A stretch of DNA of 64,000 bases from Octopus vulgaris (lineage: Eukaryota), in assembly GCA_951406725.2 (NCBI GenBank), contig OX597814.1, positions 84,258,001 through 84,322,000 of the forward strand. The letters run 5' to 3'. The translations under genes were made by a program, and so were the position numbers. Below are positions 1 to 64,000 of this stretch, in pieces. Below the pieces are notes generated by a model, which did no database searches, had not been told where the DNA came from, and saw only the letters and a program-made list of their open reading frames with translations. The stretch's first letter is position 1; every line of letters starts with the position of its first letter.

Positions 1-74
1 AACAGGGGACCCGAAATGATAAGGTTGAGAAACGCTGTTATAGATTATATTATGCCTAACCGAAAACGATCACG

Positions 75-121
75 GCCACATCATCCAAACAGACCGGGTG
101 AAACCGGGCTTAGCTGCTAGT
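75..121 (+). mobile_element. Helitron-like 3' terminus (hairpin + CTAG|T)
   Basis: ccgg-gtgaaa-ccgg hairpin followed about 10 nt later by CTAG|T. The same ~47 bp recurs at 57094-57140. Confidence 0.6.
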
Positions 122-661
122 TACATATAATAGTATGCATTCGTTCGACCCTGCTGATTCACTTGGTCGTTATCCTCTGTTTCTCGCTTCAATACGTTCG
201 TTTACTCCACAAAATGTGAATCCATACAAGGAACACTTCCAAGAAGATGAAATAAACGTACTCAGCACAGAGCTTGATACGAAACACAGCTACTGGTGTG
301 AAGAGACTTTAACTCCTAAATTATTTGTATATAAGGATAGTATAGAGTTAACTGATTTAGATAAACGTCATTTGTAATGTTGACAGATCAGGCTAGGTCA
401 GTGTTTCTCTTGGCAGAAGAATCTGAGAGAATTGACAAGGGGCTGACAAATTGCCGTGTTTAATATAATTAAGATAGCCTCCAGCTTTTTTAAATATGTC
501 CAACACCATAATCAAAAAATAAAAATACAGAACTAAGTAGATGAAACTCTGTTCTGTCTTCTCATCAATAACTGGCGGTAAGGATGGGGTAAAAAAATTC
601 ACACGTACACACACATACAAATTAATATATGTACACATGTATGAGAGTGTGTGTGTGTTTA

Positions 662-1722
<1,061 letters not shown>

Positions 1723-2380
1723 CCATAAACCCATGTCTTATTAACAATGATGATGATCTTCATGAAATTTGGGTTGTGGTTTGCATCGTCCAACATGTCC
1801 TGAGTGATTTCCATGCGGAGTTGCTTCTGGAGCTCCGCCAGCACCTTGGGGACGAATTACATCGGTACTCTCCTCATGCACAAATCCTTCGTTAAAATGG
1901 AATGCATTGATTCTGTGATTATTCTCACTTTGTGAGCAATTTACTGGATTGTTTTTACGACGATGTTTTATGACTATTCACCAAACGTTCTCAATCGACT
2001 CCTCGTTTCGGCTGACGGATGGCCTGTCTGAGCATACCTCGCTCTCCACCAAGATGCGGCCATGTTTGAAGAGATTATACTACACTTTGACCTGAGTTTT
2101 GCCCATGACATCATCGCCAAAGGCCTGTTGAATCTTCTGAAAGCTTTTGGCGAAACTTGATGCAATATCTCTGCTCGATGCGTTCGGTGAAAACGAAAAT
2201 CCGACGAGTGCGCATTACACGTCTGCACTTAGGTGTAACAGCAAAGAACTGACACAACCTATCGGCGTGAAAATTTTCATGCATGCGCAGGAAGGGTGTT
2301 GTTATCTCTAACCCAAAGGATTTTGCCCTCTTGGCATTAGTTTTGGCGGGAAAAATTAATCGGATACTTTTTGAACGCAC

Positions 2381-2384
<4 letters not shown>
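1723..2384 (-). mobile_element. 5' half of a DD34D mariner element (left TIR, HTH region to first catalytic motif), decayed
   Basis: End TGAGGTGCGTTCAAAAAGTATCCG next to (TA)n. Reads IEQRYCIKF.QKL and QKQLRMEI.QDMLD..N.NPNFMK.II...TWVYG (degenerate TGDETWVY). Confidence 0.85.
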
Positions 2385-2446
<62 letters not shown>

Positions 2447-2451
<5 letters not shown>

Positions 2452-3242
2452 GAAATATTAAAATTACTAAGTCTCTCTAAAGGAGATTACGGCAGCGGTA
2501 CTGGAAATTAATAGTTATCGCCATACTAATATGGTAGTCTTATAAATATAAGACTAAAGCTGTCGCTGATTAGCTCCAAGAGGCCACCGCCTCAAGCTAG
2601 CTATTTGACACACAACCTGCGTCCATTACAAACCTTCGAACAAGGGAGGTCAGCCGCTTCATCCTGCCAGTCAGACAGCTACAGACATGTTTCAGGGTTG
2701 TTGCCCCTTATCTATCTGACTGGCAGGATGAAGCGGCTGACCTCCCTTGTTCAAAGGTTTGTAATGGACGCAGGTTGTGTGTCAAATAGCTAGCTTGAGG
2801 CGGTGGCCTCTTGGAGCTAATCAGCGACAGCTTTAGTCTTATATTTATAAGGCTGCCATATTAGTATGGCGATAACTATTAATTTCCAGTAACGCTGCCG
2901 TAATCTCCTTTAGAGAGACTTAGTAATTTTAATATTTCTATTATTGAAAACAAGTGGATGTATTCCACTGAAACTCGGTAAATAAAGCCTTCGAACTGGG
3001 ACGATCAGTAGCGACACCTGCAAGTCTGACTACGCTGCATTGATAAGGAGCAACAACCCTGAAACATGTCTGTAGCTGTCTGACTGGCAGGATGAAGCGG
3101 CTGACCTCCCTTGTTCGAAGGTTTGTAATGGACGCAGGTTGTGTGTCAAATAGCTAGCTTGAGGCGGTGGCCTCTTGGAGCTAATCAGCGACAGCTTTAG
3201 TCTTATATTTATAAGACTACCATATTAGTATGGCGATAACTA

Positions 3243-3247
<5 letters not shown>
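2447..3247 (+). mobile_element. ORF-less HHR-containing element (retrozyme / non-autonomous PLE); 364-bp direct repeat plus 5' inverted copy
   Basis: 2715 onward repeats at 3079 (period 364). 2447-2712 is an inverted copy of the unit. Contains an HHR and is flanked by (TA)n on both sides. Confidence 0.85.
3034..3076 (+). ncRNA. Minimal type-I hammerhead ribozyme (U3-A8 variant, GUC site after 3070)
   Basis: GCUGCA-UUGAUAA-GGAG caacaa CCCU-GAAA-CAUG-UC-UGUAGC: 6-bp stem I and palindromic stem III ACAUGU. Stem II is GGGG/CCCU in the inverted copy. Confidence 0.85.
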
Positions 3248-3297
<50 letters not shown>

Positions 3298-3531
3298 TAT
3301 AAATAATAAATAAATAAAACATATGCATATATGTACGTACATACCTCTACATATATATATACATGCATATATGGGTACAGGACACCAAAAAAACGTCGAA
3401 CACAATGAGAAACGAAAACATAAACACAAAACCAAGGAAATGGACATTTTTTAAAAACAACGAAAAAATAGAGTACAGGACATACAAAACAAGGAAAATT
3501 CCCCTTCTTCAGTCGCCTTAATTTTTATCTA

Positions 3532-3624
<93 letters not shown>

Positions 3625-3824
3625 AGCATACATATGTGTGTGTGTGTTTAAATAGTTATCGGTAATTTTATTGCAATAAAGTGTTTCCTGATGATCTTTT
3701 GTGTTTGAACATCCAAGTGCACTTTGAACACCTAATGCAAGGCTCCCAACAGCCATAATAGCGAATTGCGCCCACGAACTTTAATATAAACTCATGTTTA
3801 TCCTTATTTCTCATATGTGTGTAC

Positions 3825-3875
<51 letters not shown>

Positions 3876-3967
3876 CATATATATATAAACATATATGTAT
3901 AAATATATATGTATATACATATATATATATATATATATATGTATATAAACATATATATATAAATATA

Positions 3968-4052
<85 letters not shown>

Positions 4053-5995
4053 TGGTTAGCAACAACTTCAACAGTATCGAAACAAATGAAGGAGGGAGAG
4101 GACAGTACTACAAATATAACAACAACAAAAAACAATAACTGTTGTAACCACCACAATAGGCGGGATGAGAAATGTTAGCTACTTGAAGGTAGATTATTGT
4201 GTAAAAAAAGTGAAAGAAAATACAAGTTATCTTATAATAAATGTAATAAAAAGAAATAACACCCAGCCTGTATAGCATAGAAAACATCATGTCGGCCGAC
4301 AACAAGCTCAATATGAACGAACCCATCGACCTTTCTAAAGTACCAGCGTCTATAACAAGCAGATTATCGAGCTGGGCGTGGATGTTATGGACTTCACTTA
4401 ACCACCGTGTGGTCCTCACAAGCAAAACCACCCGCACCACCACCAAAATTCCTCCTGTGCTTCACCACCCATTTGTTGTATGTATTATAAATGCTTGACC
4501 TTGTCCCTTCCCGCCACGTCCCTCTAAGGGTAGCTTAACGTTACAAACCAACTACAATAATATCCTTCAGGTGTGTGGAAGATGTGGAGCAAGTGTTATG
4601 GAGATGTTTTGTATATGTGTGTGCGTTTGTTTCGCATCCATAGGCGTGTGTGTATGTGTATTTGTGCACACATATGTGTTTATGCGCACGTATGTTTGTA
4701 CAATGATGTGACGGTGTGTTGGTGTTTTATGTGTTGGGAGGGGTTCTTATTGTATATATGTCGGTGGGAGGCATGGATGGGTATTTGTGTATATAAAAAA
4801 ATGGAAGGAAAGTGATTGCGAAAAGAAAATAAAAGCCTGTATTTCCCACTTTTCTCATGTTTTTTTTCGGATGGTTGGTAAAACGTGTGCCTTCATAGGT
4901 GTGTATGTGTTTGTGTGCTTGTGTGAATTTAGAAATACTTTCTCCCTCCTCACATATACATACCCATCTTTATTTCTACTGCTCACCACAAATCTGTGTG
5001 TTTTTGTAATTCCTGTTCATCCCTTGATCAGCCCAAGTAAAGCCTATAATAAAAGGCTTTCCAGCAATAACCATCCTGTTATGTGCCAATTTTTCTGTTT
5101 ATTTTTTATATTTTAGATGTAATGTATCTTTTTTTTTAAGTCGGTAAAGCATAATTTGAGGGAAATTTGATTGTTTGTTCTAGCAAGTCAAGCGACCACA
5201 TAGATCAGCACTTCTCAACCTTTTAACACTTAGGAAACCTTTGAACTATATCCTGTGTCTCAGAGGACCCTCATACGAAAAAAAAACTTAATTATCTTAA
5301 TCATTTTCTTTCTCCTACATACAGCTAAATTTCCCAACAGGTTGAACAAATGATAGAAGACCCTTTGACAGTGAGATAAAAAAAAAGTTTAAGGAATTTC
5401 GTCTTAATCAGAACCTTGTTTAGACCAAATTCCTTTACAATTCCTCACTAAAAAGTAATTTTCCCGTGAAATATCTTTACAACAGATACTTAAAAGTTAA
5501 TTAGAGCTATGACAACAATGCCTATATACAAGAAATAGAATCAAGTGAAGGAATCTCAAATATATCACTCAAAATATATAGTACTGTAATCTGGGACATA
5601 AGCTTATTTTTCGATATTCTGAAATACATCTTATCAGATCATGATTGAATTTTAGTAATAAAGTTGTTCTTATACAACATATCCGGGGATAGGCGGTGAG
5701 CTGACAGTAAAAATACCAAACGTATTACTTTCTGTGTTAAAATCTGTCGATGTTGGTTTTGCCTTTCATCATTCTGGGGTCGATAAAATGAAGTATCTAT
5801 AAACTTATGTAGGTAGAAATTCAGCCCTGGGTGGGGAGCGGGGAAACTCAAGGGCTGCCCTTTGAGACAAACATTCAAGCTACGCCATTGTTTTTTTGGT
5901 CTCTAATATGGTACGGATTGGTCCTCTCAAATTTCAAGGATACCAAGCATTTCTTTTTCTTTTCTTATTTTTTTGGTGGCCCACCAGGTAGTGAA

Positions 5996-6094
<99 letters not shown>

Positions 6095-6482
6095 TCGGCA
6101 TCAGAGGCTTTGACAAATGTACTGGCTGCACCATCCTTTCAATAGGTCTTATTCATTTTTGTTATTTTAGGGATTAAATAATAGACTTTCGAATATTCAG
6201 CCAGCTATTTTCTCAAGAATTGATAATTAATATATTAAATCAACTTCAAAATGTAAAGGGCTCAGAAAAAAACATAAAACCGTTTAATGTAAATGAAGTA
6301 ATTGTTAGAACAATTAAAAGAAACGAAACAAAGATCGGATTCGGTATAACTGCTTGACCTACAATAACTTTTAAATACATACATATTTAATAAAATATGG
6401 AAACAATGGGAAAAGCTTTATTTTGAATGTAAGATAAACACAGTATTATCACAACGTGTGTATGTGTGTGTGAATGTGTGCG

Positions 6483-6521
<39 letters not shown>

Positions 6522-7023
6522 GTGTGTGTGTTAAATACTCGAAATTTCATGAACATAAATACTATAAAGTATTTACAATTGACTTTTCAAACGTACTCGA
6601 ATAACCGAAACCAGCACTGAAATAGTAATTTGAAATTAATTAACTTAAAGAAATAAGCTGTTATAATGATTATAGGAATAAGTATATCATAATTATAACG
6701 AAAACATATCATTCGTTCTAGGCAATTAGCGATAATGCTCAATAGCAAAAAATCTTCAGGTTTAGAGCAATGGTATAATATATTTTTACAACCAATACGA
6801 GAAAGCACACAAAAAAATAAAACCAAGTGATATATTGAAATAAATAGATTATGTTTCCACTAAGCAAAAGTTCATAGAAGTATATGAACACGCAATGCCT
6901 TCGTCAATGAAACAACAAAGGAGATCGCATGAGTATTTTATTGAGTACTGTTGATATCGTGACTGAGAAGGCGGAGATATATGGAAACAATCGAAATATC
7001 CTTTCTACTACAGACACAAGACC

Positions 7024-7737
7024 TGAAATTTGAGGCGGTAAGAGTTAGTCGATTACATTGATCCCAGTACTTTACTAGTATTATTATTATCACCACCACC
7101 ACCACCCAAAAAATGAAAGGCAAAGTCTACTTAGACAAAATTTGAACTCAGGTGGTAATGACGGACGAAATGCCGCTAAGCATTTTGTCCGGCCATCTCA
7201 CCGCCTTGGAAACAGTTGAAATAGAGGTTTCAAATTTTGGCACAAGGTCAGAAAGTTCGGGAGAGGGGCTTAGCCGACTACATCGACCCCAGTGCCCAAC
7301 TGGTATCTATTTTATCGACTCTGAAAGGATGAAAGGCAAAGTCCACCTCGGTGGAATTTGAACTCAGAACGTAAGGACAAACGAAATGCCATTAAACATT
7401 TTGCCCAGCGATCTAACGATTCTGTCGGCTCGCTGGCTTAGTGGACTGAACAAACGTGAAATAAAATGTCTTGCTCAAGGACACAATTGCGTCATCTGAG
7501 ATGGAAACTCACATTCTTACGATTGTGAGCGAATAGCCTAACCACCAAGCCACGGGCATTCACTAAACAGTCGAAATATTGATTTCAAATTTGATACAAG
7601 ACCAGCAATTACGGGGGCGAGGTAACTCGATTTAATCGACCACAGTACTCAACTTGTACCTATTTTATCAACCTTGGCGGATTTGAACTTAGACTATAAA
7701 AACGGACGAAATGCCACAAATAACTTTATCCGGCATA
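7024..7737 (-). mobile_element. Cluster of 3-4 tRNA-derived SINE copies/fragments
   Basis: Repeated reverse complements of the B-box GAGTTCAAAT and of the central GCCTTTCATCCTTTC.GAGTCGATAAA block. Homologous to 39440-39642. Confidence 0.8.
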
Positions 7738-8276
7738 CGGAGACCAAAATTTTTAAAAGATGGAGTTCAACATTAATCTACAGAGATTAGCTATTGTGTT
7801 TAATTACAAAAATTGCAGCCGTTGCTCAAAGTCAAGTAAGATTTGGTAGTACGTACCAAGTTAGCACTAATTGTGTTATATGACCATGTAGCCATTAGCA
7901 AACATAGACATCCTGTCGATTCTTGATTCAGTGGAACATTCAGGAGCAAAGATGGCAAGAAAGAGATGGAGAACATGGTTGTTGTTGCATCTTACGTTCT
8001 TTATACCATCTTTCCCACCGATTTCAGTATAGAAGTAACCAGTAGTTTGATCAACTGGATGAGCTGCCCGTTGAATATTCTGTAGATATATGTACCCATA
8101 ATGTAATGTTTTGGAAGAATGTGACAAAACTCTACCATTGAATTGCTTCCGTCTACTCGTATCTCTCACAAGGCTTGGATCGACCCGAAGCCAAAGTAAA
8201 GACACTGAAATGAGATCGAACCAAGGACCTCGTGGCTATGAAGAGAACTTCTTAACCAATCAGTTATTGCTGCCTC

Positions 8277-8342
<66 letters not shown>

Positions 8343-10114
8343 TGAGTGAGTGAGTGAGTGTGTGTTTGAGTGCGTGCGCGTGCGCCGCGTATGTGTACAG
8401 AAAGAAAGAGAACGAAAGAAAGAAAGGGACTGTGAGAGGGGTAGAGAGACGGAAAGATATCTGAACCCCGTTACTTTTCCAACTTCTCTCTTCTCGTTCT
8501 AATTTCTTCACTGTCTTCCTACACCTTTCACTTTACTTACTTTCTTCGTTTGTTCCCTCACATGTGCCTCTTCCCGTCGCTCTCATCTTCAATAGTTTAA
8601 CTATTAGCCCCTCCTTGTATCAATTTATCTCGGTGGTGGCTTGGTTGGTGCAATGTGGAGCTGGTAAATGAAGATATATTTCGTTGGGCGCGTGAATAAT
8701 AACTGAAGCACACTCGCGAAATATTTATTGCTGAACATAAAGATATTGGTGTTGGCTATTTACAATGAACAACATAAATGTTTGCTGACTGGGAACGAGA
8801 TAGACTGCTCTGAAATTATAGAAAGTTTTCTGTGAGACAACATGCAGTTGGTCCAAAAACATACGAAGTCAAGTGCGCAAACCTCCGTGGTGAAAGAGGC
8901 CCTTGGCCGTTTGCCCTTGGCTGTCTGGCCTTGGCCGTCTGAGCAAATGTCTTGAACCGTTAGAGTGGCAAGAATGGAATCGCATGTTGCTCAACCGCCT
9001 TCAACATTCTGCGATAAATCTTGCGGCAAAACATCCTTTTATAGGGGTACAAGAACATTCTAGAAAACTACATCACGACACAGCTTCACGCTGACTGGTT
9101 ACTTAAATGACCAATCATGTGAAATTGTGGTGGTTCGCTCGTCGTGTTTAACTGATTATATAGTAATTGAGGTTTCGAATCACAGCTACAAATTCCTTCT
9201 TTTTTTTCTCTCAACATTTTATTCAATAAGCCGTTTTTGTTTCTCTGGCTAACAAGTCGAATTTTCCAGACCAAAATTGACTGCCAAAAAAGGTAGCAAG
9301 ACATATACACCAAGACGACTTTGGAGAATCAAAAATTCTATGTGAAATGCAGCAGGATTTGGAAAGATTGTGATGAAGTTTGAATGTTTACATATTAACG
9401 CTATATACCACGTCGACTTGAATGAGGTAAATACTGTAATATCTTCTTTCATCAACCCGTCCAACGTGTCATTTACTCTCTTTCTCTCTATGTATATATA
9501 TTTCTCTGTCTGCCTCTTTCTCTCTCTTTCGTTCCCTCATATTATCTCCTTCACCTATGATTAAGCAACACTTTTCTACTACTCATTCCCCACACTACAT
9601 TTTCGCTCCATTTTCACTTTCTCTCCACCGCCACTTTTTCACACCCTTCCCTTCGAATCTCACTCATAACCTCAACAGCCTCTTATTCGCTCAATCGCTC
9701 GTCTCAATGATTCTTCACTCCATTCATGACCAACATAAACACTAACACATATGCACAGTGTTACTCCTTTTCCCTCCACTTTCAAACCTCTCTCCATCAT
9801 ACTCTTTCTCTTTCTCATCCTTACACAGTCATCACACTCTTACTCAATGTCTCCAGCCTTCTCATTCACTCTTTACTTCATTCTCACTCACTCCCACATC
9901 TACAAATATAAATCCATTACATCCAATGTAATCTAGTAACTATAACTTCAGGCCATTTTAGTTCACGAGGTCAAATGAGTTGAAGGTGAAGGTCACATGA
10001 CTGTTTAATCTCCCACTCAACTACCTAACTACTGCTTCGCCACATTCACACCTGAAGACATCTCTATTTTTCACACCCATTTTCTTCTTCTTTCTCGTAT
10101 TCTTCCTCACCTAT

Positions 10115-10145
<31 letters not shown>

Positions 10146-10427
10146 CACTCACAGTCCATATTACAAGAACACTCCGCATTACTGGAGTAACACGTCTCTG
10201 AAAAAACTTATAATGTAAAATCACGTAAAGCAAAATTAATTTTCTAGTTGATTTTCAAGTTATAAAATGATAAAGCGTTCCAACGGATTTTTTCGGGGAG
10301 CGGGGCAGAAGTAGCAAAAAAACGTAACATGATCATTTTACTGTATGAACATAACACTTTCTAAACGAACACAATGCAACACACACACACACAGACACAC
10401 ACCCAGATAAATATATTCATATTTACG

Positions 10428-10585
10428 ATATGCTTCTTTTAGTTTCCGTCTACGAAATCCACTTACAAGGCTTTGCTCGAGGATATAGTAGAAGATACTT
10501 GCCCAAGGTGGCACCTAGAGGGACTGAACGCCGAACCATGTGGTTTGGAAGTAAGCATCTCACAATACAGCCACATCTGCGCCTG
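10428..10585 (-). mobile_element. tRNA-derived SINE head (family B)
   Basis: Minus strand GTGGCTGTATTGTGAGATGCTT...GGCGTTCAGTCCC...ACCTTGGGCAAG...AAGCCTTGTAAGTGGATTT, homologous to 26340 and 31370. Confidence 0.7.
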
Positions 10586-10613
10586 TATATATATATATAT
10601 ATATATTTGCATG

Positions 10614-10644
<31 letters not shown>

Positions 10645-10647
10645 ATG

Positions 10648-10712
<65 letters not shown>

Positions 10713-10918
10713 GAGCGGTATTGGTACCCAGAAAACCCAAGGTGGCAGGTAACCCCATGTAAGTACTATAGAAGTACCGTAGTTAAACTCTCGGTTCGAT
10801 AATGATACGAGAGAAGAGTTTAATGCGACTCTTGTATGAGCATGTATATGTTAAATAAAATGCAACAAAAAATCCAAGGATGTGTGGAATTTTCAGGACA
10901 TTTATAAAGAGAAAGTTA

Positions 10919-10966
10919 GTCTTACAGCTGTTTCTGGGATGTTAGGGATATCCTTTCATCAGAGAC
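10919..10966 (-). ncRNA. Minimal type-I hammerhead ribozyme in a PLE-like remnant
   Basis: GUCU-CUGAUGA-a(a)GGAU..AUCC(ca)-GAAA-CAGCUG-UA-AGAC: canonical core, stem I GUCU/AGAC, palindromic stem III ACAGCUGU. The 10.1-11.1 pair is non-canonical. Confidence 0.75.
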
Positions 10967-11268
10967 GATGTGAGATGGTTAGATAGAGGGAACTATTAAA
11001 GTTCAATAAGTGTGTGTATGTGCGCGCGTGTGTAAAATGTGTGAATATTTTTTATGTATTTATGTACGTGTATGTTTGTCCCCCTCACTTTATTTGACAA
11101 CCAGTGTCGGTTTATTTACGTCCCCATAACTTAGTGATTTGACAAAAAAAGACCTACAGCATAAGTACCGAGCTTTAGAAAATAAGTACTGGAGTTGATA
11201 GTCTAATGATGGAAACAAGTAAAATACAAAAGATATACATACATACATACATACATACATACATACAT

Positions 11269-11299
<31 letters not shown>

Positions 11300-11304
11300 T
11301 ACAT

Positions 11305-11344
<40 letters not shown>

Positions 11345-11663
11345 ACATACATACATACATACATACATACATACATACATACATACATACATACATACAC
11401 AAACGCTGCTCCTTTAAATGGAAATATTACTAGTCATTGTTGTTTGTGGCACGAAGCAAAGCAAACCTTGCCGTCACTCAAGAAAACACATTGTAAATAA
11501 TCCGCAAGGATTCACGCAAGCTGAGTCCTCAACTTTTATCTTTGTCAAAAAGTTTGCAAGTCACCAGCAGGCCCCAAGAGATACATTCGTGTCCATAGAA
11601 ATATGATTATCACTTTATTTTACTAAACCGTCATTTGTCGTTCACGATGACGGACCCATCATG

Positions 11664-11722
<59 letters not shown>

Positions 11723-12048
11723 ATACTGTACATACATACATGTCCCGCGTAGCATAAAACCGCCCAACATTAACCTTGGTACCTGGGAACTCGGGAGGCA
11801 AAGAGACAACGGGTAACTCCAGAAACGGTCCCATAGCGATTAGAATTAAATGAACAAAACTAACAGGATTAAGTTGTATCTTAATCCAACATCCACTCAT
11901 GAAGCACCAATCATTAAGTGGCACATCTGAAATCGAGGTTTTGAGTCGAGGACTGAAGTCCAAACTCACTTCGGGAGGTACTTTTCCATTGGAGCCTTTC
12001 ATAGTCTCCAAGACTAGCGAATGCCACCTATAAACACATACATGCACT

Positions 12049-12086
<38 letters not shown>

Positions 12087-12149
12087 ACTGCGTGTGCGTA
12101 TGTATGTGTATGTGTGTGCGTGTATGTGTACTTGGGTTTTTTTTTTAAT

Positions 12150-12447
12150 TTTTACTTGTTTCAGTCATTAGACTGCAGCCATTCTGGGGCACCGCATTGA
12201 AGAATTTTAGTCGAATGAATGGACCCTAGTAGTTATTTTTATTAAGCATAGTACATATTCTGTCGGTCTCTCTTGCCGAACCGCTAGTTTACGGGGATAT
12301 GAACACACCAGCATCGATTGTCGAGGCTATAGCCTCGGTCGGTCCGAGCCTTTAGCAGAAGACACTTGGCCAAGATTCCACAGAATAGGACTGAACCCGG
12401 AACCATGTGGTTGAAAAGCAAGCTTCTTACCACATAGCCACACCAGC
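12150..12447 (-). mobile_element. tRNA-derived SINE (family B)
   Basis: Minus strand GTGTGGCTATGTGGTAAGAAGCTTGC...CCGGGTTCAGTCC head, and the tail ..CCAGAATGGCTGCAGTCTAATGACTGAAACAAGTAAAA shared with other copies. Confidence 0.8.
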
Positions 12448-12623
12448 TATTGGAATTAGTAGTTGAAATTTTCAGTTTATGACAAACTTCATAAGTTCAG
12501 AAAAGTGAAATCAGAAAAGGCAATTTGTGAAGTTTCAGCTTTCAATAAAGTAACGCTTGACTTTTGATACTGAGTGGTCTCTTTTCTCCTTGAGTTCACA
12601 CTCAAGTGTTTATGTACATTCAT

Positions 12624-12649
<26 letters not shown>

Positions 12650-12657
<8 letters not shown>

Positions 12658-13870
12658 TAAGCAAGAGGATATCAAGAGGTGATGCAGTACGACCATTTCA
12701 AACGGCTCCATTTAATTGAACAATACAATCATTACATCAGTTTAAATGCAGAACTATCCTCAGGTGCATAAATGAATAGAATTTTTAATCAGTTAGACAC
12801 ATTAATATAATTTTACTCAAATGCTCTGATAGAGCAAGAAGACGGACCGAGTCCATGTTGCCACTAATGTAGCTAAGAATATACTACACTTCTAAGAATT
12901 GTATGAAGTTTGTTGGGGTCATAGCTTGTAAAGGATTGTGGTTCATTTTTAATTTATTAGGTTTTTTTTATCTACAACCAAATCTAAGACTAGAGGACTG
13001 TGCCTGTTTAGAATGGAAGGCAGGAGTGAGTTGACAGTACATAGCTGGGTATGGTCATAAATATTGTCAAGATTTTTCTAGGATTATAAAGTAACTGTCT
13101 ATAAAGGAAGCTGGGTAGGGGGAAGATCTCAAATCAGGATGTTAATTACCAGTTAAAGGAACAAGAAGCTAATAAGACCTATGATTTTAATACAGAGGAA
13201 ATTATCATGCGGTACTATAGGTGATTGTATATAAACAATGTTGTTATGTTGCATAAAGATAAAATTTAAGATTATTAAAAATGTTATTATAACCAAAATA
13301 GATAAAATGTGTATACATACCAATTTTCAACATTAGAAAGGGAAAGTTACATAGAATTTGTTTAATATTCATTCATGTACTTATTTATTTACTTGTTAGG
13401 TGGTTTCTATAAAGACTGCTCCGGGTATTTACTTATGGAATACTGGGGCGATAAATCATGCTATCTATATATTAATTATTAGCTAAGAATCAGAAGAAAA
13501 AAAACGGGGAAAAAAATAAGTTGTGTACAGATACATACACATATTTAACTATGTGCACACATGCAAATATACACAAATATTTATACTTTATTACGGATAT
13601 GGTATAATCAACTCTCATAGACTTAAGTAATTAGAAAGTTTATATCTCTATTTAAGAACAGTAACAATATATAAGGGATAAGTGGTTAATAGGTAAAGAT
13701 ACCAAAATAAGAAAATATTTTAAAGAGACAGGGTATTAAAATTTGAGGTAGGGGAGAGATAAAGATAACCTTACAGAAGAAGCAATAGTAGTGAGGGCAA
13801 TAGGAGGTATTCAGACCGAAGGGGTATTTAATAAGTTATAAAGTTACCTTTGCTAAAGTAACTTTATACC
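12650..13870 (-). mobile_element. Heavily decayed PLE-like remnant
   Basis: Weak RT-like relics on the minus strand (xLDNIY ~YVDDIF; LxLDL ~LPFLD) and a degenerate HHR-like CUGAGGA...(g)AAAC near 12728-12767, ending at (TA)n. Confidence 0.4.
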
Positions 13871-13875
13871 TTTAT

Positions 13876-13929
<54 letters not shown>

Positions 13930-14434
13930 TCACACGTGACCATCGTCCATCTCTTTTTTCCTCATATGGCCATCTTTCTTTTTCTGCATGGACCTTCAAA
14001 AGACTGGAGGATTCTCTCTCTCTCTCTCTCTCGTTCTTCTATCTTTTCTCTTATTAAAGAAAATATTTCTCCCAGCGTTCACTATTTTTCTCTCGTCTTG
14101 GTCTAACGACCCTCCATATTTGTTTTCGTTCGGTTTCCTTGTATATCTCCACTGTCCTGTTTTTGTTCCCAGCTTTGACCCTCCAGAAATCCTAAATTTT
14201 ATTTTAGAATTTATGGGAGCAACTGCCTTTGAAGACTCATATTGTCGTTGAATGCTCGAAAGGAGGAGTAGAAAGACAGCCGACAACTTATGAAGGGCCC
14301 TTTCTCTGTGTTTACTTGTCCTTTTTTTTTACATTTTTTCTCTCGTTGTTTACGTATTTAACTCGTTTATTTACGTATTTCATGTTTGCACAGTTGATGA
14401 CGTCCTGTACCCATATATGCATGTATATGTGCAT

Positions 14435-14498
<64 letters not shown>

Positions 14499-14929
14499 TA
14501 GTAATGCAATACTAGAGTATTGCTTTCCAGTAAAGAATAGCCCGTGAGGGAAAAATATACAATTTATTGAAACTTCTTCACCGTTCTCGTGCTGTTAGCG
14601 TTTCGGCGTTTCAGTCGAGTGTAATGGCATTAATGTGGTAACATCTGAAATGTTGTCGTGGTATATGTTTGGCTGATAAAGATAGATCAAGTTTATGGGT
14701 GCAGACATATCTTGAAAAATCTGAAACCTGCGCAGGTCCCACATTATCCTTTTCCAGGTATTTCATCTTTCAGATGTTCTCCCTGGAGGTAAGACAATTT
14801 TTTCTAGTTTGTTGCACACACGCATTTTTGCTAGTACATACGCGGTGAAGCTATACATTAGCGTCGTATTATTACGTTCGCTATTTCCAGTAAATATCGG
14901 TACTTCGTTGTGCCATATATTTACTTCTT

Positions 14930-14995
<66 letters not shown>

Positions 14996-15197
14996 CATAT
15001 ATATATATATATGTATGTATGTGTGTGTGTGCATACATGCATTTCCAGCCGATCTTTAATAAAGTAACATGGCTTCTTTGTTTAAGTCAAGACAACTCTT
15101 GTGACTTTTGGTTAACAGAATTCGTTGGTATATTCATATGTGTGTAGGTGTAGATGAAATAGTACTCTTATGTGCGTGTGTATTCCATATGAATATG

Positions 15198-15870
15198 CAG
15201 GGCCGGATTGGGACCTAGTGAAGCCCTTAAGCTAATAGGGTTTTGAAGGACCCTGCGATTTTGCGCATATAATTTTCAGCTGTTTAGGGAATTGATAATA
15301 AGAATGTGCATTGTAAAAATAAATATAACGTTATAAATAATCTAAATACAAAGAACATTCATAATTTCATATCGATTTTGTATTTTCCTAAAATATTTTT
15401 GCATATTCCGTAAGTTTAATGACTGCCAACATTTTGATAGTTTCTGACCAGTTGATGTTGTCTTGTTCGTTTGTTTGGATAATGTGTTGATGTTGACTAT
15501 CCTCGTTATATCAGAAGAAAACATATGATGAAACTATTTTCTTAAAAAGCACTACTTGAAACAGAGCTAATTCAAAACATAAGATAATGAAGAGGGCCCC
15601 ATTAAGTCTACGGACCAAAACAATTTGAAGAGAACTCAAAACTTAAAAAGGTTTCTGTAGATTTAAAGAAGGTTAGTTAAATTTAATGGATTTTTGAATC
15701 CAGAACACCCAGTAAATTAAAAATTTTTAAATACTTAACAAGTAAAAATTATTTATTTGATTACGCTAAATTCCTTTTTTTAATTTTTTAAACCCAAGTT
15801 TTAGGTTTCTATGAGTTGAAGGGGCCCCTAGGCCATTGCCTATATTGGCCCAAAGATAAATTCGGCCCTA
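15198..15870. mobile_element. Non-autonomous hAT-like DNA element
   Basis: Ends CAGGGCCGGATT / AATTCGGCCCTA, subterminal GGCCCC motifs, imperfect 8-bp flanks (tgaatatg / tgtatata). Confidence 0.55.
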
Positions 15871-16479
15871 TGTATATATGACTGTGTGATAATTTTCAGC
15901 TCTGGAATGTTTTACAGATTTTCACTTAATTTGGAGAATGCGAATCAATTTTTGTTCTTTTTTGGAGAAAACCAGCGTTTCTGTTATATCGCAGATCTGT
16001 TGGTACGTAGCCCAGTGCACCTATGGTAATTTATACAAATGAAAAGCTATAGCCTGGATATAATAGCTGTGGTGCTTTTATTGTTAACCTTAGATGTTTT
16101 ATTTTTCTTCCCTAATTTTTGATGAGACATTCACATCCGCCAGGCTGCTGATCTTTACAACAGTGCAATATTTTTGCACCCTTTTCCATTCAACAATATC
16201 TGGCCTATTGTCTGTATATGTATGTGTGTATGAATGTATGATTATCAATTCAAAAAACCGGTGGCGTGTAAAAAAAAGCGTAACTTAGCCATTTGATGAA
16301 TATAGATCGATGAACTAAGTACGTGTCTGAAACGTGTATTTGAATCGATATGATCGATTAAAGGCGTTGCCCCCTTCATGGCCAGAGTCCAGTGACCGAA
16401 GCAAATAAAATAATAAGATAATTTAGTATGCATGTGCGCGCGCATTTGTAAGAGAGTGGTTGTGAATGGTTGTATGTTG

Positions 16480-16510
<31 letters not shown>

Positions 16511-16718
16511 TATACACACATACATGCTTTGGACTGTGTATGAATGTATGTTTTGTCTATGTGTACGGTATGAGTGCACCGTCAGTTCATTAATTAAACA
16601 TGGCTTTTCTCACCTTTCAAAAGTAACCAGTCTGGTATTGTGCCATTGTCAAACATATATTTGCGGTGTGTTTGCATACATGCATATGTATGTTCATATA
16701 CATGAATGCGCGTATGTG

Positions 16719-16823
<105 letters not shown>

Positions 16824-18069
16824 TCTTTCTCAATGAACTCATAGAGTAAACAGATTCTGACCGGATATCAACCGTAAATTCATGCCTTTCACATGAAAAT
16901 TATACAAAAAAGCTTCACTGTCAGGTGTCACCTACCACACCTTCGTAGGATCCGTGTTTTAATTGTTGGTAACCTATCCCTCTCGTGGATAGACAAACGA
17001 TTAAACGAATGAGTGAAAATGAATGACTGAATAAACATGTGATGTTTAATGTTGAACGTTGGCCATTTACCGTTTCATCAATCATTCAATAAGCAAGAGC
17101 GAAATTAATACATGTGAGACAAGTTAACCTAACTCGCAAAATCTTCTTACCAAAATGTCGGCAATTCCGAAATGTGACAGAAATTCGTGTCGTCTTGAGT
17201 GTTACAGAGTGACCAAAATAATACCTGTATTTCAAAGCGCCAGCCTTATCACTTTCTGTTTCACGTTGAATTTCCCTGAGAACTACGTTATGAGTACGCG
17301 GGTTTGAGAAGTTTTCAACCACTTCAACGTTAATTTCATAAGCAGTTGTTCCGTTGATCGGATCAACTAGAACTCTCATCGTCGTAAACGACGGAGTGTC
17401 ATTTAGTATTGCCATTACCACCGAGGTTAATAAAACAAGCTCTTATCAAGCACTGGGGTCGGTATAATCAACTAGCCTCCTCCTAACACATTCAGACCTT
17501 GTTACTATAGTAGAAGGGAAAAAATCGTCACTGGGTTACTATTTAACTAAATATAGAACTGGTTCTGTAGATATCACAAATATATTAAGTCTCTTTTCTT
17601 TCTGTAAAGGTCATAATCAGCGCTCCCGATTCTTTTATTTTATTGTATTTTTAATTAATATTTGTAAGGTAGTTTTGTCTTTTTTTTCTGGTTATTATAC
17701 AACTTGTCATCTGCATGGAGTTTGGTTCTTGATAGATTTATCCTCTTCTGATAAATTCCTACTTTCAACCGTCTTCATTTTTGATTCTCGTTTAACGAGC
17801 CTATCACGAAAATAACTCCAATCTTTTAGTCAAAATACTTAATTACCAGAATTTCTGTCTTCGCCCACAAAAGGATATTCTTCGCAGACCTTGGAATCGC
17901 ATCTCCTTATCGCAGAATAAATACATACGCACAGGCATACATATATATATATATGTTTGTGTGTCGGAGTTTTCCCCCACCACCGCTTGACAACCGATGC
18001 TGGTGTGTTTATGTCCCGTAACTTCGCGGTTCAGCAAACGACACCGATAGAACAAGTACTAGACTTACA

Positions 18070-18352
18070 TTCTCCTAGAAGGATGCCCTAACAAAGGCTA
18101 GGAGTCCTTTACTCCCAATGGTTTAACCGCGCGATCGGGTATTCAGTCCGATTATTTCTATGTCCCCGCGTATGATACAGCCCTAAGACATTTATTGGAT
18201 GGCCGTTGACTCTCAAGAGTTCCTCCGCCCTTTGACGGGTTTTGTTTTTCATCCCGCAGGGTGTCCAATAAACACCCTCCTCACCAAGCAAACTTGGTGG
18301 GGTTGCCGGTTTAGTCGCCGACGACCCGATCATGCAACAGGTTGATCAAGGT
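18070..18352 (-). mobile_element. LINE (RTE-like) 5' region fragment
   Basis: GC-richer island interrupting a SINE tail. The family assignment rests on recalled similarity only. Confidence 0.35.
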
Positions 18353-19039
18353 ACACAACGTTCCTGATCACGTCTCCGCTGTGTTTCTTTTCTCTATGAT
18401 TCATTATTGCTGACTCCAAAATCTTTCGAGAAGAGTTCTTGGGTTATAGTGAGCCAGCGATGGCACACGTCTTGATCGTTGAAATGTAATACTTTATAAA
18501 GTCTAACCGAAGTTTGGATTAATATTCTGTGCTTTTTATTCTGTTTAAAATATGATTGCATTTCTTTCTCTATCCATAGTTGATCTGGATATTTCCGGTG
18601 TATATGACATAGGAGTTTTATTAGAGCTTTTCTTCTTGTTTATGGATGTAAATTACTTTTTGAATAGAGAATTGGATGGCTGGCTCAACCTCGTTCATGA
18701 CATATGAGTCCTTTCTCAGTTGAGAGAATCTCCTATTTGCAGCAGATACACTCCACTTCGTATTTTGTCTTTATGTAATTTACTTTTTGTTTTTGTTTTG
18801 AAGTTTCTTATCCGCATCGGCCTCTACCTGGTCCCTAGCATCCTAAGTCGGTGGGGTGTTATTGCTATAAATGGATACTACCTGCTTGTTGTTGTTACCG
18901 TGGATGATTCTCGTGGTTTGGAGCGTCGTGATTTGCTCCAGGTAATAAAAACGGAGCAATTTTATTTGCTGACCCACGAGTTATGCCTGGTGCTTCCTTA
19001 GGACCGGCAATGATTTGTTGTTTTTACTTTTGTTCTTTT

Positions 19040-19760
19040 AGAATTCCTTGTTTTTTTCCCCGTACATGTATCGCATCTGAGTCGTCTACCTTAGATGCTG
19101 AGCTTAAAGGTCTTCTTCTCAGTACCCTCTACAGGTCACAGCTCCGATATTGTTTTGATGTCGCGAGGACTTGTGTATGCATGAGAGTTCCACTAGGTTA
19201 TCGTTAGAAGTTATATTTGTACTAACAACCTATCCATATTGTACAGCGAATGTGACTCCTAACCAGGGGTCAGCATTATCACCGATATCCCTGTCGATGA
19301 TCCTTATGTTTCTTTTCCACTTGAGCTACAAAGCTAGTTGGCAGGCGAGTGTGTCGCTTGCGCTTTCGTCCCATCCTTTGTTCAAAAAAATTATACAAAT
19401 AATGTCATATGTTCTCTCACTCTCAATGAAGGATGTTTCACTTGAAATATCTACCAGGGCTTATTCCAGTTCATACTTGGTTGGAACAAGAAAGCCTACT
19501 ATATTATTGAGAAGGTAAAGGTTTGCCACTTTTCTGCTCTCGCAGTCATCTGTGATTGACAGTAGAAAGCTGGCGCCAGTTCGCTGGACTAAATGTGCCA
19601 AACTTTCAGTCTTTCAGCAAAATACTCTATATTGATCGGTTGCTATTTTTCTTTTCTATTTTTTTTTTTTTACGTGAAAGATCGCTTGCAATGAACAGCT
19701 TTTCACATTTTGTTGTTATTGTTAACATGATTTCTACATGGTATCGTTAAAATATCCGTT
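19040..19760 (-). mobile_element. Decayed L1/Tx1-like ORF1 remnant
   Basis: Minus strand I*GRRLRCDTC resembles the VEGRRPRCxTC zinc-knuckle lead-in at ~63880. Confidence 0.45.
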
Positions 19761-19895
19761 TTCTTTTAGTTTGTGGTTACTATTAATACTAAGCATTGCA
19801 ATTAAAATAACATTTTGTCATTTTTCCTGTGTAAAATGTATTATTTTGCACATTTTCAGTTTTCATTTGGTATACTTTCCTACGTAACATATACT

Positions 19896-20037
<142 letters not shown>

Positions 20038-20441
20038 CACTAGCCACTAAAACTTTTTCTATTTTCTCTCCTTGTTTATTTCTGTGTTCCTTTCTGTCGA
20101 AGAGCGTAGACTCGAAAAGTAAGAGACTTTCTCACTTCCCTAGCGTTACACTAATACATCCGTCTTCGTCTTTTATTGCTTTTTTTTTTTGTAAACTTTC
20201 ACTATATATATATACACATAGAGAGAGAGAGATGCATATACATAGATATCTAGAATACATATATACACATACATGTATACACACGTGTTCATAGATATGT
20301 GTGTATACATATATACATACACACACAACCATGTATATATATATACACATCCATATACATGTATGCATACATGTATATATATGTGTGTGTGTGTGCGTGT
20401 GTGTATGTACATACATATATGCATGCATATGTATATATATA

Positions 20442-20722
<281 letters not shown>

Positions 20723-21039
20723 TATTCAAACCTATCGCTTCCGTATCTCACTACAATACTCTTTCTCTTTTCGCAGTGATTGGGAAAAACAGAAACAATT
20801 GCTGTGAAAATGTGAAAGGCGGAAGCGTCACGGAGAGAATACGTATGAATTAATAAACTGCAACATACAGATTGTGAAATTTTTCTCACATTTGTAAATT
20901 CAAACGTATATATCAATTCTTCATTTACCTATTCATTTTCCATGCCTACGTGGGTTGAACGAATACACATTATTGAGATATTGTTTTGCAAAGGGGTGAC
21001 CTTACGGTCGCTAACCCTCAATTGTTTTCAAATAAGGCA

Positions 21040-21126
<87 letters not shown>

Positions 21127-21128
<2 letters not shown>

Positions 21129-22594
21129 TATGTTTGACTTTTGCTTTATATTTGTACAAGTTGGCTCCAAGTCTCACCCAGAGACCTCAAGAGACAACAG
21201 GGTTGGAAGTTCATGTTGTTGGTATGCCTATTGTGCCATATATTTGGGGGGGTGTTGTACTAATGAATGTCTAAAAAACGTTTTTTTTTTTTTTTGTTAA
21301 ACCGAAAATTATGTTTGTTTTAAACCTCGACATTACATAGAAAGTATTTTGCGTAGGATATGAGCAGTTCCCATGAGCACTATCTTTTGAATTTCTGCCA
21401 TTTTGGGGTTTCCTGGTATCTGAGTTAGGTAGCTATCAGCCCCTTTTGCTATCATTCCCAGGGCACCTATGACAACAGGTATTGTTTTAGTCTTCAGGTT
21501 CCACATTTTGCTGATTTCTATTTCAAGATCTTTATATTTGCTCAGTTTTTGGTAGGTCTTGACAGATACGTTTATATCGATTGGGACAGTCATATCAATG
21601 AGGAGGCATGTTCTTTGTTTGAAGTCTTTCAATATGATGTCTGGCCTATTTGCATCTATCTTTCTGTCAGTTTGAATGGTGAAGTTCCAGAGGAGTGAGA
21701 TGTGGTCATTTTCAAGCACTGGGGGTGGTTTGTGTTCCCACCAGTTTTTTTCATGGGGCAAATCCAGGTTTTTGCAGATTACCCAGTGAATATATTGTGC
21801 AGCTCTATCGTGCCTGTTGAGATACTCTGTAGGCGCTAGAAGACTGCACTTGGAGACCACATGGTCAATGGTTTCATTTTGTTGCTTGCATACACGACAC
21901 GTTGGACTGCTTCTGATCTTTAATATGTTGGCCTGGTAGTTTCTTGTTGGTAGGCATTGATCTTGAGCTGCTATGATAAACCCCTCTGTTTCAGATTTTA
22001 AGCCAGAGGCCATTAGCCATTGATGGGTCAGGGCTTTGTCAACATCTGCATTATTAGCTCTCTTTGGGTATTTGCCATAGAGAGGTTTTTCTTGCCATTT
22101 ATCATTCAGAATATCTAAGGCCGCAGATTTAGCAGGGGTTTTCATACGCTTAGCTTTTTCTGTGCCTGTTTCTTGTATGTCTATCTCTAATTCCGAAATT
22201 TGTTGTATTCGGAATTCACTAAGATATTCCTTTGCCTGTTTTGTTACTGAGTATGATGCTTTCTTGTTTTCATGTTTTGAGACAAGTTTTAACATCCAGT
22301 CCTCAGAGTTTTTCAGGTAGGTGTCTAGGCCAATTGTAGCAATCTTCATTGTTATTGCCAGTTGTAAAAGTCCACGGCCTCCCTCTTTTCTTGGCAGATA
22401 AAGTCGTTCTGTATCTGCCTTAGGGTGGTGCATTCTATGCATTGTCAACAGTTTTCGTATTTTTCTGTCAAGATTACATATTTCAGTAATTGACCAGTTA
22501 ATGATATTGAAACTGTAAGTCACGACTGGTATGGCTAATGTATTGATCGCTTCGATCCTGTTTCTCGATCCTGTTTCTCGATCCTGTTTCTCGC
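21127..22594 (-). mobile_element. 5'-truncated R4/Dong-type (RLE) non-LTR retrotransposon
   Basis: Uninterrupted ORF segment plus ~200-bp 3' UTR, flanked by (TAA)n on both sides (21042-21126, 22596-22640), the known Dong target. Confidence 0.9.
21333..22560 (-). CDS. C-terminal RT thumb, CCHC zinc knuckle and restriction-like endonuclease of the R4/Dong-type LINE (5'-truncated)
   Basis: RLYLPRKEGGRGL, AAQDQCLPTRNY, CRVC-x7-HVVSKC, RHD, RPDI...LIDMTVP...KLSKY, IPVVIGALG. Confidence 0.9.
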
Positions 22595-22639
22595 ATATTA
22601 TTATTATTATTATTATTATCATTATTATTATTATTATTA

Positions 22640-23197
22640 ATGAGTGAGAGAGCAGTGCTTGCTATCAAAGTGACACTGGGGTAAAATATACAAACCCCAG
22701 TATACCCATCATGACTACCCGTCTGATAAGGGTACACTAGGAACATGGATCACAACCATATGTGTGCGACATGGAGATCTCATATCAAGATAAACAGCGC
22801 ATGGCCTTGCAGGTGGGACCCAGTTAGAATTTTCTTCTGGTCGAGTAACCCATCTCGCTTAAAAGGTCCCTGAATAAGGGTTGTTTAAAGATGTTGAATG
22901 AAACATCCATATTTCCAGAGGTGAATTATTAAAACCCCAAAGAACCCCTCTCAACACGTGGCTATGATACTTCCCCACTACTTCTGCTTGTGATCAGAGA
23001 TGCACATATCGTCAGCCACTAAGGGACATGCTAAACTGATTAAGGTCAAACAACTGACAAGCAAATCTGTGGTATTGAGAAGAATATTTGCTATAGCCCA
23101 TCTTTTATACCAAGACAAAACAATGTATATGATAACACTTCCAATCAGTTACGATCAGAAGCCACGAGAGCCACTGCCTGGTACTGCATCAGGGCAG
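22640..23197. mobile_element. Unclassified ~555-bp insertion bounded by (TAA)n
   Basis: Higher-complexity block sitting between two ATT tracts next to the LINE, with no ORF. Confidence 0.5.
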
Positions 23198-23806
23198 TTA
23201 TTATTATTTTTTTTTCGAGACATCTTCGAAAAACACAAAATTTGTGACGGTTTTTTTTTTTGACAGGATTGTCAACAAACACCTTCGATCAACGCTTTTT
23301 ACATGCGAAGCGGAGAATGTAAACGTACACGCATGTGCACGCGCGCACACGCACACACACACACACTCGTACGCACACACATATACACACACTCACACAC
23401 AAACATACACAGAGTGAGCGGCCTAAAATCAAGCAGATATTGAAAAAAGTTGATATTTTGTAATATTCTTTGTAATTTCTTTTATTTGGGTTTTTCTGAA
23501 ATTTATGACTGGAAAATTACAGAGAAAATCAACATCCAAAGCGATTTCAATGTACGAAGAACGCTTTCTCAATGGATCTTCTTTGTTTTAATAAAATGTT
23601 TATAGCCAACGGATTCTGTAAGCAAGGCATCGTCGAGATAAATTTTTGGAGACGGCATATTTTCCAAGATTCCAGAAATCATTTAGCTTGCATGCTCTCT
23701 AGCTCTGGATATGTCACATTCTTTTTCTTGTGAGGATATTCACAAGAAATGTAAATGTCATTAATCTAGGAAGCATATAGTATCTCACAGAAAACATTTC
23801 AGTATA

Positions 23807-24690
23807 CGAGTAGGTATCAAAAATTACCCGGACAAGTTAAGTTTAATAAAAAGAAATAACTTATTTATTTAAATTTTAACATCATCGCCTTCGAAATAGT
23901 TACCTTGCACAGCAATACACTGTTCCCACAGTTCCTGCTGCTTTTGGAATCCGGCCTCGGAGCCGTTTACCGTAAGCGAGTCGAGGACCTTCTGTGATTT
24001 TCTCTTGATCTCAGCAACGGTATTTATAACGGTGGCCTTTAAGCAACATTTTCATATTGGGGAAGTCCTCAGGTGCTAAATCTGGCGAATAAGGTGGGTG
24101 CGGAAGCGATACCATGTTGTTCTTGGCGAGAAACCAACGTGTCAGGAAATCTCGGTAACGGGGTGTATTGTTGTGAAGAATCCAATTTTTCGCGCCCCAC
24201 ACGACCGGTCGCTTTCGCCGAATGTTTTCCCGTCGAGGTAGAACTCTTGATTTATGGCCTGGCCCTGGGGAACAAATTCTCGATGCACAATACGGCGGAT
24301 GTCGAAAAAAAAACGATGAACATGCTCTTGATTTAGCTGCGGCTCTATCGTGCTTTTTTAAGCGCTCGTGTCATTCGAAACATTGCGTAATGACCCATTA
24401 CTTTGCCGTAAGCTTGTCAGAGTAAGCACAATGTCTCTGTAGCAGACTTCCTACGTTTAACGCAAAATTTCACGTTGGCTCTTTGTTCCTGTCCATAACA
24501 AAATAGCAAACTACGGCATACACGTGATCACAAAAACACAAATTTCACAACTTGCAAAATAAACACAGAGATGTCATTCGGCACACAGCCTCATGGAGGG
24601 CACTGCTAGCTCTCACTCTACACGCAACTATATACTGCAATCTGTTGGCGCGCTACAGGACTAGTCCAGGAACTTTTTGATACCACTTCG
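23807..24690 (-). mobile_element. Internally deleted DD34D mariner with both TIRs and TA target duplication
   Basis: TA|CGAGTAGGTATCAAAAATTACCCGGAC ... GTCCAGGAACTTTTTGATACCACTTCG|TA. Encodes WILH...FLAKNNMVSLPHPPYSPDLAPEDF. Confidence 0.9.
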
Positions 24691-25004
24691 TATGTGTGTG
24701 TATATGCGTGTAAGTACGCATGTTTGTATGTATGCATACATGTGTGTGTGTATGTATGTATGTATGTATGTATGTATGTATGTATGTATGTGTGTGTGTT
24801 TGCATGTATCTATGTGTAAGTAGGTGTGTACGTATATGTGTGTTGTGAATGGGTGTGCATATTTGTGTATATATACGGAAGAGAAGAACACACAATATAT
24901 GTTGCAGAGTTTATATTTATTGGTCAAACAGTTACATATATGTATATATACGTACATACATACATACAACACACACGCACATATACACACATACAACACA
25001 CACA

Positions 25005-25072
<68 letters not shown>

Positions 25073-25304
25073 GTGGTATTAGCATATCTGTTTTGTATAG
25101 AATATTCGCGATTTCTCAAATCCGTACCATCAATATCGCTTAGACATTAGTCATAAATCCCTTTAATTCATTTAAATTATTTTGATGAGCACCTAAAATG
25201 GATGAATTAAGATGTGCTTCTGTGGAGCACGAATAAGTCTTTACTTGTATTATATACGTGTGCGCGCATATGTATGCATACTCAAACAGTTGTATACGTG
25301 TCTG

Positions 25305-25340
<36 letters not shown>

Positions 25341-25726
25341 CGAAGAACACCAGTGTGATAAAGTATCATCAGCTTAATTATAAGTAGATCGTATCTTGTG
25401 ACCAGTGTTATTTTGCCAAAGACGACAACGATAACGATGATGATGATGATGATGATGGTATATGTGTGTGTATACACATATATATGTATATGCATGTACA
25501 TATATATATATATGTGTGGGGGGGGTGAGTATGTATGTGTGTATGAATATATACATTTGTATGCATGTATATATGTATGTTTACATATATCTGTATATAT
25601 ATGTATATATATATGTGTGTGTATTTATATATATACATATATATACACATATATATGTGTATATGTATATATATATTTATATATGTAAATATATACGTAT
25701 GCAAGTGTGTATGTATATATATATAC

Positions 25727-25777
<51 letters not shown>

Positions 25778-25808
25778 CACATGTCTATATATATACATAC
25801 ATATGTCC

Positions 25809-25855
<47 letters not shown>

Positions 25856-26339
25856 TGTATGTATGTATACGTACATACATACATACATACATACATACAT
25901 ACATACATACATACATACATACATACATACATACATACATACATACATACATACATACATACATACATAAATATATATATAATCTTACTTGGGTTTTTTT
26001 TAACCCTTAGAAATTTTAAAGTTGATTCCGCTGTATCCACAAACAAAAACAAAATCTGCCGATTTGGAAACGCCGTTATTTGGAATATAATGACGTTGTC
26101 AAAATATGGCGGAAACCCGGTCATTAAGGTTCAAACAACGAATAATTATTTCTGACATGTTTGTGAAAATCCTTTATTAAGTTGTCTATCAATTTTTCTT
26201 CATCCGTCTCTGAAACAGATCCAGTTGCAGTCTTTGGTTTACTGCAGCTAATCTTTCCTTAAAAATGAACTAGTCAGTACATGTTCAACCGCACTCTCAG
26301 GGAATTTAAATATACGCGATGAAGAGAGATGAAGACAGA

Positions 26340-26477
26340 TGCATGCGTGGCAGTGTGGTAAGAGGTTTGCTTCCTAACTATGTGGTCCCGGGTTCAGTCT
26401 CACTGCAATTGCCCCGGGTCACCGAAGCCTTGTGAATGGATTTAGTAAAGAGAAACTATAAAAAGCCCGCCGTATAT

Positions 26478-26574
<97 letters not shown>

Positions 26575-26780
26575 GGTTTGTCGTCCATTAAAACTTGGCA
26601 ACTGGTGTTGATTTGTTTACATTCCCGTAACTTGGCAGCTCGGCATTAGAGATCGATAGAATAAATACCAGGTTTTAAAATACATATAAATACTGGTATC
26701 GATTCGTTGGACTAAAACCTTTCAAGGTAGTGCCTCAGCATGGCCGTAGTCCAATGACTGAAGCAAGTGGAACATGAAAG
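26340..26780 (+). mobile_element. tRNA-derived SINE (family B) with internal (TG)n
   Basis: A-box-like TGGCAGTGTGG, B-box-like GGTTCAGTCT, conserved tail ..CAGCATGGCCGTAGTCCAATGACTGAAGCAAG. Confidence 0.8.
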
Positions 26781-28132
26781 AAAGATGAACTGCTAGATTG
26801 TTTGAGTTGCATTTCGAAATGAATCGTCAAGATGACTAGAGATGCAGACGAATGCTGTGGATGGCCAAGATGATGTCTTACTTGCCTCATCTTGCTCTTT
26901 GCATTCAACAATGTTTTACTGCAGCAATCTTCCCCTCCATTGAACCATCAAGATTCCTTCTGTAGAATTTGTCGGATCCTGTCTTCGCATAATAAGGAAG
27001 CCCTGTTATGTTAATTAATCCATAGCAGGGGCCTGATAGGTGCTACTACACCGGCCAAGAGTAGCTCTAGGAACAATAGTCGCTAAGATATGATTCCACA
27101 ACCCTCAAAACGCTGGAATTCCCAAACTAGGGCCTCACTACCGGATGCAGTTTAAAGTCACACCCAGGTACAATTCATTTAAGGGGCTTTAATAAAGTGT
27201 CCTTCTATCCAATTTTACTCACAAGCTATAAGTCGACCTGGTTTTATAGAAAATGATACCTGTCACTCAACAGAATGACAACCAGGACATCATGATTGCC
27301 AAACGACATTTTTAGTTATTCGGCTATACAACGACTTCACTTCCCAAATTCTTATTTGGGAAGTTTTTAAGCTTTCATTCGATTTGTAGTTGTGGGTATT
27401 TCGTGGTCTAGAAAGTCCTTTTTTTCTTCTTTTTAACATTTCTAACGTAAATAATGGGATTGCAGAAGCAGTGCAGTGAATAATTATTAGCTAATAAATA
27501 TACAGTAAACAATTTAAATATTAAAAAAAAATAAAACAAAGTATTTTCAAAATGGCGGCAACAGACATAAACAAGCTAGCGCTTTGTCGCTAGTTTTCCT
27601 TGCTAAACGACAATTTTCAATAGTGCTCTTGGCTTGAAGTTACCGTTATTCTTGAATTCTGATTATTCAGGCGTTTCTAGCTGGTATATGGTACAAATAA
27701 ATACCTAATACCATAATACTAAATTTGACTTTTTTTTCCTTCTTTTTATAGTGGCACAGGTAAAAACAATTGCAGAATATGTGTGTGTATAATTGATAAA
27801 ATCTATATTAGAGCTTGCCTGATATAGATTTGCACACAGAAACACACAAACATACACCGTTTTTTTTTTTCCTTTTTCTCCTGATTTTCTTTTTTCTTAA
27901 GCTGCAAATCCCGATTCTCTATCCCGTCATTTATATTGTACTCAACGATTACATGGTGAACCAATAAAATCCTTTTGTCTCAATCTTATCCAATCAAATC
28001 TTGTCAAGATTTTCGAATATTTTCACTGTATGTCGTTTCAATGCTTCCATTTTCCCCAATTCTCCGAAGACAGGGGACGATAAACCCAAAAGTAACGATC
28101 TGTGAAATAGCTTGTAATATGTGTATATGTAA

Positions 28133-28343
28133 GGCACAATCGTTAGCACGCCAGGCAAAATGCCTAGCGGCATTTCGTCCGTCTTTATGTTCTGAGTTCA
28201 AATGCAGCTGGAATCGACTTTGCCTTTTATTCTTTGGGGGTTCGATAAAATAAGTACCAGTTGAATACTGAGGCCGATCTAATTGACTTAACCCTCCCCC
28301 CACCCCGAAATTACTAGCCTTGTACCAAAATTAGAAACCAATA
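28133..28343 (+). mobile_element. tRNA-derived SINE (family A)
   Basis: Homologous to 39440-39642. Confidence 0.8.
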
Positions 28344-29671
28344 TTATGTGTGTATGTATGTGTGTATATATTTATACATATACTTATATGCTGTCAATAC
28401 ATGCATGCATACACAATGCACACGCTCACCCGCCCGCAAGTCTTCATGGTATTGTCTATTATGGTAGACTGCGAAAGGAATGTGCTGAGACACAACATCT
28501 ATCTAACAAATTAAAGATGTAGTTCTCAACCATATAGAATAGGAGGGTCGCAGTATAAGATAATGCGAGAAATAAGTTGGTTGAGAGGGTCGAGTAGAAT
28601 GTGAATACTTTTACTTCAAAATATCATTGAGGCTCGACGTTAAAATACATTAAAATTGCTTTTATAAATTATAATATAAATCTGAGAACGTGAATTATAA
28701 ATTTAATAATTAGAGCAGAAAAATTCCTGTCTAGATCTGACCAAAAGGCCAGTAAATACTGGTTATAGAAGGATGTAATTTTGTATCTGAGATCGGGTAT
28801 CAGGTACTTATTGCCACTTTAATCAGGGTGTTGGCTGAAACTATTGAAAACCACTTTATTAACCCTTTGCCTGTCCAAATCATTTTCAAAGTTTGTCCTA
28901 AACGTCCGATATTGTTCTCGGGCTTTTAGTTAGCCCTTGTTTGATACGGTCTGAGTAATATAAAGTTTTCCTTTCATCAGTCGCTAGTTACTCTGGGGAT
29001 TGAAAAAAATTAGGTATGTGTATCGGATATTACACCAGGGAAATATGTCCTGTATATTACATGTTATACATAAGACATGCAAAAGTTTTTAATTTTATCC
29101 GTTATTATTTAGCCCAATGATCAATGGCGCTCCAGTTATGACTCGGCATCCTTCTCGTTAGCTTTATGAATTTACTCTCATTTTTTTTCAAGACAGCACA
29201 GTTTAATTTAAGAGATATCAGCTGTGACCAACACGTCGTTTTAGAGAGATATAACAATAACACATTATCTAATGGTTCCTTTTTGCTAGAGACGACGGTA
29301 AGGCGAGAGCATGAAGAAAATTTGGTTTCTATTTCTGGCAAATCGAATAACCGCGAGATTAAGACATTTATTTACATCATTCTTAGTTTGTTGGGATCTA
29401 AATTTTTATATACCATGCTGAAATTTCTCACTGATCTACAAAATATCGGGGTTATGGGAGAGGCAAATATATGTGTTTTTCACTGAGGGTGAAAGTTCAA
29501 GCTTTAAGATGTCGATAAACGTATTATTATCTTCCAGTTGCTTCCTAAACGACTCTCACCCTTTCATTTCATAGTCGCTTTGATCTAACCGCACTACATC
29601 GAGTTTCTCACTTACAATTAAACCATTTCTTGAATTAATGGCATATATTCGACCGACTCTTTCTCCCCGTC

Positions 29672-29750
<79 letters not shown>

Positions 29751-30090
29751 GCAAGCACATTCCTACACAGAAACACATAAGATACTTGCACACACGTACA
29801 ACACGCACGTATACGCACATAGGCACATGCACAGGACACACACTGTCGATTTTCAACAATACTGGGGTGGGAAAAGAAAATTGATGTTAAATGTGAGTTC
29901 GTCTTATCCTCGAGATTACGAGCTGGAAACTTGTTGGCACAAAGGGAATCTGTATTTCACGGTGGGTGTCTAAAGGAGGTTCAATAACAAATCTTTTGTC
30001 ATTACTTTATGTCAATGTGTATGTGTGCATGAGTGTATATGTGCGAGCATGAGTGCATATAAGTGTGTGTGTATCTATATATGTATTTGT

Positions 30091-30164
<74 letters not shown>

Positions 30165-30547
30165 ATTTATATATATATATATATACAAGCATACAGATAT
30201 ATATGCGTTCTAATATATACATACGTGCGTACATATACATATATATATACATACATACACATACGTGTATATAGGCGAGGGGTGTATTTTTTATATATAT
30301 TTGTGTGTGCATGCATATATATATATGTATATATATTTATGCGTGTATATATATATGTGTGTGTGTGTATTCGTATGTATATATATATATATATGTGTGT
30401 GGTGTGTGTGTGTGTGTGTATATATATATATGTATGTATATATATCTATATATGTATGTAAGTATATATATATATATATACACCTTCTAATATATACATA
30501 CATGCGTACATATACATATATGTATGCATACATGTATACATATGTGT

Positions 30548-30716
<169 letters not shown>

Positions 30717-31369
30717 CCGATAGATACGGTAAATATAAATATTTATCTATCTCACGCACTGGCGTGATATAATCAATGACTTGACCTTTCTTGAACTTTT
30801 CTATCCTTAAAAAGGTGATCATCAGCCATGTTGACTCTCAGGTGTGATGGAAGAAGAGAAAAGAAATTGTGGCGTGCATATGTATTAATCTGTGGATTAG
30901 TGGAATTATTAAAGCGTCGGAAAAAATGCCGAGCAGTATTTTTTCTAGCTATTTAGGGCCCTGGGTTTAAATCATGTGGAAATAACAGCCAAGTACTAGA
31001 GCTGATGTAACTGATTAAACCCTTCCGAACAAAATTGTTGGTCTTGTATCTAAGACTATTAGATTATCTTATATCAATGATTATGAGAAATAATTTAACA
31101 GAGGGAGGTAAATCGGCTGAATCGCTAGTGTTGTCACTGAGACAGAACTTGTGTGTATATATATAAATACACGTTGCTTAATGACTAATGACTAAGTAAA
31201 AAGTACACAATACATGTACAGGATATGGTTTTTCTCTATTGAAATTGAAGTTGAGTGTTTGTCTTAAGACTCGAGTTTCATGCCGCTGCAATCTTCAGGT
31301 GTGCGAAGATCACAATGGTATCTTCACGCTTGTCTCGAGTCACGAGACAAACTCTCAGCTCCAGTTTTA

Positions 31370-31757
31370 ATGAAAACAAATTAGAAAAACTATCCCAACT
31401 ACGTGGTCCTGTGTTCAGTCCTAGTGTGTTGCATCTTGGGCAACTGTCTTCTACTCTAACCTCAGGCCGACCAAAGCCTTGTGAGTGGATTTGGAAGACG
31501 GAAATTGAAAGAAGCCTGTAGTGAGTGTGTGTGTGCGCTCGCGTGTGATTGAATATGCGTTTGTCTCCCATCACTGCTTGACAACTGGTATTGGTGTGTT
31601 TACGTCCCGTACCATTAGCGGCTTTGCAAAAGAAGCCGATATAATGAATACCAGGCTTTGCAAAAAGTAATAAGTAATGGAATCGAATTATTCGACTAAA
31701 ATTCTTCAAGGCGATGCCTGAGCATGGCCGCAGTCTAATGACTAAAACAAGTAAAGG
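31370..31757 (+). mobile_element. SINE (family B)
   Basis: Same body and tail as 26340-26780. Confidence 0.8.
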
Positions 31758-31792
<35 letters not shown>

Positions 31793-31799
31793 ATTGTGT

Positions 31800-32090
31800 G
31801 GAGGCGCAATTGCCCAGTGGTTAGGACAGCGGACTCGCGGTCGTAGGATCGCGGTTTCGATTCCCAGACCGGGCGTTGTGAGAGTTTATTGAGCGAAAAC
31901 ACCAAAAAGCTCCACGAAGCTCCGGCAGGGGCTGGTGATCCCTGCTGTACTCTTTCACCACTCTATCTCTCACTCTTTCGCCTGTTAGCCAGCGGGGTCG
32001 CGTCATTCGAAGGCTAAAACAATGCGAACACGTTGTGACCAGCGATGTGTAGCAACATCTGATGGTCTGGTTGGTCACGTGATCTCGTGA
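31800..32090 (+). mobile_element. tRNA-derived SINE (family C)
   Basis: GGCGCAATTGCCCAGTGGTTAGG (A box)...GGTTTCGATTCC (B box). Head homologous to 33457. Confidence 0.8.
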
Positions 32091-32123
32091 TATATATATA
32101 TATATATATTACATATGCATATA

Positions 32124-32344
32124 CAGGGTTGGCCAAAAGTCACCTGATAGTAATCCAACACCCATTTAATCCCAAGGTATATTGATGTTTGTCAACTGAA
32201 TGAATTTAATAAAAGCATTTAAATATGAAACATGAAAATAGTTCAAACTGAAGTCCTTGAGCGACACATTTTTCCATTTGAGTCAATACAGAATTACAGA
32301 TATGTATAGAATTTTGATTACTGTCGGGTCACTTTTGGCCAACC

Positions 32345-32347
<3 letters not shown>
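32124..32347. mobile_element. Tc1/mariner-type MITE (224 bp)
   Basis: TIRs CAGGGTTGGCCAAAAGT / ACTTTTGGCCAACCCTG, extending imperfectly to ~32 bp, with TA on both sides. Confidence 0.9.
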
Positions 32348-32379
<32 letters not shown>

Positions 32380-32408
32380 CTTACACACACACATAAATTA
32401 TACATATA

Positions 32409-32481
<73 letters not shown>

Positions 32482-32514
32482 CATATATATATGTGTGTGT
32501 ATGTGTGTGTGTGT

Positions 32515-32574
<60 letters not shown>

Positions 32575-32804
32575 CAGAGAGAGATGGCAATCTACTCTGA
32601 GTTTCACTCTTAACTGGGCTGTTCATGACTGCGTGAACAGACCACTTAAGAGTAAATCTCAGAGTAGACAGTTAACTTTGATATATTTTGATATAATAGT
32701 CATGTATCAAGCCACTCTACCCAGCATATTGAGTTGTATACGAGACAATGTTTGCATTATGTAAAATATATTTTTGATATGTTTCACTACTGTTACATTG
32801 TTTG

Positions 32805-32858
<54 letters not shown>

Positions 32859-33412
32859 ACGCATGCGAGTATATGAATGAGTATGTGTGTAAGAATGAGA
32901 GAGAAAATTTTTATTTTATCCTGCATATTTTCAAATAAATATATAGTGTTTCTATTCATAATTCATAACCTTTTTTTTTTAACTATTAAATGTCTTCTTT
33001 TCCAGGGAACCATCACATTGAACGTAGCTGCTTCACCTTGTCAAACGAAGGTGTTTTCCACGTCAAAAGTGTGATACATAATGTTTCTTTTTATTATGTG
33101 TTACTGAAACGCGAATATGTAGTTTTTTAAGAAGTGAAATAGAAAATCTGCTACAAATAAAATGTGTTAAAATAATAATTTTGTATACTACAATTATTAG
33201 ATTTGAATTCCATTAATTAGCTAACAAAACAGAGTTTCAATTTCCGGGCAATACCAGTTTTCCTTCTAGAACAAAAGTCCCCAACATTTTTTTCTTGCAC
33301 CAAGCACTGGTCTCCTGTCAGACAATTTTTCTGCGGACCGGGTGAGCACACGCGTAACAAAACAAAATAAAGTGCAATATATATAATTTAATAATTACTT
33401 ATATAATACATA

Positions 33413-34186
33413 CAAGGTGTTCGGGCTAAATTTGACAGGATGCATAAAAGGAAAAGGAGATGCAATGGCCCAGTGGTTAGGGCAGCGGACTCGCGGACGG
33501 AAGATCGCAGATTCGATTCCGAGACCGGGCGTTGTGTATTTTTATTGAACGAAAACACCTAAAGCTCCACGATGCTCCGACAGGGAGTGATGGCGACCCC
33601 TGTTGTACTCTTTCGCCCCAACTTTCTCTCACTCTCTCTTCCTGTTTCTTGAGTAACGCTGCGATGGACTGGCGTCCCGTCCAGCTGAGGGGAACACATA
33701 CGCCATAGAAACCAGGAAACCGGGCCCATGAGCCTGGCTAGGCTTGAAAAGGGCGCATAAATACAAATAAAAACAAAGGGAAAAGAAAATGCAATATCCT
33801 ATCCAGACATAAAAGTATTTTTAAAAATTAAAAAATATCAACCAGAGCACGGCTGGGAGATAACAGTTCACTCAAAGTAACCACGCTGCGCTTCCACCAC
33901 TGCCTCGAGATGGCTCCGGAAGGGAGCATGTGTTCCTCACTGTGTCCCTGGGAAGATCCCCGAACACCTTGTGTTTGGCCACCTGCTCAGCCTTGGTGTT
34001 ACAGGCAGAGCAACCGATGTTTTTCTCAACTGCGCCTCACACAGGTAACCCATGGTTCCAAATGTGTGAGGCGCAGTTATCTCCCAGCCCTGATCTAGCT
34101 GATATTTTTTTTTATGTTTGGATGGGATATTGTTTTTTTTTATTTTTATTTTTATGAAAACTGTCAAATTTAGCCCGAACACCTTG
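33413..34186. mobile_element. MITE with long inverted ends, interrupted by a family C SINE (33457-33775)
   Basis: Perfect 26-bp TIR CAAGGTGTTCGGGCTAAATTTGACAG; subterminal inverted match GGCTGGGAGATAAC/GTTATCTCCCAGCC. The SINE is flanked by aaaggaaaag / aagggaaaag. Confidence 0.85.
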
Positions 34187-34223
34187 TGTGTATTATTATA
34201 TCTGTAATAATTAAATTATATAT

Positions 34224-34290
<67 letters not shown>

Positions 34291-34944
34291 ACTTTATTTT
34301 GTTTTCTTATGCTTGTGATCTTCCGGTTGGGAGATCTCATAATTGGGGGAATTAGGAGGCCAGAAATTGGGTTCGATGAACTTGTAGAAATTCTTAGACA
34401 ACCACTTCTGACTGTTTCCGGAAGTATAGCAATGAGCCAAATCCTGCTGTCATACATATGGCCTTCTGGCAGCAACCATTCCAGCCAGTCATGATGTTGG
34501 CATTTTGACACCCTACTTGAATCAACATGATACAGGTAACTCTTTTCCAATATTCAGGTGGCTTTCTAGTCCTCCATGTCAGCTAACTTTTTCTCAACTA
34601 CAACTTTTATCTTTATGCTCTCCAACGCCATTGAATGTTCACCAATACATCAAGCTGTTTCTTTAAAAAGTTATCGTCAAATTTATCCCGAACAGCTGTA
34701 TATAATTCAAAAACCATCCTGCAGAATGCGATAATCAATGAAACAATAAAATTTTTTTGATATTTTCTTTTTGTGCAGCCTGGTACTGGAAAGCGTCTCG
34801 CTACTGACTTCGGCTCGCTGGTTGGGAAACCCTGCTCTTGTAAATATCTGAGGGGAAGAGAATTGGGTAAGTAGGGCAAAGTGAGTAATTTCGGAATTCT
34901 TTTTATTTTCTTCCTATTCGTTTGAAACCATTACATTGTATACA

Positions 34945-35330
34945 TATATTAGGAAGAGAACTACTCCAGCCGATCGTGAAGAAGCTATAGAGAATATTTT
35001 ATGTAGAGTTTTTTTTTTTAGATATGATCCTATTTCATTTCACCAGGATATTTTTTTTTTTTTTTTTTTTTTTTGCATTTCTCATCTTTCTTAATGTCTA
35101 AGGATTAATTTTGATGTGTACGAGTCTTTTTCTTTAATGCAATTCTGGAGAACTTAGCTTCTTCTCTTTCACATTTTGTCCCACCTAAATTTACCTTTTC
35201 TATTGCTCAAAGAGAAGGAAAATAATTTTCATGATATAGTGTTCTGAATATTATAATGTTTTTAATGCATTTACAGAAGGTCATTTGCTTAGCTGATATA
35301 GTTTTTGTAAGATTTATATACACAATATAA
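34945..35330 (+). repeat. Dispersed repeat, diverged homologue of 42935-43335
   Basis: Shared ATATTAGGAAGAGA.TACTCCA.C.GATCGTGAAGAA.CTATAGAGAATATTTT and AATGCATTTACAGA.GGTCATTTGCTT blocks. Confidence 0.8.
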
Positions 35331-35689
35331 AATTTTTTCTCAAAGTCAAAATTACAGTAAATATTATTTATTGTACCTCACCCCCAACTCTAACCCTTAA
35401 AAATTGGTGCCTCCGCGAATGTTCCAGAACGAACTATTATTAATTCTCTTCTTCTATTGCTCGAATTTATTCTATTGTGTGAACCTACTGAGATGTAGAG
35501 AAACCTGATATCAGAAAATGAGTGGAGAAGGTTGGGAGGATCTAACCGTACCTCCCAATTAGCTGTCACTTCCCTTTCTCTTAACTTCTTTCTCGGTATC
35601 TCTCATTCACTGTCTCTTTTTTCCTTCTCTCTTCGTCCCCCAAATACCTTCTCTCTTTCACCTTTTCTCTCTGTTTCTCTCCATATATG

Positions 35690-35744
<55 letters not shown>

Positions 35745-36181
35745 GTGTATATGTGTGTGCACGCGCATTTATATGTATATGTACAGAGATATATCTATAT
35801 ACATATACATATATATGTACGCACACTCACACACCACCACCAACAACAACAACAACAATGTGTGTTTTCATCTTTTGCATTTTTCATTCTCTCTTTTTAT
35901 TGTCTCTTTTTCTCTCCTCCTACTACCTCCCCTTCCCTATCCCTATCCTCCCTCTTCTCCTCCTTTCCTATCTCTCTCCTTTTCCAAGTCCATAGGTCAT
36001 TCACTCTCGCTGCCGGCACACCAGCACAATGTATTCAAGGGAGTGAAAAAGAAAAACCTCCCATTTCATATGATTTTCATATCACAAAGTGTTTCTTGTC
36101 TTCTCGTAGGTCATAGTTCAGCGTAACTCTCTAACATGACCATTGGCAAACCCTCACACATGTATATATATATATATTTGT

Positions 36182-36226
<45 letters not shown>

Positions 36227-36886
36227 CACATATATGCAGGTACATACATACACAAGCACACACATACTGACATACGCATACACTATACATACGGTGAAGG
36301 GAATTATACGTTAAAGATTCATTTGACTTGAATGCACTCAACTGACCTGGAAATCAACTGATGTGAGTCTTGGTAAAGGTTGTGATATATGTTGTATGGT
36401 GTGGTGCTATGTTGTTGTGTGGCATTGTATCGAGGATGTAGTGTTTGGTAAGTGTTTGGTTAACAGCGTGCTGAGAGGCTTGTAGTGGTGGTGATGGTGA
36501 TAGTTGTTGTTGTGTAACACTAGGTAAGTTCCCATCGAGTAAGTCTTATTGCTCACAAATATTAGGCCGAACAACATATAGAGCCATCATCCTAGTAATA
36601 TCTTGTCTGCACAGTCCGACATGCAGTGATGAATCGTATGGGATGCAATGTGAGAATCTAGATCTGTTATGTTCTTTCAACTGTGAAGTCTAGTTTTGTA
36701 TGCTTGTAGATTCTGGTGGTGGTCACATTAGAGATTTTCAGGGTCAGAAACTGTAAGTTCGTATACACAATATAAATTTGGCAACCATTACATAGAGTTT
36801 CTTGAAGGGGTGTTTGATATTTTATTGGATAAGTGGATAGCGAGGAGGAAAGTTCAAAGCTTTATTTTAACCGATAATAGTTAGTA

Positions 36887-36913
36887 CTAGCTGTACCCGT
36901 GGAAATTCCATGG
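36887..36913 (-). mobile_element. Helitron-like 3' terminus
   Basis: Minus strand CCATGGAATTTCCACGG hairpin followed by gtacagCTAG|T. Confidence 0.5.
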
Positions 36914-39439
36914 TTATTTTGAAAATTTTATGATGAAATCGTATATTTTTCTGAAACATCTGATTTTTGAGATGTGGAAATCCGCACAGGCATTATTAAA
37001 GGGGCAATCAATCAATCAATCAATCAATCAATATGTCTGTTTGTTTGTCTGTCTGTCTATTTGTCTATCTACCTATCTATCTGAAAAATTTCTGGAAAAA
37101 AAAATGCGTATGCAACAATGAAAAGTTCTGTGCAGTTACTCTTCTTTTCTTGAGAACTATAAAAAAAAAAAAACTTTTTGTGTGTGATGTGTGTATGCTG
37201 TGTGTGTGTGTGTTTTGAATGTTAATGAAAATATGTGCGAGCGTTTGTTTTTTGTTTTGTTTTTTGTTTTTGTTTTTTTGTGTGTGTGGTGGTAGAAACT
37301 GTCGTTTCTAATATGTAGAATGAAGCTGCCCAGCTATCTCCAGATATCTGTAACACTGATTGATTATTTCGCCACAGTTGTCCTTGTAAAGGTCATCCCA
37401 AACAGCAGTAAATATTTCGATCGTATTCCTACAGATGGGTGATTTTAGACCACAAATAATTAGATTGGAGGCCGAAAACATGAAATAGATCAGTAGTAAC
37501 AAACGTTTACAACAACAACAGCAGAAGCAGCAGCAACAACAACAACAACTGGAAGCTAGTGATTCTCAGACTGAAAATACCATGGCTCAAAAAAATGGCG
37601 CAAAAAATATTAGTTAATTTATACACTTCACCACCATCAACAACAACAGCTCCTTATAAATGAGAAAACAAAATAGGGTTTGTAGTCATAATTCTTTTTT
37701 TCTTCACCATAATTATTGGAAAGATTGAAAAGTTTGATTAAGGAAATAATTTTAACCAACACAACTGATTGATTGATTAACCGAATAATTAATTATACAA
37801 TCAATTAGATTGCTTAGATAGCTAACCAATTGAGAAATAATAAAGAAGTGAAATTTAACCAGTGCATGTGTTTATCATTGGCATAATGGCCCTTCCGACA
37901 GCAATATCTTAAACATAGCAATTTGACTTCCCGTTTTTTTTCAGTCCTCGCCAGCCCTCTTAGAGAGGGCTTGGCTCCCATTTGAAAAACACTGCTATAC
38001 GGTCAGTTGACTAGCTAGAAATAATTGCCAGAACCTCCCTCAAAACACACTATACTAAAAGGTTACACAACAACTGGTTCTCTCAGTTACTGTGTGGTTA
38101 TTCTACATAGGATATAAATTCCTGTTCAGCTTGCTAGCTAAACGCGACACCAAGTAATCTCTCAATCATAGTTTAACTATATAAGCTAGAGGCCGATGTT
38201 TGCTCGATATGAGGTGAGATGGATATTTGTTGCTGGAAAAGCTAACAAACAACAATTTCACTGGCATTGTTGGACGACCATCGCCAGCTGCTGATATATT
38301 TCCAAGTTTTTTTTTTTTTACATTATATGTCAATAAAAAATCTTTTCTCAAGATGAATATTATAGTTTAGTAAAGTTTTCAACATATACACACCTAAAGT
38401 ATGTATACAGATCACTAATTTTGAACTCATACAACTTCCATCGTTAATGATGAACTTTTATAAAGTTTCTAGATCTGGTAAATATGAATAAAACCATGAT
38501 TTAATGGAGTGGTTTAACAAGACCAAAGCATACCGGTATTTGCTCACATCAAATCTTTCCTACATAACCTAATTCAACTCTTTTATCAATCGGAATTTCA
38601 AAATTGTTTCCCTTGCCTTTCTTTGCAATAATTATCATTAATACTATCTCTTCTATTGACTACAGGCTTAATTTTAATTGATTAGATTTTTTTTCCTCCC
38701 TTCGTTAAATATTTTATCACCTTCTTATCTTATACCACTTTGTTACAGTAGTTATTTCACATAGCTTAGATATCTCTAGGCTAAAAAAACTTCCCACATA
38801 GCATTAGATCTATTTTGAAATACTTTTATTTAAAAAATTACAAAACTGTCTACATATAGACTCTTATACTGGTTTTTAATTGATGACTATAAGATTAGTC
38901 AGTGTAACAATATCTTAACATTCTAGTGAGGATTTTCAAAGGATTATGTGGATTTTCTTAAATCTGGTGGGATTTCACTAATCTGTAGATGGAGGCCATG
39001 CGATTTCCATAACAATTTTATTGCTTCATAAAAGTATCTAATTTAAAGCTAGATAGGATCCAGCGCTATGCTTTAGATATTTTATTGTGACGCCTAACGG
39101 CGTGAATGAAATATTTTAATGCAGAAAACTCTGCTTCAGAAACAAGAAGCAGAGAGTAGGTGATACAGTTAGAACCATGATAAACACTGTAGACGGTGTA
39201 ATTTATAATAACCAAACTAGAATGCACGCAGAAATTATTTGCCAATAATAAAGAAACAGAACAAGCCAACAAAGGAGTCTCTACGTGGTTGGTGGACATG
39301 GTATAAATAGCAACCAAATCACCTTCAAATCACCTTCTTTAAAAAAGTGAAGGAGGTATTAGATAATGTAGTTCTCGATACACTAGACATGAAAAAAAAT
39401 ATGAAATGTTTATAGTTGGAATATTTTTTATTGCAGGAG

Positions 39440-39642
39440 GGTGGCGAGCTGGCAGAATCGTTAGCACGCCGGGTAAAATGCTTAGCGGCATTTCATCCCG
39501 CTTTACGCTCTGAATTCAAATTCCGCCGAAGTCGACTTCTTTCGGAGTCGATAAAATAAGTAACAGTCGAGCACAGTGCTTGATGTAATCGACTTACCCT
39601 CTACCCCAAACCTGCTGGCTCTTTTCCGAAATTTTAAACCAA
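39440..39642 (+). mobile_element. tRNA-derived SINE (family A; central block resembles the Meta-SINE domain)
   Basis: TGGCAGAATCG A box, GAATTCAAATTCC B box, TTTCGGAGTCGATAAAATAAGTA central block. Many copies in the window. Confidence 0.85.
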
Positions 39643-40743
39643 TGTTGTTGTTGTTGTTTTTCTTATTTTTATCGTAGGTCTACTCCATTAACTTCCAACT
39701 TTTTACCAACCAAGGACTCCTTTTATTTTGAATTTTCTTACGACCTCTCAGGAGTTTGGCAACTCAAAATATTTTAAACTCAATTCATGGACTACCAGCA
39801 TTTTCTTTTTGGAAACCTGGGAGTTTGTGGATTTCAGGTTGAGAAAGTTGGTCAACACAATTCGATAACAATAAAAACATTAAAAAAACACCCTCAGCAT
39901 GGTATAGAAATGCGATGGTGATGCGTGCCGTGTTCTTTGAGCCATTGGTTCGTAGGACTACCACTGAAGACTCAATCATTCGGTTGTGTATCAAGGACAA
40001 AGCAGTCGGGCAGGGGTTATCTCTCTCCAAGCTCTATGCTCTAGAGAAGATTAATTTCAACACAACGATTCAACGAGCTAATAGAATCATTCAACTTTAC
40101 AGTGCTGCTTCGAACATCGACTTATTTCTAGTCTACGTCACTTACTCTGTAACTAAAAGTAAGATCTACATCGTGTTGCTATTGTTGTTTAGCACTCGGT
40201 TAACCCAAACTGAACAATTTCATGCGACCTATTTCTAAGGTCCCGATGAAACCAAATTGAGCAATCCATGTGACCTAATTTTTAATGTGACAGTATGATT
40301 TGAGGAAGATTTAGCTGATATTTTTAGTAGGTCGAACGCCTGCCTAGAGCAGTGAATCCCAAACTTTTCCCTATCAAGGAGCCCTTTTATTTAAATTGAT
40401 TTTCCCACGGATACCTGACTTTAGAAATAGCAGTGTATTTAATCAGCCGATTTTTATTAACTAACAACAAACTAGTTTTCCCAGTTTCATCTCTCAATTG
40501 AAAATATGTGTAAATGAATATCATACATTCTTCATTGCAGCCTTTTAATATTTTGAACGGAGCACGCGGATCCCAGACTGTGAACTGGTGACTTACGGAT
40601 ACTCTCGTTCACTCGTTCGTTTAAAATTAGTTATAGAGACAGATAAAGCTAGGTGAATTGAACATGGGTTCAGAGTTAAGTGTCTTGATCATAGACATGA
40701 CGTCGCGGAGGAGAGAGATGTTTTCCGAAATCTTATCTACCCA

Positions 40744-40815
<72 letters not shown>

Positions 40816-41595
40816 CATCTATCTATCTATCTCTATCACTGATATCTCATTCTAACATTTACTCTTTCAGTTGAAGACAAGTGACGTTGTTGGTCTGTAT
40901 TAACTGCGAATGTTTCCCATTCGTAAACGATATTCCACAGACAGAATGACATAAAATCTTCACCATATGGTGAAAGTGTGTACAGATAAAAGAGAGAAAA
41001 GAGGAAAAGAATAGAAAGAGAAGTGACAGGAAAGGAGTGATGACGTTGTTGTTGCTGATCAAGATGATGATGATGATGACGTTGCCGATGATGACGTTGC
41101 TGCTGCTAATGATGATGATGGTGACGACGACGACGACGACGATAGCGGCGGCGGCGGCGGTTTGGAGTCAGGTCTGTCCTGATACAGCAGACTTATGATG
41201 AAAGACATTCCAACTTTTTTATGAAGCAAATGATATGATTTAAAGAAGATTGTCTAATATTCTTTGCAGATGGAGCGACCGTGTACAGATAGAAGCTCTT
41301 TGCTTTTCTAGTAATCGTGTAGAATGATAGCAACAAGGTGTGAGTGGAATAGATATTAGCAATGTTAAAGAAGAGCAAGGAGAGAAAGAAAAACAGTGGA
41401 GAGATATTAGGGTTATGATTGGTGGAGAAGTAGATGGGTTTGCGAATTGGCAGAGTTTGTCTGTTAGAATACCTGATGGCATATGTTCAGGAATCTGCGT
41501 TTAAATCAGTTTCAGTCGCGCTAAGATTACATTTTGCTGCAGTTCATTCTTTCAGTGTCGATAAATAAAGCACCAGTGCTGAAGTACTGGGATTC

Positions 41596-41666
<71 letters not shown>

Positions 41667-41739
41667 GCTCGCTCTCTCGCTCTCTTTCTCTCTGTGTCTG
41701 TCTATTTGTCTATCTGTTAGTCTCTCTAAGAAGAAGAAG

Positions 41740-41875
41740 AAGAAAAGAATTAGTAGAAGAAGTAGTAGTAGAAGACGAAGAAGAAGAAGAAGAAGAAGAA
41801 GAAGAAGAAGAAGAACAACAACAACAACAACAACAACAGCAGCAGCAACAACAACAACAAGAACAGCAACAAGAT
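41740..41875. repeat. Compound (GAA)n/(GTA)n/(CAA)n trinucleotide repeat
   Basis: Direct observation. Confidence 0.95.
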
Positions 41876-42934
41876 AACAGCTGTGATCGGACGCAGACTT
41901 GTTTTAAAGTCACAACGACTCTCCTACATCTCCAGTGTAATGGTAGTGATGCAGGTAAAAGCAACGGTGGTGGTGGTGGTGGTATGTATGTATGTATTCT
42001 AGTCAAGAATCATAGCAAATGACAAATGAATAACAGTAAACGGTGGGGTGGGGGCAATACCAAAAAGGGGATTCGAAATAACGCCCATATCTGAGGACTC
42101 GAATAGATATTGTATTGGCCAAGCAATGCAATCTTGAGATCTTGTACCTAAGACCAGTCAGTTCTGTTGACAAGTGAGCAGCACAAAACCTGTAGCATAC
42201 TGGAACAGTTGGTTGTGGCTGTACCAATTATAGGTGAAATGGGAAAGGAGGAAATGTTTGTTGGGATTCAAGGAAACCAAAACGAGGCTGACTTGATTCG
42301 GGGAGACTGTGTAATGTCGTAATCTGCATAAACAACGTCAGATTAAATGATACAGTGATACAAAACAATAAAAACGAATTAATCTCCAATGAATAGTTGG
42401 GAATGGTTACGTCTAGAAACTTCCGTTGGTATGTTTTAAAATATTGCAACGTACACTTTTTTTTTTCGGCAAAAACAATATGCATGAGAAAACAAACTAA
42501 AATAAATTATATCTTTTTGTGAGAAAAAGTATAGGGGTGGAGGAAGTAAGTAATTTCTGATTTCTCGTTATTTTCCCCCTGTCTGTTTGAAATTATTATA
42601 TTGCAAGTATCGCATCATCATTTTGTACTGTTGCATCACCTATGGGAGTAAAAATTGGCTACCATAATTGTTGCAGTTGTTGAAGTTGAAAGAGTTTCTA
42701 ACATAGCTGACAAGTCATTTCTTTCAAGAAATTTTTACTCAGCCTTCACTCGATATTAATTATCCTGATAAGTTTTGGTGTTTAACAATCAAAATTATTT
42801 TCTTTATTGAATTCCAAGTCAATTTCTTCCCACACTAATATCCAATTTGATCATTCTCAATTCTCAAAAAGTGATGTGTAAAGCGGATCAAAATGAGTAA
42901 TGACTAATTTCAATAATTCCTTCTCTTGAACAGA

Positions 42935-43335
42935 ATGGTGCGTAAATATATTAGGAAGAGAGTTACTCCATCAGATCGTGAAGAAACTATAGAGAATATT
43001 TTATGCTGAGTTTTTATATTTAGTTGAGTTTCATTAATTTTATATAGTTTTCCCAAGATGCTCTTTCATTTGTCATAGATATTTTAAATTTTTGTTGCAT
43101 TTCTGATCTTCCTAATATCTAAAGGTGAATAGTGATGTATATGAGTCTTTTTTCAAATGCAACTCTGGAATATTTACCTTACTGTGTCTTATTTATTTTA
43201 CTCCACTTAAATTTGTCTTTTATATACTCAAAGAGAACGGTGATAATTTTCTGAAATAGAGTTCTGAATGTTACAGTGTTTTCAATGCATTTACAGATGG
43301 TCATTTGCTTCGCTTATATAGTTTTAATAAGACAA
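42935..43335 (+). mobile_element. Possible pogo-like transposon remnant
   Basis: Starts MVRKYIRKRVTPSDREETIENI, resembling pogo-type HTH N-termini. Second copy at 34945. Confidence 0.4.
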
Positions 43336-43622
43336 TGGACATTTGTAATTTTTTTTAGTAACTATTACTCATTGTGTCCCACTCCTATTGTAGTTATGCA
43401 TTATGATGAGTTGTTATAAAAGTGTATGCGACGATGCAGTTCAAAAGTTCTTAATCATAGACAAAAAAATATAGTACTGCGCAAAAATTTCTCCCACTTA
43501 CAATTCAGACTTATAGAGGTCTCTGTAAACACAATGGCAGCAACTGGTTGAGTTCTCACAAACATCTCTATCTATGGGGAAAGATGAGCTCACAGTTACT
43601 CAAATATATCAAATGATCCTTC

Positions 43623-46205
43623 ATGCGATATGTTGAATTATGTATAGTTCAACATAAAAGCAAGCATTATATATATATATATATATATATATATACGCAC
43701 ACACACTCACACAAACACACACACACACACACACATACACACAAATATATATATATATTGAAAAGTAGCATACATAATACCAAAAACAAGACAGAAAACA
43801 TAACGAAACCAAGTAAAGTACCACAACCAAAACGCAAAATTCATCAAGCAAACATCAACAGGAATATAAATCATAACCAGAAAAAAATCCATTTTTTTAC
43901 GTCAGGACAACAAACACCGGAGAAAGAAAAAAATCCAAGAGGAAACATACCCCAAACAACTGAACGTATAGATCCTAAAATAATTAATTTATCAAAAAGA
44001 GATCTTGACAATGATGAAATCCAACTTCTGTCAAAAGGACTGAAATTCACACCTAAACCAACAGCCAACCACCAAGAATTAAAGGAGGATATCCAAAAAT
44101 TCTGTCGAAAATTACGACTTGTAGAATTCTTCGCTAACAAAAGTAATGAGATTGATGAATCCCTAGTAAGGAATAAATCAAATTTCACCCCACCAAAAGG
44201 AAGAAATAACTACCTTGACCAATACATTGATATCCTGTCTAAATTTCCCCTTAGACGCAATACCAATGTTAGGCCAAACATTAGCAAATCAGAGATGTCT
44301 GCATGTAAACGTATACAAAACGATCAAACAATAATAATTAAACAAGCAGATAAAGGTGGTGCAATTGTTATTATGGATACCGAATACTATAAGGATTTGG
44401 TTGAAGACCAACTGAAGGATACAACCTTCTATTGTGAAATACCCGCAAATATAGACCACCACATCATGAAAAAGATCAACAACCTGATTTCAACACACCA
44501 CAACTCACTTACGGATAATGAAAAAGACTACATCACCAATTTTGAACCAAAACCCAGCAACTTCTACGGCTTACCAAAAATACACAAATCAAAAAACATT
44601 CAACAGGCAGTAAAAGAACAAGAAAGTGAGTACATAAAATTATTACATCCAAAAGACCTAAAACTTAGACCTATTATAGCTGGTCCAGCATGCCCTACAC
44701 ACCGTCTAAGCAATTTTATTGACATTGTTTTGAAACCACTATGTACTTACATACCAAGTTTCATCAGGGATGACATCGACTTCCTGTCCCATCTTCCCAA
44801 AACAACAGAAACAAATTCAGTTTTACTAAGTTTTGATGTGGTAAGCCTCTACACCAATATTCCACACGATTTAGGAATAAAGGCGATTAAATACTGGTTA
44901 GAAAAACATAGAGAAGTGATTCCCAGCAGATTCACAGTGCCATTTATATTAGACACAGTCAAACTTATTCTAGAAAATAACACATTCTTCTTCAATGGAA
45001 AGAATTACATCCAAATTAGAGGCACGGCGATGGGAACGAGGTTTGCTCCCGTTTACGCCAACTCTGTAATGGGATACTTAGAAGAACAACTCTACCAAGA
45101 GGTGGAGGTAAACTATGGCACTGGATTTAGAAAGTATATTGAAAAGGCATGGAAGAGATACCTAGACGACTGTTTCATAATCTGGACAGAATCTCTAAAT
45201 ACTCTGGAAGAGTTCAATATCCTCCTGAACAACCTACACCCATCTCTCAAATTTACAAAGGAGATGAGTAGTACCAAATTACCATTCCTGGATATAATGG
45301 TAATTAAAAAAGACACCACCATCACCACAGATATATACTATAAACACACAGACACACATCAATACCTAAATTTTAAGTCGTGCCATCCACCACATACAAA
45401 ACGTAACATCCCATACTGCCTAGCCAGAAGAATTTGTACTATTGTAGAAGATGCAAATATCAGGAACAAACGCCTAATAGAACTAAGAGAATTTTTGCTC
45501 AAACAAAAATACCCATCTCTACTTATAGAAAATGGCATACAGCGGGCTATAAAAATACCTATACAACAACTTAGGACAACCCAAGGAAGAGGAAAACAAG
45601 AACAAGTCATACCATTCATAGTGACACACAACCCATGTCACCAGAATATCTTCAACATTGCCAAAGCAAACCTACCAATCATTGCCCAAAGTAATGAATT
45701 AAAAGACATAATCAAGGATCGAGCTATGGTGCTTAGTAAAAGACAGCCTAAAAACTTGAAAACATTACTAACAAAGGCAAAATTTGACCTCAGCAACAAA
45801 GACCAAACATTCACGGTATCTAAATGCAATGATAGCCGATGTGGCACATGCCAATTCATACATACCGGTCAATATATAAACACAAAAACAGGGAAAATAT
45901 TCACAAACGCGAATATGAACTGCAAAAGCAGAAATTTAATTTACTGCATCAAATGCCCAAATTGTGAAGAAATATATGTAGGTCAGACGGGAAACGCACT
46001 ATTAGAACGCTCACGTGTACACCGGCAACAGATTAGAGACCCAGAGGTACGTCAGATACCTTTGAGTAACCACCTAGCAACATGTGGTCGGAAAATATAT
46101 ATAATATTTCCATTCTACAAATTACACAGCCCAAGTGAAATCGAGAGGAAAATCAGAGAAAAGAATTTTATTGATAAATTCGAACCCAAGCTAAATAAGC
46201 AATAA
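43623..46205 (+). CDS. PLE polyprotein: reverse transcriptase, Cys linker, GIY-YIG endonuclease (true start uncertain; first ~45 codons are flank/microsatellite)
   Basis: LLSKGLKFTP, IIKQADKGGAIVIMD, FYGLPKIHK, LRPII, SFDVVSLYTNIP, GTAMG, RYLDD, LPFLD, CNDSRCGTC (C-x4-C-x2-C linker typical of Neptune), LIYCIKCPNCEEIYVGQT, R...H, E..FI...P.LN. No stops or frameshifts. Confidence 0.95.
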   Translation: MRYVELCIVQHKSKHYIYIYIYIYTHTHSHKHTHTHTHTHKYIYILKSSIHNTKNKTENITKPSKVPQPKRKIHQANINRNINHNQKKIHFFTSGQQTPEKEKNPRGNIPQTTERIDPKIINLSKRDLDNDEIQLLSKGLKFTPKPTANHQELKEDIQKFCRKLRLVEFFANKSNEIDESLVRNKSNFTPPKGRNNYLDQYIDILSKFPLRRNTNVRPNISKSEMSACKRIQNDQTIIIKQADKGGAIVIMDTEYYKDLVEDQLKDTTFYCEIPANIDHHIMKKINNLISTHHNSLTDNEKDYITNFEPKPSNFYGLPKIHKSKNIQQAVKEQESEYIKLLHPKDLKLRPIIAGPACPTHRLSNFIDIVLKPLCTYIPSFIRDDIDFLSHLPKTTETNSVLLSFDVVSLYTNIPHDLGIKAIKYWLEKHREVIPSRFTVPFILDTVKLILENNTFFFNGKNYIQIRGTAMGTRFAPVYANSVMGYLEEQLYQEVEVNYGTGFRKYIEKAWKRYLDDCFIIWTESLNTLEEFNILLNNLHPSLKFTKEMSSTKLPFLDIMVIKKDTTITTDIYYKHTDTHQYLNFKSCHPPHTKRNIPYCLARRICTIVEDANIRNKRLIELREFLLKQKYPSLLIENGIQRAIKIPIQQLRTTQGRGKQEQVIPFIVTHNPCHQNIFNIAKANLPIIAQSNELKDIIKDRAMVLSKRQPKNLKTLLTKAKFDLSNKDQTFTVSKCNDSRCGTCQFIHTGQYINTKTGKIFTNANMNCKSRNLIYCIKCPNCEEIYVGQTGNALLERSRVHRQQIRDPEVRQIPLSNHLATCGRKIYIIFPFYKLHSPSEIERKIREKNFIDKFEPKLNKQ

Positions 46206-46886
46206 TAATAATACTTAGAGGTATTACTTCCACTGCTACGACCATGACCACTAACAACAACAACAATACTAAAGGTGATCAAGACGAAGATAGCAGGAAA
46301 ATTATCTTATTTAGGGTTAAAAGTTCTATTGCCACCACCATCACCACTAGCAACAATAATTAAGGTGCTGACAATGATGATGATGACAATTGAAATATAA
46401 AAATATAAAAATCTCTGACAAAGGATATTTACAACATTTCTAAAAATAACCCAACAATTGCTGCTTCGGCCAGGGTCAAGATACAGGACTCTTGACCTGT
46501 CCAACAAAGCGTGATGCCTAAACCAATCAGCTCAACCAACCAATCAGCTTAAGTAATTGAGTGATACTACACACTGATTGGTCAGAATACAGTTTGCAAA
46601 ACCTAGCACTCTGGAGCCTACCCAGCTGTATTTATAGCACAGAATCACTCATCTTGCTACAGTCAAAAATTGTGAAGCATGACTGTCAACACTACTACAT
46701 GAACCCGAAGATTGCAGAATTCAATGCATGAAAGTACTAGTTCAATCAGAATGAATATTTAACATTCTACTATTTCATTTTATTTTATTCAACTATAATA
46801 TATTATCTTATAATATATCATTATAAGATTGTAAATAAAACGTGAAAATCAGACAAGGTTGGAATTCTTTTTATTAATATATTCTT
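43760..46886 (+). mobile_element. Penelope-like retroelement, Neptune-type, with 3' pseudo-LTR
   Basis: Long ORF followed by a ~680-bp 3' region with CCAAT boxes, a TATA-like box and an HHR. Bounded by TA/CA microsatellites. Confidence 0.93.
46700..46744 (+). ncRNA. Minimal hammerhead motif in the PLE pseudo-LTR (U4>C variant)
   Basis: UGAAC-CCGAAGA-uUGCA gaauucaa UGCAu-GAAA-GUAC-UA-GUUCA: 5-bp stem I, 4-bp stem II, palindromic stem III AGUACU. Confidence 0.75.
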
Positions 46887-46906
46887 CTATACACAATCAC
46901 ACACCC

Positions 46907-46977
<71 letters not shown>

Positions 46978-47454
46978 ACACAGACTCCCGTATGTGAAAG
47001 TGGGGTGTAAATGAATGAAAGCGAGGTCATATAACAATGATAACAGGTATCGGTGAGACAATGTCTTGCTACCAGACACACGAAAGATTAACACATGTAG
47101 CTACTGGCTAGTGCAGTTCAGTTCTTCACTGGATCATATTGCTGGGATGTTTGATGATCGTCGACTGAGACAGACAACTAATATTTGTGTCTGTGTGTAT
47201 GTGCATGTGTGCGTATGGATGCGTATGCGTGTACATGTGTGTGTGTATGTGTGTGTGTGTGTTTGTGTGTATGTGTGTTTGAAAGTAGTTATTTTTGAAA
47301 GAGGAATCGTGTTACTGTTGATAATGACATATGGTTGTAATTGAAGAGTGTTAAGGTGGTTGTGGTTGCGGTGGTGATGGTGGTGGGTGTGGTGCTGGTG
47401 GTACTGGTGCTGGGACTGGAGGCGGCTGTGGTGGTTAATTTAATTTATATTGCT

Positions 47455-47458
47455 GGTG

Positions 47459-47494
<36 letters not shown>

Positions 47495-47870
47495 GGAGGA
47501 GGAGGAGGAGGAGGAGGAGGAGTCGGTGATGGTTTGGAGGAGGAGGAAGAGGGGGAGAGGAGGAGTCGGTGGTGGTATGGAGGAGGAGGGGGGAAGAGGA
47601 GAGGGAGGTGTGGAGGAGGAAGGCAGGGGAAGTGGAGGGAGGATAAGGGGAAATGAGGAGGAGGTGGCGGAGGAGGAGGGGAGAAGGGGGAAGAGGAGAA
47701 GGAGGTGTGGAGGAGGAAAGGATGGGAAGTGGAGGGAGGATAAGGGGAAATGAGGAGGAGGAGGAGGAGGAGCAGGAGCAGGAGGAGCAGGAGCAGGAGG
47801 AGCAGGAGCAGGAGCAGGAGGAGGAGGAGCAGGAGGAGGAGGAGCAGGATGAAGAGTGGTAGTAGTAGTA
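47455..47870. repeat. Polypurine (GGA)n-rich low-complexity tract with an ~85-bp internal duplication
   Basis: GGAAGAGGAGA.GGAGGTGTGGAGGAGGAAG...GGATAAGGGGAAATGAGGAGG occurs twice. Confidence 0.9.
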
Positions 47871-48095
47871 GCTATGATTGCTTTAGAATGTAGTTAAGAG
47901 AAGAATAATCAATGTTACCAATGTGGGGCTAAGGTCCGAGCCCACACTTGCGTTTGGGACGCCGAATATTCCTTGTTCTTACTAAAGATATATATCTTTG
48001 AGTTCTGAGGACTCAGACTGCCTAAGCAACACGTCTGACAACTGCTCAAACAAGTAAAGCAATTCAGACTGAAAAAAAAATGTCAATATCTACAA

Positions 48096-48297
48096 CAGAG
48101 ATGGGCAAATTACGACCGGCGGGCTTTTCTAATTGGCAGGTTTCATTTTATGGAGAAAATAACACACGCATAATTTAATTTGTTTTCTTTGGGTTTTTCA
48201 AGTAGTGCGGCCCACTATAGTTATGTGTTATGCAGTCCACTATATGATGAGCTATGTCTCATGCGGCCCGCTTTTCGAAAAAGTTTGTCCATGCCTA
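48096..48297. mobile_element. hAT-type MITE (~200 bp)
   Basis: Ends CAGAGATGGGCAAATT / AGTTTGTCCATGCCTA, internal GCGGCCC motifs, 8-bp target duplication ATCTACAA / ATCTACAG. Confidence 0.85.
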
Positions 48298-49292
48298 ATC
48301 TACAGCGTTGTTGTGTCTGTTGCTGCTATAGGTATTCAATCCTAAACCAGATGTGATGTAGCAGACCAATAATCAAAGGCGTTTCAGCTGTGACCATCGC
48401 ATTTTTTTTCAAACATTAATGTGATCCATCGCCCCTCTCCTTTCAACTTTGCTGCTTTAACCCACCAGTCCCTTTTTTCTTTTCTTTCTTTTTCTTATCT
48501 CTTTTTTTCTGTTTGTTTCTCTTAAATGTTATAATTGTTTTGATTACAATAGACATCAAAAATTTTATATATTTATTCATTCATTATAAATTCATATATT
48601 TCTTTCTCCTGTATCAAGCCCATTTATTAAATTATAGAAAAGAAAAATTACAGGAAATATTATTATAACAAGAAAACTTTATATAAAGTATCCTGTCATT
48701 TTATTTTTGAAAGAATAGGACGTGATTTGAAGAACCTTTGGTTAGTGTTTCTCGCAAGTCGAGCAGCCAAGTAGCAGTTCTTTATTTGAATCGTATCGAT
48801 AGTGGTGAAAGCTGTAGAATAAGGATCAACCGAAGAGAAACGAATCTACATCCCGTTTTCGATTTCTGAGAGGTTCTATTTAATTCAGTTCTGCCACTAA
48901 TGCAGCCTTTGCCTGTTCTGTGTATCACATCTGATATATATATATATATCTGGCGCATATATAATGCATATTTTAAAGTTTCGATATTATCCAACAACTA
49001 ATATATTACCAACACATATTTCCCGCCTGCTAAACCAAAATAACCTCCCGTAACTAAAAGCATGGACGTTTAGGACAAACTTGTGAAAATGGAAAGGCAA
49101 AGAGTTGAGTAAGGCGTGAATGTCTCACAATCCCTTCCCCCCCCCCATCTCTCTCTCTCCCTCTCTCATAAATAAGAATGAGCCTGATTAAATCAAAAGC
49201 AGCCACTGTAGTGTTGATGTGAACCAATCAATATTTTTTTTTATTTGATTAAAATTACACGCATCGTGTGGAGAAAAATCGTTATTTTAATT

Positions 49293-49344
49293 ACTAATTC
49301 TGATGAGGAAAGGCAGGGGAGACGATCCTGAAGCGTTAATTAGT
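49293..49344 (+). ncRNA. Degenerate hammerhead motif
   Basis: ACUAAUU-CUGAUGA-GGA...UCCU-GAAG-CG-UU-AAUUAGU: 7-bp stem I, GAAA mutated to GAAG. Confidence 0.55.
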
Positions 49345-50039
49345 TTATTAAAATTAATGAAATGTAGAATGCAGCGGGGAGTAAACAGTAGAACGACAAC
49401 TCCGGACGTATTTCATAAGTAGATCTCATCAGTAAACCACAGCCTATTGCCACTTTTCAGACTGAACGGAGAGGATATTGGACTATAGTGAATGATCACT
49501 GGGGGACGTGAGAGCTTAAAAGAGACACCTGCAATATTAGAAACAGATAGTGAAATAGTGGGTAGCATACTTGAGACAATGTGCTAAGAAATTCTAATTC
49601 AGTGATATAGGCATAGTGATAAGAAAAATCATCAGTTCAATAATTGAGTTTAATTTAATAAATATAGATTGCAATAAATATAATCAATAACAGTTTAGTT
49701 ATAGAAGAAATAGTAAAGAACTTTTCTTAGTTGATTTCTTCATTCGCTGTATGTTAAAACAATTACACAATGAATGGAAATAGAAAGTTCAAATTTGGCC
49801 TTTTGGCAACTTATTTGCTAAGTTCGTAGTACAATACTATTTAAGAAGTCATACAATCTCGGGGTTTATAAAAAAACGAATTCACTTTTACCACAAACAC
49901 AAATACAATGACTTAGCAACACGATTTCTTTCAGACAGATATTGGAAGTTTAATAGCTTGCGATACAAAGTACATTAAAAATTGTGTCTAATGTCTGATA
50001 CTTTTATTATGAATCACGGAAGACGAAAGGCAAACTCGA

Positions 50040-50660
50040 CCCCAGTTAAATTCGAACACATGTAGTGTGTATAGTACTACATCAGGGGTATTTAACAATT
50101 TTCGGCTGCATGCGTGACGTCGGCGTCGATGGACAAGTCGATAGAAGCGAGAGGCCAGTTGGTGAGGAGTTTCTGAAGGTAGAGAAGGCATCTACGCCTC
50201 GAAGTCAAAGAGGGAGCCGAAACCTCACCTGCCTTCGGGAACCCATAAACGAGCATCGCAAAATGGAGTAATTTGTTCCAGTCTTGTGGACTGTTGATAG
50301 CAAGTGCTTGATCTATGGACGGTGCTAGCGCTTTGAAAACAAAATCATGAGCAGCTTTGGGGATCCTGATGATGATTCTCCGCGACTGCCGACGACGGGA
50401 GATCGATGCTTAGGCTTCGCAACCAAACAGCGAAACATGAATCGATTCTGTGCCTTCTTCATCTATCGGTACTCTTCTAGATGATGAGTGCATTCGTATT
50501 GAAGTAGCGCGACGCCTCGGTCTCGGTGAGTGTGAGTCATACAAATGCCGTTGAGGAACGGTAGTTGATGAATTCAGACTGATTCCATTATCCTGCAGCC
50601 TTAGCGCCAGTCGATTCTCCCAACGCGCCACTAAATTCAAAATTGACCATCGACTTCGAA
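50040..50660 (-). mobile_element. Possible LTR-retrotransposon leader/gag remnant
   Basis: CpG-rich island; minus strand TTTAGTGGCGCG resembles a PBS, followed by weak gag-like relics. Confidence 0.3.
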
Positions 50661-50735
50661 CGAATATGTGGTAGGAGAGAGACGGTATGTGTATTTGTAT
50701 ATGTGTGTGTACGTATGTGTGTCCGTGTGTGTGAA

Positions 50736-50782
<47 letters not shown>

Positions 50783-51236
50783 AGGACGTGAGAATACAAA
50801 ATGACGTCATAATACACTTGAATTTTACTTCGAAGCAAACATCAAGAGAACATACAATCACAAACACATTGTTTTCTTTGCAGTCATTTTATTAGGATGG
50901 CTGAATGGTCAAACACTTCTGGCTTACCGTGATTATCATTTATAAAGCAAGTAAAAAGTCTTTCTATAATTATTTCCTTAAGTTCTACTAGCTTTTCTGA
51001 AAATCTTTCCCTCTTCTTTTTTTTCAAAACAAAAGAACAAAAAAGATTAGTTTAGCGTTTAGAAAAGTCGTTCTTTGTTTACTATTACGAATTCATCTTT
51101 TCTGTTTTTCCTTTTGCGTTTGTTTCCGTATTCTTATAATTTGTTGCTCCTCAATAACGACTTTTCATTCATTTCTAAAGTCATGGAGGACTCGGAGGTA
51201 GCGACTTGTAAGATATGTATGGTGTAGAATGACATA

Positions 51237-51453
51237 TAGTAATGGCTTCAAAATTTGGCATAAGGCCAGCAATTTTAAGGTGGGGTAAGTCGATTACTTC
51301 GATTCCAGTGTCAACCGGTACTTATTTTATCGACTTCGAAAGGACGAAAGACAAGGTCGACCTCGGTGGAATTTGACCTCATAACGTAAAGTGGAGCGAA
51401 ACGCCGCTAAACATTTTTCCCGGCATGCTAACGATTCTGCTAACTCACCGTCC
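51237..51453 (-). mobile_element. Family A SINE with 12-bp target duplication; partial head-to-head copy at 51485-51572
   Basis: TAGAATGACATA at 51225-51236 and 51454-51465. Confidence 0.9.
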
Positions 51454-52242
51454 TAGAATGACATAATATTTTTTCTGCTTAAAAGGCGGTGAGCTGGCAG
51501 AACCATTAGCACGCCGGGCAAAACGCTTAGCAGCATTTCGTCCGTCTTTGCGTTCTGAGTTCAAATTCCTCCAGGTGGTGGCTTTTAAACAAGTGTGACA
51601 TGTATTCATCCTGTTTATATTTTAAGGTCCTTTTAGAGTAAATTTCTTCCTCTTTTGTTGCCAAGTCTACTAAGAACTCGGTAAAAAGAATGATGCCATT
51701 GTTTTCTTTCCATGGGGTTGAAATTTAAAATGATATTTTTGAAAATTTTTGAAGAAAAAGCATTCATTTAAAAGTTGTTATCATCTTCGCAAGCCAGCTA
51801 ACAAGAGTAGACATTAACAGATTTGGCGAGAGTAAAAGAATTTGCCACTCAAAAGTTTTCCTCCACTTTTCCTATGAGCATACCCCCTCTGACAGTAACA
51901 TACTTCAATGAGTAACATAATAGCCACTGCAGTGGGCAGCAGTGACGATAACAACCACCAGACAAAGAGAAAGAACTTCCAAGTCAAGATAAAAACAATA
52001 CCGTCAACACTTGCCTTATCACGGGAAATGAACTTTTGTACTAGCAACAAATACAATCACTTCAGCAACAGAGTGACAAAAGTAACACTACTACTTGTTG
52101 CTACTCATAAACCAGCTGCATCACCACCAATCTGGCCGCCGAATGCTGCAGCAGCAGTAGTAACAACAAAAAAGTACGGCTAGATTGCGGGTTTATTAAC
52201 ATACTGCCATAGCATTGATTGGAGAGTGATAATTAAGAAACC

Positions 52243-52772
52243 ATAATTAAATCTCAGAATGAGATTGAAACAGTAATCGCTCGATAATGTAAAGTATAGA
52301 AGCCATCTTATCATGGCTAACCACATTGGGGAGGGAGTGTTACTGTAGCTTTATAGCCCCAAGAGATCTTCGTCTCTAGCTGGCTTTAGACACAATATCT
52401 GTGTCCTTGGAGTATTTGCAAAGGGAGGCCATCCCTTCCTCGCAAGCCTGAGTGATACGCTCGAACTAGTTTCGGGATTTTTGTCCCTCGTCAACGGGCG
52501 ATAACCACCAGGTAGCGATGAAAGAGAAGGCTCCTTTGCAAATAGATATAAGTTTTTCTAATGGCATCTGCCACTGATGTCGAAAAACGAACAGTAAGCA
52601 TAATTAAATCTCAGAATGAGATTGAAACAGTAATCGCTCGATAATGTAAAGTAAAGGACAGAGATATTGTGTCTAAAGCCAGCTAGAGACGAAGATCTCT
52701 TGGGGCTATAAAGCTACAGTAACACCCCCTCCCCAATGTGGTTAGCCATGATAAGATGGCTTCTATACTTTA
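52243..52772 (-). mobile_element. ORF-less HHR-containing element (retrozyme / non-autonomous PLE); 357-bp period, inverted 5' copy, 12-bp TSD
   Basis: 52242-52296 repeats at 52599-52653; 52654-52772 is the inverse of 52290-52408; AATTAAGAAACC at 52231-52242 and 52773-52784. Confidence 0.88.
52458..52500 (-). ncRNA. Minimal type-I hammerhead ribozyme (site between 52464 and 52463)
   Basis: CGCCCG-UUGACGA-GGGA caaaaa UCCC-GAAA-CUAG-UU-CGAGCG: perfect 4-bp stem II, palindromic stem III ACUAGU, one mismatch in stem I. Confidence 0.82.
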
Positions 52773-52873
52773 AATTAAGAAACCGTTTTCCTAATAATAA
52801 AGCATCATTTCCTGAAACATGTTTGAAACGGTGTCACGTGATGACGGAGTGTCGTGGATTCAAAATGATGAAC

Positions 52874-53255
52874 TCAATATCTCATGTGACCACCGTAGGC
52901 GTTGATTACTACTACCAGGCATCTTCTGTACATTGAATGCACCAAACGATTGATGAAGGCCATGGGGATAGCAGCCCACACTATTAAAACTTGCAGTGAG
53001 TTGTGCCGCAGTTGTCGGTTTAGACGGATGTCATTAAACCTTCTTTGGATATCGTCCCGCAGGTGCTCTATTGGGTTCAGATCCGGACTTAGGGCAGGCC
53101 ACGGCAGTGTCTGGATGTTGTGCTGTTGGAGGAAGTCTGTTGTCAACCTGACAGTATGGGCACGGGCGTTGTTGTGTTGGAACAGGGGATTCCGATGACA
53201 AGCAAAGTATGACACAATGTGAGGCCTCAACACTTGTCTTCTGTAAATACATGTT
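52874..53255 (-). mobile_element. Tc1-like (DD34E) transposase C-terminal remnant
   Basis: FQHNNARAH...FLQQHNIQTLPWPALSPDLNPIEHL...INRLVHSMYRRC...GGHMRY. Confidence 0.9.
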
Positions 53256-53831
53256 CAGCCATGGAGAGAAATTACTTTGTTAACAGGTGAAAATTGGCGA
53301 CAATCTGCCTCAACGAATTCCGTATGGTCCATGCAAACTTGGAAAAGTGGACGTTGAAAAGATAATGTGTGTGTGTGTGTCCATGCATGCCATGGTGTGT
53401 GTGTTCGTATGTGTATGTGTGTGCGTGCGTGTGTGTGTGTGTGCATGTGTGTGTGTGTGAGAGAGAGAGAAAGAGAGAGTGAGTGTGTGTGTGTGTGCGC
53501 GTGTCTTTAATTGTTTGGTCATTCTGACATCTGAACAACGGACTGTCCTTGTACCTACTTTACCGAAAGCGACTGCCTTAGTTGTCTTATTATTCTTTTT
53601 TATTCTTTTACTTGCTTGTCGTTGGGCTGTGACTATGCTGGGGTACCGCCTTGAAGGGTTAAAGGCGAGAAAATCGACTCCAGTACTTACATTTTAAATC
53701 TGGTAGTTATTCGATTTGTCTCTTTTTATCGAAACGCTTGTCTACGGGGATGTATACAAACCAACAACGGTTGTCAATTGGTGAGAGATAAACATAAACA
53801 CGTATAATAGGCAGACATATATACTAACTGT

Positions 53832-53868
<37 letters not shown>

Positions 53869-53895
53869 TAGATAGATAGATAGATAGATAGATAT

Positions 53896-53985
<90 letters not shown>

Positions 53986-55428
53986 GCAGGTGTTTGTTCG
54001 AACCCCATATCCGGTAATTACGTATTTTTCCGACAGCAAAGCTATACGGTTTCAAAAGTGTGCTTATGTTGTATTTTTATTGTAGTTCTGGACAAAATGT
54101 TTTGCAATGTTTAGTCACGTTCTTTTACATTCTGTATCTACATTTTACAAAAGTCAACTTTTCTTTCCATCTTTCCACGCTCTATAGAACATGAATCAGA
54201 CATTTACATGACTTGGTTCAATCGACTATTTCCATTCTACAGTATTTTCTAACTATATTATTTGATCGATTTGAATATTTCTAATGTAAACGCTTATCGT
54301 CTAACGCATATGCAAACACACTCAGTTTTATTGGTTGTATTACTTGTTAAAATAGCGCAGTAATCGAAGAAACAAAACAAGTTTAATTAGCCTCGTCAGA
54401 ATTTAAAAGTTTTCTGTTCTGAAAGTGTGAGCAGAGGCTCTAAATCCTGCTCGAACATCTTTTTTATGCATCGTAGCGAGAAATACCCGTAAGTAAAGTA
54501 ATATCCCGAGTTCTAGAACTTTACGGTTTTCAAGTCACGTAAGGGGCCGAAATTACAACATTCACCAATCGTCGCAGGATTACTCATTTGTAGTTGAGTG
54601 GATTGGAGCAACGTGAAGGAAAGAGTTTTGCTCAAGAACACAACACATCTGGAAATCGTAACCACGATTCTACGAGCAGCACCCTAACCATTATGCCACG
54701 TGCCTTCAAAAAAATTAAAATGCCCGTACTGTATTATAATTTAGTTATATTAAGTTCAACATTTATGTTTATCTGATTTATTACATAAAGAACTACAGTT
54801 CCTAATTATTTAGTTCGAGAAAATGTTTCCTAGTTATAGCATCCACCGTATTGTAGATAAAAACCCTGTTTTCATAGATGAATTAGTTTCATATTAGCCA
54901 CTTGTCATACCGCTATCATTTACAAAAGAAAAATAAGTCAGTATCAAGAAATTTAACAAGCAGAAAAAGAAAACAAAGAAAATGAAACAAAGTTAAAATT
55001 GGAAACCATCTATGTAGGAAACAAATCTCAAAATATGCGACAAAGCGCTATAGAAAGAAATTAACTGCACCAGCTTCAACCACAACCATAGCAGCAGTCA
55101 CTTTAACAACTTCAAGTAATGTACCCATACCTCAACAGCAAGCAGAATCTTACTAAAATAAGCCGCTAAAGAAACTTTCCATACAAAAACCACTCTTTCT
55201 CACTTCTGTGTCCCTTATCATCCAAGAACACAAGACCACAAAATACGTGTACGTTCCACCAGGTTCACAACCGTGTCTCATTACTATCATATTCGGAGCT
55301 TTGAATATTTCTACTCCACTGCTGTTGTCGTTGTCGTCTTGGTCGTCATCCTCGTGCTTGACTTTCTTATTTTTATTGTCGTTGTTATTATAAATGTTTG
55401 TGTTAGGCATTGTTCTATTTATCCATCC

Positions 55429-55588
<160 letters not shown>

Positions 55589-55633
55589 GTCTGTCTGTCT
55601 GTCTGCCTATCTGTCTATCTAAAATTCTATATA

Positions 55634-55933
55634 TTGGGCAATCCCATAAATAATGCGGTTTTTTTTTCAATTGCATGAATTAAAAGTCAGAGCGGGGCGA
55701 GATAAACTACCTGCATCAACTTGCTATAAAAGCAAGTGATAGTTTTACCTTGTACTTATTCTTAGTGCAGGTTTTGACGAGTACAGGTCTATTTTAAGTT
55801 ATTTTATCAAAGCTATAATGGAAGTGACAAAGAAGCATACTCGGCATATTTTGCTTTGAGTTCAATAAAGGCAACAACGCAACGGAAAGTGCGTGGAATA
55901 TTAATGCAGTATATGGAGATCGGACAATAAGTG
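55634..55933 (+). mobile_element. 5' end of a mariner element (TIR plus HTH N-terminus), truncated
   Basis: TA|TTGGGCAATCCCATAAATAATGCG end. From 55818 it reads MEVTKKHTRHILL/EFNKGNNATESAWNINAVYGDRTIS with a frameshift. Confidence 0.8.
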
Positions 55934-55964
55934 TGTGTTGTATGTGTGTGTGTGTGTTATGTGT

Positions 55965-56013
<49 letters not shown>

Positions 56014-56219
56014 TACCCCTACCATCGCTTGACAACCGATGTTGCTGTGTTTACGTCCCCGTAACTTAGCTGTTTGGCAAAACACACCAATACAATAAGT
56101 ACTTGGCTTACAAAGAATAAATCCTCGGATCGATTTCTTCGGTTAAAAGCGATGCTCCAGCATGGCCGCAGTCACGTGACCGAAACAAGTAAAACAATAA
56201 AAAAACTATGCCAGTTTAA

Positions 56220-56249
56220 CCCCGAGCAACGCCAGGTATCTCTGCTAGT
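56220..56249 (+). mobile_element. Helitron-like 3' terminus
   Basis: CCCGAGCAACGCCAGG imperfect hairpin followed by tatctctgCTAG|T. Confidence 0.5.
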
Positions 56250-57093
56250 TAAATAAAGCTGTCAGTTTGAGGAGGAAGCAGACATTCAAGTTATGAAACA
56301 TATTAGCTGCCATAAATTTCTTAAGTAAGCAAGTACTACGGTGCAGAGGACATAGTAATTCAGCAGGTCTAAAAACTCTGAAAACCGGAACATTTATTAA
56401 GGTATCGTTTTTAAGAGACAATATGATTTTTGTCTCAAACGCTACCTTGAGGTTTTGAAGGACTTACAGTTGAAACGGCTGAAAAAAAGGAAAGAATAAT
56501 CGAAATGATGTGGAAATTTACTATCAATATTATCCACACACCTATAAACTATATTGTCAGCCATCTGCATCATTATGAAGTCACGCGTGGTTAATGAATT
56601 TACCAATGAGAAATAGTCTGTATAAATGGACAGTATTCAAAACACTACAATGATTTTCTACGAAACCATTATTTTGCCTTATGTTTTGTTGGACACAATA
56701 AAATAATGCTGCTTGTTTGGGAAAAACGTTTCAGACGCTACTGGTTGGAATAATACCAACAAGTGAAGCCTATGTTGTATTGATTAAAACATCTGGACTC
56801 TCAAGACATCATTAAAACAATAAGAAATTTCATCGGAAAAAACTAACCAAATGTTCGTAACGAGGAAAGCGATTTTGCAATAAAGTGGACGACTGGCAGT
56901 ATGAACAGCAGAGCAGCTGAGCTGAAGAGCAGCTTTCTGGGAATCCTTGAGCTATGCTAGTCAGCAGAGTCAGGGGTAACAAATACTGTGGGAAGGTGGG
57001 AGAAAGCTGTGAAGCGTTAGACAGTTTGAGGTAGGAATAGAAACAAAAGAAGGTAAGGCATAAAATTAGCTCATCAGACCTCAACTAACCTCA

Positions 57094-57140
57094 GCCACAT
57101 CATCCAAACCGACCGGTTGAAACCAGGCTTAGCTGCTAGT
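57094..57140 (+). mobile_element. Helitron-like 3' terminus, same family as 75-121
   Basis: GCCACATCATCCAAAC.GACCGG.TGAAACC.GGCTTAGCTGCTAG|T is shared. Confidence 0.6.
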
Positions 57141-57233
57141 ATACATATATATATACATGCATACATATGTGTGTGTGTGTGTATATATATATATATGTAT
57201 GTATGTATATACATATAATATATATATATATAC

Positions 57234-57265
<32 letters not shown>

Positions 57266-57595
57266 ATGTATAATTGACACCCAGTGAGGGTCGAGTTCTG
57301 CACATCTTCGTATATACCGTCTGCAAACACGTCCGCATAGACCCATGTGAATATGGACATATTCACATTCTTACCAATACACGTACATGAAATTATATCC
57401 CCATGCACATCGGCATACGGTTTCACGATCCAATGTAAGTTCCTGATCTAACATAGGGAAGGCTCCAGGTGCGGTGTTTTCATAAAGAAAGAACACAAAT
57501 GGGTTAAAGTTCACTACAGCTGTTTCAGACGAGTTTTTCATTACTGAAAAAACGTTTTCTTCAGGTGAATTAAAATTTAAAATTATCATTCATCT

Positions 57596-57845
57596 TTTAT
57601 CTGCTCCAGTTATTGGATTGCAGCCATGCTGGAGTAATCAACTCCACAGATTTAGCCGAACGACTCAACGTAATCTTAAGCACTTAATTTTTAGTCGGGT
57701 ATTTACTCTATCGATCTCTTCGATAGAGCCGTTATGTAAACGAAGCAACACCGATTATCAAGTGTCGGAGTGGGAAACAAACATAACCACACATACACAT
57801 ATACATATACACACACATTATCAACAGACAGACAGACAGACAAAC

Positions 57846-57925
<80 letters not shown>

Positions 57926-58090
57926 GAGACAGACCTCTACACTGTCTCCGTCTATCAACCAAATTTATTCACAATGCATTGGTCGGTCCAGGCCCATAAT
58001 TGAAGTCACTCGCCCCAGCTGCTGCACAGTGATACAGAACCCGACACCACGCGGTTGCAAAGCAAGCTTCTTAACTACACAGCCATACCT
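57596..58090 (-). mobile_element. Family B SINE with internal (TAGA)n
   Basis: Head and tail homologous to 12150-12447. Confidence 0.7.
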
Positions 58091-58613
58091 GTATACAAAC
58101 ATCTAAGTTTAAAAAACAAATACGATTTAAATATTTGGGTTCTTAAATATATTAAGCATCACCTATTTGCCGCAAAAAGAACCCATCAAAAGGTAGAACA
58201 AAATTGTAATCGCATTCCAGATGTTCACATTAACGATTATACTGCAATGTGCCTAGCATATCTTTCTATCAAATTAAGCAGCGTTTTGCTGCAGTTAATT
58301 ACCAATTCTACCTCTATAAATGCTACCCTTAATGCCCAGTTAGTTTCGCAATTTCCTTAACATGCAGCAAATTTTATGTGTGTGTATGTATGTATGTATG
58401 TATGTATGTATGTATGTATGTATGTATGTATGTATGTATACACGCGCATATTATGAGCGGCACAAGCATTATTACTTTAAATTGCAATCTATATCATACT
58501 TAAAGCAGATACATCGTTACCGTAGTTAATGAGGCTCTCAACGCTATATCTGCTTGAAGTATATTACACAGATTGATGAATGGATAGCTCGATATACATT
58601 TATATATATATAT

Positions 58614-58645
<32 letters not shown>

Positions 58646-58647
<2 letters not shown>

Positions 58648-60650
58648 AAAAAAGGAGATGTCGAACACGAGTGGTGATATATAAAAAAGGAAATGAAGAA
58701 AATGCTGACAAATAATTGAAGTAATTTAAGTAATTTAATTAGGTGAAAGTTCTTTTTACCGGTTGCGCATTTGTTATGCTTATCAAAATATAAAAGAGAG
58801 ATTAGAGTCTGTCTCTTATATGTGAAAAAAAGAGGCTCCAGAGTTGTTTGGGATTTGCTTGGTTTCGCGCCTAAAATTTTGATTGGTCATTATGAAGGGG
58901 TCACGTGAATGTTTGAATGGAAGTTGGTGTTGGGGTAAGAAAAAAGGCTCCAGAGAAGTTAAAATTTGGCTAGTGTCCCGCCTAAAATTTCTTATTGGCC
59001 ATAATAAAGAGGTCACGTGAATGTTTAGAATTTTCGAAAATAGTGTTGTTGAAAATTCTTATTGTTCAGGCTGGTCAGTAGACGTCATGTGGATATTTTA
59101 AATAGCTTTTTAGCGCGTAGTTAGGGAGTGTATTTTCCGCTTGACTGGATAAGTAAGTTCGTTTAGAACAGGGAGAGCTGTATGTATGTATGTGTGTGCG
59201 CGCGCGCGCGCGTGTGTGTGTTTATATGTATGTTGGGGCGCGCGCGCGTGTATATATGTGTGTGTGTGTGGGTAAAATTTTCAATATTTATAGTTCTGCT
59301 GGCCTTGTGCCTGTATCGGGAAGCAACGTATTTGTGTGAAGTCAATATTTACAGCCATTTCCAAAAAATAGTGTTGGATGTTTTGCACCCGTATTCAATT
59401 ATGTGTATGTGTGGAACCATATATTTGTGTGTGTCATGGTGTTAATATCTGGGTAAAGGTGTGTGTAGGGTGTGTGCAGGTGTAAGTGTGTTTGTTGTGG
59501 GTTCGTGTTAGGGGCATGTGTTTAGAAGTGGTCTGTATTTATTAATAAGGTGGGATTCCATGGTTATTCGCTGGGTATGAGTGGCATTGTCTTTAAATTT
59601 GTAGAGGGGAAAGATTCTAAAATTGGGATGGAGTTGTGCGGCACAGGTATCAATATGTGCACTAAATGCTATTTTTCTATATTCCTGTATTTTTATTTGG
59701 GATCTGTGGACAGTCATGCGTTGGCGGAGGCTATTTTTTGTTTGGCCTATGTAGTGTTCATTACAGCCCGAGCAAGTTAAGACATATACTAGGTTTTCTG
59801 ATGCGCATGTGAAGTTGTGTTTTACTGTGAAACGTTGTCCTTGTTTAAAAAGGAATTCCGGACCTTCTATTAGGTTGATGCATATACCACAGTTGGGTCT
59901 ATTGCATTTGTTTACTGTGGGTTTAGTTGTTGTGGTTGGCAGTACTTTGGCATTTGTTAGGATGGTTTTCAATGATTTGGGTTGCCTTTTGCTCTTTATG
60001 ATTTCGTGTGTTCGGAGGATTTGGTTCATTCTATGGTCCTTTTGTAATACAGGAATGTTCTGGAGGATGGTGTCAAAAGCTTCATTGTTGAGGGGGTTGT
60101 GTGTAGAGATGTATGGTAGAGTAGATGTAACAGGTTTAGGGCGTCTAAGTTCCTGCGTGCTGAGTTTTAGGGCGCGTTGGATCCCATTGTCAATTAGTGA
60201 CGTGGGGTAATCCCTGCTTGTTAATGTGCCCTTGAGTTCTTGTAGACGTAAGAGACGGGTGTTTTTATTGGAGACTATAGTGCAAATTCTCTTGGCTAAG
60301 TTGTAGGGAATGTTAATTTTAACGTGTCTAGGGTGGCATGAATTGAAAGGGAGGTATTGCTTGGAGTCTGTGGGCTTGTAGTATATGTCTGTTTCTATTT
60401 TTTTGTTGTGAATTTTAATGAGGATGTCGAGGAAGGGAATTTGTTGAGGGCTGTATTCCATTGTGAAAATAATGTTTGTGTTGAGCCCATTTATAAGAGT
60501 GTGAAATTCGTTAAGCTTCTCGACGGTTTCGGGCCAAAGGATGAAGCAGTCATCAAGATATCTCTTCCAGTTCTTCTCTATGTGTGTGTGGAGAGTGGTG
60601 CCAAATTGGTTAAGAACGTTATTATAGAGGGTGATTTCCAGGTATCCCAT
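58646..60650 (-). mobile_element. 5'-truncated Neptune-type PLE, left arm (RT C-half + GIY-YIG ORF 59508-60650, 3' pseudo-LTR)
   Basis: MGYLE...WKRYLDD...IPFLD...CNRPNCGIC...LVYVLTCSGCNEHYIGQT...E..LI..YRPLLN. Confidence 0.95.
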
Positions 60651-60651
60651 G

Positions 60652-62200
60652 ACATTAACAAGCAGGGATTACCCCACGTCACTAATTGACAATGGGATCC
60701 AACGCGCCCTAAAACTCAGCACGCAGGAACTTAGACGCCCTAAACCTGTTACATCGAAACCCCATACTCTACCATACATCTCTACACACAACCCCCTCAA
60801 CAATGAAGCTTTTGACACCATCCTCCAGAACATTCCTGTATTACAAAAGGACCATAGAATGAACCAAATCCTCCTAACACACGAAATCATAAAGAGCAAA
60901 AGGCAACCCAAATCATTGAAAACCATCCTAACAAATGCCAAAGTACTGCCAACCACAACAACTAAACCCACAGTAAACAAATGCAATAGACCCAACTGTG
61001 GTATATGCATCAACCTAATAGAAGGTCCGGAATTCCTTTTTAAACAAGGAGAACGTTTCACAGTAAAACACAACTTCACATGCGCATCAGAAAACCTAGT
61101 ATATGTCTTAACTTGCTCGGGCTGTAATGAACACTACATAGGCCAAACAAAAAATAGCCTCCGCCAACGCATGACTGTCCACAGATCCCAAATAAAAATA
61201 CAGGAATATAGAAAAATAGCATTTAGTGCACATATTGATACCTGTGCCGCACAACTCCATCCCAATTTTAGAATCTTTCCCCTCTACAAATTTAAAGACA
61301 ATGCCACTCATACCCAGCGAATAACCATGGAATCCCACCTTATTAATAAATACAGACCACTTCTAAACACATGCCCCTAACACGAACCCACAACAAACAC
61401 ACTTACACCTGCACACACCCTACACACACCTTTACCCAGATATTAACACCATGACACACACAAATATATGGTTCCACACATACACATAATTGAATACGGG
61501 TGCAAAACATCCAACACTATTTTTTGGAAATGGCTGTAAATATTGACTTCACACAAATACGTTGCTTCCCGATACAGGCACAAGGCCAGCAGAACTATAA
61601 ATATTGAAAATTTTACCCACACACACACACATATATACACGCGCGCGCGCCCCAACATACATATAAACACACACACGCGCGCGCGCGCGCACACACATAC
61701 ATACATACAGCTCTCCCTGTTCTAAACGAACTTACTTATCCAGTCAAGCGGAAAATACACTCCCTAACTACGCGCTAAAAAGCTATTTAAAATATCCACA
61801 TGACGTCTACTGACCAGCCTGAACAATAAGAATTTTCAACAACACTATTTTCGAAAATTCTAAACATTCACGTGACCTCTTTATTATGGCCAATAAGAAA
61901 TTTTAGGCGGGACACTAGCCAAATTTTAACTTCTCTGGAGCCTTTTTTCTTACCCCAACACCAACTTCCATTCAAACATTCACGTGACCCCTTCATAATG
62001 ACCAATCAAAATTTTAGGCGCGAAACCAAGCAAATCCCAAACAACTCTGGAGCCTCTTTTTTTCACATATAAGAGACAGACTCTAATCTCTCTTTTATAT
62101 TTTGATAAGCATAACAAATGCGCAACCGGTAAAAAAGAACTTTCACCTAATTAAATTACTTAAATTACTTCAATTATTTGTCAGCATTTTCTTCATTTCC

Positions 62201-62208
<8 letters not shown>
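60652..62208 (+). mobile_element. Inverted, shorter copy of the same PLE, right arm (ORF fragment to 61380, 3' pseudo-LTR)
   Basis: Near-identical reverse complement of 58680-60227. Confidence 0.95.
62091..62138 (+). ncRNA. Hammerhead-like motif in pseudo-LTR (mirror copy at 58751-58797, minus)
   Basis: UUGAUAA-GCAU aacaa AUGC-GCAA-CCGG-UA: U3-A8 core, 4-bp stem II, palindromic stem III ACCGGU. GAAA reads GCAA in both arms. Confidence 0.65.
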
Positions 62209-62248
<40 letters not shown>

Positions 62249-62482
62249 TACACTTATAACATTACATGATATATATATATATATATATATCTGTATGTAT
62301 GTATTTACTGTTTATTCTAACAATACTGTGCAGTGACAGCATTATTCTGAAGTTGTGCACAAAACATACAGTGTGTCATACACACATGAATACTTATATA
62401 CCTACACGCATATGTATTGTAAAATTATATAATTTCGTGTGTCTATGTATGTTTGTATGTGTGTGTGTTTGTATATATATTT

Positions 62483-62631
62483 ATATACTTTTTTTAAAGC
62501 TACAAAATTATCGCACAACTGCTACTCAGAGTTTCACGTTCCTGTTCTTCATTACAATTGTGCGATGAGCGGGAACGTGAAACTCTGAGTAACAGTTCTG
62601 TGATAATTTTGCAGCTTTACTAAAATGTATA
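62483..62631. repeat. Short inverted repeat made of two truncated HHR-bearing fragments
   Basis: AAAGCTACAAAATTATCGCACAACTGCTACTCAGAGTTTCACGTTCC is mirrored by GGAACGTGAAACTCTGAGTAACAGTTCTGTGATAATTTTGCAGCTTT. Confidence 0.8.
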
Positions 62632-62710
62632 TTCGAGTACTATTTCCTCATATTTACTATTTTTCCACCTTGTTTTGCACTTATTTGCTCACCTGTGTGT
62701 GTGTATATAT

Positions 62711-62791
<81 letters not shown>

Positions 62792-63099
62792 ATAAACTCT
62801 CCCGTCGTTGGACGACGTATGATACTTTAATTTCTGCCGAACAGACGTGTTTTTTTTCTGCTCGTAAGTGTTGTTACTATTTCGAATCTGTATTCATCAA
62901 CTGCTAATTTTTTTTGCATCCCTGAATCTAAACCTGCCTAGAAGGGGAAGCATCGTGCCCAGGAATTCCCCCTTTCAAGGGGCGAATTGCATCTTTTTCT
63001 ACCTTTTTCTAGTATAAATTGTTTACACAATTAATTTTTGTATCAAGGCTTCCACCCACGGCAAATATAACGCCCCCAACGTCGAAGCATACGACAACC

Positions 63100-64000
63100 T
63101 GCTTAATGAATTGTACCAGGAAATGTTCACTGCCCTTCCCTGTCGCGAACAGGAGGGGGAGAACAACGTAGTTGCCCAGGACAAGATGACGAATTCTGTC
63201 AAGGAAACCCTAATCCGCAACACCATTGACCACGAAACTGAGAAAACCAAACCGAACAGATGCGGTTTCGCATCTGTAGCAACTGTGAACCTCGAAACTA
63301 TAAGCATTAACATAACAAATCTTGAAAAATACAAAAGTTTTTAAAACATGAAGGCACCAACGTGAATCCAACCTTACCAGGCGAAATCATACATATGACA
63401 AAAAGAAAAACTATTATATACAATTTTTTTTCTTTTTAAACGAAAAAAATTGAACACGCATCCAAAGAAAGTATAGAAAAATGTTTACAACCAATATGGA
63501 GAAACACTACCTTTGTGGCGGGAGAAAAAAGTTTGGTACTGTTGAGGTTAGGTTTGCGTCCGAAGAAGAAGTAAAAATAACACTCCACAGTGCCCCTAAT
63601 ATTATTAACTACATTATTAACTGATATTATTAACTACATACTTGGGCAAAAGAACCTCGAAAATAAAAATAAGGGAGGTCCCACCAAAGCCTGATGTAGT
63701 GCGGCTGGTTGCAACTGTCCTGTTGGACCTAGAAAATAAAATAGCTATTCTGCAAGTCACCAAGCTACGTCAACAAAACTGATGTGGTTATGTCTGGAAA
63801 TCCTAATCCAGGCAACCCAACAGGACCTGAAAGGCATACCGGACCTGATCAAATTACCCGATGAAACAGCACTACACATCATGGTGGAGGGACGTAGACC
63901 CAGATGCTAAACATGTAGGCAGAAGGGCCACATCAGATTTATATGCCTACAGGAACCAACAGCAATGGGTCCCCCTCCACCTAACGATCATACACAGACT
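63100..64000 (+). mobile_element. Decayed L1/Tx1-like ORF1 with CCHC zinc knuckle (runs off the window)
   Basis: KFGTVEVRFASEEE...KIKIREVPP...IMVEGRRPRC*TCRQKGHIRFIC, with stops and frameshifts. Confidence 0.6.

Follow-up and report, generated by a model that had tools for sequence, protein, structure and literature searches.

The window examined in this study, a 64,000-nt stretch of Octopus vulgaris DNA (contig OX597814.1), contains two short repetitive elements, E1 on the forward strand (2446–3248), lying between (TA)n tracts, and E2 on the reverse strand (52236–52777). Both elements had been recognized in the original prediction, with limits of 2447–3247 and 52243–52772 that are corrected here. 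E1 comprises an inverted arm (2446–2715), which stops at a position designated site B, and a direct arm (2709–3248) of 1.5 units of 364 nt, which stops at site A. E2 is built from a 357-nt unit, with a direct arm (52656–52236, reading the reverse-strand element) that stops at site B and a short inverted arm (52654–52777) that stops at site A. No ATG-initiated open reading frame of at least 40 aa lies within E1 or E2, the listed frames overlapping only their edges. The two elements are colinear despite the absence of any blastn similarity between them. In E1, a rod helix (2988–3121; closed by 2988–2996 pairing with 3113–3121) bears a type I hammerhead read by eye at 3034–3076, with a U3-A8 core variant and a predicted cut after 3070; Rfam gave no match for this hammerhead copy. 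The type I hammerhead of E2 (52442–52512, reverse strand), with an extended stem I and a predicted cut after 52464, matched HH9 (RF02275; 30.8 bits, E 6.6e-6) below the gathering score of 52, a resemblance that bears on the ribozyme and not on the motif downstream of it. As read from the sequence, the helix closing the rod is replaced wholesale between the two elements and an upstream hairpin (P6, 2953–2969 in E1) is kept, just as had been proposed. Elsewhere in the window, a perfect 1371-nt inverted repeat (58753–60123 and 60765–62135, with 641 nt between the arms) represents either a fold-back element or an assembly artefact, and the reverse strand at 52800–53200, beside E2, resembles by eye what we take to be a decayed Tc1-type transposase. 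Repeat-finder output on the window was swamped by microsatellites, and Rfam over the whole window returned, among 150 of the 205 matches listed, only microsatellite-driven microRNA matches and none to the motif.

Judging from sequence searches, E1 and E2 are members of a hammerhead-bearing superfamily with thousands of copies. DNA searches yielded 2555 (E1) and 1840 (E2) first-look candidates, 40 of which were scored for each, and a pattern for the core of the kinked stem P2 described below matched the genome 2642 times against 32 matches for the reversed-pattern control, placing the motif well beyond chance. Reading the flanks revealed a further family, E3/E4 (127 matches, 0 in controls), and a core version in which the inner closing pair is changed from A-U to G-C gave 4836 matches (0 in controls) that split into subfamilies F1–F7; a pattern with a purine at the outer closing pair gave 6 matches versus 14 in controls, one of which (L066) is a true family member. 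A representative alignment, A1, was made with MAFFT from 29 real copies picked from about 185 motif copies to represent the subfamilies and to include the tail. Because a match to the search patterns had to contain both the loop letters and three inner pairs, the invariance of these in A1 is partly built in. A covariance model built from A1 (R1), which finds families without this pattern bias, uncovered families G, G2, F9, and E1d; G comprises 1865 candidates, with top matches 98–99% alike, and F9 comprises 2615, with top matches 92–96% alike. E1, E2/F, E3, and G are 47–55% alike across the whole unit and homologous end to end, and the units of the superfamily, 353–365 nt long, are arranged in tandem or partial tandem. 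Contigs from other sequencing runs placed the family in four organisms, and a metagenome scan produced 17 matches, none of which extended past the seed hairpin (best 19 bits). The motif had no relevant match in Rfam at E values up to 10, in agreement with the original prediction, in which it could not be assigned to a known family. A type I hammerhead core was read by eye in E1, F, and G and is degenerate in old E3 copies, in which the cut triplet is also degenerate. Several successful families carry non-canonical cores (U3-A8 in E1, U3 with G8 in E2, U3 variants in F9, and C4 in G), and hammerhead cleavage may be weak or dispensable in such families.

Across the superfamily, the motif forms part of a fold of ~180 nt made up of hairpin P1, kinked stem P2, long-range helix P3, and hairpins P4 and P5. 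P1, a 6-bp hairpin, is present in both elements as predicted (E1, 3131–3147 with a second copy at 2767–2783; E2, 52405–52389), although it lies about 60 nt after the hammerhead cut (3070 to 3131; 52464 to 52405) and not the 70 nt first estimated, and four of its six pairs show two-sided changes in A1. P2 (3152–3182 and 2788–2818 in E1; 52385–52355 in E2) consists of a 4-bp outer stem, a 4×3 internal loop, and a 6-bp inner stem. The proposed compensatory change in the outer stem was confirmed as a U-A to C-G swap between E1 and E2; in the inner stem, the proposed G-C to A-U swap is real at the fourth pair, but the fifth pair in E2 is a C·A mismatch. The internal loop had been drawn as a conserved 5×4 loop, AGCUW/UUGG. 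Its fifth 5′ base, however, pairs with the first 3′ base (A-U in 15 copies, G-C in 13, and U·U in 1; n = 29), giving a 4×3 loop whose letters are the same in E1, E2, E3, and most F subfamilies but not invariant across the superfamily: the 5′ side is rewritten in F9, G has a 3×2 loop with other letters, and E1d has U-A where E1a has a U·U mismatch. The feature that persists by eye is a kink, comprising a pyrimidine mismatch, a Y-G pair, and one or two unpaired bases. An alternative register of P2 (A1 columns 30–33 with 52–55) pairs in 29 of 29 rows but was rejected as the main fold, showing no two-sided change, and an apparent A-U to U-A swap in its favor in G1 is broken in G2; it is possible as the second state of a two-state stem.

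The stretch AGCnACAG, found where the original prediction had placed it, is the 5′ strand of P3 (2824–2831), which pairs with a 3′ strand at 2894–2901 in the tail between ends A and B. With a pairing partner this far downstream, the domain extends to position 2945 or so, past the limits first drawn for the motif; the equivalent strand at 3188–3195 is without a P3 partner because that copy stops at site A. Six of the eight P3 pairs show two-sided changes, and the helix is recovered by single-sequence folds of four lineages. Within the P3 loop lie a variable hairpin, P3a (3199–3218; second copy 2835–2854), which is the least conserved part, and P4, the predicted GCCAU-type hairpin, which is intact at 2855–2870 and carries a mutated first base (an A at 3219) in the copy originally described (3219–3234). 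P5 (2904–2918), a hairpin in the tail, shows no two-sided change in A1. In E2, P3 is formed by 52346–52340 with 52276–52270 and encloses P4 (52317–52302) and site A, followed by P5 (52266–52250). In family G, the P1 stem is unchanged and its loop is longer, P3 is a perfect 9-bp helix with its letters fully rewritten, and the P4 stem is changed on both sides. The original prediction overrated the internal loop, did not include P3 or connect the motif with the sites at which copies end, and covers only half of the object.

The 34-pair structure (P1, outer and inner P2, P3, P4, and P5) is paired in 89.3% of the cells of A1, with two-sided changes at 16 of the 34 pairs (95 cells). It outperformed all 500 of 500 shuffles in paired cells, cells with two-sided changes, and covariation score, and only 340 of 500 in pair types; when partners were slid along the alignment, the paired cells fell to 35–46%, and the real covariation score topped all six of these controls. 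Since relatedness inflates counts of two-sided changes, the changes were mapped on a tree. On a sequence-only alignment, this gave 15–18 same-branch double changes from one Watson-Crick pair to another, distributed over 14 pairs, against a null expectation with a mean of 1.8, an SD of 1.4, and a maximum of 6 in 300 simulations. The expected covariation was therefore borne out for the structure taken together, though for no single pair: none reached E < 0.05 in the tree-aware scan, the best (36–52) having an E of about 0.12. The structure was proposed from the A1 sequences themselves, and family G, which lies outside that set, obeys it although it was unused in deriving it. Single-sequence folds of E1, E2, G, and F4 recovered P1, inner P2, P3, and P4, with z-scores against shuffles of −1.19, −2.79, −4.41, and −4.00, respectively, so that the E1 domain of the window folds no better than its shuffles; folding of the lone E2 domain broke the outer P2 stem. 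RNAalifold on A1 alone predicted neither P3 nor P5, P3 being derived from the single folds and a column scan. Collectively, the covariation in A1, the tree-mapped double changes, and the single-sequence folds support selection on a folded RNA domain, as had been suspected from two copies.

Identity among five lineages, measured in 20-column windows in a profile that leaves out the E1b unit, was 0.56–0.66 in P1-P2, 0.48–0.53 in P4, 0.41–0.47 in the tail, 0.47–0.56 after site B, 0.49–0.57 in the hammerhead, and 0.30–0.52 in the rod arms. The P1-P2 motif is thus the best-kept part of the unit, albeit modestly. P6 and its equivalents, together with the stretch after site B, are conserved as much as the tail. 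Secondary structure is kept over the whole unit, including P6 and the rod. P1-P2 need not serve a reverse transcriptase (RT), as structural conservation extends to the remainder of the unit, where identity is only somewhat lower.

The ends of the copies are tied to this fold. In an end map of 146 motif copies, 31 of which read through into a tandem unit, 109 of the 115 resolved 3′ ends of E1, E2, G, and F4 fell at site A or site B, the two putative RT starts. Site A, at 3243–3248 in E1 (equivalent internal position 2879–2885) and at about 52288–52284 in E2, lies in a single-stranded loop closed by P3, 9–18 nt after P4 and 5–15 nt before the 3′ strand of P3, and its position relative to both helices is kept in four lineages whose letters there differ. 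Site B, at 2941–2945 in E1, where the inverted arm stops (window position 2446), and at about 52243–52241 in E2, lies 45–62 nt beyond A and after P5, at a distance from P5 that is not fixed (about 6–27 nt). Among 31 two-armed insertions, an arm ending at A was combined with an arm ending at B in 26, A-A and B-B combinations were each seen 0 times, and 5 were unresolved; the queries were such that one of the arms had to extend to A (for E1 and E2) or to B (for G), leaving the other arm free. By eye, the ends of F9 show the same pattern, and contigs from other sequencing runs have loose ends at the same places. The 5′ ends of 145 arms are spread over the unit, and at most 3 begin some 7 nt or less from where the hammerhead is predicted to cut. 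Many arms are longer than one unit, as expected of copies made from an uncleaved multimer or from a circle, with the E1 and E2 loci being partly selected for full length. Copies with 5′ truncation, an inverted 5′ copy, and partial tandems are all present, and (TA)n tracts flank, as a raw tally, most of the loci shown.

Structured RNA next to an RT start is familiar from other systems: 3′ stem-loops are common to stringent LINE-SINE pairs, and telomerase RNA is an RT-binding scaffold. The octopus domain is likewise a structured RNA beside such a start but differs from these in that initiation would be internal, at two sites, and within a multi-helix junction (a structural match was sought via Rfam). 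Penelope-like insertions show, in the available description, 5′ truncation, partial tandems, an inverted 5′ copy, a tail that is often at one end only, a microsatellite bias, and non-autonomous families (Craig et al. 2021, PMC8557442). The tail, inversion, partial tandems, and (TA)n targets seen here are hallmarks shared with these elements, and the segment between A and B is the Penelope 'tail'; the asymmetry of the tail, put into words in that study, is counted here as a strict A-B pairing. The class to which the superfamily corresponds is that of the metazoan non-LTR retrozymes, described as non-coding units of ~350 nt in partial tandems with one type I hammerhead each, the mussel units being 350–390 bp, and proposed to be moved by Penelope-like elements or to be non-autonomous Penelope derivatives (Cervera and de la Pena 2020, PMC7229834; bioRxiv 10.64898/2026.07.22.740005). 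The E/F/G superfamily is like them in its short tandem units, type I hammerhead, and lack of coding capacity. The published accounts of retrozymes, in the portions available, give single-sequence folds and pLTR homology, whereas a covarying domain, its link to copy ends, and the A-B rule are described here. In the main text of the octopus repeat annotation, as far as it was accessible, ribozymes are not mentioned (PMC13282606).

The closest parallel is provided by the anole Poseidon element PAc, as it is described by Frangieh et al. (2024, PMC11167929). Reverse transcription in PAc begins at a pair of internal positions flanking the tail, and the RNA that it requires (+20 to +172 in ORF numbering, the hammerhead cutting at +26) reaches from close to that cut to beyond both starts. 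The protein cuts AT-rich DNA on both strands, both of which are extended, and has been modelled as a dimer; hammerhead cleavage is dispensable. The octopus domain shares with PAc the two starts bounding a tail, the position downstream of a hammerhead, the AT-rich target, and the same relative position in the RNA. In contrast, PAc is autonomous, its signal is contained in ORF nucleotides up to 172, and only an AC-rich stem-loop is named in its description, whereas here the fold covaries and contains no ORF; the tail is also longer (45–62 nt versus 30–40). Whereas the element class, the tail, and the existence of two starts have been described before, we found no published account of the fold or of the counted A-B rule in the main texts, the supplements of which may hold relevant folds or sequences.

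Starting from what the sequences show, namely, a covarying fold, one fixed copy end within it and another after it, and the consistent pairing of A with B, we propose that the five-helix fold binds a Penelope-type RT-endonuclease and positions its two start sites, the motif being the 5′ half of the fold, and assign this reading a probability of roughly 60%. Of the functions originally offered (an RT recognition or priming signal, a circularization element, or a second ribozyme), the first is the most fitting, since end A falls inside the domain and end B follows it. An RNA in tandem or circular form, whether or not the hammerhead has cut it, would associate with a borrowed enzyme, probably a dimer, able to nick an AT-rich target on either strand; one target strand would then prime at A and the other at B through U/A-rich microhomology, and the meeting of the two cDNAs would leave the inverted structure. 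P1-P2 would likely act as a protein-contact or packing arm, in which the kink matters more than the letters of the loop.

Candidates for the enzyme are abundant in the genome. Patterns for Penelope-type RT and endonuclease gave 1245, 157, and 461 matches versus 36, 5, and 6 in the respective controls, and the young Penelope-type families are Neptune-like and Hydra-like; these and the other clade labels (Poseidon-like, Naiad-like) are ones we assume from characteristic motifs. R1 was applied to 118 Penelope-bearing loci, some overlapping, sampled from the 1245 RT and 461 endonuclease matches and covering Neptune-, Poseidon-, Naiad-, and Hydra-like families; the fold was at the end of none and occurred only as separate insertions. 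The usual SINE-LINE proof by a shared end is therefore missing, since no autonomous element end among these loci carries the fold. This differs from the non-autonomous Chlamys families, which share 3′ ends with autonomous ones in the description available (PMC8557442), and from Xenopus, in which 24 of 57 families are reported to have homology to autonomous ends (Li, Clavereau and Pollet 2026, bioRxiv 10.64898/2026.07.22.740005). At one locus (L090, 2353–2675), a G copy is joined exactly at site B to a 5′-truncated Neptune-type ORF with 2 nt of microhomology. On sequence grounds this junction fits a template jump, although it is a single case and could be a later insertion; if it is a template jump, it would name the mobilizing enzyme.

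Several observations were made on the Penelope-type families themselves. The 3′ end of a Neptune-like element (L098, about 580–670 and 5100–5240) is positioned shortly upstream of the 3′ strand of a long-range helix found by structure prediction; in this Neptune-like family, 8 of 8 copies end at one site, and no tail was seen. By this structure prediction, the Neptune-like 3′ end would parallel the fold in shape, not in sequence. A young Hydra-like family (L307, 5509–5599; L308–L320) has two 3′ ends about 90 nt apart, and its inverted insertions are mostly paired long with short, with L317 apparently having two long ends. Neptune-derived short repeats and a Hydra-like element also lie near E, G, or F9 elements (L052, L274, L276, L310); these neighbors were considered as chimeras and rejected, their mostly 3′-to-3′ arrangement across a short TA tract pointing to a shared target.

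The absence of the fold from every autonomous element among the 118 loci is also what would be expected if the domain were a scaffold for the life of the RNA as a stable circle, binding host proteins, escaping decay or double-strand sensing, or keeping the hammerhead free, with the two starts simply lying in accessible U/A-rich loops of it. This account agrees with the retention of secondary structure in P6 and the rod, beyond the region of the ends, and with the accumulation of metazoan retrozymes as structured circles thought to be protein-bound (PMC7229834, in the part available). We nevertheless consider it unlikely, given that site A is fixed relative to P4 and P3 in four lineages with differing letters and that P3 survives complete rewriting. 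Improbable, too, is a role of the conserved words as DNA, whether as an internal promoter or terminator for the next tandem unit or as an endonuclease recognition site. Tandem units need a promoter of their own, as is established for other retrozymes, and the start of P2 presumably resembles a tRNA box A; however, paired changes, including those in the long-range P3, are the prediction of an RNA helix, G and F9 are without box-A-like letters, ARAGORN finds no tRNA, and no conserved box B was seen by eye downstream in A1.

Slightly less probable still is recruitment of a host ligase by the domain, or its holding of the ends for circularization after hammerhead cleavage: the domain lies about 60 nt 3′ of the cut and copies exceed one unit, as a circular template would give, but holding the cut ends together would fall to the stem of the hammerhead itself and to the rod, and the domain is instead tied to the copy ends. 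That P2, alone or with P1 or P4, is a second self-cleaving ribozyme is very improbable. The sameness of the 4×3 loop in E1, E2, E3, and most F subfamilies would speak for it, though this was partly built into the search patterns, and the proposal is disfavored because two abundant families (G and F9) have a rewritten version of the supposed core loop and E1d has an altered one, no Rfam ribozyme family matches even at an E of 10, and the 5′ ends of the 145 arms show no pile-up in P1-P2; no pseudoknot was seen. Plain common descent without selection on structure, for which the end-to-end homology of all lineages and the lack of any individually significant pair could be cited, is scarcely credible and already largely refuted by the tree-mapped double changes, which exceed the null mean some ninefold and surpass every one of the 300 simulations, and by the adherence to the structure of G, which took no part in its derivation.

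Returning to recognition by a Penelope-type enzyme, a bolder form of this reading can be envisaged, which we offer as conjecture and hold to be rather doubtful as a whole: the domain would be the RNA half of the Penelope transposition machine, docking a dimeric telomerase-related RT-endonuclease with A directed to one strand and B to the other, recognized by shape alone, and graftable onto any RNA for (TA)n writing. Docking with A and B on separate strands would account in one step for the tail, for the inverted structure, and for the strict A-B rule, and recognition by shape alone is suggested because no autonomous element here shares the sequence of the fold. Two questions are at stake. One is the means by which RTs of the Penelope type, the nearest relatives of telomerase, select their RNA and initiate internally at two sites; the other is the way in which animal retrozymes are copied. 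A fold with natural compensated variants, in lineages about 50% alike, together with mapped starts, makes both questions directly testable.
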